From Flaccisagitta enflata (taxonomy: Eukaryota), in assembly GCA_965153355.1 (NCBI GenBank), contig OZ231126.1, forward strand, positions 28,458,001 to 28,522,000: DNA of 64,000 nt. Direction: 5' to 3'. Both the position numbers and the translations under genes were made by a program. Shown here piece by piece: positions 1 to 64,000 of this stretch. The notes below the pieces were generated by a model. That model saw only the letters and a program-made list of their open reading frames with translations. It did not search any database and was not told the DNA's origin. The first letter of the stretch is position 1, and every line of letters begins with the position of its first letter.

Positions 1-277
1 CAGATCTTTTCCTTTAATGATAATGTTAGTATCGTCTGCATAAACTTAAATCGATTATAAATGACTGGCGTAGATTTTTTAAGAGCAGCTGGCAGGTCAT
101 TGACATAGACAAGGAAGAGAAGTGGCCCAAGAATACTACCTTGAGGCACACCAACAAGCATTTTTTCCGATTTGCTTTTTACACCATATAAGTCCACATA
201 TTGTGTCCTGTCAGTGAGGTAAGATTTGATCCATACAAGCATTTTCCCCCTTATGCCATAGTGTTCAAGTTTCTTAA
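1..277 (-). pseudogene. Non-LTR retrotransposon (CR1/L2-group-like) reverse transcriptase, downstream part
   Basis: Minus strand reads KLEHYGIRGKMLVWIKSYLTDRTQYV...GVPQGSILGPLLFLVYVNDLP, then YADDTNII in a shifted frame (small insertion near 43-60). Continues in frame from the 889-1443 piece once the 278-888 insert is removed. Confidence 0.9.
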
Positions 278-888
278 GACGTCAAATCTGCCAGAAAAAA
301 ATTAGGTGCTTCACCCTACTTTTGCATCAATAATGGAATAATTATCCATCCACAAATGTTTTCTTTGCTCAAAGTGTCACATGATACACTTGATATGTAT
401 GTCTGTTTCTTATTTTACGCTTTAAGTCGCCTTTTGAAAAGCAATTCTCACAGAAAATGACAAGAAAATGAAGATTTTTAGGGAAATCTTGTTGACAATT
501 TCTTCTTTTTTCTGAGGTCGAAATTATAAGAAAGCCACACCTGAAAGAATTTTGCATTTTCAAAAACATAGTTCTCTCTAGAAATGATTTAGGAAGAGAA
601 CTATGTTCTTTGTTTTTTCTTTTTTTCATTTTCTATGCAAACTTATAATTTCGACCAACCCCTTGTCAGTGACAAAAAAGAAATTTGTAGAAATTTTCAG
701 TAAATCTTCTTCAGTAGTATAAGCTAAATCTGAGTCTCTTGCTAAATGGATGCAAATTTTGCTTTCAAATATCATGCAAGTCTTATCTCAATCACTTTTA
801 CTCACTTGCTTTCCTACATTCACTCATGTATTTTTTCTATTTTTACCAATTTTGATACCCTAAATGTTGGCTTCGAGGGCACGCTGTC
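278..888. mobile_element. 611-bp non-autonomous DNA element, GAC...GTC ends, 4-bp TSD (TTAA)
   Basis: TTAA at 274-277 and 889-892. Interrupts the LINE RT at ILFK/KLEHYG. Closely similar copy of the same length at 4974-5584. Confidence 0.85.
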
Positions 889-1443
889 TTAAAGAGGATA
901 TTGTTGTCTAGGGTATCAAAGGCCTTTGAGAGATCACAAAATATTCCTATTGCATACTCGTTTGATTGCAGGGCTTTTTCTACAGTTTGCAAGAAGTCAA
1001 GTGTGGCATGAGTCGTTTTATGGTTTCTTCTGAAGCCATACTGCGACTTGAAGAGTATTTGGTAACGGACCAGAAAATCAAATATCTTATTGTATACAAG
1101 TTTTTCTAGAATTTTTAAAAAGACAGGAAGTAAGGAAATGGGGCGATAGTTTCCATATTTGTGTTTGTTTCCCTTCTCCTTGTAGATTGGTAGGACCCTA
1201 GCAATTTTGGTCATGTCTGGGAAGGTTCCTATTTCAATGGAGCAGTTAGCAACATGTGCTATTTTCGAAGCTAGTATGTCAGCATCCCGTATGACTACTC
1301 CTTGAGATAGTCCATATGTGTCACAGCTTTTCTTTTTATTTATTTTATTGCAGGCAGTGAGAACATCATTCTCGTTGAACTTTCCCATTTCTAGGCTCTC
1401 TGGATTTTTTTGGCAATATTTTGACAGGAAGTAAGTCGCGTCT
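889..1443 (-). pseudogene. Non-LTR retrotransposon reverse transcriptase, upstream part
   Basis: ORF 843-1481 contains ARVLPIYK, NYRPISLL, QYGFR and DLSKAFDTL, which are LINE RT motifs. The 5' boundary is approximate. Confidence 0.9.
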
Positions 1444-1544
1444 TTGTGTGTCTCACCAACGCTTTGGTTTGTGTCATTCACTCATTCATTCTCATTCACT
1501 CACTCACTCACTCACTCACTCACTCATTCACTTCTTCAGGTAGG

Positions 1545-1684
1545 ACGAACGAAAGTCCCCCTGTGTTCTACAGGACTTTGTTCCCTTCGGGGCCGCTGCC
1601 CTGCTTCCCCTCACTCCAATTCACAATCACTAAAAGCAGGGCAACGGGTATCGCCGACCATATATTGCCCTTGGGCGACCTGTT
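1545..1684 (+). mobile_element. HINE family B, 3' portion
   Basis: AAAGTCCCCCTGTGTTCTACAGGAC...GGGGCCGCTGCCC...CGCCGACCA...TTGCCCTTGGGCGACCTGTT, shared with 19300-19410 and 37246-37725. Confidence 0.7.
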
Positions 1685-2265
1685 GGCATTGCTGCTCTTG
1701 CCCAAATATGGCCCCTGCCCACCTGCACGCGACTGGGGTAGTCGTGTATCCGACCTTGTTTGATTGCCATTTCTAAATGAATTAACGTAGATAGGTCTAG
1801 CTGGCGCCATTTTTAGATAATAGTTATGTTTCATTTTCTCTCTAATTTTTAATCTCGGACACACGACTCTACACCTTGGTCCATCGGTCTGTCAGTCCGT
1901 ATCAATTTTGAGTTGCGAGTGGGTTTCTTTTTACTGCATCTGCTCATCTGGATTGGCATGTATATGGTCTTGTTCTTAGTTTCCTTATGGCAAATACACT
2001 TTTTATTCTTTTTAAGAAACAAGGCCAAGTAGGCCAATAAGGTCCACGGGGTGGATCGTCGAACAAATGCGTCACCCAACCAATAGACCAATGACCAACC
2101 AACCAACCAACGGAGACAGCCTATTATAAAGGTGCTTTGACGCACCTAAAAACTAGAATTTCAAATTCTTCCAATTTACAGATTATAGGGATGCTCGCTC
2201 AAAATTGTCACCATTTTCAAATGAATAGAGCTACAACTTTCTGCTTGGCCTAGATTTGAAAAAAA

Positions 2266-2462
2266 AACAAGGACGGATACATGGCTAACCCAGACGCGTG
2301 CGCATGGGCAGGGGCCATATTTGAGGTCACCAGAGCATTTGGGCAGGCCAAAAAGCTCAAAAACGCCAAAAATAAAGGACGGACTGACGGGACCGACGGA
2401 CCGATAGACTTACCAACAGACCAATAAAGCGGGGTGTTGAGTTGCGTGCATGCGACTAAAAA
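2266..2462 (-). mobile_element. HINE family A short copy
   Basis: AACAAGG...GGATAC 3' end, GGAC/CGAC repeats and a GTTGCGTGCATGCGACTAAAAA 5' end. Confidence 0.75.
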
Positions 2463-2619
2463 CCTCTCTCTCTCTCTCTCTCTCCTTGAATGTTTAGGTC
2501 TTTTCACTTATCACTGATTGAGGCGCGACTTACTCTCATTGTCTCTTCGGAACCCTCTCTCTCTTTCACTCTCTCCAATTCTTCTTCTTACTTTCAAAAA
2601 CAACAACAACAAAATATCG

Positions 2620-2740
2620 CCTAAATTTGGCGCTAAAAAGGTGTCTTGTTGCGTTTCCGTTTCCGGTGAATCACGTGGTCCCTCGTTTCAGTCAACTCGT
2701 TAAACAACGGCCTGGTCCTGACTGAGTCAATATGGGTACT
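2620..2740. promoter_or_regulatory. Possible promoter/enhancer motif cluster
   Basis: TTTGGCGC (E2F-like), TTCCGG (ETS-like), CACGTG (E-box) and TGAGTCA (AP-1) within about 110 bp of non-repetitive sequence. No linked gene identified. Confidence 0.2.
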
Positions 2741-2789
2741 AAATTTCGCATTGAACATCAAGCAGAAATAAGAAAAAGAAGTTGATCAG

Positions 2790-4323
2790 TTTTTAGTCGC
2801 GTGCACGCGACTCTATAACCCACTCTGTCGGTCGGTCCGTCGGTCCGTCCGTCCGTAACACTTAGCTTCTTTTCGTCGTTTTACGTCATTTTAGGGTATT
2901 TTACGTCATTTTAAGTCATTTTAAGTCATTTTAAGTCATTTCCAGTCATTTTCAGTTAATTTTAATCACTTAAGTCATTTTGTCATTTTTTGTCATTTTT
3001 GTCATTTTGTGTTATCATAAGTCATTACAAGTCATTCTAAGACATTCTAAATCATTCTAAGTCACTCTAAGTTATTTTTTGGCTTTTGTAGTTTTTAGTA
3101 ACACTTTGCTTTTTTGCGTCGTTTTTGGTCATTTGGGTCGTCTGGAATTATTCTGAGTCATTTTTTTGTTGTTTTTGGTCATTTTTGGTTGCTTTTGGTC
3201 ATTCTTGGTTGCTTTTAATCATTTTTGGTTTAAGTCCGCTGGTTTAAGTCCGCTGATTAAGGTCTGCTAGTTTAGGTCTGCTGGTTAAGTCTGCTGGTTT
3301 AAGTCAGCTGGTTTAAGTTGGCTGGTTTAAGTCGGCTGGTTTAAGTTGACTGGTTTGAGTTGGCTGGTTTAGGACAGCTGGTTTAAGTCAGCTGGTTTAA
3401 GTTGGCTGGCTGGTTTAAGTTGGCTTGTTTAAGTTGGCTGGTTTAAGTTGGCTGGTTTAAGTTGGCTGGTTTAAGTCGGCTGGTTTAAGTCGGCTGGTTT
3501 AAGTCTGCTGGTTTAAGTCTGCTGGTTTAAGTCTGCTGGTTTAAGTCTGCTGGTTTAAGTCTGCTGGTTTAAGTCTTCTGGTTTAAGTCTTCTGGTTTAA
3601 GTCTGCTGGTTTAAGTCTGCTGGTTAAAGTCTGCTGGTTAAAGTTTGCTGGTTTAAGTCTGCTGGTTTAAGTCTGCTGGTTGAAGTTTGCTGGTTTAAGT
3701 CTGCTGGTTTAAGTCTGCTAGTTCAAGTCTGCTGGTTTAAGTCTGCTGGTTTAAGTCTGCTGGTTTAAGTCTGCTGGTTTAAGTCTGATGGTTTAAGTCT
3801 GCTGGTTTAAGTCTGCTGGTTTGGGTCTGCTGGTTTGGGTCTGGTTTTAGTCTGGTTTAACTCTGGTTTAACTCTGGTTTTAGTCTGGTTTAAGTCTGGT
3901 TGAAGTCTAGTTTGAGTCTGGTTTGAGTCTGGTTTGAGTCTGGTTTAGCTCTGGTTTGAGTCTGGCTTGAGTCTAGTTTAAGTCTGGTTTAAGTCTGGTT
4001 CATATCTGATTTATGTCTGGTTCAGGTATGGTTAAGGTCTGGTTTATGTCTGTTTTATGTCTGGTTTATGTCTGGTTCAAGTCTGGTTTAGGTCTGGTTT
4101 AGGTCTGGTTTTGGTCTGGTTTAATTCTGGTTTGAGTCTGGTTTGAGTCTGGTTTGAGTCTGGTTTGAGTCTGGTTAGAGTCTGGTTTGAGTCTGGTTTG
4201 GGTCTGGTTTGGGTCTGGTTTGGGTCTGGTTTCAGTCTGATTTTTGATAAAAAGATTCAATAAGGAGTCAGGTCAGTTCAGTTATTTTTGTCTCGCACGC
4301 GACTTATAGGTGTTGGCCTTGTT
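2790..4323 (+). mobile_element. HINE family A copy expanded by about 1.35 kb of internal minisatellites
   Basis: 5' TTTTTAGTCGCGTGCACGCGACT and GTCG/GTCC repeats, then arrays of GTCATTTTAA-like, GTCTGCTGGTTTAA and GTCTGGTTTRA units. 3' end GCACGCGACTTATAGGTGTTGGCCTTGTT. A short relative lies at 29806-30010 (-). Confidence 0.8.
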
Positions 4324-4869
4324 CTTTTTCATAGCTACTCATTCTTAATCGGCAAGGCACGCAAATTTGCCATATCCTTGTTCCTAAATGCTGCGGGGGC
4401 GTTTGTGTTTGTTTGATTGTAATGGTGGCGTCGGTCATGAATGATGAGGAGGATGAGGAGAAGATAACTGAACGCTTGCATTCAAATCCTCTATCTAATT
4501 GTCAAACGCTATTCTTAGAGAGGCTTTCTCCACCAAAACATCTGTCCGTCTGCCTGTTGGTCCATCCATCTATCCATCCATCCATCTTCCTAATTTCTGT
4601 CAGCCTGTAAAGGTGTAAAGCACAAAAGAAGACATTTCCTCCCTTGTCCTTCCCATCTGCAACTTTTTGGTAATCCTGGGCTACTGGTTTCTCTTCACGA
4701 TCTTTGACTTTTTAGTCACGTGCACACGACTCTACAACCCGCTTTGTCCATTGGTTGGTTGGTCGGTAGGTCGGTCGGTCGGTTGGTCCCCAGTTTACTT
4801 TTTTTATGATTTTATTTCTCTGACCTCACTGCTTATGGTATAGTGACCTCAAATATGGCCCCTGCCCAC

Positions 4870-6101
4870 TACGTCTGTTAAAGGCCCTGGAATTTCCGTT
4901 TCAGCCCAAAAACAGTTAAACTAGCCCATGAGCAAGTTTGATTTCATTTGGCAACCTTCTTTAGGGTGCGTATGACGTCAAATCTGCCTGAAAAAAATGA
5001 AGTGCTTCAGCCCACTTTTGCATCAATAATGGATCAATTATCCATCCACAAATGTTTTCTTTGCTCAAGTTGTCACTTGATACACTTGATATGTATGTCT
5101 GTTTCATATTTTACGCTTTTAGTCGCCTTTAGAAAAGCATTTCTCACGGAAAATAACTAGAAAATGAAGATTTTTAGAGAAATCTTGTTGACATTTTTTT
5201 CTATTTTCTGAGGTCGAAATTATAAGAAAGCCACACCTAGAAGAATTTTGCATTTTAAAAAACATAGTTCTCTCTAGAAACGATTTGGGAAGAGAACTAT
5301 GTTCTTCGTTTTTTCATTTTTTGATTTTCTATGCAAAATTATAATTTCGACCAAGCCCTTGTCAGTGACAAAAAAGAAATTTGTGGAAATTTTCAGTAAA
5401 TTTTCTTCAGTAGTATAAGCTAAATCTGAGTCTCTTGCTAAATGGATGCAAATTTTGCTTTCAAATATCATGCATGTGTTATCTCCATCACTTTTATTCA
5501 CTTGTTTTTCTATTTTCACTCATGTATGTTTTCCTATTTTACTAATTTTGATACCCTAAATGTTGGCTTCGTGGGCACGCTGTCGTATATAGGTTAAGAA
5601 TAGGACAAGGTTTTTGGCCCTTTTTGTTTTGATATCCCTGTAGAAATTGCTGCAGTGACGCCAAACTTGACCTGGACAAGCCCCAAGTGATTATCAACAT
5701 GTTAACCAAGCAACGCAGATTTTTTATGTTGCTAAGTATGAATTTATACAGTAAAATACTATCAAAATATGCAAACTTTTTGGCCCTTTTTCGTATGATA
5801 CTTTTACAAAAATTGCTAAAGTATCTTCAAAATTGACAAGGGTCAGCCCAGAAAAAACATTTACATACAAACCAAGCAAAAAATGATTTTTAATTTTGCC
5901 AAGTATGGATTCATACAGTAGAATACTGTTAAAATTAGCTTTTTGCCCTTATTTTGGTAAAACTATATACGCACCCTAAAGAAGGTTGCCGAATAAATTC
6001 AAATTTGTTCATGGGTTATTTTGACTTTTGTTGGGCGACCTCACAATATGCACTGCCCAAATTGGGCTGAAACGGAAGTTCCAGGGCCTTTAACAGACAT
6101 A
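4870..6101. mobile_element. hAT-like MITE, 8-bp TSD
   Basis: TIR TAYGTCTGTTAAAGGCCCTGGAAYTTCCGTTTCAGCCCA. TSD CTGCCCAC (4862-4869) / CCGCCCAC (6102-6109). Confidence 0.8.
4974..5584. mobile_element. Second copy of the 611-bp GAC...GTC element, 4-bp TSD (GTAT)
   Basis: GTAT at 4970-4973 and 5585-5588. The empty site GGGTGCGTATATAG is confirmed by the opposite inverted arm of the host MITE (CTATATACGCACCC near 5963-5976). Confidence 0.85.
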
Positions 6102-6206
6102 CCGCCCACTCCCACGCGACTTTGGCAGCCGTGTATCCGGCCTTGTTTTAGTCGCGAGCCAAATGACTGTAACTCGCAGTGTCTTTTGGTCTGTTTAACC
6201 ATCCAT

Positions 6207-6211
6207 TTTTT

Positions 6212-6273
<62 letters not shown>

Positions 6274-6303
6274 TTTCTCTCTTTTTTTCTTTTTTTCTTT
6301 TTT

Positions 6304-6391
<88 letters not shown>

Positions 6392-6405
6392 TTTTTTTTT
6401 CTTTC
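6207..6405. repeat. (TTTC)n microsatellite
   Basis: Direct inspection. Confidence 0.95.
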
Positions 6406-6505
6406 ATTCTCCAACGGAATCAGAGGAGCCATAAATCAAGACTACCTAAGTTGGGCAGTTCATTGACCAGGGTACCTAAAAAAGCCCTGACGAAAACAAA
6501 CAATT

Positions 6506-6594
<89 letters not shown>

Positions 6595-7679
6595 CACAAT
6601 TACACACAGGGTTCAGGGTTCAGGGTTCAGGGTTCTGTGTAGTTTGTAGTTACTATTTGTGTGATTGTTTGTATCTGTCGCATTAACATGCTGACGAAGT
6701 AAAATACCGCATTATGGACCAAACTCGTTTCATCCACTGAATACAAATTTACCGACCTATGCGGAGGGTAAACAAGGGTGAGTTTATCTCTCACTGAATC
6801 GCGAATGGACGTAAAGCATCAATCCTCTAATGCATGAACAGAGCTTAGGCATTAGAGGTAAGTATTCTCTGAAGAAACTTCCTGCGCGCTATCCAACGTT
6901 AGCCGTCGTTGAGACACTAATCTTTCAGTATGAATTTTAAAAAGTGAACAATATTAAAAAAAAAATTTGAAAACATTGTCAGACTCACAAGAAAAAGCAT
7001 TATTTGAAATAGGACGATATGTTTTAGTCATCAAAAAATCGGTACAACAATAAACCAAAGTATAAGGAGCATTTTAATCAAAACAAACTTTTTCCCTGGA
7101 AAAAATCACTATACTCACACAAGAGCCATGTCTTTGGTTTGAATTTTTTAAAGATCTGTCATCAAAAATACAATAAGAAATATCCGATGATTCATTGAGC
7201 AAAATTTGGGTTTTATTCAATGTTGAAAAAACATTGTAAAAAATAAACTAAATATTAAAAGAACTATTAGGCCAACTTTGACTATTATAAAATTGCTTAA
7301 AATGGGCATACTTGTACCCATGATATATCTTCACATAATTCCAAAAGCTCAGCCCACTCCCAGCTGTCGGATAGCGTCGCAAACCTGTTAAGTAGGATGC
7401 TATCAGTCAAAAAGTCAGTAGATGCACAAAGTAATTTCTATGTTTAAGTTTAGTCAGCCGCTCTTACTGACATCCCTAAAATGGATTCCGTTGATTTTTT
7501 TTTGTCTATCTGTTTGTCTTTCTTTTGTCTATCTTTTTGTCTATTGGTCTGCCAGGCGTGCATGGAGTAACGAGTAGTTGCATAGGAAGTTGAATTTGTT
7601 TCCACAGGCTTTCGAGACCATGATTTTATCTTCTTTTTTATCGGCATCTTCTTCTTTTTTATGGACGGCTTCTTCTCCT

Positions 7680-8428
7680 TTTGGGCAGCGGCCCCGAAGG
7701 GGCTTCTTTGACCTAGTCATCTTTATCCTCTTTTTCATCATCTTCTTCTTCTTTTTCTCATCATCTTCTTCTTCTCTTTCATCGCAATCTTCTTCTTCTC
7801 TTTCATCGCCATCTTCTTCTTCCTTCCATCTTCATCCTTCTTCTTCTTCTTCTTCTTCTTCTTCTTCTTCTTCTTCTTCTTCTCAAGGCCCAAATCCCAG
7901 CATTGAGGCCTAAATCCCAGCCTCAAGGCCCAAATCCCAGCCTCAAGGCCCAAATCCCAGCCTCAAGGCCCAAATCCCAGCCTAGAGGCCCAAATCCCAG
8001 CCTCAAGGCCCAAATCCCAGCCTCAAGGCCCAAATCCCAGCCTCAAGGCCCAAATCCCAGCCTCAAGGCCTAAATCCCAGCCTCAAGGCCCAAATCACAG
8101 CCTCAGGCCCTACAGCCAAGGCCCAAATCACAGCCTCGAGGCTCAAACCCCAACCTCGAGGCACAAATCTTAGCCTCCAGGCTCAAACCCCAACCTTGAG
8201 GCTCAAATCCCAGTCTCAAGGCTCAAATCTCAGCCACAAGGCTAAAATCCCCGCCTCTTAGCTCAAATCCCAGCTTCAATGCCCCAATTCCAGCCTCCAG
8301 GCTCAAATAAAAACAGCATAGGTCATCGGCTCCTTCGGGGCCGCTGCCCCTCTCACCACCTCACACCCTCATACACTCACATAGGGGCAACGGGTACCGC
8401 TGACCATCTAACGCTTTTGCGACTATTT
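7680..8428 (+). mobile_element. HINE family B copy with 20-bp tandem array (CCTCAAGGCCCAAATCCCAG)n
   Basis: 5' TTTTGGGCAGCGGCCCCGAAGGGG, inverted GGGGCCGCTGCCC near 8337, 3' CCGCTGACCA plus hairpin CGCTTTTGCG and ACTATTT. Confidence 0.75.
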
Positions 8429-9383
8429 TTCATTGCCACCTTCTTCTTCTTCTTTGTCCTAGTCATCTTTATCCTCTTTTTCATCATCTTCTTCTTCTTT
8501 TTCATCATCATCTTCTTCTTCTCTTTCATCGCAATCTTCTTCTTCTCTTTCATCGCCATCTTCTTCTTCTCTTCCATCGTCATCTTCTTCTTCTTCTTCT
8601 TCTTCTTCTTCTTCTTCTTCTTCTTCTTCTTCTTCTTCTTCTTCTTCTTCTTCTTCTTCTCTTTCATCGTCTTCTTCTTCTTCTTCTTCTTCTTCTTCTT
8701 CTATTTTTTGTCGAAATCTACCCTGTAATGCAACATCAAAGACTACACTGAAGTTTCAAAGAGAGAAACAGATTCCATCTTGTTACCACTGACGGAAAAA
8801 ATGGCGGCAAAATAATCAAGGGTAGTACTGACGAAAACAAGTGTGATTTTGAATTTCGGTTTTGCCAAAAAGGCACAGTTCTCTAATTTTCCGCACAATT
8901 TTTCACGAGGAATTCAAAAATCGTGGTCTCAAGAGCCTGGGACAACGTCTTGGGGATCTTATGAGAAAACTTATTAGAGGAAGTAAAAGATAATTCATTT
9001 TTGAAAAAATCCTCATATAGGTGATAAATATTTGCGGTTGTAATACTTTTAGGTAGAAACTTGAAAAAATCGATTACCTCTGCCACTCTCATCTTCACTC
9101 CAGCTCCTACTCCACCTTATGACAAATTAAGTGATTTCGATTGAGAAATCATTTCTATCCAGGGGGGGGGGAGCTTCTAAAGTTTATATTTTCGAAACAA
9201 ATTGAGCTAGTGACCTTAACTTAGGCTCATTTTAAAGGGCAGACACAGGTCTTTGGAATGAGCTTAAGTTGAGATTAATAGCTCGATTTGTTTAGAAGAA
9301 AGCATCCTCCAAAGTAGATGTGGTTTTAGTAAAATGCCAGAAGGTGTAGATGTGTGGGCGTGTGCGTGTGTGTGTGTGGCCAT

Positions 9384-9991
9384 CAGATAACCATGTCAAA
9401 ATAAAAAATGGCACACTCATCTTTAAGTGCAAGTTTAATCGCTCTCTTTGAATTAAACTATAGAAAATTAGTGACGGTTAGAAAGATATTCAAAGCAGAA
9501 TATTGTGAGTTTTTTTGTTTAAAAATGACAATTGAATGAAGTTGATTACTCTGCTTTCGCCAAAGTACATCATTCAATCATCAGAATTTTTCTCGTTTTT
9601 CTATGTATCAATGAAAATACTTGAGCAAATAAAAAAAAATTCATGAAGAAAAAAAAAAAATTAGAAAATTTTCTTCAAAATGGCGCCAAGCAGAAATTTT
9701 TAACTTGATTCGTTTAGAAGTTATGATTAAATGGAAATAAAAGGTACAGTTCAAAGTGATATGATAAAAAAGTGATACACTCTTTCTGGCAGTAAGCAAA
9801 ATTGACCTTTTTTCTTTATATCATTGTAATTTCTAAAGTTTTAGAGCTACAACATTCTGAGACCACTCAAATGATAGATTTTTTGAAGCTCTTTAAGATG
9901 CTTACTGATTTTTCTTAGTTTCACTTCTTATGAACGAACCGAGAGGCGTTAAAAAGATGTGCCATTTTTTGGGGGGGGTCATGGTTATTTA
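9384..9991. mobile_element. MITE (superfamily unresolved)
   Basis: Inverted ends ATAACCATG...AAAAAATGGCACA / TGTGCCATTTTTT...CATGGTTAT. TSD unclear. Confidence 0.5.
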
Positions 9992-10298
9992 GCGAAGTAA
10001 GCACAACGGAACTTTCATTCGTCCATCTATCCATCGGGTTTGAGGTCTGAGAGGGCAGATTTGAGGCCTGAGAGCATAATTGAGGTTTGAGGGCTTTATT
10101 GATGGTTAAGAAGCCAAATTTGAAGCCTGAGAAGGAAGATTTGAAGCCTGAGAGGGCAGATTTGAAGCCTGAAAGGCCTGATTTGGGTTTTAAGGACTGA
10201 GAAGACAGATTTCAGGCCTGAGAGGGCAGATTTCAGCCCAAAGAGCGCAGATCTCTGCCCTGAGAGGACATATTTCAGGCTAGAGGGCAAATTTTGTG

Positions 10299-10885
10299 CC
10301 TACTCAAAATTAAACGAACTGGAAAAATGAGCAAAATTGAGAGTAAAAATGCACTGAGAGGGATGAAATTTGACACAGAGAAAGCTAAAACATAGTACTT
10401 TCGCAAACCAAGGCCAAATAGAGCATTTGTACCAGTGTGTGGCCTAGGTTGTGTGCTATGTCAAAATGGTGATGGAAGACTTTGACTGATTTTGACAAGA
10501 AATCTTTTTCATGAGGAGATGGCATAAACATTCTCTTTTTTCCCACCTGAGTGGGGAGAAAACCGCTCTTCCCGAGTTCTTATATAACTACCAATCAACA
10601 ATGACGCATTGGGTATAAAGATCAGCCCCACAAAGTATGTGAATCCCTTGACAAATAAGTTGGTTTCACCGGTCAATTTGGAACATCCATAAAAAATACA
10701 TTAGCATGATATCATTCGAAAGGAGAGAAAAGGAGCTATTGGTTGAAATTTGTTGGACAATTTTTGTGAAACCCTGCTAGAAATTACATATTTTAGACTT
10801 ACCTTTTAACTCAGGCTCTTAATTAGTAATTTATTAAGCATTTACAGATTTGCTTTTATCCCAGTTCGCCTAATTTTGAGAGGGG
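10299..10885. mobile_element. MITE inserted in a degraded HINE-B array
   Basis: TIR CTCAAAATTAAACGAACTGG / CCAGTTCGCCTAATTTTGAG. Flanked by 21-bp TGAGAGGGCAGATTT units and the HINE-B inverted repeat at 10925-10980. Confidence 0.55.
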
Positions 10886-12068
10886 TGTTAGGACAGATTT
10901 CTGGCCTTAGACGGATGGATGGACAAACAAAAGTCCCACTGTGTTCTTCAGAACTTTATCCCCTTCAGTGCCGCTGCCCTAAAGGGCTGATTTTAGAGGG
11001 CAGATTTTGGGTCTGAAAAGTCTATACGAAGCCAAAGATGACAGCTAGGCACTGGTAGGAATTTGGTATTGAATAAATTGGCAGGAGAACCTTGGCTATC
11101 TAACATTGACTATCCCAATCAATTGTCCGCTAAGCCAATTGGTCCATCGGTCCATACCTGTTAATTTTTTCAGCGTGCACAGGTGGTTTTTGCTTGACAG
11201 CTCCAACCAAAATGCTTGGCCAAGGTCAAAGTCCCAGCCTCAAAGCCTGTATCTGAGCCTCAAGCATAAAATCTACTCCTGAGGCCCAAATACAAGCTTG
11301 AAAGCTCAATTCCCAGCCCTAAGGCCCAAATTTCTAGTCCCAAGGCCTAAATCTCCACCCAAAGGCAGCATTCTTTCTTGTATTTTCAACTTGAGCATGA
11401 CGGATGGACCAACAGACCGGATACACGGCTACCCCAGTCGCATGCGGGTGGGCAGGGGCTGTTTGAGGTCACTTGCTCATTTGGGCAGGAGCAGTGAGAC
11501 CAAAGACCGCTAAAACCCATAAAAATAAAGTGTGCCTGACGGATGGATGGATAGACAGACAGACAGACAAATGAACAGATGGACCCACAGAGCGGGGTGT
11601 AGAGTCGCGTAGCCCGTGACTAAAAATCAATGCCTTGCTTGACGGTTCAATGGATCTCTACTTTTTATCCTGAAAAAGAAATTGCAGAAATGAAAAAGCT
11701 TTTGATATCATGCAGGTCCACGCTTGAATCTGGGAAAGCATTAATTTGAATAAACTTTCAATTGATTCATCATGTATTTATCCTGAACTCTTCATGATCA
11801 ACAGATTTCCACGATAGCGATGAGCCGTGAGCCATTGACTTAACGTGGGTGCGCAGAAAATAAAAAAGCGTTTCATTCAGCGCCACGCTTAAAAGAGAGA
11901 AATGAGAGGAAGGAGAGGTATGAGAGAAACTTTGACAGCTTTTAAAGACCATTGATCAAAAACCCTCATTCATTCCATAAAATCATCATGATCTCAATTG
12001 ACCTCAGTGTCAATGAGCAAAATGAATATGCCAATCGCTTAGCGCAGGTTAGCGCATAAGTATGGTTG

Positions 12069-12112
<44 letters not shown>

Positions 12113-12115
<3 letters not shown>

Positions 12116-12862
12116 ATCGCAAAAGCGTTCCATGGTCAGCTGTACCCAATGCCCCGATGTTGGCGTATGTAAGGATGAGATGGTGAGAGGGGCTGTTGCC
12201 CAAGAGAGGCTGATGACCTATGATTCCACATAGGGCAATTCTCTCCAGTTTCAATTTTCCTTTTTTTGACCAATGGGCCTGATTTGAGGTCTGAGATGCC
12301 CAATTTGGGGTATTAGCGGCTTCATTTGAGGCCAGATGGCCAGAAGGCCAGAGCTAATAAGAGTGATTTGTGCCTGGGTGGAGGAGACTAGGGCAAATGA
12401 AGGTTTGAAAAGCTGATTTTGGGACTTAAAATGTCTGAATATGGGTCTGGGAGGTTTGAATTAGGGAATATGGAGAGGCCAGATTTGGGATCTGAGAGGC
12501 CTGACTGGGGTCTGACTGGCCTGCATCCGGGTTTTAGAGGCTTCATTGTGGATCTGAGGCTTGATTTGGGATCTGAGAAGCCTAATTTGGGGTCCAAGCT
12601 AGGGTCTCAAAGGCCTAATTTGAGTCTGAGAGGCTAGATTTGAGGCCTGAAGGCCTAATTTTGGGTCTGTGAGCCCTGATTTTGGGTCTGAGAGGCCTGA
12701 TTAGAGGTCCGAGAGGCCTAATTTGGGCTTATGTAGGCTTGATTTTAGGCTTGGCAAGCCTGGTTTGAGGTTTCAGGGGGGGGGGGGGTGGATGGTCACC
12801 AGAGAAAATTGCCCTATGTGGAATCATAGGTCATCAGCCCCTCCAGAGCCGCTGCTCAAAAA
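12113..12862 (-). mobile_element. HINE family B copy, diverged
   Basis: CGCAAAAGCG...TGGTCAGC 3' end, inverted TGATGACCTATGATTCCACATAGGGCAATT pair and a degenerate 21-bp internal array. Confidence 0.65.
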
Positions 12863-13188
12863 GGAACAAGGCCATAAACACAGCTACTCCAGTCACGTTC
12901 ACATGATCAGGTCCGTGGGCTGTATTTCATGTCACTCTGGCATTTGGACTGAAGCAATAAGGCCAAAGACTGCGAATAAAAGTAAAGCGTGACAGACTGA
13001 CCAACAGAGGTCGGCAAAAGTCGCGGCCAGTAGAGCAAGGGCAGCACTATAGTTCTTCAGAACTGAAGTTGACAATATTAATCTCTTTCATACCTTACAC
13101 TATGCACAATATTTTTTATATCATAAAAAAGATTATTCAAAAATGTTACGGAGGAATGGAAGGAAGAACCGAAGAACCAATGGTTGTA

Positions 13189-13362
13189 CAGTTAAGCTTC
13201 ACTAGAGCGCATTCTAAGGGACTGAGCTAAATTATGCCTTATAGTGAAGCTGCCTTATTGCCAATATGAAAATAAATACAAAATCTTTCATGGGACTGAA
13301 GGTTGTATGCCTTATAGGCGGGCATGCCTTGTTAGCGGGTGCGCTCTAGTGAAGCTCAACTG
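13189..13362. mobile_element. Tc1/pogo(Tigger)-type MITE, TA TSD
   Basis: TA|CAGTTAAGCTTCACTAGAGCGCA ... TGCGCTCTAGTGAAGCTCAACTG|TA. Confidence 0.85.
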
Positions 13363-14074
13363 TATTTCTTTAGAAATTATGAACTGATTCCCTTTTTTAG
13401 TCAGACTAGCAACTCTAAAAGGGACTTTTTTCTCTGTTGGTCCGTCAATCTGTCCATTAGTTGGTCATTCCATCAATCCGTCCATTGATGTGTCTGTTGA
13501 TCCATTGATTGGTCCGTACCGCACAAGTGGAAAAGGGTCAACCCACGCATTGGATTATGAGAGACAGACGCTAATGCTTTCAAAAGCAGACTCATCGCTT
13601 GAATCTCTGACAGTTTTTGAATTGGCAGTCTTCCTTTGAAATTCGAAGCGCTTTGCTACCCATCTATTCATTTATTGATAACTGTCAGTCAAAATCTGCT
13701 TTTTCTAGGCAAGAAGGAAGCAGTGATGCACGGTGTTCAGTTTTGATTTGTTTCCTGGCACTAGCCCTTCTTGTAATGACGTCAACTGTGTTAAAACAGC
13801 TAAATTTTTTGTTTATTGTGTGCAGGCAAGGAAAGGTGTGTGTTGGCAGATTTAAGGATGTATGTGCTCCTCGGTAGGGTGGAATAATATGCACACCTGC
13901 TGATGGACAGACTGACCAACAGACCAACCAACAGATGTATCAACATGGGAGAGTATAGCATTACGTAGCAGGCAACTAAGCAATGATTTCTATATCATCT
14001 ACTTACCCATGGTAAAAAATGTGTACATGTGTGCATGTGTGTGTGGGACACACATTGGGTGTCTTTCTGTGTTC

Positions 14075-14354
<280 letters not shown>

Positions 14355-15304
14355 AAGCGTGCAAGTGTGCAAATGTGCCAATGTCCTAAAATCAATGTCG
14401 TGTCTTTTTAGTTCCACTGAGAGGAAGGAGGTATTTTGATTGGACACTATCTTTGGTAAAAATGTTAGCTTTTAGTCATTTTGCCCCAAAAATTAGGCCA
14501 CTCAGAACTGCAAAATCAACTCAAAATCTAAAAGCAGATAAAACTACTGCTTCAGAGCTATCAGTAGTGGAAACCCAGGTCATGGATGGTGAAATTTCAT
14601 CATGATCATGACAGCTAGTTTGAGACTGGACAAAGGTGATAGCGGCGGGAGAAATCGATTTTTTCAAATTTCTACATTCATAAGTATTACAGTCCCAAAC
14701 ATTTATTACCTATACAAGGGTTATCTCCAAAAAACTCATCTTTTACGTCCTCTATTAGGCATCCATCCACTGAATCACGAATGCCCATTTCACTAAAGCA
14801 CGAGGCCGTGCTTTTGTGAAATTAGTCTTGACAGGGCCATTTTCATTATTTTCTTTTGCAATTCAGTGAATAGACCCTTCTCACCAAAACTTCCTCCATT
14901 TAAGAGCAAAAAAGAAAAGAAGGAAAAAGGAAGAAAAAGAGAGAAGGGAGGGTGACAGAATCCGCGCTTATCCTAAATGTTTTAGGGTCAGGTAGAGGCA
15001 ACAAAACAACAGCCGCTTTAAGTCCAATAAAACTCCCTCCTTATAACGTTGTTGTTTTTTATTCTTTATGAGGTAAAGAAAAGAAAATGTTATGACTTAA
15101 TGGCCGCTATAACTGTCCGCGCTAAGGACCGTACAGCGGCCCCAATTTGGGCCACGTCATATCTCCGAAAATTCCGCTTCCAAACGAAAAATCGATTATA
15201 ATTCGCACTCGATTCAGGGTGAGGCGTCTTGCATCTACAAGTTTAGAAATTGCTCAATATTCCAAATTCTCGCGAGTAAGTATGGCGATCCCTTCTTAAC
15301 ATCA

Positions 15305-16156
15305 ATGACGTATGTGGGACTTTTGTTCAACGTACTCGTCATCATCGTCATTCAAGAGCGGATGCGACTGGATCAAAGGCGATCTCAAGCGCAGATTCAT
15401 CTCACTGCATTGGCCTTCTCCGACATCGCGGTGCTCGTCGGTTCAAATGCACTGACATTCATCAGTTGGCGGTGCGAGTTCTGCTTGCCCTGCAGCCAAG
15501 CCAGACGCTGCATGGCGTCTTTTTATGGCGCTATGTTTTTCTATATTCTCTGTCTCTTAGTAAACCGATCAATGACCCTTTACATATCATTTGTCCGAGC
15601 TTGGTCTCTCAAGAGTACCGCGAACGCGCTTCGTAGTCAAGGCAAATCGCAAAAAAGGATTTTCATAGAACTTGTTGTCTTTACCACTATCATCACTATC
15701 GTGAATTGTGTCATTACGGAGTTAACCTTTAACTTTCTCCCCGACTTGTTGGGACGTCCTAATCACGTAATTTTTGCTTGGTGCGGTGTTGTCATTGGCG
15801 CTACGATACTTGTCAGTGAATTTATTCTCGCGAGTTTTGTTCTCATCAAATTGAGAATGAAACGGAATTCGGCCGATCGTGAATTCCGGACATCAAGCGA
15901 AGTGGATTTTGAAAGATTAGTCGCGCTCGTGGCTTTGGTCTTCTGTTGTAGCTTGGTTATCAATTTGATTGATTATGTCGACCGTTTACATGCCAAGGAT
16001 GAGTTGAGTGCGAACAGTAATTTTTGGAATCATTGGGGTACAATATCTACAATCGTCAATTCGAGCATTAATCTCATTATTTACCTTACTGCTTCTCGTA
16101 ATTTTCGCGCCGCTTTTATCGTATTTGGCGCAAAAGTCAAAAGATGCATTGCCTAG
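15305..16156 (+). CDS. Class A (rhodopsin-like) 7TM G-protein-coupled receptor, peptide-receptor/chemoreceptor-like orphan
   Basis: 283-aa ORF with seven hydrophobic segments: TM1 Asn (LLFN), TM2 LAFSD, TM3 end YISFVRAW, TM7 NSSINLIIY and helix-8 SRNFRAAF. The frame stays open upstream to 15113, so the true N-terminus is probably longer. Confidence 0.88.
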   Translation: MTYVGLLFNVLVIIVIQERMRLDQRRSQAQIHLTALAFSDIAVLVGSNALTFISWRCEFCLPCSQARRCMASFYGAMFFYILCLLVNRSMTLYISFVRAWSLKSTANALRSQGKSQKRIFIELVVFTTIITIVNCVITELTFNFLPDLLGRPNHVIFAWCGVVIGATILVSEFILASFVLIKLRMKRNSADREFRTSSEVDFERLVALVALVFCCSLVINLIDYVDRLHAKDELSANSNFWNHWGTISTIVNSSINLIIYLTASRNFRAAFIVFGAKVKRCIA

Positions 16157-16819
16157 TAATACCTAATGGTCATAATGCTTTGTAAAACAAATGACTGATC
16201 TGTAAACTGTCATCTGCCCTTTACATGCATGGAAAAAGAAGAAAAAAAGTTTCCTTCGCTGTTAGCGTCTACTTAACTGTTAGCGACAAATTGTCATTTT
16301 GAATAGGTTTGAAAAAATATGATAGAATCTTACATCTAGCGATGAAAGGGCCTCTTTCTTTGAAATTTGAATCTAACCTAACACATAGATACATAGAAAA
16401 TCAACGTCCAAGGATTAAATGAAATCCGTTTCAATAGTTCCAACAATTTCAATCTGGTCCTCTCGTTTTGTTTTCACGCGCTTTTGAATGTTACCATTAG
16501 CCATAGAAACTCAAATCAACATGGAAGCCCGATACAGGGCCAACATCGGTATTTTTAGTCACACTTTCTTTGCGTGTTATCCAGTGACACACCCACGTAC
16601 ACAGCTAGCACGTGATTTGACATTCTAGGCACTTCTATGGCATAAAATGACTTCTACGGCTTCGACTGCTTAGAATTAGAAAGCGGATTTTCTTGCGCGT
16701 CATTTGCCTCTTTTTTTTTCTTTTATTTCCAGCGTCATTTCCTCCGTTTCAGCCAATTGAACCTTTTTGCGCCTTTACTCACTTTGTTACTCTACTCAGT
16801 GGGGAGATGACGGGGAAGA

Positions 16820-17175
16820 GTTAAAATGAGGTGGGGCGTAAAGAAGAGAAATGAAGCGTGTTAGTTGTAAAAATGATATGGGGCGTATAGAAGAAAGATA
16901 GAGTGTGTTAGTTGCTAGGTTGTGGTGGGAAGTAAAGAAGAAAGATGTGTGTTAGTTGTTGAAATAAGGTGGGGCGTAAGAAGTGAATGGGAGGCTAAAG
17001 GCGTGTTAAGCGCCAAAATGAGGTAAGGCATGAAGAAGTGTAACGAGTTTTGTTAGGTGTTAAAATGCGGTGGAGCGTAAAGAAGTGTGTGGGTGGATTG
17101 AATTAGGTGTTAAGATGGGGTGGGGCATGATAAGTGTGACGGGGTGTGTGAGGTGTTGAAGATAGGAGGGATACT
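16820..17175. repeat. Degenerate tandem repeat of about 45 bp (GTGTTAGTTG...GGTGGGGCGTAAAGAAG)
   Basis: Recurrent GGGGCGTA / GTGTTAG motifs at roughly 43-47 bp spacing. Confidence 0.6.
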
Positions 17176-17235
17176 AAAGTGTCATAAGAACGTGGCACGT
17201 AACAAAAACTAAGCTGGGTGTTCGGATTATTGCTA

Positions 17236-17645
17236 CTACTCAACTCAATAAAAAAGCCGCATTTTTAAAATTTTGATTGACATATTGAATTTCAAAATAA
17301 CTAATTGAAATCTTAGATCATTACAAAGCTCTTGAAAAGATCTTTCATTTGGCTCCAATCTGGCAATTCTATCTTTATTCGTTTAGAAATGGCATAAGAA
17401 ATGATAGAAACATTGTCATTATCAATTTGCAATCCCATTGATAAATATGCATTCTTACAAATTTGAAGATAACTTTTACAAGCTCTAGCTCCTAAACCCT
17501 TTGAGATACAGATCTGGGATTGGTCTAGAATGAGAGAAAATATAAAAATCTATGAAAATACTTCAACAAAAAAATGTGTTATCGATTTTTTTTTCTTTTT
17601 CATCAATTCAAAATAGGGTGCGGCTTTTTTTTTTTAGTCGAGTAG
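17236..17645. mobile_element. Tc1/mariner-type MITE, TA TSD
   Basis: TA|CTACTCAACT...AAAAAAGCCGCA ... TGCGGCTTTTTT...AGTCGAGTAG|TA. Confidence 0.7.
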
Positions 17646-17822
17646 TAATAGAGGTGGGTTTGTTGGTAGGTAGGTTGGTGTGCAGGTAGTTCTTGAGATA
17701 GTTGTACAAAAGTGAGAGTTTGCTACGCACCGGAAGGTGAAATAGGTAAATTGATAGAAAGAGTTCAAATCGCGTGTCAATTCAGAAGAAAGAATGAATG
17801 GAGCAAAATCTTTTCCACGCGC

Positions 17823-18500
17823 GTCACCGACTTTTAGATGTGACAAAAAGTTCACTCTAGGATGCGTTTAGATAAGATATGGTCTGATGTGTGTTACAAG
17901 CTTTTAAGTGTGAAAAAAGTTCACTCTGGGATGCATTTGACTAAGATATGAACTGATGTGTGTCACTGACTTTTAGGTGGGTCAAAGTTCACACTGGGAT
18001 GCATTTAGAGGAGATATGGTCTGATGTGTGTCAATATCTTTTAGGTATGATGCATTTGAATAATATGTGAACTGATGGTCTGATGTGTGTCACAGACTTT
18101 TATGTGTGAAAAAAGTTCACTCTAGGATGCATTTGAATAAGATATGAACTGAAGTGTGTCACCAACTTTTAGGTGGGACAAAGAATTCACCATGGGATGC
18201 ATTTGAAAAAGATATGAACTGATGCGTGTCACTGACTTTTAAGTGTGAAAAAAGTTCACTCTAGGATGCATTTGAATTAGCTATGAACTGATGTGTGTCA
18301 CTGACTTTTAGATGTGACAAAAAATTCACTATGGGATGCATTTAAAAAAGATATGAACTGATGTGTGTCACCAACTTTTAGGTGGGACAAAAAATTCACA
18401 CTGGGATGCATTTAGATAAGATATGGTCTGATGTGTGTCAACAACTTTTAGGTGTGATGCATTTGAATAAGATGTGAACTGACTTTTAGGTGTGACAAAA
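17823..18500. repeat. Minisatellite of about 69-70 bp, roughly 10 units
   Basis: Unit TTCACTCTAGGATGCATTTGAATAAGATATGAACTGATGTGTGTCACTGACTTTTAGGTGTGACAAAAA repeated with variants. Confidence 0.9.
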
Positions 18501-18825
18501 ATAGGCATAGATGTTTTTCAAAAAAAGTTAGGCTCAGAAACGTTTTCACCTTCTATGGAAAATCAACTGCCTGAAAGAAGTATCCAAAACCATGCTATTA
18601 TTTTGAAGATTGACCCATTCATGACATAACTTAGTCGTTTGTATCCTTTGGTGTGATATTGTGTAAAGAATGGAACCATTCAATAACAGCATGACATAAC
18701 TCAGTCATTTGTAACCTTTGGTGTGTTTTTGTGTTAAGAATGGAACCATTGAAGCGGCGTCTTAATGAAAGCTTTTTCAGAAGGTCATAAAGGTGAATGA
18801 AAGGCGTTGGCACCTTTCACTCCTC

Positions 18826-19411
18826 TTTTTGGGCAGCGGCCCCGAAGGGGACGAAGTCCTGTAGAACACAGGGGGACTTTTGTTCGTCCGTTCGTGTGTT
18901 CGTTCGTTCGTGCGTCCCCCCCTCATTAGGCCTCAAGCCCCAAATCTGGCCTCTGAGACCTCGAATCTGGCCTCTCAGGCCTCAAATCCAGCCTGTTAGG
19001 CCTCAAACCTGGCCTCTTAGGCATCAAATAAGGCTTCTCAGGCCTCAAACCTGGCCTCTCAGGCCTCAAATTAGGCCTCTCAGGCCTCAAATCAGCTATC
19101 TAAGCCTCAGTTTATTGCTCTCAGGCTTCAAATCAGTCCTCTGACCTTTCAAGCCTGAATCCAGCTCTCTCAAGCCTCAAGTCAGCCCTCTAAAGCTTCC
19201 CATTGGCATTCTGAGGCATTATATTAGCCTTCTTAGGCCTCAGTTTAGGCTCTTGGAGACCTTCAGTAAGCCCTCTATAGCATCTTATCCACTTCTTCAG
19301 GCAGGACTTCGTCCCCTTTGGGGCCGCTGCCCTGCTTCCCCTCACTCCAATTCACAATCACTCAAAGCAGGGCAACGGGTATCGCTGACCCTTGCCCTTG
19401 GGCGACCTGTT
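18826..19411 (+). mobile_element. HINE family B copy with 21-bp array
   Basis: TTTTTGGGCAGCGGCCCCGAAGGGGACGAAGTCCTG ... CAGGACTTCGTCCCCTTTGGGGCCGCTGCCC ... TTGCCCTTGGGCGACCTGTT. Confidence 0.8.
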
Positions 19412-19699
19412 ACCTCCCAACCCCCCCCCCCCCCCCATCCTAAACGCTTCCGCCATTGCATCTTCCAAAATAAAGCATCTTTTTGTTTGCTTTTTTTTTT
19501 TCACCTTGCTTTTAAGCTTAAAATCATCTGGAACAGCACTGTACTCTTTTTCCCTTCATTTAATTCCTTTCTAAGTTAAAAGCGGATAGAAGGAAAGGCG
19601 GGTGTCCCAATCTTTGTAGTGTATTGGCATAAAGCAGATAAAATTTGTTGGTCCTTTGTCATCCGTTATTGAGGGGTTTAAATCTATATGGACATGCTT

Positions 19700-20135
19700 T
19701 TGGGCGATGACCTATGTTTTTACACGTCGGGGAAATTTCTCCTCCTTCTTATCCTTCTCCGTCCGTCCACCCCCCTCCCCTGGAATTACAGTCTCGAGGC
19801 CCAAATTCTAGTATTGAGGCCCAAATCTCAGTATCAAGGCCCAAATCCTAGCCTTGAGGCCCAAATCCTAGCCTCGGCCCAGAACCCAGCCTTGAGGCCC
19901 GAATCCCAGCATTGAGGTCCAAATCCTGGCCTGGAAGCCCAGATCCCAGCCTTGAGGACCAAATGCTAGGAGACAAACGGAGGAGCAGAAGGAGGAGGAG
20001 AAATTTCCCCTATGTGTGAAAGCATAGGTCATTGGTCCCTTTGGGGCCGTTGCCCTGCTTTCCCTTCAACTTCAAGCACAACCTCCTTAGGCAGGGCACG
20101 GGTACCCCTACCCACATAACGCTTTTGCTACTTTT
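19700..20135 (+). mobile_element. HINE family B copy, 5'-truncated, 20-bp array
   Basis: GATGACCTATG / CATAGGTCAT inverted pair, (CCTTGAGGCCCAAATCCCAG)-like array, 3' ACGCTTTTGC. Confidence 0.65.
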
Positions 20136-20156
20136 TTTCCTTTCTTTGCCCCTACA

Positions 20157-20762
20157 TTTTTAGTCGCGGACACGCGACTCTACACCTTGCCGTGTTGGTC
20201 GGTAGATCGATAGATCGGTCGGTCGGTCCGTCACATTTTTGAATTCCGAGCGGTTTTTGCATTACTGCTCCTGCCCAATCGTCCGTGACAGGATTGCCGT
20301 GTATCCGCCCTTGTTTTTACTGGAAATCGTTTCCACCGTTTCGTTTGTTACTTTTATTCCATTTGAAAAACACTTTTTTTTAAGATTTCCTCTTTTCACT
20401 TAATTCAATTTCGCGTTTGTCGCAGATTTCTCTCTGACGTCAGTGAGTAATGCCGGCAGCAGCGGAATTAAAGAACAAAATTAAATTTCCGATTAAGTTT
20501 CTTTTAAACGTTCATTTGATTCATATAGAACTTGATCGACCATCTGTGGCTCAGAAGCTGAGAGGATACTTCTTTCTGTCTTTCCTTCGTTTCCTACTTC
20601 TTTCGCCTTTTTCGTGTTTCTTTTTTAGGTCGCGGACACGCGACTCTACACCTTGCCGTGTCGGTCCGTCCGTTACGAATAATTTTGAATTTCGAGCGGT
20701 TTTTTGCATTACGGCCCTTGCCCAACCGTCCGCGACTGTTTCGCCGTGTATCCGGCCTTGTT
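20157..20762 (+). mobile_element. Two short HINE family A copies (20157-20315 and 20622-20762)
   Basis: Each runs GTCGCGGACACGCGACTCTACACCTTGCCGTG ... CCGTGTATCCG(G)CCTTGTT. Confidence 0.8.
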
Positions 20763-20879
20763 TTTCAACAATCTCCAAAATAAGATGAACAACAAATAAA
20801 AATATTCGTTGTTGTTGTTGTTTTTTTTTTCTCATGGGAATCCGGTTCGTCATCCAGGTTTACCTGACATTCAAGAACT

Positions 20880-21625
20880 TTTCCCTCGTCGCTGTCGTCG
20901 TCTCTTTTTCCCTTAAATCTCCTCCTCGCTGTCTTTGCCTCTCCTTTCCCTTTATTTTCCTCCTCGCTGTCTTTGCCTCTTACAAATAACTTCCATTTTC
21001 CTCCTCGCTATCTTTGTCTCTTCGCTTTGTTCTTATTGTCACTATCTTTGTCTCTTCGCTTTATTCTTACTGTCCCTATCTTTGTCTCTTCGTTTTTTTC
21101 TTATTGTCACTATCTTTGTCTCTTCTCTTTACTCTTACTGTCACTATCTTTGTCTCTTCGCTGTATTCTTATTGTCACTATCTTTGTCTCTTCACTTAAT
21201 TCTTACTGTCACTATCTTTGTCTCCGAATTATTCAATCTGCTTCCTTTATCTCCTGTTAATTTCATCTGTTGCTATCTTTGCCTCTCCCTATTTTTTTAA
21301 TCCGCCCTTACCCTAGTCCATAATCACAAGCTGAACGGAGAAAAATGAATTCATCGTTTTTTCCTGCCGCCGCCGTCGCCGCCGCTGTCTTTGTCGCTGT
21401 CGTCTATTTCTCCACCGCCGCCATTCTCGCCATTGTCGTCTATTTCTTCACTAAGGCCATGGTCGCAGTCATCTATTCTTCTGCCACTGTCATTGTCCTT
21501 GTCACGTATTTCTTTGCTGCTACCATTGTCGCCGTGGTCATCTTCTCCACTATCACCATTGTCGGCATCATCCTTTTATCAGCCGCGACCATTGTCGCCA
21601 TGGTCATCTTCTCCACTACTGCCAT
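20880..21625. repeat. Two adjacent degenerate minisatellites (about 38-40 bp TATTGTCACTATCTTTGTCTCTTCG..., then about 33 bp CCATTGTCGCCGTGGTCATCTTC...)
   Basis: Direct inspection of periodic motifs. Confidence 0.7.
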
Positions 21626-23487
21626 CAAGCCCAACAGGCCAACAGTCGCATGCGCTGTTACACAAAACTACACAACTTCATTCTACACACAACCACATAA
21701 CTTCGCTACATACTTAACATACTACACATATTTGGTTACTACATACTTACATACTACATACTTATTTACATACTTACATACTTACATTATTACATACTTA
21801 CCTAATTACATACTTACATATTTACATAATTATATTCACACATACTACATATTTACTTACATACTTACATACATACCATATAATTTACATACCATATACA
21901 TACTTACTTTCACTATTACCACATTTTTTTTATATACTTCATACACTCAGTTATTATCATATATTTTATTTACTTACATACTTACATACTACATACTTAC
22001 ATTGCTTAATATACATACGTATATTATTATTACATTGCTACATACATACATACATACACATATATTACATACATACATACATACTTACATACATACATAC
22101 TTACATACTTACATACTTACTTACATACTTACATACATACATTACTTACTTACTACATACTTACTTACATACTTACACTTTTCATATACTTACCACATAC
22201 CTCACATACTTACTTACATACCACATACTTTTACATACTTACCTTCACATACTCACACACATACTTATACACTTACCTACTTACATACTATGACACATAC
22301 TTCATTTACACACCCTAAATACTTAATACTTACATACTCACATACTTACATACTTGTTATTACTTACAGTACTTACTTACATGTTTACATACTTACATAC
22401 CATTTAATATTTGTTATTACTTCCTCACATACTATACCCATATACTCACATACTTACTTATTATATACTTACATACATACTCACATACTTTACTTACCTA
22501 CTTACATACTTACACACACACATATCTACATACCTACATACCTACACACTTACATACCTACATACTTACATATTTACATACTTATGTACCTACATACTTA
22601 CATACTTATATACTTATATACCTACATACTTACTTACATACTTACTTAAATACTACTTACATACTTACTACATACTTATCTACATACTCATATCTACATA
22701 CCATCACTACATAATTTTACATACACATATATACTCTACTAACATACCCACATTCATACCACAAGACTACACATTACTTTCATGTTATCACCATTTCATA
22801 CTTACATACTACCTACATACCTGCTACTACATACCTACATACTTACATACTTACATACTTACATACTTACATACTTACTTACATATTTACATACCTACAT
22901 ACTTACTTACATACTTACTTACATACTTACATACTTACTTACATACTTACATACTTACATACCTACATACATACATACTCACTTACATACTTATATACTT
23001 ATATACTAATTTACTTATATACTCATATTCTTACATGCCTACATACCTACATACTCACATACTTACATAACTTCATACTACAACTTCATACTTCATAACG
23101 TCTGTCCCAAAAAGTTACATTCTACCACAACGAAAGGTTCAATAAAAGTTGACAATACCTAAAAATAATAAAAATACCATGATACCCAATACTCTTGCAC
23201 ACCTATACACTAAAAAAAATAACTCAAAAACACCTTAAAATACCCATACATACTTAAAATACTCAATATACTCCAAAATACCTAAAAATATCTGGAAAAA
23301 TCTTAAAAAACACCCTGGCACCCTAAATACCCTGAAGTACCCTAAAGTACCCAGAAAAACCTTGAGTACTTTAAATACCTTAAAACCCAAAGTCATAATT
23401 TTAAAAATGTGACGGACATACCGACCTACCGACCGACCTACTGACCGACACGGCAAGGTGTAGAGTCGCGTGCACGCGACTAAAAAA
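21626..23487 (-). mobile_element. HINE family A long subfamily with (TACA/TACT)n core
   Basis: CAAGCCCAACAGGCCAACAGTCGC end, about 1.4 kb of TACATACT repeats, TAACGTCTGTCCCAAAAAGTTACATTCT block, CCGA repeats and a GTCGCGTGCACGCGACTAAAAA end. Paralog at 25249-27380. Confidence 0.8.
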
Positions 23488-23515
23488 ATTCAATTTAAGC
23501 CGTTTGCAAATGCAG

Positions 23516-23654
23516 GAATCCCAACCTAGAACAACTGAAGTCACAAGCCAACTTCAAGAAATACTCGAGAACTACATTTCAAAATGTTGGGATCACCTTC
23601 GCAATGATCACAAGGACATTGTCCCTGCCACTGACAATACAATGGATGATACTT
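23516..23654 (+). CDS. PARP6/8: PARP6/8-like exon (ESQPRTTEVTSQLQEILENYISKCW...)
   Basis: TGCAG| acceptor and |GTGAGT donor. QLQEILENYISKCW resembles the QLKKI...F.SQQW segment of PARP6/8 as I recall it. The in-frame ATG at 23510 is an alternative start. Confidence 0.7.
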
Positions 23655-25679
23655 GTGAGTGCAAGCAAAGGAAATACATGAAGTTTGAGGCGTTTGATAC
23701 ATTTCTGTTGCATTTTCCTCATTTTATTCTATTTTGCAATGGATGATACCAATAAGTCTGTAAGAGCAAGCAAAGGAAATGCATGTAATTTGACGCGTTT
23801 GATGCATTTCAAATCATTTCTCATGCCATCCCCACGCTGCTCAAGGTCTTTCAGACAATCCCGTTGGCGCCATGGGCAGCGAGGAAATACTTACGCGGCA
23901 AGGCGTAGCAAATCATGATATGTTGTTATCACGACTGATGAACATGGGATTTGAGTGGCAAACTTCTCTCAACGCACTTCATGCGACCCAAGTAAGTTCT
24001 TATTGACAAATCTTTGCTAATGTTTGATGATCCAGTGCATACGTAGTGATTGGTCGATGAATCATGAATGTATGATTGTTCAGGATGATGAAGATACTTG
24101 ACAATGACATCAGTTCATTAACACTTTCAAATAGGTTTGCAAAAACAATCAGCTACATAATCTTGCTTTGGACGTCCTACAAGCTTGGTTTGAGAGAGCC
24201 GTGGATATCATGGTCAATGATGACGCTATGATGGGGGCATCTTCCTCAATCCCTGACTTTTCACTACAGTGTAAGTGCCATTGACACTTTCTAGTAGTTG
24301 CTTGCAACCACTATGATCAATCGTTTAATGAATTTGCTCTCAAAGTTGACAGCAGCTTGTTGAAAAATATTCAATGCTGATTTCAGGCAACGCCATTGAA
24401 ACTGACGACAACTCCCAGCAGCAGCACCAGCAACAGTCTGCCGCCCCTGAATGCTCTAGTTGTTCCCCTTCAATGCTTGTGCAGGCCAAACGCTTGAAGC
24501 ATAGCCGTACCCCCGATTCATTGGACCCTCAATCCTCCACTGATTCATGCGATATGGGCGATTATTCAGATCCCCGCTCCGCTATTATTTCAGTGGAGCC
24601 TAGCTCTTCAACCAATTCAAATGACCCTCAATCCACTGCTGATTCACACTCTATCACCAATTCTTCGGACTCCTGCATAACCACTGATTCATTGAAGCGT
24701 CGCTCCCCTGCCAATCTATTGGAGCCATGCTTTACTGCTGATTCATTAGAGCTTCGATTCACCGATAATACACGGCCTTTCCGCAATTCTTCAGACCCCT
24801 GCAACACCACTGATTCATTAGAGCCTCGCTCCACTGCCAATTCATTGGTCTCATGCTCTACCGCCAATTCATTGAAGCCATCCTTTACCCCCGATTCCTT
24901 AGAGTTTTGCCCCACAGCTGCCTCTTGTGTTGAAAATTCAACGACAACAACAGCAACAGCAACAGCAACAGCACCAGAGATGACATTGGTTGGTCAATCG
25001 CATTTTGGATCCCGACCAAAAGATGCCCTGGACTTACGCGATGGATTTCTATCCCATATTTACCACTTCGCTCATCAAAGACTTTTAACCTTGAATGAGT
25101 TCTGTAAGTCAAAAAGGAGAAGGAGAAAAAGAAGAAAATGAGGAAGAAGAAGAAAATGAGGAAGAAAATGAAGGAGAAGAAGAAGAAGAAAAAGAAGAAG
25201 AAGAAGAAGAAGAAGAAGAAGAAGAAGAAGAAGAAGAAGAAGAAGAAGACAAGCCCAACAGGCCAACAGTCGCGTGCTAAGTTACACAAAACTACACAAC
25301 TTCATACTACACACAACTACATAACTTCATACTACATACTTAATAAACTACATACTTACTACATACTTACATACTACATACTTACATACTACATACTTAC
25401 ATACTTACATACTTACATTATTACATACTTACCTAATTACATACTTACATATTTACATACTTACATACATACATACTTAAATATTTACTTACATACTTAC
25501 ATACATACTACATACTTACATACTTGCATACATACTTACATACTTACATACTTACATACTTACATACTTACTTACATACTTACATACTGACATACATACT
25601 TACATATATACGCACATACATACATACATACATACATACATACATACATACATACATACATACATACTTACTTACATAC

Positions 25680-25710
<31 letters not shown>

Positions 25711-27420
25711 CATACTTACATACTTACTTACATTTTTACATACATACATACTTACTTACATACTTACTTACATACTACTTACATACTTACTTACATACTT
25801 ACTTACATACTCATACTTACTTTTACATACTTACTACATACTTACATACTTACCTACATACTCACATACTTACACACTTACCTACTTACATACTTACATA
25901 CATACTTACTTACTTACATACTTACATACTTCATACTTACTTACTCACTTACATACATACTTACTTACATACTTACATATTACTTATACTATACCACTAC
26001 TTAATATTTTACCACATACTTACATACATACTCACATATTCTTACATATCTACCTACTTACACATATCCTCATTTTCAATATTGGCCTCTACTACACACT
26101 TACATACTAACCTATATACTTACATACATATGCATTTACATACTTACATACATACTACATACTTACATACTTACATACTTCTTACATACTAACTTACATA
26201 CTTTCTCTTATACTTTCATACTTACTTCACACTCTTACTTACATACTTACTTACATACTTACTTACATATTAACATACTTACCTACTACATACTTACATA
26301 CATACTTACTTACTTACCAACATACTTACATACTTACTTACATACTTACATACTTACGTATTACATACTTACATGCTTACATACATACTTACATACTATT
26401 CTTACATACTACCTACTATACCACACATACTTACATACTTACATACTTAATTTCATACTACATACTTACTACATACTCACATACTACACTTACATACTTA
26501 CATACTTACATACTTACTTACATACTTACATACCTACATACTTAAGTTACTACATACTTATATACTTACCTACATATTCACATACTTACACACTTACCTA
26601 CTTACATACATACTTACTTACTTACTTACATACTTACCTACATACTTACATACTTACCTCCATACTTACCTCCATACTTACATACTTACGTACTTACATA
26701 CTTACTTACTTACATACTTACATACTTACATACTTACTTACATGCTTACATACTACATACTTACATACCTACATACTTACATACTTACATACTTACTCCA
26801 CATACCACATACTTACATACTTCTACTCATTTACATACTTTATACTTACATTTACATACCTCCATACTTACATACTTACCTACATACTTACATACTCTTA
26901 CACTTACATACTTACATACTTATATTTACATACTTACATACTTACTACACACAACTCATACTACATGACTTCATACTACAACTTCATACAACATAACGTC
27001 TGTCCCAAAAAAAGTTACATTCTGAACCAATAACGAGTGTCCAATAAAAAGTTGACTAAATTCCCAAAATACCAAAAATACCCAAAAATATCCAATGATA
27101 CCCAAAAATACCCAAAATAATTTAAAACACCTAAAATACCCATAAATACTCAAAAATACTCAAAAAATACCAAGAAGTACCCAAAGATATCTGAAAGTAC
27201 CCTAAATACCTAAATGACTAGAAAACCTAAAGTACCCTATAGCACCCAGCACCCTAAAGTACCCTGAAATACCCTAGAGTACCTTAAAATACCTTAAAAC
27301 CATAAAACACTTTAATATTATCACATATCGACTGACCTAATGACCGACACGGCAGGTAGAGTCATGCACGCTACTCAAAATAAGAAAAGAAAGAAGAGAA
27401 GGAGAAAAAGAAGAAGAGTC

Positions 27421-27453
<33 letters not shown>

Positions 27454-28283
27454 AGAAGAAGAAGAAGAAGAAGAAGAAGAAGAAGACACGCATCCCAGGA
27501 ACAAACCCTTGGTGGAAAAAAAAGGCCAAGTGTTGTGAACCCTCTAGGCATGTTGTACATTGTATTAGGTACAATTAGAGCCAAAAACAAAAAAAATTGG
27601 CTTGGAAATTTAGCTTTTGTAGCTTAATAACAGCAAAAATGAATTATTTTCAAGTATTTTTTAAGATCAAAATTGTAGTTTTCCTTACAAATACTTTTAA
27701 AAAAATAGTTGAACAGTGTGGCAATAGCTGCTGTAATATTGTTTTTACACCTTCCAACCAGTTCAAAGGCATCTTTTACAAATTGAAGCCAAAAGACTAC
27801 TAAAAAAGAGATTCAAATATAAGTACTTTTACTGTTATCATTCTTTTTTATGGTTTTTTTCAAATTTTTTAGAAATAATATTTGTAATTTCTTGCTAAGA
27901 ATTTTTTTTCTTTCTGTTTTTTAGGTTTTTTTTTTGTGCTAATTATGTTGATATCCCTCAAAATTAGTCTTATAGGGTAAAATCATCCATACAGCAATGA
28001 TAGCCACACTGCACAGTAGTTTTCTAAAGTATTTGAAAGTGTAACTACCTTATTTAGCATAAAAAATACATAAAAATGCATTATTTTAGCTATAATCAAG
28101 TTATAAATTCTATATTTCCAAGCCGATTCTTTTTAATTTTTGGCTTTAATTGTACCTAACACATTAAACAACATGCCTAGGGGGTTCACAATACTTGGAC
28201 TTTTTTTTCACCTAGGGTTTGTTCCTGGGATGCGTGAAGAAGGAGAAGAAGAAGAAGAAGAAGAAGAAAAAAAAGAAGAAGAA

Positions 28284-28330
<47 letters not shown>

Positions 28331-28367
28331 AGAAGAAGAAGAAGAAGAAGAAGAAGAAGACAGACAG

Positions 28368-28420
<53 letters not shown>

Positions 28421-30825
28421 GAAAACATACATCTTTTTTTTCTGCAGGTGTGATCTGTGACCGTCCACACCTCTTCCTCCCTGACACTCCGCTCCTCAAG
28501 CCAACAGTCTGTTTACGGCCGACTTGCGTTACCATGCAAAATATCAGACAAAGGTAAAACTTACATCAAGTCTACAGAGAAAAGGTTAATATAAGGTGTG
28601 AACCCCCTGAAAACTGTAGCACCCCCACCTACAGCTTTAGCCGATCAAATTAAAGATACTTTAAAAATAGAGGTAGAATATTTATATCAATGCAAGTACG
28701 TCACCAGAGCGATTTTTTAATTCTGTTTTTTAAGTTAAGATATAGCTTAATAAAGCACTAGAATTAACTATTATCAAAAGTTCATAGAATCAAAGATTTT
28801 ATATTATAATTTGAGACTGGAATGGAAATTGCAAAATCGCTCTAGTGGCGCCACTTGTACAGTAACAAACTATAATTAGTAACATCCAATTCATTATTTA
28901 TCACGGTAGTTTGATCTGTAAGGGGGGGTGCTACAGTTTTAGGGGGGTTCACATCTTATATTTCTGCGTCCTCTGTATACATTTTTTTTTACAAAAGACA
29001 TATTTTGAACTCGGCCGTTTAGAGGTCGAAATTTGATTTGTTCTTAAACGTATGAAAAAATATACATGTACATGAGTAGATAAATACTAAACATTCAGTA
29101 GTATTGCATGTATCATTAGTTAAGAACAGTAACTAGGTTGCTAAAATTGAGAGGCAACCCTAAAAACATCATTTATTTTAAAACAAAAACTACCAATTTT
29201 ACTTAAGATTTTGAAAAAAAGTTATTTACTGTAGTGAGATGCTAAAGGAGATTTTCTTAAACATTCCCAAAACTGTAGATTTTGGCAAATCTTGGGCTCA
29301 TGTCTTCCATAGAAAAAGAGTCTCATATAAGAAAACAAGGCCGGATACACGGCAAGACAGTATCGGACGGTTTAGCAAGGGAAGTAAAGCAAAAATTACT
29401 CGCAATCCAAAAATGTTACTGATGGATCGACGGACAGACGGATGGATGGATGGATGGCGAGACGGACAGATGGATGGACAGATGGACGGACCAACAAACG
29501 GACCGACCCACGGATGGACAGACTGACATGGCAAGGTGTTGTAGAGTCGCATGTCCGTGACTAAAAAGAGAGTATACAAAAAGAAACATATCAATAAAAC
29601 CGAGGTCATGGAGTTGATTCCTCATATCTTCTTCTCCATTTCCCTTTGTTCAGCAGTACTCTGAAGGAAAGAATAAAATGCACACCTGGTTCAGCTTGGT
29701 CTATGGTCTTTAAGGTTTGAGTGGTTTTCTTGCTCGTAAATGTTCATATGTTCATATGTTAATCTGAGAATACCAGACAGTCAAATTTAGTACACTGAGG
29801 TTCAAACAAGGCCAACACCCATAAGTTGCGTGCGAGACATACTGTTAGAATGACTTAGCATGACTTATAATGACTTAGTATACCCTTAAATAACCTAAAA
29901 TGACATTAAAGAATAAAATTGATAAAAAAAGTAAAAGTGTGACCGAGAGACAGACCAACGGATGGATGGACGGAGTGTAGACTGTAGAGTCGATTGCACG
30001 CGACTAAAAACGCCTCAATGGGTAGCGGCCCTAGAATAATTTTATGTGCGAAAGAATTCATGGAATATCAAATTACTGTTCATTTCTCAATTGTAGTGGG
30101 CGCGAGATTCTTGAGCAATCAAATATGACGAAGGTCGGAGCGTTGCCAAACAAATCTGAAGACCATTGATGCTGCATGCTGTCTCAAAATCATCCTCGGA
30201 CGGCTTTTTTCATGCTCTGGCATTTTTCAAAAGAGGGCGAACCAAGAATTTTACAAAATTACACTAAAACTTTGGTGTGCATGAGAATTTAAGAAACAAT
30301 CACTAAAACTTTGCACGTTTGAGGCGTCTCACCGGTTGCACTCAAAATTTTGTTGAATTTGGAAAATAAAGGGGTTTTCGCATTGGGAGAATTATCGAGA
30401 TATTACTTAGGAAATATCTAGATAAAATCTCGATATTACGCCTAATGCGACAACCCCTTAAATCATTTCTTTTATGACGTTTTGCCTTTGAAAAAAACAA
30501 ACATGTCTGACCCCAAACTCTGTCAAAAAGCAGTAGTTCTTTTAAGTTTGCAAAAAATAAAGAAATGCGAGGTGCTCTGGTGGATGTAAAAAATACTAAC
30601 AATAATATTGCTTGCCTGGTTAACGATCATTGTCAAAGCAACATTGAAGAGTTAAACCATGAAAAATATACTTCTAGTTTGCCGGTTTGAATGAAATAGT
30701 AATCATAGTAGCCCAAATGTATTCAGGTTTCATATACTTGCCAGCTGTGAATGTGCTTGAACTCCTTTTATACCAATAAAGGCGGCTAATCGCCGTAGGA
30801 AAAAAGTCGTAAATGCTGGGAGAAA

Positions 30826-30873
<48 letters not shown>

Positions 30874-30921
30874 AAAGAGAAACAAGAGAGAGAGAGAGAC
30901 AAGAGAGACAGAGAGAGAGAC

Positions 30922-31012
<91 letters not shown>

Positions 31013-33238
31013 AAGAGAGAAAGAGAGAGACAGACAGACAGAGAGAGACAGACAGAGAGAGACAGAGAGAGACACACAGACAGACACACAGCCAGACAGA
31101 GTATGAGCAAGCAGGGTAAAATGCAAGTGATTTGAATGCTAGTGTCATTTTGACTCTTTTTTCACGTTACATAGGCCCAAAATCAGGATCAATAAAAAAC
31201 AAGGCCGGATACACGGCCACCATTTGCGGACGGGTGGGCAGGAGCGGAAATGCGCGTTTTCACACTTTTGGACTCGTGCTCACCGACCAACCGACCGACC
31301 GACCAACCGACGGACGGACGGACAAAGCCTCTTATAGAGTTGCGTGTCCGCAACTAATAATGATCTTTAGAAAAAAAAAAAGAATAATGTGAAAAAATAA
31401 ACAAGATTAAAAAAATCATAGCTCCAAAATTATTGATCGCACAGAATTCTGCTTGGCGTCATCAGAAAAAAAAAATTAGTTCTTTTTTAGCTATTAATTT
31501 CAAACGTAGCCCCGTCTACCTGAAAAGCAGGCCAACTTTCCCAAACGCCCCATGAGAAAAAGGGAAAATCCAATTCTGCCGTAGGTCTCAAAAAGCTTTT
31601 TTCCAAATTATGATCATGACCCTTCATTAGGGATATTTAGGGTAACAAAAGGGATTGGGGATGATGGAGTTAGGCTTAGGTTATGTAGGTTTCTCCTCAA
31701 GTATGCTTGAATTAAAGGTTTGCCTTAGCGGTATTTTTGGAAAAGAAAGATCGTCACATATAGCATTGCCATTTTCTTTTCATGTCAGGTAAGCATCTTA
31801 TTTTGTTTGTCTTTGATAAAGGATAGTTGTGAGCAATCCGGAGTAAACACCATTGAAAGCTTGCAAGGCTTTCATCCTTTATAAATTGGAGAATTCTGGC
31901 CTCCTTTTGTAAGGGCAATGTAGTTTCAACTTTCATAAGTTCAAATTTAGGCGTTGTGGCGATGAAAATTGTTGTATAGGTGCAGCATAATGGTTTTTAT
32001 TCTGCTAATACAAATCAAATGATGACCCTGACCCTCTATATCAAACAGGCAGCGGAGCATCCCGTATTCAGACGAGGATGCTGATAGAGAAGCGGCGTCG
32101 AATTTGTTGGTGGCCATGGCCAAAGCCGCCAGCAAATCGCCGCGTCGAGAACTCATCTTCGATCCATTTCCGAAGATCGTGGACCCAGCCAATCCAGATC
32201 AATTCGTTTTCCATCCCAAATGTCCGTATTTCGAGGCCGCCGCCGAACTCATCGAAACCATCAAAGGTAGTGTGGGAAAGTGAAACTTTTTAGTCTGTTT
32301 TTCATTGTGGAGTTAGTGTATGACGCAGTATGTAAATATTTGTCAGTGAAGTAGATCTGATGGTGTTATGATTTGTGAGTTTTATACAATGTCGCTATGA
32401 GGCTGCTGAACACAAGTCATTAACAAACAGCGACATTTAAGCAATAGCTTTTAGCCTATTCCGGTTTTTCTAGCCAAAAAAACAGCATTCAAACCCATAA
32501 AAATCTTCACTTCCCCTGTCTATCAAAGGAAGAAAACTCGATCAATCGTCTCAGCAGGAATACGCGGACAGAGAAGAGTTAATTATTTCCGCGTTATTCC
32601 GTTGGATCGTACATTCCAACCCTACGCCTCTCGTCAAGCTACCTAAAGAGGAGCGGCTGTCCTTCATGAGAACGCCCCATCAATTCTCCCTGTTGGATAA
32701 TAAATCGTCAAAGGCTTTTCACGATTTGCGGAAATTGCATGGCAGCGAGTTCGCATTTCACGGATCTCCATTCGAAAATTGGCACAGCATCCTGCGCAAC
32801 GGCCTTTATAACGCCAGCGGCACGCGATTCCAACTTCATGGCGCCGCTTATGGTCCCGGTATCTATCTCAGTCCCTCAGCCGATATGGCTTTCCATTATT
32901 CGGGGATCGCAACTCGTCGTGAAAGTTTGCCAACATATCGTCGAAGGGACGAAGCGTATCTGCACTCGCGGAACCTCCTTTGCTACGACAGCCTCCATTG
33001 CATCGCTTTGTGCGAAGTGATCAAGTCGCAAAACATCAATCGAATGACGGAGAACGTTTGGGTGTTTCCCAGTGGCGACAATATCATCGCCCGATTCCTC
33101 TTTGTCTACCAGGGTCAGCAACTGGCCATTCAGGGCGTGAAGACAACCGTGCCAGAATATGCAGGGCTTCTTCGGCAAGCAGTTGATCGATACGAGGAAG
33201 CCTCCAATGACAATCACCGCCAAAATGGAGAAATGTAA
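23516..33238 (+). CDS. PARP6/8: PARP6/PARP8-family mono-ADP-ribosyltransferase gene, at least 7 exons: join(23516-23654,23855-23991,24135-24270,24387-25103,28448-28553,32049-32266,32529-33238), 720 aa, 5' end uncertain
   Basis: All introns are GT-AG with compatible phases (1,0,1,1,2,1), giving 2163 nt with no internal stop. Family motifs: GFLSHIYHFAHQRLLTLNEFCVICD, LKPTVCLRPTC, LLVAMAKAASKSPRRELIFDPFP, FRWIVHSN, FHGSPFENWHSILRNGL, LHGAAYGPGIYLSP, CIALCEVI, ARFLFVY. PARP6 versus PARP8 cannot be distinguished. Confidence 0.88.
23855..23991 (+). CDS. PARP6/8: PARP6/8-like exon, first part of UBA-like domain
   Basis: TTTCAG| ... |GTAAGT. Encodes NPVGAMGSEEILTRQGVANHDMLLSRLMNMGFEWQTSLNALHATQ. Confidence 0.75.
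24135..24270 (+). CDS. PARP6/8: PARP6/8-like exon, end of UBA-like domain
   Basis: AATAG| ... |GTAAGT. Encodes VCKNNQLHNLALDVLQAWFERAVDIMVNDDAMMGASSSIPDFSLQ. Confidence 0.75.
24387..25103 (+). CDS. PARP6/8: PARP6/8-like exon, Ser/Thr-rich repeat region plus GFL...TLNEF motif
   Basis: TTTCAG| ... |GTAAGT. Lies within ORF 24374-25141. Confidence 0.85.
25249..27380 (-). mobile_element. HINE family A long subfamily, second copy (intronic)
   Basis: Same ends and internal blocks as 21626-23487. The 5' palindrome is degraded. Confidence 0.78.
27487..28236. mobile_element. Chapaev-like (CMC) MITE inserted in (GAA)n
   Basis: TIR CACGCATCCCAGGAACAAACCCT / AGGGTTTGTTCCTGGGATGCGTG with long imperfect arms. 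AAGA on both sides, ambiguous because it sits in a microsatellite. Confidence 0.75.
28448..28553 (+). CDS. PARP6/8: PARP6/8-like exon, Cys-rich (C-x2-C...C-x4-C) segment
   Basis: TTTTCTGCAG| ... |GTAAAA. Encodes (C)VICDRPHLFLPDTPLLKPTVCLRPTCVTMQNIRQ. Confidence 0.88.
28575..28975. mobile_element. Tc1/mariner-type MITE, TA TSD
   Basis: TA|CAGAG...AATATAAGGTGTGAACCCCCT...GTAGCACCCCC / GGGGGTGCTACAG...GGGGGTTCACATCTTATATT...CTCTG|TA. Confidence 0.8.
29333..29567 (-). mobile_element. HINE family A short copy
   Basis: AACAAGGCCGGATACACGGC ... GGAC/GGAT repeats ... GTAGAGTCGCATGTCCGTGACTAAAA. Confidence 0.75.
30829..31100. repeat. (GA)n / (GACA)n microsatellite
   Basis: Direct inspection. Confidence 0.95.
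32049..32266 (+). CDS. PARP6/8: PARP6/8-like exon (LLVAMAKAASKSPRRELIFDPFPKIVDP)
   Basis: AAACAG| ... |GTAGTG. Phase 2 in, phase 1 out. Confidence 0.88.
32529..33238 (+). CDS. PARP6/8: PARP6/8-like terminal exon, ADP-ribosyltransferase catalytic domain
   Basis: Pyrimidine tract plus AAG| acceptor. Includes ORF 32666-33238 with FHGS, GIYLS and CIALCEVI. Ends at TAA. Confidence 0.93.
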
Positions 33239-34781
33239 TAGCTTTTAACTTTTTGATTGAATGTAGTGGTTCAAATGGAAGAAGATTTTTATTACACTTA
33301 GGGTTGTAAAATGATAATCTATGACACTCTAACTTAGAGTCTAATCAGAATTTGACTCTACTTATTGGCATTCTGCGACTTTATCTTCGATCGAAGTTAT
33401 TTTCCTATTGATTTTTTGACAAAAATTTCTCTTAGGTATGTGGGAGCTTTTGACCGCTTCCGATTTGGTAGGTGGGATAGCGACTAGTGTTTGAACTGCA
33501 AAGCTGAAGCGGGAGCGGAAGCAGTGGAAGCGGCATAAAAACCAACTGCTTCCCCCATCCCTAGTTTCTTGTACAACTGATACTTTCGTTCTTAGATTCA
33601 GGAGCTAACAATGGCGAAAAAACAAAAAACAAATCGGATTCCATTTTTTGATCGAGGATTGCCCAGTAACTAAAAAGGATAAACCCATGATGATTTTAAA
33701 GAGCTTCAAAAAATTTTTCATTTGAGCTCTCACAGGACATTGTAACTTCAAAATTTTAGAAGTTATAATGCTTTAAAGATAACCACTTAACAATCTCAAA
33801 TCTTTTCAGAGTAATAAATTATAAATTGATATAACTTGTAAACAAGGAGAAATCGTGAATTCTGCTTGGTTTCATCATGTGGAAGATTCAGAATACTTCA
33901 TTTTTACCTTGAATTTCATGCCATTCATTTTGTTTCTTGTCTTTAGAATATTAAAGAGAGAAAGTGTCATGTTGTCAGGCGCAAGAATCTACCTTTTTTG
34001 GCAATCAAGAAAATGGATGTTGATCTTCAATCTTATGTCATTTGGAAACGACTTAAACAACAACAAATTATTGCTTGGTCTAGATTTGTAGACTTGAAGA
34101 GTTGAGGCTTTTTAAAATGCCCGTGGATTTTTAGTTAAAAGTATAAGCAGTTTACAGTCAAATGATAGAAAACTGACCGTCCGGTTTTTATTTTGGCCAT
34201 TTTTAGTTCCTGTAACAGGCTGCAAAAAGAAAGCGAGAACGTCCAAAAGTGTTTGTTAGAAAGATAAAAAAAAGTGTTTTGTCCATGAAGACTTTTTTTT
34301 TTCTTTTGCAATTTGAGTTACGGAATTACAAAACAATGGATCAACGGAAGGATTTTCGTCTCTCTTGGTCTGGAAACAAAGATTGATAACTGATATTGAT
34401 GAGCCTCAGTAGCGTCGTGTTAGATGGTGCTGTTGGAACTGCCATGGCATTGGCAGCCCTCGGAGTTCAGCCATAGGACATAGATTTAAGGCTGCCTTTG
34501 TGGCCACTGGCCAGAGGCAGTGACGAAGATGGCATTTTGGAAGAGCATCAAAAATAACATATATACGCACCTACCCACTGACCAAATAACCAACCGACAA
34601 AGGGGAGTTAAAAGAGTCACAGTCATTCGAATGAAACGAAAAAAAAAGTTATTTAATGTGACAAATGATGAACCCCTCATTTTTCCCTCTTGCCTCTTCA
34701 AGTCACACACACACTCACGCACACACACACACACACACACACACCCAAACACACACGCACGCATGCACTCACTCACTCACA

Positions 34782-34822
<41 letters not shown>

Positions 34823-35109
34823 CCGGAGCATCTTAAATGCGCATCTTTCAACTGTGATGAATGGACCGAAGGAAGGACAATACAAGGGACGGTTCACATG
34901 AAGGGCAAAACCTCTTTGAAAATGGAAATGTAAACAGTTTAGCCTCACTGACCAAAGTTAAGCCTTTTATTGAAGTTGCCTAATTGCCTACGAAAGTTGA
35001 AACAACATTGCCCTTACAAAAGGAGGCCAGAATTCTCTTTGTTATAATTTATAAACTTTTTATCGTTGTATAAACTCCATGACCTTTGATGGAATATGAA
35101 ATTCAATTT

Positions 35110-35145
<36 letters not shown>

Positions 35146-35551
35146 ACTTACTCATTCTCTCTCTCTTACCCCTTTTCTTTCTTATGAATACACCAATGAA
35201 CACCTGTGCAAGTCACATGATTCTTTTGGCATAGAATCAATTCTGAGTGAACAATGAACTTCCTGAAAGAAATTGATCTCTTTCAGGAACAGTTGGTTAG
35301 TTAGTTAGAAAGGAGCAAGACTAATACACCTTAAAACCTGATTTCATATTATTTGAAAAATAAAAGTAAGTGGATGATACAGTAATGTCATAAATAGATA
35401 TATAAATTCAAGAAAAAATAATTTCAAAGATTAGTTGAAGGGTATAAAATAAAAGATTCTTTCATAAATAAAGACAAAATAATTGTTTAAACTCATTGCA
35501 ATAACTAATGACAGCTAACAAATTATATCAATATTCATATTATTGATATAT

Positions 35552-35743
35552 TTTTTAGTCGCGTGCTACGCGACTCTACACCCCGCTTTGTTGGTCCGTC
35601 GGTCCGTCGGTCCGTCACACTTTACTTTTTTGGCATTTATGGGGTTTTTGGCTATACCGCTCCTGCCCAAATGCTCCACTGACCTCAAATATGGCCCCTG
35701 CCCACCCGCACGCGACTGGGGTAGCGGTGTATCCGGCCTTGTT
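35552..35743 (+). mobile_element. HINE family A, near-consensus short copy
   Basis: TTTTTTAGTCGCGTGCTACGCGACTCTACA...(GTCG/GTCC)n...GCACGCGACTGGGGTAGCGGTGTATCCGGCCTTGTT. Confidence 0.85.
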
Positions 35744-35842
35744 ATTATTTTTCATACTTCCTTATTTGATCTCCTCTTTTTTTTATATTAAAAAACTTAT
35801 TGTATAACTTAAATGAATATTGTAGTGAAATATTCAACAATG

Positions 35843-36042
35843 TAGAAGCGAAAGCGGAAGCGGAAGCGGAAGCGGAAACGGAAGCTATGCCTTCTAAAAT
35901 AGTGGAAGCGGAAGCAGAAGCGGAAGCTATGCTTTTTGAAATGGTGGAAGCGGAAGCGGAAACGGAAGCTGTCAATTCTTAAATAAGCCTTTTGGAAGCG
36001 GAAGCGGAAGCTATCCAAAAATCTACCGCTTCTGCATCTCTA
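35843..36042. mobile_element. (GAAGCG)n-rich MITE arm, probably hAT-derived
   Basis: GCGGAA tandem blocks ending CCGCTTCTGCATCTCTA. Related fragment at 33505-33563. Confidence 0.5.
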
Positions 36043-36932
36043 GTAAAAACATTCCTCATGGAAATCACTGCAAAATTACCAGAACAATCTCATCACCTTC
36101 AAATTCTTACCAAATCTATATGATGATAGATAATCATATGCAAATTTTATGGCTAAAAAGCTTATGAAAAGTTCTTCAATTAGCCCATGGATTTCGAATG
36201 ATTTTGTAAAGGTGAATGTCTTAAAATTTAAACTTAAGTTATGGAAAAATTGATACCTGGGCATTGCTGGCTAGTGGTCAGAAGGTAATAAAGTTTTATA
36301 CAAGCAACCCGGTTGGGGCAAAATATGGAGATTGATGTGGACCTTAACAGGAAATACTTACATTATACTAATATGAGGGATTCATTTTGTTTCTCACCAT
36401 TCACCAACAGTAATGAAGATTCTACATCGAAACATAAGGGTTGGAAGAGGCAGTGATGAAGAAGACATTTTGGCCAGGGCAATTGAGCCCAAAACAAGGC
36501 CGGATACACGGCAATCCAGTCGCGGACGGTTGGGCAGGAGCGGTTAGAAAACCGCTCGGAATTCAACAAAATTCGAAATACGAAAAGGGAGAGCCACAAC
36601 TCAATTACAAGAGGCTTATTTGTAGCCAGTTGTTTACTTCATCATGGCTGACTTCCCGAGTTGGTTGTCCTGACGAGGATTATCATAAAATCAAGTGACA
36701 GCGCAAACGCAGGGAGAATGTAATTATCGATAAACGAGAGGTGAGTCAAATCAAAATGAGAGGCAAATAAGCTCGTAAGTGACAGGTTTCAATTACTTCC
36801 CCTGTACTGTCCTGCCGCAACTCATACTCAGCCTATCGTCTCGCAACTCATAATCGGGTTAAAACTGTTACACTGCCATTTTCCATCACTGGGAAAAAAA
36901 TGTCAGTTTTAATTTATCGACTGCCCTCGTCC

Positions 36933-36979
<47 letters not shown>

Positions 36980-37245
36980 TGCAACTGCTTGAGGGTTAGA
37001 GACTGGATGCCACATAGGGGACATGATGGTGAAAAGCGATGGTAGCTTGCAAAAAGGTCTAGTTACGACTCTGGACACAAGCATTGGTTGAGTAGGATGA
37101 CCAAACAGGATGATGGCCTTTTCCATTACTGGTCTTTGATGATGTCACAGACAATTTGTCATATTGCTGTCACTCGCGAATGACCGGCGAGAAAGTAAGT
37201 CCTTTCATTTCATGCACATACAGACACGTCACGTCACTGAAAAAA

Positions 37246-37726
37246 CAGGTCGCCCAAGAGCAATATGTGGTCAGCGATCCCCGTTGCCCTGCTCTGCATG
37301 ATTGTGAAAGGGAGTGAGAGGAAGCAGGGCAGCAGCTCTGAAATGGATGAAGTCCTGTAGAACAGAGGGGGACTTTTGTTCGCCCGTCCGTCCGCCCCCC
37401 CAGGCCCTCACAGCCCTGAAATTTGCCCTCTCAGGCCTGAAATCTGCCCACTCAAAGGAATCTGAGAGGACAGATTTCAGGCCTGAGAGGGCAGAATATA
37501 GACCTGAGAAGGCAGATTCAAGGCGAAAGAGGGCAGATTTCAGGCCTGAGAGGGCAGATTTCAGGCCTGAGAGGGCAGATTTCAGGCCTGAGAGGGCAGA
37601 TTTCAGGCCTGTAAAGGCCTGCAGGGGATGGACGGAAAGACAAACGGACAAATGGACAAACGGACAAACAAAAGTCCCCCTGTATTCTACAAGACTTCGT
37701 CCCCTTCGGCGCCGCTGCCCAAAAAA
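37246..37726 (-). mobile_element. HINE family B complete copy with 21-bp array (TCAGGCCTGAGAGGGCAGATT)n
   Basis: AACAGGTCGCCCAAGAGCAA 3' end, inverted GAAGTCYTGTAGAA..CAGGGGGACTTT pair and a GCCGCTGCCCAAAAAA 5' end. Confidence 0.8.
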
Positions 37727-37869
37727 GAAAGACCGAAACTTCTTTTTCATTCGATGGAAACTGCCACTTGACTTTGTGTCCTCTCTTCTTTCTTTGACCC
37801 AGGGCCACAGTCTTGCCGATTATTTGTCACAACGACCATGAAGATGACCGTGCTGACCTTTTTGAAAAA

Positions 37870-37945
<76 letters not shown>

Positions 37946-37994
37946 GAGAGAGCAGACCGGCGTGGCGGACTCACAAAGAGTAGTGCAACCAGTA

Positions 37995-38383
37995 CACATG
38001 GACGCAAAATACAAGGTGTGGAGGCGCCAAAAGTTTTAGCATACCCCCCACAGACAATTCAGCTTGTTCAAATCTTTTATTTAAAGTTGTTTTGAGTACC
38101 TATGGGGAATATAAATGGCGTCATCAGAATGATTTTTGAATTTTTAACTAGAACCCCCATAATTCGCCCTTTTCTACCTTTTTTTTCAGATTTTGGCGGG
38201 TAGCTATTTTAGAGACAAAAAGGGTAAATTTGAAGGTTCACGACAGAACTTCAAAAATTGCTCTGATGACGCCATTTATATACCCCTTAGGTACTTAAAA
38301 CAACTTAGAGCTCAATAGTTTTGGCTAAAGGGGGGTATGCTAAAACTTTTGCGCCTCCACACCTTGTATTTTGCGTCCGTGTG
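37995..38383. mobile_element. Tc1/mariner-type MITE, TA TSD
   Basis: TA|CACATGGACGCAAAATACAAGGTGTGGAGGCGC ... GCGCCTCCACACCTTGTATTTTGCGTCCGTGTG|TA. Confidence 0.9.
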
Positions 38384-38637
38384 TAGTGTTTCTTCACGCT
38401 TACGCCTTTTTTTCGTAGCACCACCCAATGGGGCATCAGCAATGACTACTTGCAGGAGAATTGCCAAGCAGAAAAAAAGCTTTAATTGCTCTATATGAAT
38501 TAAACAACTACATTTTCCTTTTACACAGAGCTTTTCTGAAGGCACTTCAGCTTCCTGAGTCAGGAATCCTGACCACGAATTATTACCGCTAGAAAAATCG
38601 ATTTGCTTATATTTCTTGACTTCATTAACTGGTCATA

Positions 38638-39104
38638 CTATCTTAGAAATAAAAAGGTTTCCGCACGATTACAAGTATATGTCAGACTAGAATTAACGAA
38701 TCATCAAAAAATTGGTGAGATTATTGAAGCCCTGCAAATTTGCAAGCAATCTAAGCAAACTGCATCTCTCTAACTCAATGCATTCAAAAGTTATTCAACC
38801 TTCAATGGAATGTTTCAATTTTGTTTTTGCTACACCTAAATAAATTTGTTGAATCTCTATGGACCCTTTAAATCTAAACGCAGCAAAAGAAAAGATCAAG
38901 AAAATCCCTAGAATGGTCTGGAATGCTGTCACTTCAGAGTACTTTGGGAAGCCCTTTAAACTACCTCTCTGATGAATAGTGGCGGTGATTCAGTCAAAGG
39001 AGGCTAACATAAGATATTCATGGATTTGCAATTGATTTGTGTTCATTTTTATGTCAATAAATAAATTAATGTTACTGGTGGAAACCTTTTTATTTCTAAG
39101 ATAG
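38638..39104 (+). mobile_element. Internally deleted Tc1-family element with transposase C-terminal remnant
   Basis: TA|CTATCTTAGAAATAAAAAGGTTTCC TIRs. Interior reads IKKIPRMVWNAVTSEYF...IVAVIQSKEANIRY, resembling the Tc1 C-terminal R..AVI.AKGG.TKY motif. Confidence 0.75.
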
Positions 39105-40164
39105 TATTGGTAAGTTGTGTCATGTGACTCAAGTCAATAAATTACGATTGTTGACAATACAGCATCACAACAAACAGTCACCGCAGCCAGAATCACGAAT
39201 TACCGTACAACGGACAGACAAATGGTGAAATGAAATGACAGATGGATGCAAAACTGGGATATCTGCTCTATGAAACGGAAGATAACAATGAAGAAGCTTT
39301 AATCTGTTGGCTAAATTGAATCTACCATGCCCGATGCTTGACATATCAGTCAAATCAAACATTACATTTTCAAGATCAAGCTTGACAGCAGATGACAGAT
39401 GAATGAATCATAACTTAACTGTATCGTCTTTCCATTCCCGCAGATTTGTCTCTTTTAACAGTTAAGACATCATCGATGCATAACCTACATCAAGACTCGG
39501 ACCAGTATTCCTCGGTAATTACTATTTCGTTTGCCCTAGAAAAGCATCTTTCTACATACCCCGCACTCTCCGGGGCTGCTGCCCAATTATGTAAATTAAG
39601 GAATGACAAAAACAAGTTCCGTCATTCGAATGTTTGTGGCAAAGGGAACCAAAAGAGTCTAATACTTCTTTATGACTACTGTTCTACTGCCTGCGCTGCC
39701 ACCTTTTCATATCCATTTCTGTTCTCACAACTCGAAACTTCCATCATCTTATTTTTTTTCAGGGGCTTTATCTCTCTCTGGATCCAAATCTAGACAAGGC
39801 CGAGACGCCTCCACCTTCTTTCAAAGCAACTAGAATAGACATTCCTTGACATCAACAACAACATAAACAACAAACCAAGCACACGCCGAGCATCGTTGTC
39901 CAGCAGCCACAAGGACCACTGCAGCAGCAACATCTTTCGCAGCTGCAGCAGCAACTGCATCGCCCATCGGACGCCATTAGAGTTCCAGGTGCTCAATATT
40001 GAATGATATTAATCAAAAGTCATACCATATACAATAAAAAGAAAAAAAGAAGGAAGAAAAAACGAGGAACAATAGAATAAAAGAATAAAACGAAAAGAAA
40101 ACCAAAAAAGAAAAGAAAATGATAAAAGAAAAAAGAAAAGGATAAAAAGAAAACGATGGAAAGA

Positions 40165-40440
40165 ACTAGGACGGATGCACGGCTACCCTAGTCGCGTGCG
40201 GGTGGGCAGGGGCAGTAAAAGAGAAGGTCACTGGGGCATTTGGGCATTAGCAGTGAGCTCAAAACGCTAAAAACGCCGAAAAAGTAAATAGTCGCAAAAG
40301 CGTTAGATGGTCTGCGGCAGCGGCGTATTTGAAGGGGCTTCCGCAGCTGCCGCGCCAGCTGTACCATGTCGGACAATATCGATGTCGGACAGACAGACAA
40401 AGGAAAGAAGAAGAAGAAGAAGAAAGTAGGAGGAGGAGGA

Positions 40441-40507
<67 letters not shown>

Positions 40508-41770
40508 AGACAGAGCGGTATTTAAAAATCAAAACTTGTGTTGTTCGGTAGTATAAAATAATGGGCTCCATAGGTTATGTGATTATTCATGCTATGCCAT
40601 AGTCTGCGCTTTTCGCTCTGATGGAATCCCTCTGTATCATTTTACCATTGTTATTTTTTTTATTTGGATTTCCGCTGAAAATATTTCTGCTAAAATGTCC
40701 AACGGAAAACGATTTCAGCTTACCCCCAAATGACACTTTAAAAGTAAAATGCAGTCATTGCTCCAAGTGTGATGAGAATTCTATGAACTTATTTAGACAA
40801 ATGTTGTATTAAGTAGTTACACAATACACACTGCTGTAACAATGTAAAGTATCGTCATGTTCAGTTATATTTATATAGTGATAGATATTTATGTATAGTT
40901 TTGAATACAATACATAGTTATATATACTAATAATTTTAGTAATATAGGTCGGACAGGAGCTTTGTCGGACATAGATTGGAGGCGGCAGCTGCTAAAATCT
41001 TGGCTCAGATACGCCGCTGGTCAGCGGTACCCGATGCCCCTATGTGAGTGTGTGTGAGCGTGAGGTGGTTAGAGGGGCAGCGGCCCCAAAGGGGCTGATA
41101 ACCTATGCTGTTTCTATTTACATATGGTCAGCAGGCCCCAAAGGACCCAATGACCTATGCTCAAGACAGGGATTTGAGTTGGAGGTTTGGATTTGAGTCT
41201 TGATGCAGTTTTTTGGGCCTTGAGGCCTTGAGGTTAAGATTAGAGCCTTGAGGCTGGGATTCAGACCTGGAGGCTGGGATTTGAACCCGGGGGTTGGGAT
41301 TTAGACCCAGAGGATGGGATTTGGACCTGGTGGCTAGGACATGGGCCTAAAGGCTGAAAATTGGGCTGTGAGGCTGAAAATTGGGACTCGAGGCTAGATT
41401 TATGGCCTAAAGGTTGGATTATGAGGCTAGCAGCTTGGCATCAAGGCTAGATTTTGAGTCTCCGGGTTAGGATTTGGGCCTTGAGGCTGAGTTTTGGGCC
41501 TTGAAGCTGGGTTTTGAGCCTTGAGGCTGGGTTTTGGGCCTTGAGGCTAGGATTTGGGCCCTGAGGCTGGATTTGAGCTTCGCGGCTGAGTTAAGGGTTA
41601 CGTATGAGGGACGGAGGAGAAGAAGGAGGCGGAGAAGGAGAAATTTCCCCATATGTGAAAGCATAGGTCATCGGCCCCTTCGTGGCCGCTGCCTAAAAGG
41701 GGCCCAACCAACTGACGAACCGATGCAAGGACAAAGCTAGGTGTAGAGTCGCTTAGCATGCGACTAAAAA
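40165..41770 (-). mobile_element. HINE-A copy containing a HINE-B copy (about 40287-41700)
   Basis: HINE-A 3' end at 40165-40285 and 5' end at 41705-41770 enclose HINE-B ends GTCGCAAAAGCG...GGTC and GGCCGCTGCCTAAAA. Confidence 0.7.
40318..41019. mobile_element. hAT-like MITE, 8-bp TSD
   Basis: TIR CAGCGGCGTAT / ATACGCCGCTG. TSD GTCTGCGG (40310-40317) / GTCAGCGG (41020-41027). Confidence 0.8.
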
Positions 41771-42590
41771 ACAAACCAGTGGCTGTCGCCAAAACATGTG
41801 AATTGCTAGTTCTATGTAACAAATTGTAAAAAAATAATAGTGATAACTAGTCATCCAAGGATCGCACATGGTCAGCGGTACCCGATGCCCTGCATGGATT
41901 GATTAGCTGCAGAAGTGGAGTGAGAGCAGGGCAGCGGCCCCAAAGGGCCGATGTCCTGTAGGACACAGGGGTGAATTTCCAGACGTCCTGAGAAGGCACA
42001 TTTGAGGCGTTTGGGGCTACTTTCCTTGTTAATCAATGAGAACATTGAATTTTTTTCCATTTCATTGTCAATTTTCCATGTTATTCAATCTGAATTTTGC
42101 ATTTATTTCAAAATTTGGTCAATTTTCCATGTTATTCAATAGGGATTTCCCATATCTTTAACTTCTAGTAAATTTTCTATGTTATTTAATGGAAATTGCA
42201 TATTTTTTTTCATTTCTTTATCAATTTTTTATGTTATTGAATGGGAATTTTGCATTTCTTCAATTTTCCATATTGTTCAATGGGAACATGAGGCTCAGAA
42301 GCTTTGGCAGGGGGGGGGACGGACGGACGTACGGACGCACAGTAGGTCCAAAAAATAAAAAGCGCACTAAAATCTTAATTTTCTCACAGGGACCTATTTC
42401 AGACACGGGAAATCCAATGGTGGCGTTTAAATTTTTCTGTCACTTAAGGAAATTGCCTTAAGGGCATCTTGAAAATAGGTAAAAAAATTTTTTTTGAATA
42501 AAATATATTTGTTAAGCCGAAGGGTTGCAATAAGTGATAGCAGGTGTCATTTGACTTCAGGTAAGGGTTTCAAGGACTAAAAAGCGTGTT

Positions 42591-43265
42591 AAAGCCCTTT
42601 TTTTAGCAGTTTTTAGGGTAAAATGCCCATATTTTCAACGACAACGCCCTATTGTTAGGCCAGAATTGAGTGTAACTACTCAGAATGCACCCCCCTGTAA
42701 ATTTTCAGATTGGCCCTACTCTTTTTCAAGCCTTAATGGTGTTTTAAAGCCATTTTTATGCAGTTTTTAGGGTCAAATGCCCATTTTTTTTATGGCAACA
42801 CCCTATTGCAAGGCCAGAATCTTATGTATCTATTCAGAATGCACCTCCTTGTAAATTTTCAGGTTGGCTCTACTCTTTTTCAAGCCTTAATCGTGTTTTA
42901 AAGCCATTTTTTAGCAGTTTTTAGAGTCAAATGACCATTTTTTCAATGGCAAGGGCCTATTGTGAGGCCAGAATTGTATGTATCTAGTCAGAATGCACCT
43001 CCCTGTGAATTTTCAGATTGGCCTGACTCTTTTTCAAGCCTTAATGGGGCTTTAAAGCCTTTTTTTTTAGCAGTTTTTAGGGTCAAATGCTCATTTCTTC
43101 AACGGTAACACCCTACAGTGTGGCCCGAAATTAGCGTATCAATCAAAAATGTACTTCCCTTTGAATTTTCAGATTGACCGTTCTCCTTTTCAAGCCTCAA
43201 TGGGGTTTTAAAGCCTTTTTTTAGCAGTTTTTAGGGTCAAATGCTCATTTTCGACGGCAACACCC
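42591..43265. repeat. Tandem repeat of about 155 bp (4+ units) in the left arm of the Transib-like element
   Basis: AAAGCC...GCAGTTTTTAG anchors at 42591, 42746, 42901, 43054 and 43210. Confidence 0.85.
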
Positions 43266-43614
43266 AAAATTCATCATGATATAAATTTTCAGATTGTTCT
43301 AATAATCTCGCTTTAATTAAGGAAGCTGTATAGCATATGATGCTCGGTTTTACCTATTGAGAAAATAGTTGGTTACATGCGCATGAACTCACACACACGC
43401 AAAACTACGTGTACACACACATACACAAACGCATAGACATAGAAATTAGTAAAGAGAACAAACAAACGAACACACGCACGCAGTCAGGCAGATATACAGA
43501 CACGGAATATTTAGCTTAGTGACTCTATAAGAGGCTGTGTACGTAGGTAGGATTTCTATGCATTCGGTTTTTGTTTATTACGACAAAGTAAAAATATGAA
43601 AATCCTTTAGTGAA

Positions 43615-43739
43615 TTGTCGTTGTTGTTATTGTTGTTGATGCTTTCATTATTGTAGCTGTTGTTGTAGTTCTCATTGCCCTTGTTGCTTTTGTTGTTGCT
43701 GCCTTTTTTTTGTTGTTGTAGTCATTGTAGTCGTTGTGG

Positions 43740-43791
<52 letters not shown>

Positions 43792-43853
43792 AGTTGTTGT
43801 AGTTGTTGTAGTTGTTGTAGTTGTTGTTGTAGTTGTTGTTGTAGTTGTTGTAG

Positions 43854-43903
<50 letters not shown>

Positions 43904-43965
43904 GGTGGTGGTGGTGTTGTTGGTGGTGGTGTTGTTGGTGGTGTTGATGATGATGTGATTGTTGT
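43615..43965. repeat. (GTT/GTA/GGT)n trinucleotide array
   Basis: Direct inspection. Confidence 0.9.
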
Positions 43966-44387
43966 TGTGTTTTCTTCCCTGCATCAACAGCGATCAAAAT
44001 CTCTTTGGCAAGCACAGTTGAAACGTTGCATGATGAACACTGCCATAGTTCCACTACATGTAGTGCACAAATCAGCACTAAAACGATTTTCTGAATGGCG
44101 TAACTATGGTAACGTGACAACAAACATAAGCATCGAATGACTTGAGTCAAGAAAAGAAGTATAGGTCTCCATTCATTATCCCGCCAAAAGTCAGATAGGA
44201 TTTTTTTATTTTTTATTTTTTTCAAAATGCGTGTAATCGCGAGTGGAAATGATTGTACTAGGCAACCCCCACTGATGTCCTGAGTTGTATAATCAATCGA
44301 CATTTTTTATCAAATTTTATCATTTCCGTTGAGAGCGCTAAAAACATTAAAAAGCGAAATCTGGTACTTTTTTGTGGGACTGGGTAG

Positions 44388-45558
44388 TAGGATGGGCTCA
44401 ATATGGGCATCAGAAAATCAAATTATTTCCAAGCACTTTTCATATTCCAATTGCAAAATTAGAGCCCAATCTACTCGCAAAATCGATTTGAACTTGATCT
44501 AGGCACTCCGTCATTGAAAAATGCAATTTTGAAGAGAAAGAAAAAAATATCTTAATTTGATGAAATATTCTAATCTTCATAAAATCATAACTCCTCGTCT
44601 ACTTGGCCGAAAACTTTGGGATTGGGCTCATTCAACAACTATTTTTCAGTTCTAGCTATGCAAAAAATTTCAGCTCAATAAGTCAAGCTGTTTATGAGAA
44701 GATTGAAATTCTGTTTCAAAAAAGGACATATGATTTTTCATTTTTTTTCTGACTCGGTCTTTAAGTTTAACAACTCTTTCAATGCGCGTGTACACGGGAT
44801 ATGACTCTTCTGGCCAAGATAGATCTGATATATGATGCATCAGGGTCCAAAAGCCGCGTGGCGAGCCGTAGTGACCAGTAAAGGACCGCATCATATTAGC
44901 AAGCAAGTCAAAATTGTCACTTTGTAAACTAATTGAAATTCGCTTCTCTTCCAAGTGGAAATTTTTTTTTGGGATTTGTCTCATTTGAGAGTATTTTTCA
45001 TTTGGCCTATTTGTACAATATTTCAGCTCATTTGGTATGTAATTCACGTGCTTCAGACCAACCAACTGGAAAACAGATGCTCAAAAAGATACGTATTCAA
45101 CTGAGAATAGTCTCGAACTTCAAATTTTTTTTTTTTTTTTTCGTTTAGTGGTATTACATAAACATGAATCATTTCAATTCATCTAAATCTGAAACTTTTA
45201 GAACAAGGCCCGATACACGGCCAATAAGCAGTCGCTGGCGGGTAGGCTGGGGCAGTATATAGATGGGCAGTGGCAGCGGTACGGGTTGACAGGGGCTGTG
45301 TTTTGGTTGGGTAGGGGCTAATTATGCTCTGAAATCACTAATTCGGCCAATTTTGCGTCATCCAAAATTTTTCGTTACGGACAGACCATCAGACCTTCAG
45401 ACCCTCTTGACGAGTTGCTTATCCAGCAACTAAAAACAGCCTTTTCATTTTCGTGATGCTTATCTTCACTATCCATTCTTCTAATACCGTTACTACTGTT
45501 ACTACTGCTGCCGCTGCCGCCGCCGCTGCCGCCGCCGCCGCAGCCGCCGCCGCTGCCG

Positions 45559-45594
<36 letters not shown>

Positions 45595-45657
45595 TTGCCA
45601 TTGCTGATGTCGTTGTTGGTGTTGTTGTGGATGTCATTGATGTTGATGTTGTTGTCT

Positions 45658-45719
<62 letters not shown>

Positions 45720-46697
45720 ACAGATGCTGCTGTCTATGTTGCTGCACAGGTAATTGTTGATGTGTCGAAGAGGATCACTAATTGGATCCACTGGGTTTGT
45801 TTTCTTTGTTTTGGTCTTATTTGTCCTGAATCTGCCGCTGCACTGTGTTCTCCTCATAGTCGATATTCGCGCTACCGCTATTGCTCTTTCGTCCTTTTTT
45901 TCACTTACACTCACACAGTGTGAACACATTCAGAAATTTTAACTGTCCGAGGGAGTGAGCGAAGTGAGTAAGCGAATAGAGTGAACGAGCCCGTGAAGCA
46001 AAGCGCTGCAGAGCAAGTGAGCAGAATGAGTGGTGCAAGTGTACAAACATAGCGAGCGACCACGCGGCCCCTTTAAAATGCGATTGTCAAAAATTGTATT
46101 AAATCATTTTATCCTTCAAAACCGAATCTGGAATGGCCGGAAATTGCAGACTCTAGACAATCGACTTTCTTGAACTGCGAACTGGCGACGAAAGGATCTG
46201 TAACTTCTTCCCTAAAACCGATGCAAATAAACCTGGTCTTGTTGTGACGCCAACGTAAGCAACGACCATAGATGCAAAATGCAGACAACTCGGTGGTGGG
46301 TAGAGTTTGGAGTTTCAAACAAAATCATCTAGTGGCATATAACGGAAGTATAAGTGAGATTGTATGCATAGTAGGTTGCGTATAAGTGGAGTTTTTAGCC
46401 TAAAAAACGCTTTTTAACGTTTTTTAAGTAGTATTACAATTTCTACTATTTTCTAAAGACGAAATGAGTTTCCCAGTGCCTGTGATGCATCGTTGACTCT
46501 TTTGGAAAATACTTGAGCAAAGCATGGTGGTGTTTTTTCATTCAAATGAGGGACAGAAACAGAGAGACAGACAGACCCAGACCAAGATCGAGACTTGAGC
46601 AGAATAAAGGACAATTCATGAAAATACGATGGGCCATTTGATTTTTTCTTGCCACTCAGTCTCATCTATGGGTCCTTTGATATTCTTTCTTTGTTGT

Positions 46698-46771
<74 letters not shown>

Positions 46772-46876
46772 ATCGATTTGGTTGTCACTACGTACATCTA
46801 ACCAGAGGATCGATTTAACCAAAACATATGGTCCACAAAAATTGAAAATGGCATTACGGCAGGTGCAAAGAGAGAG

Positions 46877-46939
<63 letters not shown>

Positions 46940-47744
46940 CACGAACAGGTATAGACAAGAAGAACTTGATTCTGGACTCATTTCAGTGTTTCTTTTGGGA
47001 TTTAAAAAAAAAAAAATTCTTTTGGGATGATACAATCTTGATATAAGCATGAGGGAGAATCATCGATCATTTATTTTGCTTTATTTTCTGTTTTATCAAA
47101 ACAAATCAAATGATGAAATATATATAACAATGAAATATAAAAAATGAAATAATTGCAAATAATTTTATTGACAAAATATGAGTAAAACATAATAAATATG
47201 AATAAAAAAAATTAAAATAGTGATAACAGAATTATTAAAAGTATAGTAACTTGAAAAGAAAAATATAATAAAGAGTCATGAATAAAATATAAAAATGAAA
47301 AAATGAGAAATGATAAATAAAAAAAAATGAAAAGTGAAAAATGAAAATTAAAAAAAAAAAGTGAAAAAAAGCAAAGTAAAAAGTGAAAAGTGAAATGAAG
47401 AAATAAAAAATAAAAACAATTTTTTGATACTAGTAAAAAAGTTCTGAAAATTTTTATTAAATTTTAAAAATGATCACAGAAAATCCACCATGAATTCTCT
47501 AAATCTTACTACTCCTTCATTGCCAAGTGAAAAACCTGAAAAACCTGAAAAACTCATACCGGAAACTCATTTTGGCGCCAAATACGTTTTTGCGTCTTAA
47601 CTGCCACTTCCGGTAGAGGTGGCGTATAAAAAAGCGTATAGGTAAACTCTAGTGGTGGGCCTTTTTTCAATGTAGGCAAACACGCCATTGTAAAGCCCGG
47701 TATTGGTGGGGCTGCTATCACCCCCAACGTGGTAGCAGAAATGA

Positions 47745-47838
<94 letters not shown>

Positions 47839-48625
47839 TCAATTAATCATGTAATCTACAAAGCAAAGCATTCGGGATCGAGGTAACTGTGATCAAGATA
47901 CTTTTCATCCTATTTATCCTTTGACTGAAAATATCTTGATTTGGCGCATTTTTTATAGTTGTACGTCCAACAAATCTGGGTCTGGATATGTGACCGATCG
48001 GGATACATATCACAAGACAAGTGCAGTGAAACAGAAAGCCATGTGTACAGGGGCACTGATGCAAAAATCAACTGAAAACGCAGAATAAACTCTCCCAATT
48101 GATATGTCAGCCAGTTGATTGATAAACAGACAAACTGACCACCCATTGGTGAGACAAACCAACCATCCGTTGGTTATAGTGTCTAACCCAGGCACTGTTT
48201 ATGCTAATCGAAAGAGTTCTTGTGATATATGCTGTAATCATATGATATGTGCAACAATATGTAGCACTATAAAATTTTGTATTTTTTGCTATCATCATTT
48301 TTAAAATCCATTTTCGCAAAAATCGCTTGGCCTATTGAGCTGGAAATTCTTACTAATAAAACTCTAAAAAGATGCTGTCAAATGAGACCAATCCCAACGT
48401 TTTTGACCAATTAGAAGAGGAATTATGATTTTCTAAAGATATTAATATTTCACTCAAAAGGACATTGTTTTCTTTTCTCCTCAAAATCACATCTTTCAAT
48501 GACGGAGTGCCAAGATCAAGTCCAAATTAATTTTGCAAGTAGACTAAGCTCTAATTATACAATTGGAACATGAAAAGTGCTTGGAAATAATGTTTCATTT
48601 GAATGCCCATATTGAGCCCTCTCTA
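44388..48625. mobile_element. 4.2-kb non-autonomous hAT-like element, 8-bp TSD CTGGGTAG
   Basis: TSD at 44380-44387 and 48626-48633. Ends TAGGATGGGCTCAATATGGGCAT / ATGCCCATATTGAGCCCTCTCTA, with imperfect inverted arms of about 300 bp. Confidence 0.8.
46305..46502 (+). repeat. Dispersed repeat of about 200 bp, also at 63799-63996
   Basis: GTTTGGAGTTTCAAACAAAATCATCTAGTGGC...GATGCATCGTTGACTCTT is nearly identical at both sites. Confidence 0.85.
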
Positions 48626-48762
48626 CTGGGTAGCTACTCAAGCTTGGGGCCTTCTCAGATGATAAACCAAGTCATTACCTTTCGTTTGGTACCATGCATG
48701 AAACTTTTCTTGGAACTGTGTTGCAACTGTCATGAAAACAAAATCCTTCATTGGGTGAATAA

Positions 48763-49732
48763 CCTTGGCATCATAAAAAATGGCGGATTTTTAAAACCTA
48801 TTTTAACCAACTTAATTTGAAAGAAACTAAGGAAAATCGGTGATGGTTGGAAAGATCTTCAAAAGATCTTTCATTTGGGTTGTGTCCCGACATTGTCGCT
48901 CAAACGGTTTAGAAGCTACAGTAATTTGAAAATCACTATACTTTTTCCACCCTTACGGTGTATCATAAAAAGCAGTTTGCTAATAATTTCATTGCTACTA
49001 AAATGATAGAAGACTTTGTCCGATTGCCTTGAAATTTTAGAGGATGTCTAACTTGTGTGTCTTTTGGTACCGGTTCAAATTTTGTGAAGATCGGAAATTG
49101 TTTTTTATGGTTTTTGCATGATCCTTTATTATGTCTGTCAAAATTCCTGAAAAATGATGCAATTTTTTTAAAAAACTTACATTTATTTCTGAATGGTTTG
49201 AGCTGATACTCAGATTACTTCTTTGAAAGAGGGCCGAAAATATAGATCATTGAAAGGGCTCAAAGAGAGTCTTAGATTTTTCTTTTTTCAACCATATCTT
49301 CAAAAACAAAACACTTTATGAATCCTTTTCACTAATTCCTTCAAACCACAGTTTTGCAAACCAACATTAGATTCTTTTGCATGGTGAAAATGATAGTAAA
49401 AGTTGTCCGATTTAGATGAAATTTTAGGGGCTGTTAGAGGAAAGTATGTTGTACCTCCATGTCAATTTTTGTCTCAATCGTATAAAATTTAGTATGGTTT
49501 TTAAGAGATTATTTTCATGTTATGATCGCTTACACACCGTAAGGGCAAAAAAAGTGTAGTGTTTTTCAAATTACTGTAGCTTCTAAACCATTTGAGCTAC
49601 AATGTCGCGACACGACTCAAATGAAAGATCTTTCGAAGATCTTTCTAACCATCACCGATTTTCCTTAGTTTCTTTCAAAGTAAGTTGGTCAAAAAAGGTT
49701 TTAAAAATCCGCCATTTTTTATGATGCCAAGT
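48763..49732. mobile_element. Long-TIR MITE, piggyBac-like
   Basis: CCTTGGCATCATAAAAAATGGCGGATTTT / AAAATCCGCCATTTTTTATGATGCCAAG with inverted arms of about 200 bp. Flanks are ATAA / TTAA (degenerate TTAA TSD). Confidence 0.7.
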
Positions 49733-49975
49733 TTAAAGCGAATACTTAGAATCATTTTCTGATTGAACGGGGACGAGTTCAAGTATGAAATTGGTACAGA
49801 ATGGCATATCATGGCGGATTTAGTCATATCATGCCATAAAATAAATTCCAAAAATTCCCCACCACAGAATTCAGAAATATTAGAAAGGAACGACTGTGGG
49901 ACGGATGGACGGACGTCTGGAAATTCACCCCTGTGTCCTACAGGACATCGGCCCTTTGGGGCCGCTGCCTAAAAA

Positions 49976-50490
49976 GGGATTGAAAGATGGCAAAAATAAA
50001 GAACTTACTATAAAAGATAGTGATTAGGTAGGATTGAAAGATGGCAATGATAAAAACCTACTATAAAAAGCAGCAATGGAAAGAAAGTGAAAGACAGCAA
50101 AGAAATACATTATGATAAAAATCCATTGATGAAGCAGTGAAAGACGGCAAAGATGAAGAACCTATTATGAAAGACATCATGGTAAAAATCCAGTGATGAA
50201 AAAAGGGTGCAAAATGTATTATGATGAAAAGGGAATGAAAGATAGAAGAGATGAAAAACCTATCATAAAAAACAGTGATAAAGCAGGAGTGAAAGACGGC
50301 AATAATAATAACCCATTATGAAAAGTGGACGGATGTTGAAGAAAAAAAATAATTGAAAGAAAGATAGTGAAAGACAGAAAAGATGAAAAACTTATTATGA
50401 AATATAGTGATAAGCTAGGAGTGAAAGACGGCAAAGATAAAAAAACTATTTTGAAAAGCAAATTTTTGGCTAAAAAAAACAGTGATAGAA
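49976..50490. repeat. Degenerate A-rich tandem repeat of about 55-60 bp (GTGAAAGACGGCAAAGATGAAAAACCTATTATGAAA)
   Basis: Recurrent motif, with a related patch at 56145-56260. Confidence 0.6.
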
Positions 50491-50936
50491 CAAAAGGCAA
50501 AATTCTTTTTAAACATCACTTTCTATGGAGGAGGCTGATGGGAATGATTGTTGTTGTCAACCACTGAGAAGTAAATATGGAACCATCTTCTACAAGATAT
50601 ATCTCGGCTTTTATATAAGCTAGAAACTTTTTTAAAAAGAGCAAATTTATCTACATCGAAAAATCTACAAAGTGAGCGCAATCCGGTTTTTGTAACTTTA
50701 ATCATTCAGAAATGACAAGCAAAAAAGCGTAAACAGTCATTTTGAAGATTTGAAAAAGAAACTAACGAAGGAAAAAAAGATTTGGGGTACCTTCTGTTCA
50801 AGACAGCTCGTCTTTTACAACAGTAAGAGAGCTTTTAGTGACGGACTGGCAATCCTGTTTGTCCATCATTCCGTCGGTCGGTCGGTCTGTCAGTCACACT
50901 CAAATTAGAGAAGGTGAAAACGCGCATTTAAGGTGC

Positions 50937-50975
<39 letters not shown>

Positions 50976-50978
50976 GTG

Positions 50979-51023
<45 letters not shown>

Positions 51024-53026
51024 GTGTGTGTGTGCACGTGTGGGGGGGGGGTGCGCCCCCAGCCACCTGTCCAAGTAATTACTAAATGGCCAAGACTAAC
51101 AAATAGAAAGACCGACCAATACACGACACATTGTAAAGTTGGTTTTAGTTTTCTTAGACTTTTGATAAAATTTGAATGGAGGCGAGTATCAACACAATTT
51201 TTTTTTCAACAAAAGCTTTTATAATGTAAATGCTGTGATTACCTTCCTATCTCATTGGAATAAGCGGAAGTGTGACTATTTTGATCAAGAAATAGATTAA
51301 AAAAACATTGCTTAAAGCAGATAGATCTGTTCATCTGTTTTTCTTCTTTCCTGCCTTCTCATTGGCAAAGAGATATGAAAATATGAAAATGCTTATCTGA
51401 TTGGTTGAAGCGAACTGCTTAGAAAGGAAGAATGGCAAATTCAACCAATCAGAAAACAGAACAATTTTCAAAGCACCAATGACAAAGCAGAAAGAAAAGA
51501 GAGAGCAGCACTACAAAATTGATAGCTTAACTTTTACATACTACTACAGTTTTGCGGAAACAAAACATGCTATGATTTATACACGAGCTGAAAGGCCATG
51601 GTCAGAACCTTATTTTGAGAGATTTTCAGCTTTGCCAAACAAAGCGTTTCCTCTGTGGAAACTATTCTTTAAAAAGTGGAGATTCGAATTTCCTGCAAAA
51701 AAGAGAGAGACGTATTTCAAATAGGCTAAAAACATACTAAATGATAACTTTTTTGAACTCTGATTGCAGCAACGTGATCATCTGTGTTTTGGCTTTCTAA
51801 AATGGTAAAGAACGCCATGTTATGCTTAAACAATCGGCGTTTTGAGCAGGTTCAACTGCCTACCTTCATTTTTCACATATTTGGCTTTTTTTTTTTTTGT
51901 AGTAATGTGCGAAGAATAAGGTAAAAAAAAGTGCTGTCTGATGCGGTCAAGGGCAACCCATTGCATATCAACTTCTGTAGTAACGCCAACGTTATGATAG
52001 AATGTTTTGCCAATGTTTTGATAGAAAATGACTATAGTTTGAAAATGATCAATCATTCTCCGACATGCTTAACATGAGATTCAATAACATCGACGTAACA
52101 TAAATGCTGAAACCATTTTCTTGGTTTTGGTCTCAGTCTCTCATAGGGGGATAACTACAGATATACAGTGAGACAGACAGACAGAGCAACAGACAGACAG
52201 ACAGACAGACAGGCAGACAGACACAGACATTTCGTTTTATGTTTATTGACTAGCTTTAAATAGCTTGAAATAGCTTGAAATAGCTTCAAATAGTTGTAAA
52301 AAGCTTTTGATAGCTATTAATAGACCGTAACGACCAGAAACGAAGTCGTAATATGCAAAAATCGTAACTTTAGTGTCTTTGATGCTATTGAGGAATAGCA
52401 AAACGTGACAAAAAACGGGTTTCCAAATTTCCTACGCAATCCGTTGGTCAAGGGTCTTGTTTTCTTAAAAAAAAACGTGTTCCTCTACGTGAACTTTTTT
52501 TTTTCACCCACCCCAAGTGCAAGTCTACCGAACTTTACATTGTGCACGAGCCTTACGTTGAGTCAGAATATGTTAGTTTTGTCTCACCACCATGATAAAT
52601 AACTGTTTTTATAGATCTCCGCGAATTAATCTAACAGTTCAAAGCTCATTGAAGTGAGAATTCTAAACCCCGCGGCGCCGGGGTGCCAGAAAATATAGCG
52701 GTTCCAAAATAGCAGCCTCCAAAATAGCAGGCTCGAAAACAGCGGGCTCCATTATAGCCGGCCGAGATTATAGCAGCTCTAATATAGCAGCCATGATTAT
52801 AGCAGCCCTATTTCTTTGTACAAAGACAAAGAGTTGTGTCCATGCTTCCATTCACCTTGCTCTCACCCAAAAACATTCATACTTCATGCAAAGTGATAAA
52901 GTGACAAGAAAATGTTATCGTACTATCACATACTGTATATTATATCACATCACATGTATTACATACATGGTGCATTAGACTTAATTCAAATCTTCTGTTT
53001 AAATAACAGATAACCATAACTGTTAC

Positions 53027-53353
<327 letters not shown>

Positions 53354-53673
53354 ACTGTTACCACACACACACACAGAGGAAAGACACAGACAGACAGAAA
53401 GACAGTCAGACAGACACTTAATCTTAGACAGACAGACAGAAAGACAGTCAGACAGACACTTAATCTTAGAATAACAGTTTTTTTTTCAACATTTATTTTT
53501 AGGAAGACAGGCAGATATCAAGCTAATGGAAGAAAGATGATTGAGTAGTATGTAGTAAGTTTGAGTAACAAATCGAAAAAACAGATAGAAATAGAGACAG
53601 CCAGAGTCAAGAGTCAAGCTTGACCTCGCAACAAGTGCAGTGAAGTGATTACATGCAGTTGTACAGGTATGCA

Positions 53674-53741
<68 letters not shown>

Positions 53742-53809
53742 TGCAGTGATGCATCAGCTCCAAAGTCACGAGATGACCTTTACACCAGCGCCCCCAACGC
53801 CACTACCGA

Positions 53810-54580
53810 CCAGCCTCGGTGACCTAATCCCAGCCTCAGTGACCTAATCCCAGCCTCAGTGACCTCATCCCAGCCTCAGTGACCTAATCCCAGCCTCACT
53901 GACCTAATCCCAGCCTCAGCGACCTAATCCTGGCCTCAGCGACCTAATTCTGTTCTCTGTGACCTAATACCGGCTCTTGCAATCTAATATCAGCTTCAGG
54001 GCCCTAACACCAGCCTCAGTGACCTAATACCACCTCAGCCTGAGCAACCTCAGCATTTCAATACTAACCTCAGCGACCTAATACTGGCCTCAGCGACCTA
54101 ATACTGACCTCAGTGACCTATTACTAGCCTCAGCAACCTAATACTTTCTTCAGGGGCCTAACAATGGCCTCAGTGACCTTATATCAGCCTCAGCTACCTA
54201 AGACTAACCTAAGCAACCTAATAACATCCTCAGCGACCCAAAACCAGTCTCAGTGACTAAACCCCAGCCTGTGACCTAAAATTAGCCTCAATGTCCTACT
54301 ACCAACTTCTGCAACCTTATACCAGTCTCAACAACGATGTGCCAGCCTTAGCAACCTAATAGTAACCTCAGCAACCTTATACTGGCCTCATTGTCCTAAT
54401 TCAAGCTTTAACAACCCAGTCCCAGCTTCAGCGACTTATTCCTAGCATCATTGACCTAATATCAGACTCAGTGACCTGATCCTGGCCTCAGCGACCTAAT
54501 CATGGTTTCAGAATCCTGGTTTCGGCGACCTTACACTGGCCTTAGTGATCTAATATTGACCATAGCAACCTAATCCCAGC
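53810..54580. repeat. 20-bp minisatellite (GACCTAATCCCAGCCTCAGT)n, progressively degenerate
   Basis: Direct inspection. The unit is related to the HINE-B 20-mer. Confidence 0.85.
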
Positions 54581-56558
54581 CCCTTTTTTTACCATGCCCA
54601 CAGACTGACAGACTGACTGACAGACAGACGGAAAAAGGCTCTTACAAAGTTACAAGTCCACAACTTAAACTAGTCATCCAAGGATCGCACATGGTCAGCG
54701 GTAACCATTGCCCTGCTTTGAGTGATCAAGTGAAGGAGTGGAGTGAGAGTGCAGGACACAAAGATGAATTTTAAGACGTCCTAAGGCGGATTTGAAGTCA
54801 CTCACTCTGCTCACTGGGTCTGCAGCACTCCGCTTTGCTACACCCACTTTGCCTGCTTTCTCGGTTGTGGGATCGCTCACTCACTTTGCTCACTCCCTCA
54901 TAAGACGATTGTAATTCTTATACGTTTCACGCGTTTCACCTGCACAAAAGAGATTATTGTCAGTAGAATCAAACCCGCTTAGACATATTGTGCGAGTGGC
55001 ATAGATGTAAAACAAGGTCATTACACAGCAGGATAGTCACGCAGGGTTGGGGAGGGACAGAAATAAAAACGGGTCATTAGACCTAAGTCGCGTGCATCAG
55101 TATTTTCACAAAACGTTGGACAAACAGACAGGCAGACAAACTAAAACTGTCAAAATGACCTTTGAATTAGCCAACATGTTTTTATTGATACCCTAACACC
55201 TTTAAAATGTCTTAAAACGTTTGAAACCGTTGACGGACAGACAGACAGACCGAAAAATGGAAGTACGCGAAGCGCGCGACTAAAAACCGCTTTTAAATTT
55301 TTAGTTGCGGACACGCAACTGTATAAGAGGCTTTGTCCGTCCGTCGTTCCGTCGGTCGGTCCGTGGACACGAGTCAAAAAGTGAGGAAATTAGCGTTTTA
55401 GATGCTTTCTGTGCATGTGAGTGGGGGACTTGTGATGTGGAATGGGGTTCGATGCCCCTGCCCACCCCTCCACAACTGGTGGCCGTGTATCCGGCCTTGT
55501 TGAAAATGTTACTGATGTAAAGACCTACCAACCGTCTGACTGACGTGGCGAAGTGTAGAGTCGCGTGTCCACAACTAAAAACTGTGAATGCACCCTGTGT
55601 TAAATATATGATCACCAATGGCGGGACCGAACGCGGACCAACATATGGGAGTAACAACCAAACAACAGAAAATGTGCAGACTGACTGACAAAGCGACAGA
55701 CAAATTTATAGAATTACATGCACAGGACTGCGACTAATGCTGCCGTGTATACGGCCCTGTTAATTCCCTCTCTTAGAAAAGTAGTTTAATTTCATTTCCT
55801 TTTTTCAAAAAGAAACTCAATTTTCTCCGCAACCGTTTGATCGATTGAGATGAAATTTTACACAGATAAACAACTTAAAAAATGCCGTCGAATAAGACCA
55901 ACTGCAAAATTGTTACTCTATTAGAAATGGATTTATGATTTTCTAAAGATAAAAATATTTCGATGATATCGGTCAGATATTTGTCATTTGCATTCTCTTC
56001 ATCAAAGTGTGTTCAACGAAAAGTTTGCCTTAAAAAAAACTTATGGAAGAGTGATTTGTGTTCCCAAAGTTTATATATTACACTGCTCCACCACTCGGCT
56101 CTTTGGACGCTCACTTCTGATTAATACGGAGTATGTAGACCGTCGTGAGAAAGATAGTGAAAGATGGCAAAAATGAAAAACCCATTTTAAAAGACAGTAA
56201 GAAGGTAAAAGTGAAAAACAGCAATGATAAAAAACAGACGGACACTAAAAAAAAAAACTTGATAAACCTGTGGGGCTATAGTGAATTGCTTAACGCAATT
56301 CACAATAAGAAGAAAATTAATACAGAAAAAAAAAGAATACGAAAAAGCAAGTAGAGAGAAAGAAGCAAACAAACAAAGAGACAAACAAAGAGACAAACAA
56401 ACAAACAAACAAACAAACAAATGAACAAGCAAACAAACAAAGTAAGAAAGGACAAAAGTCAAAACAGGTCAATATTGTTCTGACGAGACAGTAGTGAAAC
56501 AGAGCGGTACGGACCGACTGACGTAACAAGCCGCATATAGAGAGGAGTTTGTTATTGT

Positions 56559-57587
56559 AACAAGGCCGGATACACGGCTACCCCAGTTGCGTGCGGGTGG
56601 GCAGGGGCCATATTTGAGGTCACTAGACCAATTTGGCGGGAGCAATGAGGTAAAAAAAAAGATCATAAAAAAACAAAATGTGACAGGCCAACACGGCGTC
56701 CAGGAACAAACCATAGGTCTAGAAAAATGCTCAAGACTCCTGACCTGGGAAAAAGTCTTTTATTGATGCATTAGCTATCAATTCATGGCAAAAATTAAAA
56801 AATCGGCTTGGAAATATAGAATTCAAAGCTTAAAGATAGCAAAAATGAAGCATTTTTTTTATCAGAAATCAGAATTGTAGCTTCAAGCTGTTTAAAAAAT
56901 ATCTGAAAAGTGTGGCAAGAGTTGCTGTAATAATGCTTTTACCTATTTGGTAAGTTCAGAGGGTTATATTATAGATAAAAACTAAAAAAGCTATTTCAAA
57001 CCATGAAATTGATTTTTTTTTCAGCCAATTTTCATAATTACTTATCTAAAATTTTTGAAGACTATGAAAAGTGTAGATACATTATCGAGATACACATGCT
57101 GGAATATAATCCAGCTAGTTTTAAGAAATATTTGATAGTTTAGAGCTTAGAAATAACAAAAAATAACAAAAAAAAAGTCATTTTACAACTATTTTTGGCA
57201 TTTTTTTGTTTTGATTATTAGAAAATCACTCTGAACAAACTGAAGTAGGTAAAAGCATTAGTGCAACCACTGAAGCCAAACTAATTGTACATTTCTACAT
57301 ACTTTTAGAAGCCATGAATACAATTTTTAATCTAAAATATGCTTAAAAATGCCTTTTTTGGCTATTATTTGATCATCAATTCTATATTTCCAAGCCGATT
57401 TTTTAATTTTTGCCATAAATTGATAGCTAATGCATTAAAAAAGACTTTTTCCCAGGTCAGGAGTCTTGAGCATTTTTTTAGACCTATGGTTTGTTCCTGG
57501 ACGCCGTGCCAACCGACTGACAGACCGACCGACCAACAAACAGACGGACAAAGCGGGGTGTAGAGTCGCGTAGCACGCGACTAAAAA
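56559..57587 (-). mobile_element. HINE family A copy split by a Chapaev-like MITE
   Basis: 3' end AACAAGGCCGGATACACGGCTACCCC and 5' end GTAGAGTCGCGTAGCACGCGACTAAAAA. Confidence 0.8.
56692..57508. mobile_element. Chapaev-like (CMC) MITE, 4-bp TSD CCAA
   Basis: TIR CACGGCGTCCAGGAACAAACCATAGGTCTA / TAGACCTATGGTTTGTTCCTGGACGCCGTG. CCAA at 56688-56691 and 57509-57512. Confidence 0.85.
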
Positions 57588-58702
57588 TGTTCCCACATCG
57601 TGACTTTGCAGATGAAATACTTTACCAACATCGGCTTTATTTTCGGCCTTCTTATCAATTTCTTCGTCGCGGTCTATGTTGGTTTTTACGCCGATAAAAT
57701 GCAAAAAGAAAGACGCGGCTTCTGGAGAGTAAAGTACTAGAAATAATGAGACTAAATCCAGTCAATCCGATTTGTACCCTTTTTAGGACTGTTGACTATG
57801 GACGCGTTTCTACTATCTAGCAATAAAGTTTAGCAGCACTTATGGTTGACGGTATGTTGTCCCCCCCTCATGTGCACAAAATTATTGTATCTGATAGTTT
57901 TTTTTTTATTTTTGTATTACTACTAACTAGAACGAAAGAGAAAAACAATCTTCAATCCAATTTAGGGACCGCGAGTTTGGTTTGTTTATCACAACCAAGA
58001 GGTGGTTGCGGTGAAAATAGTAGAATTCTTGGTCATTTTGACTGCAAAATTGAGCTACTTCTCTTTTCAAATCTGACTTAAAATCCATGAGATTATTTAA
58101 CTCATGAGCTAACCAGCGGTGGAATCCACATGTCTTTATCATCTTTTGGTAAAATTTGAAAGAATTTCAAAGATGGAAGAGTAGGAGTCCTATAATTTTT
58201 GCCATTTTTCAAACTACTAGATCAACTTCAAGCTATAGCATTTCTAAACGATTTGATGCACAGATATGAGATTGCACTAAGATTGTAGATTTTTCAACGT
58301 AGATTAAAATGCTCATGTTTTGCACTTATCTTAACGAGAAGTTGAGATATCTCTCTTTAAAGGTGCTGCTAAACATATTTCCTAGATAGTATCTTAACAA
58401 CAAATTACAAAAAACATTTCTTGTGAATCGCTTCAGGCCTTCAGTTGTGATGTTTTCAGGACTGTTCCAAGTTTTTGACATTTTCTTATAAAACCAGTTA
58501 TTGAAGTACATTATTTGTATCCTCCATCTATTGTGTTGATTGTTATATGTATACATTTTACAATTAATTGGAAGTAGGAGCTAGATCAAAGTTCATTTCA
58601 ACCACAAGACCAAAAATTTGGTAGCGCGAGGTTACCACAGATCCTCCATTGCAGCTACCTTTTTCTTCTATTACATGTTACTCTGATCTTTCTTTTGATC
58701 TT

Positions 58703-58776
<74 letters not shown>

Positions 58777-58816
58777 TTTTAGTCGTGTGCACGCGACTCT
58801 ACAACCCGCTTTGTCC

Positions 58817-58817
58817 G

Positions 58818-58897
<80 letters not shown>

Positions 58898-59386
58898 GCC
58901 ACTTCGTGAAGTGGAAATTTCCCGTACGCTATGCGTACGGTAGGGGGCGTTCGGCCTACCGAGATACTCGGCAGTTATGCAGATCCACCATGCAAGGCTC
59001 CCCCATTCGGATCCCTTTTGAACCCTCACCCAACCTGCCACCCTACCACCCTGCCAAGCCCGGGCGATTTTGCATTTTCTTTAACAATACAATACACTAT
59101 ACAATTTTTCAAAGTATTGGGCCAATACAATACAATACAATATCTTAAAGAATTGTACCCAATACGTAACAATATTTTAATTCACTTAATGAAAAATCTT
59201 TGTTGAATCTTAAATAAATAGTTGAAGCTTTAACTCATTTTTTATATGCTTGATCAAAAAAGAATTTTTGAATATTTTTTTTAACTTTCATATATCTATC
59301 AATATTTTTTTTCATATATCTTTTATCTTTGCTTCTTTAGGTAAGTCTCTCTGACTGTATTTGTCCCTGTATGTGTGTGTGTGTGT

Positions 59387-59483
<97 letters not shown>

Positions 59484-59519
59484 CCTTTATCTCCGTCTTT
59501 ATCTGTATCTATCTGTCTG

Positions 59520-59603
<84 letters not shown>

Positions 59604-60145
59604 CTCTCTCTCTCTATACTCTATCTATCTCTCTCTCTCCCAGTGATTTTGATCTTTGTCGATGTTTCCTCTCTCTCTCTTCTTCTCTTCCAGACCTCAT
59701 CCTCTTCTTTTTCACTTTTTTTCTGCACTTCCTACAAAATCGATCCCTCTTCATCCTCCTCATCCACCTTACCTTATCCTTTTCTTCTTCCCTACTTTTA
59801 TTTTTCACGTGTCTGTTTGACCTTCCTAAGAATTTTACTATTTTCTGAAAAAAAATTATTGTATTGTTTTGTATTGGGAAAATAACAATAACCATAGTAA
59901 GTATTGGGTAAACCCAATACTTACAAGTATTGTAAATACAATACAATACCCAATACGAATCGCCCGGCCTTGCACCCTGCCCCACTAGCTAGCTAGTTAC
60001 TGGGATTCACCAGGAAACTGCTCCTTGAGACCCATCGCAAGATTGAGGATTCCAACCTTCGTTGAAAAGACTCGTCCATTGCGGGACTCGAACTCGTGAC
60101 CCAGAGGGCCTTGAGCGCATACTCTACCGCTAAGCTATTCCCCCC
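58817..60145 (-). mobile_element. tRNA-derived SINE (about 400 bp without the nested MITE) with (AAC)n tail
   Basis: Minus-strand head GGGAATAGCTTAGCGGTAGAG (A box)...GAGTTCGAGTCCC (B box). Hairpins CCGTACGCTATGCGTACGG and CCACTTCGTGAAGTGG lie just before the (AAC)n tail. Confidence 0.7.
59055..59972. mobile_element. hAT-like MITE, 8-bp TSD CACCCTGC
   Basis: TIR CAAGCCCGGGCGATT / AATCGCCCGGCCTTG with CAATA subterminal repeats. Perfect TSD at 59047-59054 and 59973-59980. Confidence 0.88.
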
Positions 60146-60298
60146 CCCCCGTCGGTCGGTCGGTCGGTCGGTCACACTTTACTTTTTTATGATTTTTATT
60201 TTTGGACCTTACTGCTCCTGCCCAAATGGTCTGGTGATCTCAAATATGGCCCCTGCCCACCCGCACGCGACTTGAGTAGCCTTGTATCCGGCCTAGTT

Positions 60299-60314
60299 TC
60301 TCTCTTTCTTTCTC

Positions 60315-60384
<70 letters not shown>

Positions 60385-60585
60385 TTTCTTTACTTCGTTA
60401 CTTCTTTGCTTCAGTCTTTCTTTCTAACATTCTTTTCTATTTCTTTCTATCATTCTTTTTTATTTCTTTCATTCATTCTTTTTTCTTTCTGTCTTTCCTT
60501 GATTCTTTTTTTCTTTTTTCTTTTTGTATTTCTTTCCTTCATTCTTTTTTCATTCTTTCTTTCTTTCTTTCTTTCTGTCTTTCTG

Positions 60586-60620
<35 letters not shown>

Positions 60621-60677
60621 CTCTTTCTTTCTTTCTTTCTTTCTTTTTTTCTTTCTTTCTTTCTTTCTTTCTTTCCT

Positions 60678-60709
<32 letters not shown>

Positions 60710-60876
60710 GCTTGCTTACTCGCTTTCTTTCTTTCTGTTAGGCTGACTGTCTGTCTGACTGGCTGTGTTGCTTTTTTTCTTTCTGTTTTTCTTTTTGAAT
60801 TTCTTTCTTTGTTTTTCCTTTCTTTGATTCTTTGCTTCTTTGCTTCTTCCTTCCTTTCTTTGTTTCTCTCTTTGAT

Positions 60877-60911
<35 letters not shown>

Positions 60912-60912
60912 C

Positions 60913-60976
<64 letters not shown>

Positions 60977-60978
60977 TC
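60299..60978. repeat. (TTTC)n-rich low-complexity tract
   Basis: Direct inspection. Confidence 0.9.
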
Positions 60979-61497
60979 GTCTTCAGATTTCATTTCTGTC
61001 TCATTAGATTGATACATGCGGTGTAACCTCATCAGCTCGACCCCCGCGCTAATTATGGTCCCAACTGGTTTCCCAATCCAATTGTGAAAAAAATGGAAAG
61101 ATGTGGGAAAGCAATGGAAATGGGAAAAAGAAAGGGAAAGAGAAAGGAAAAGAGAAGGAGAAAGAGAAAAGGGTATACATTGTTTTAAGAGTTGGGAACA
61201 AACGACCGTTGTTCATACGAGACTACTGCAGGTTGAAAAGCGTCTTTTATGTGAACATGATCTGTCAGTCACTTTATTTTTACTCCTTTTTAGTTGGTTG
61301 CACGCGACTCTACACCTTGGTTTGTCGGTTTGCCGTCCATCCATAACATTGTTGAATTTTGACAAATCTTTTTTGAATTTCGGGCTTTTTTGTGTGGAGG
61401 AAGGGAGGAAGGTGGGGAGGAAGGAAGGAAGGAAGGAATAAGGAATGAAAGGGAGGTAGGAAAGAAAGGAAGGAAAGAAGTAGTATGTTTGTATGTA

Positions 61498-62088
61498 CTA
61501 TCTTGGAAAAAGAAATCTTTACTCACGTTTTAACAAATACCTCTGATTATAGGCGCCTGATCTTAAAAAAATTGGTGACAATATTAAAGCCCTTCAAATT
61601 TGCAAGCGATCTACGCAAACCGCATCTCTCTAACTCAATGCGTTCAAAAGTTATTCAACTTTGAATGAAATCTTTCAATTTAGCTTTTGCTATTTCAACA
61701 TGATCTTTAACAATATCACTTCACTCTTTTTTAAATTACTTCTAAACTAGTTGAGCTAGACAGATGCGGTTTGCGTAGACTGCTTGCAAATTTGAAGGGC
61801 TTCATTTATGTCACCTATTATTTTATGATTTGTGGAGTCTATTTGGGGCTTTAAGTCTAAACGTAGCAATGGAAAGGAATCAAGAAAATGGTAGGAATGA
61901 TCTGGAGCTCCATCACTCCAGAGTACCTCAAGAAGCTCTACAAAAGGCTTCCCCAATGAATGGCGGCTTTGGTTCAATCAAAGGGGGCTCACTCTAAATA
62001 TGAATGGATTTTCAATTGATATGTATTCATTTCTACCTCAATAAATGAACTTATTTTCAAAATGTAAAGATTTCTTTTTCCAAGATAG
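61498..62088 (+). mobile_element. Internally deleted Tc1-family element, relative of 38638-39104
   Basis: TA|CTATCTTGGAAAAAGAAATCTTTAC TIRs. Remnant IKKMVGMIWSSITPEYLKKLYKRLP...MAALVQSKGAHSKY. Confidence 0.8.
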
Positions 62089-62216
62089 TATGTATGTATG
62101 TATTAAGCATGTTCCAAGGGACAAAATGTCCTTCGGAAGGAAGGGAGGCGAAAGATTATGTCCTTCCCCCAAAGGGAGCCGAAAGATCCGAATGTTTTGC
62201 TTTATCAATAAAACTA

Positions 62217-62887
62217 CAGTGGAAATCCAATATAACGGTCTTGAAGGGACTGGAGAATTTTGGTTGTTAAATCCGAATGTTCTTAATCGAATTTCTATTT
62301 TTTTTATATTTCTTTATAAATAATCTAAAGCAAAATCAAAAATATATGATTGATGAATTGTAGTGGTTAAACATTTGTGCTATTCGCAAACAGAGTAACA
62401 GAAAGCTTCCATTGAGCCTTCTTTAGAATATTAATGGAGCATCATTGCAAAAAATACTTAAATTATTTAGCATGGTAAAAATTCAACAAGAGTTAAGGAA
62501 AATTGATCTTGATCCAAATCTTTCTTAACAAAAATAATGACAGATGATCATTTGTATTCCACTATTTATTTATTCTTTTTTTATTCTGTGCATTTTTATG
62601 ATTCTTTAGATAAAATATTTTTTAGTTTTTATGATGATGATAGATGATTATAAAAAAGAATAGAATTGATTTTATCATATTATATACTCATGTCTTTAAA
62701 TTAGGTGTAAATTTTCCATGGGACCTAAAAATAGCGCCTGTAAACCAGGTTTGGCTGTTAAATCAGGTGTTGTTAAATCAGAAAAAATTAATATTGTAAA
62801 AGCCTATAAAATTTTGGGACCTAGGCATCATAGTTGCTAAATCAGAAATGCTGTTAAATCAGGTGCCGATAAGGCAGCAGTCCACTG
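62217..62887. mobile_element. pogo/Tigger-type MITE, TA TSD
   Basis: TA|CAGTGGA ... TCCACTG|TA, with repeated TGTTAAATC(A/C)G subterminal motifs. Confidence 0.7.
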
Positions 62888-63119
62888 TACTTCATTTCAG
62901 GTTGGAAATAGTGGGCATACGCCAGAGGAGAGAGCCAAAACAGTCTTAGATCACTTTCCGTCACTTTTAGTTATTTATGATGGGAAACCTAGGAAACAAA
63001 ATGATTGACTTAGGTCTTACAACTGATACGTTATTTGAATAATCCATTTCTTTTTAAACAAAACTGAACCCCGGCTAACAATCTTGGACATTCAAGTTGA
63101 CAGGCTTCGCAAAGATGGG

Positions 63120-63206
<87 letters not shown>

Positions 63207-63419
63207 TGCTGCCTGAAAGAGGCAAAAAATTACTCTTTCTTCACCACAATTACAAGCGCATGAACAAAGAGAAAAAAAATTTGAATTCCTTGATGCGCCT
63301 GGCCATCTTTTTTTCGCCATCTTTATCCTGTCACTCATTTGCCATGGGTGCCTCAGATGGCTGTTAAAACCTGTTTTGATCTGAAATTTGTTTCTTCTAC
63401 ACTTTCACGCGTAATACAA

Positions 63420-63793
63420 CGTGAAGATTACAAAAACCATAAAAAAGGTTAGCACCCTCACCTACAGCTTATGACAAAAGCTCCACAGGATCATATGGGG
63501 TATCATTCTGTAGCTTGTCACAGTACAATTTACACCACCGAGGCGATTTTCTAATTTCGCTCCCATTCTTGAGAAATCTTACCTCAAACATTGGCGGCGG
63601 ACACCCTCTTAGAGGTGAAAAAAAATCCGACTTTTGGAGTGAATATCACTTGAACGGAGGCGAAATTTAAAATTCGCCTTGGTGGCGTAAATTGTATTGG
63701 GACAACCTATTGAATGATACCCTAAACGACCATGTGGCTTTGGCGACATGAGTTGCAAGGGGGGGTGCTATACCTTTTCCGTAATCCTCACTG
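63420..63793. mobile_element. Degenerate Tc1/mariner-type MITE related to 28575-28975
   Basis: GTGAAGATTAC...TAGCACCCTCACC / GGGGGGTGCTA...GTAATCCTCACTG. Confidence 0.6.
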
Positions 63794-64000
63794 AGGAGGT
63801 TTGGAGTTTCAAACAAAATCATCTAGTGGCATATAACGGAAGTATAATTGAGAATATATGCATAGTAGGTTGCGTATAAGTGGAGTTTTTGGCCTAAAAA
63901 ACGCTTTTTAACGTTTTTTTTAGTAGTATTACAATTACTACTACTTTTTAAGAAGAAATGAGTTTCCCAGTGCCTGTGATGCATCGTTGACTCTTTAGTA

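Follow-up and report, generated by a model that had tools for sequence, protein, structure and literature searches.

We analysed a window of 64,000 nucleotides from Flaccisagitta enflata (contig OZ231126.1, positions 28,458,001 to 28,522,000 of the forward strand). Within it, a host repeat is interrupted by a 7,561-bp insertion (42338-49898; Table 1). The first-pass annotation of this DNA had described a perfect 59-bp inverted repeat of the host element pushed about 8 kb apart, and we found its arms 100% identical, outside the insertion and separated by 7.9 kb; dispersed copies of the host repeat were confirmed. The claimed GGACG duplication is present on either side. The ends, described as RSS-heptamer-like, were reproduced as well: CACAGTAGGTCC, at 42338, agrees at 10/12 positions with CACAGTCGTTCC, which is given as the reverse complement and ends at 49898. 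The window form CACAGTAGGTCC has two private changes relative to the left end of the family to which the insertion belongs, CACAGTGGTTCC.

Two further elements are nested in the insertion. Nested element A, which we take to be hAT-like from its ends and target-site duplication (TSD), itself contains other repeats; nested element B is MITE-like, without superfamily placement. Empty sites for both were present in all four sister copies checked. Removal of A and B leaves ~2,340 bp consisting of two terminal arms, with no gene and no coding remnant, in line with the earlier estimate of about 2.3 kb lacking a transposase. The palindrome within the element, which we presume to be X-box-like by comparison with the consensus, is possibly a promoter relic.

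Table 1. Features of the insertion and its flanks (window positions)
Feature	Position	Strand	Remarks
Host repeat, arm 1 of 59-bp inverted repeat	41930..41988	+	perfect repeat; outside the transposon
Left TSD copy	42333..42337	+	GGACG; from sequence, TSD rule tested family-wide
Left terminus	42338..42375	+	CACAGTAGGTCC (family form CACAGTGGTTCC), A-rich block, ACTAAAATC at spacer 21
Subterminal tandem array	42568..43265	+	~4.5 units of 154 bp; common to family copies and candidate master
(GTT)n microsatellite	43610..43960	+	within the element
X-box-like palindrome	44100..44113	not assigned	~580 bp from the right end in 16/36 other copies
Nested element A (44388-48625)	44380..48633		TAG ends, ~320-bp inverted arms, 8-bp TSD CTGGGTAG
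Nested element B (48762-49733)	48760..49735		202-bp inverted arms at 92%, TA (or TAA) duplication
Right terminus	49864..49898	-	CACAGTCGTTC, 17-nt spacer, second conserved block AWTCWRT
Right TSD copy	49899..49903	+	GGACG; from sequence
Host repeat, arm 2 of 59-bp inverted repeat	49911..49969	-	outside the transposon

Ends and target sites of the family

For 63 of the family's 73 left ends in the genome assembly (G000), a partner right end was identified (median 3.9 kb). One copy reaches 15.3 kb (C2:23350975-23366230), and nesting of other elements is common within family copies. A 16-mer from the family end gave 60 exact matches (control: 0), and controls for the left-end pattern likewise gave 0 matches. 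The termini begin with CAC over the copies tested, and the left end CACAGTGGTTCC carries a perfect RSS heptamer (CACAGTG) in 29/30 loci. A perfect 5-bp TSD flanked 26 of the 32 other copies with both ends recognised; two cases were off by one extra base and four did not match. The paired ends with 5-bp TSDs that the first-pass annotation proposed to look for are thus found genome-wide. Its reservation that GGACG might match by chance in a GGAC-repeat does not hold, because the perfect duplications of the other copies comprise many different sequences. The 27 TSDs, that of the window element included, have a GC content of 67%, against 0.28-0.52 per kb in the window, and their fifth base is G in 21/27; the target preference of the family is GC-rich.

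The nonamer reported 10 nt after the left heptamer fared less well. ATAAAAAGC is present and matches at 7/9, but the common subfamily does not conserve a match of that quality. Since matches of at least 7/9 within spacer 0-32 occur at 9.5% of 5,000 random window positions, we dropped this candidate as weak. The left end also has AA at positions 34-35 and, at spacer 21, ACTAAAATC, a tentative 7/9 match to the RSS nonamer to be read against the same background; right ends reach at most 6/9. We found no 12/23 RSS pair: at spacer 12 or 23, none of the family ends tested exceeded a 5/9 nonamer match.

A candidate master copy

A 17,594-bp copy at G000:C9:3732222-3749815 (hereafter C9) carries two matches to Transib transposase between the family's left and right ends and is flanked by a CGTCG TSD. 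The sequence examined comprised 1,030 bp from the left end and a 35-nt word from the right end. Over ~930 bp, the 154-bp repeats included, the left end shows 80% identity to that of the window element. The right end and TSD were predicted beforehand and then located as one of three exact genome matches; this right end fits the bipartite right-end pattern exactly. Against it, a DNA search with a type-d right end listed 70 candidates, and C9 was absent from the 40 of them that were scored. Among 84 pattern-matched ends, only the C9 end is followed inward, within 200 kb, by any of the 80 transposase places (probability of such proximity by chance: 0.025 for 3 kb, 0.085 for 10 kb).

The C9 matches came from two classical Transib queries (E 3.7e-8, 3e-4 and 1.6e-7), one of which matches HzTransib (PDB 6PQN) at E 7.8e-50, whereas RAG1 and RAG2L queries gave no match at the C9 places. 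Both matches are short (~83 aa and ~88 aa, at 32-35% identity). A TAG falls within one of them, which could mean either a dead gene or a match running across a splice site. The candidate gene is apparently intron-split, with its 5' side facing the right end of the copy and its 3' side the left end. Similar two-piece Transib matches occur at four other places, without a listed family end there. C9 is probably the master of the window family. It would provide the autonomous-type partner that had been predicted as either Transib or RAG1/2-like, and the evidence points to Transib; the suggested protein search placed Transib matches inside this TSD-flanked copy and also revealed RAG-like (RAGL) loci, whose ends differ from those of the family past the first 6-9 of 12 bases.

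Other sources of transposase were looked for. A set of 24 proteins from transposase loci gave no transposase or RAG2L match in 37 family copies; matches below E 0.5 all came from third ORFs, and every match below E 0.1 was the repeat-derived tail of a third ORF. Four further Transib ORFs reached E 0.43 at best against family copies. Masters among the other transposase loci were rejected after examination of the flanks of ~45 loci, none of which has family ends. Profile matches of these loci to the family termini fell on microsatellite or repeat positions, except for one weak match (E 0.0015) to an unrelated tandem array.

Given a gene-less window copy and a C9 copy with Transib matches, we consider the window element likely to be a Transib-superfamily transposon of the cut-and-paste type, non-autonomous and moved by the Transib transposase of its own family. 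Membership of the Transib/RAG superfamily is supported, and the partner evidence points to Transib, not to a RAG-like element. An element of ~2.3 kb would have inserted into the GGAC microsatellite of the host repeat and would later have been enlarged by the two unrelated insertions A and B. It was most likely mobilised in trans by a single-subunit transposase, for which the best candidate gene lies in C9, its matches presumably being exons of the family's own gene. Cleavage would follow the RAG/Transib nick-hairpin route, which the available text of bioRxiv 2023.08.20.553239 gives as established for HzTransib and ProtoRAG.

A copy of 17.6 kb can, however, carry a nested Transib of another family. 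The window family would then be of Transib type with its master lost, or would depend on another Transib family, and the C9 exons would be a nested passenger. C9 is indeed much longer than autonomous Transib elements, for which the available text of PMC1131882 gives 3-4 kb, nesting is common in the family, and other Transib families exist in this genome, one with CACAATGGCTCC, a 10/12 match to the family left end. Against this, the sole transposase near any family end sits within a TSD-flanked family copy, and the other transposase loci read share no family terminal regions; we regard the passenger explanation as unlikely.

A separate RAG1L/RAG2L transposon lineage

At three loci of the same genome (C3, C4 and C8), RAG2L precedes RAG1L, both genes having the same strand (tandem in 3/3). 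The elements are 13-14 kb long and lie on chromosome-scale contigs among host repeats. Two loci have terminal inverted repeats (TIRs) and 5-bp TSDs, C4 (TCTTT) and C8 (TTTTG), with ends homologous in register and placed where homology drops; no TIR/TSD pair was found at C3. We accepted ends only where C4 and C8 were homologous in register, because a generic CAC/TSD finder run on stretches of 30-50 kb returns pairs by chance. The C4 3' end has a 7/9 nonamer match at spacer 23, which we do not claim since it is absent from C8. Six derivatives have ends that are 97-100% identical, and the loci with ends at this level number 7.

RAG1L of the three loci has a RING/Zn finger and a DEDE tetrad (the C8 copy is frameshifted in the assembly), with 6B40_A as best PDB match (E 1e-28). 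The linked RAG2L combines Kelch with a PHD-like region, the latter judged solely from its Cys/His pattern; its profile best matches 6B40_M (E 4.2e-11). All four RAG1L proteins aligned (C3, C4, C8 and P0001) have K or R at the R848-equivalent and, as read unspliced, end just past the core without a CCGHC tail, which could conceivably lie on a spliced exon. The residue aligned with C730 is something other than Cys, an acidic hinge is not apparent, and C4 RAG1L has a GRPK-type motif. Compared with full-length RAG1L proteins from elsewhere, identity does not exceed about 28%. The four proteins form one clade in a quick, midpoint-rooted tree with long branches and without an HzTransib or algal row, which supports the clade only.

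An ORF upstream of RAG2L has signal-peptide-like and membrane-like stretches and no usable match in Pfam (C3 copy), PDB or ESM Atlas. As assembled, its C4 copy carries a frameshift within an A-run. From its sequence, it may represent a signal-peptide/membrane exon spliced to RAG2L, the predicted junction running from an AAG|GT donor to a CAG| acceptor. With ~6% (1.8 Gb) of one poly(A) RNA run, 0 reads mapped to the C4 ORFs; the 101 reads at C4 were partial and lay on two dispersed repeats.

We are confident that a tandem, TIR-flanked RAGL lineage exists in this animal genome, whereas a membrane-anchored RAG2L is about evenly balanced against its alternative. The joint proposal, namely a new tandem lineage that was recently mobile, with a RAG1L that independently became vertebrate-like in its basic residue at the R848-equivalent, its missing CCGHC tail and, in C4, its GRPK-type motif, and a RAG2L spliced to a signal-peptide/ectodomain/membrane segment and tethered to the membrane, is offered tentatively.

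Derivation of the window element from these RAG2L-RAG1L transposons, or cross-mobilisation by them, appears very improbable. Both groups share a CAC[AT]GTG start and 5-bp TSDs, the RAGL elements were recently mobile, and among 55 comparisons of ends, a single one, pairing the family left end with the C8 RAGL 3' end, reached z 4.2. Family and RAGL ends, however, agree at just 5-9 of their opening 12 bases and, from position 13 to 40, at 4-13; the RAGL TSDs are AT-rich (n=2) compared with 67% GC in the window family; a search of 37 family copies found no remnant of RAG1L or RAG2L; and the RAGL elements have derivatives of their own. Least credible is that the element belongs to some other superfamily with CAC ends, for instance Chapaev/CMC, or that its ends and TSD arose by chance: Chapaev elements also have CAC ends and the window TSD sits in a GGAC repeat, but Chapaev TSDs are 3-4 bp, and the exact 5-bp TSDs in 26/32 copies, the empty end controls and the end pairing largely refute this.

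Discussion

By itself, the window element is of little weight, being another non-autonomous Transib family, although a well resolved one, for which a master has been proposed and a target preference measured. The RAGL lineage bears on the transition from transposase to V(D)J recombinase. According to the available text of the RAGL-A paper (bioRxiv 2023.08.20.553239), R848 almost eliminates transposition, invertebrate RAG1L proteins have a hydrophobic residue at 848 and virtually all keep the CCGHC tail. Here K or R at the 848-equivalent and the lack of that tail occur in one lineage with TIRs, TSDs and near-identical derivatives; whether those changes suffice to stop transposition is therefore directly testable.

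In the portions of Kapitonov and Jurka (2005; PMC1131882) at hand, TransibN1-N3_AG resemble the window family in CAC ends, a 5-bp TSD, a GC-rich, sequence-biased target and AA at left-end positions 34-35, and non-autonomous Transib likewise have many gene-less copies per coding copy. Unlike the Transib described there, most subfamilies here have ends that are asymmetric after 11-12 bp (one is near-symmetric over ~25 bp), the right end lacks a nonamer, a 154-bp subterminal array is present, and the candidate master, apparently intron-split, extends over 17.6 kb instead of 3-4 kb. Transib ORFs of this genome are homologous to HzTransib (PDB 6PQN; E 7.8e-50 and 6.8e-11); for C9 the likeness runs through a query that finds its matches.

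The RAGL lineage shares RING, DEDE, Kelch and PHD-like regions, TIRs and 5-bp TSDs with ProtoRAG and RAGL-A to RAGL-D, as far as the available text of PMC7204232 and bioRxiv 2023.08.20.553239 describes them. It differs from the animal RAGL-A to D of these sources in its tandem gene order (RAG2L then RAG1L, versus convergent), the missing CCGHC tail, K or R in place of M at the 848-equivalent, a C730-equivalent that is not Cys, no evident acidic hinge and an extra upstream ORF. Our literature search, with most subscription journals outside it, returned no tandem RAGL in an animal, and a tandem TIR-flanked RAGL in an animal has probably not appeared in any paper. In the literature examined, the tandem order was previously reported only in an alga, Aureococcus anophagefferens, whose AanRAGL (PMC9435367) has a TIR starting CACACCC, unlike the 13-14 kb animal elements described here; Supplementary Fig. 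S1 of that paper marks same-direction pairs with arrows. In AanRAGL, as in the present lineage, RAG2L precedes RAG1L in the same orientation, the two genes are <200 bp apart, the TIRs are asymmetric and the TSD is 5 bp. Tandem order in an animal is relevant to the question of which layout is ancestral, the algal or the convergent one.

Ends, pairing and target sites of the window family

Inspection of the window confirmed what the first-pass annotation had reported of the insertion at 42338-49898: two ends agreeing at 10/12 positions, GGACG on both flanks and a 59-bp host inverted repeat with arms 7.9 kb apart. Removal of two nested elements (A and B; see the table) left about 2.34 kb, close to the 2.3 kb estimated earlier and composed of a left arm that contains a 154-bp array, a GTT run and a right arm. 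Empty sites for both A and B were seen in four other copies, among them the two nearest relatives, which measure 2.0 and 2.2 kb and are about 96-97% identical over four segments. A 199-bp repeat (94% identity) occurs inside A (46305-46502) and at 63799-63996. The window copy indeed carries no transposase, and neither transposase nor RAG2L remnants were found in 37 family copies. The nonamer proposed in the first-pass annotation did not exceed background (9.5%). At spacer 21, a 7/9 block is a tentative nonamer-like match, in a position that may be closer to that of Transib; no 12/23 pair of RSS-type signals was found in the window family ends.

We searched the 794-Mb assembly (9 contigs), in which the window occupies C1:28458001-28522000, with both ends, scoring the best 40 of 81 candidates for the left and the best 40 of 49 for the right. 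The left end was CACAGTGGTTCC in 29/30 loci, the window copy alone deviating. Its exact 16-mer had 60 genome matches and a looser 24-mer had 84 (control 0 for each), and a bipartite right-end pattern had 55 exact and 34 one-mismatch matches (control 34). For pairing, 73 left ends remained once nine symmetric-type right ends and two weak rows were taken out of the 84, and the 70 right ends comprised the nine symmetric-type ones, 53/55 exact and 8/34 one-mismatch rows, the eight chosen by resemblance. The ends do pair elsewhere, as the earlier reading required: 63/73 left ends had a right end within 30 kb (median distance 3.9 kb, range 2.0-17.6 kb). A recognisable right end was present for 32 of the 36 left ends with interior read, and 26 of these 32 copies had perfect 5-bp TSDs, the other feature expected of further copies. 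Two of the remaining six had one extra base and four had no TSD match, two of the latter being an inverted pair with CTCAG common to both. The four left ends outside the 32 included one with a perfect TSD on inspection and one with a clipped right end; two left ends had no right end within 10 kb.

The TSDs were 67% GC with G as final base in 21/27, and these features agree with the Transib description (PMC1131882). The flanks of L023, L025, L026, L029 and L174, and window 42318-42337, show several family copies lying in the GGAC/GACC microsatellite or an arm of one kind of host repeat; such insertions fit a GC-rich target bias. We conclude that family elements integrate at sites with a sequence bias, through cuts staggered by 5 bp.

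At C1:33976119-33989914 (L078, L079), two inverted family copies lie 5.9 kb apart; CTCAG borders one copy at its left end and its partner at the right end, which suggests aberrant transposition or inversion. L067 and L072, two copies on different contigs, have an identical right flank, and the TSDs of one do not match, which points to recombination or segmental copying. Two left ends face each other 660 bp apart at C6:18259203-18259862, possibly a symmetric miniature element.

A candidate autonomous copy

Protein searches of the genome yielded many Transib-like places, several of them split; some dozen were open frames, 717-791 aa long. In L106-L125, about a dozen Transib-like frames of 743-791 aa are open, with ends beyond the 4-kb loci; an X-box-like word lies upstream of several of these, and the window family has one near its right end. 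The family's ends were absent from all transposase loci read. Of 84 family ends, only C9:3749815 had a transposase place in the 200 kb on its inner side, the matches lying 2.6-2.8 and 5.3-5.6 kb from the end. Over about 930 bp, this left end has 80% identity to the window, and it is flanked by CGACG. The right end was predicted beforehand as an upstream end bearing the same TSD, and an exact match was found at C9:3732217, one of three in the genome (with one mismatch, 34 matches versus 26 in the control); the bipartite pattern, too, is matched there without a mismatch. At 17,594 bp, this copy is the longest of the 63 pairs.

With family ends, TSD and transposase matches, the C9 copy is a candidate, of Transib type, for the autonomous Transib or RAG1/2-like partner that the first-pass annotation had inferred. 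Against this, the matches are short, one spans a TAG, the transposase could possibly belong to an element nested inside a family copy, and the right end was absent from the best 40 of 70 candidates scored in the right-end DNA search. We nevertheless consider it quite likely that the window element is a non-autonomous Transib, its family having a probable master, and that a C9-type Transib would have supplied transposase in trans. Nick-hairpin excision is established for the superfamily, according to bioRxiv 2023.08.20.553239.

Three complete Transibs of other families have ends of their own (table). L156-L166 have many Transib-like matches in several pieces, consistent with intron-containing families, and no ends were found in 10 kb. 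L156:3618-4201 is a 584-bp element with symmetric CACAGTGGGCC ends, like the RAGL termini.

Coordinates of nested elements, further Transibs and RAGL (RAG-like) transposons
Feature	Location	Length	Ends and duplication
Nested element A	window 44388-48625		TAG ends, 8-bp TSD
Nested element B	window 48762-49733		202-bp arms, TA or TAA duplication
Complete Transib	L170:654-5260	4,607 bp	own CAC ends, CATCG TSD
Complete Transib, other family	L168:2349-5886		own CAC ends, GGCTG TSD
Complete Transib, other family	L169:1843-7269		own CAC ends, CCACA TSD
RAGL (L150-L152)	C4:29916443-29930648	14,206 bp	CAC[AT]GT ends, TSD TCTTT
RAGL (L153-L155)	C8:38372833-38385758	12,926 bp	CAC[AT]GT ends, TSD TTTTG
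RAGL genes (L126), all three frames open in assembly	C3:97706324-97712132		
C4 RAGL derivative	C8:55716488-55720878		ends 97-100% identical
C4 RAGL derivative	C3:25691158-25694853		ends 97-100% identical
C4 RAGL derivative	C1:58640940-58643164		ends 97-100% identical
C4 RAGL derivative	C6:8577495-8582651		ends 97-100% identical
C4 RAGL derivative	C1:59660441-59673870		ends 97-100% identical
C4 RAGL derivative	C4:63830493-63833652		ends 97-100% identical

RAGL transposons of the same genome

Three loci were reached with RAG1 queries, and two RAG2L queries recovered these three alone. In each, RAG1L is preceded by a Kelch and PHD-like ORF in the same orientation, with a gap of <200 bp. The C4 and C8 loci are complete transposons with 5-bp TSDs, whose DNA homology begins and stops in register with their ends; no ends were found at C3. 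Each C4 end had at least 40 genomic matches, and six more places match them at 97% (5') and 99-100% (3'), paired by position at 2.2-13.4 kb. By comparison of ends and internal sequence, the window copy does not stem from these RAGL elements.

The closest solved structure to RAG1L was ProtoRAG (6B40_A, E 1e-28), and the named neighbours looked up were RAG1-like proteins of Amphiura, Diadema and Branchiostoma. For RAG2L, the best profile match was 6B40_M (E 4.2e-11), and RAG2 clusters ranked second and third in the ESM Atlas (0.92). C4-C8 dN/dS was 0.10-0.24 in all three ORFs; in the assembly, frameshifts interrupt the upstream ORF of C4 and the RAG1L of C8. D600, E662, D708 and E962 are retained in C3, C4 and P0001, a relative (43% identity). 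The equivalent of C730 is not Cys in these RAG1L, and GRPK in C4 corresponds to GKMK in C3 and GRKK in P0001.

The third, upstream ORF has a signal-peptide-like start and a single hydrophobic stretch (hydropathy only 1.7-1.8). It stops at an identical phase-0 donor in 3/3 loci, and a phase-0 acceptor marks the start of the RAG2L frame, which predicts a spliced, membrane-anchored RAG2L. No reads on the C4 ORFs were found in one poly(A) RNA run (~6% of the run, 1.8 Gb).

Two more RAG1-like fragments, each bearing a Cys/His motif in the tail, occur at C6:12746544-12747683 (L061; motif CCGHC, closer to ProtoRAG than to HzTransib) and C4:79499998-79500459 (L062), with no ends or RAG2L found within 30 kb. 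The C-terminus of P0023, a 782-aa RAG1-like protein, resembles a JAMM/MPN domain.

Comparison with known RAGL systems

M848 and a CCGHC tail are invertebrate traits according to bioRxiv 2023.08.20.553239. Here, in contrast, the R848-equivalent is K in three RAGL rows and R in P0001, while four further RAG1-like rows, three of them named, have M; an adjoining two-residue indel makes the column uncertain. CCGHC was not found in C3, C4, C8 or P0001, all of which stop just after the core. No report of the window family or of a tandem RAGL layout in an animal was found in the literature searched, which had little subscription-journal coverage; it is fairly likely that tandem RAGL with this layout are unreported in animals. 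Protostome and cnidarian RAG1L-RAG2L pairs are invariably convergent according to PMC7204232, whereas all three RAGL loci here are tandem. The same-direction gene order of the alga Aureococcus, unlike that of other RAGL transposons (PMC9435367), is likewise found here, RAG2L preceding RAG1L in the same orientation.
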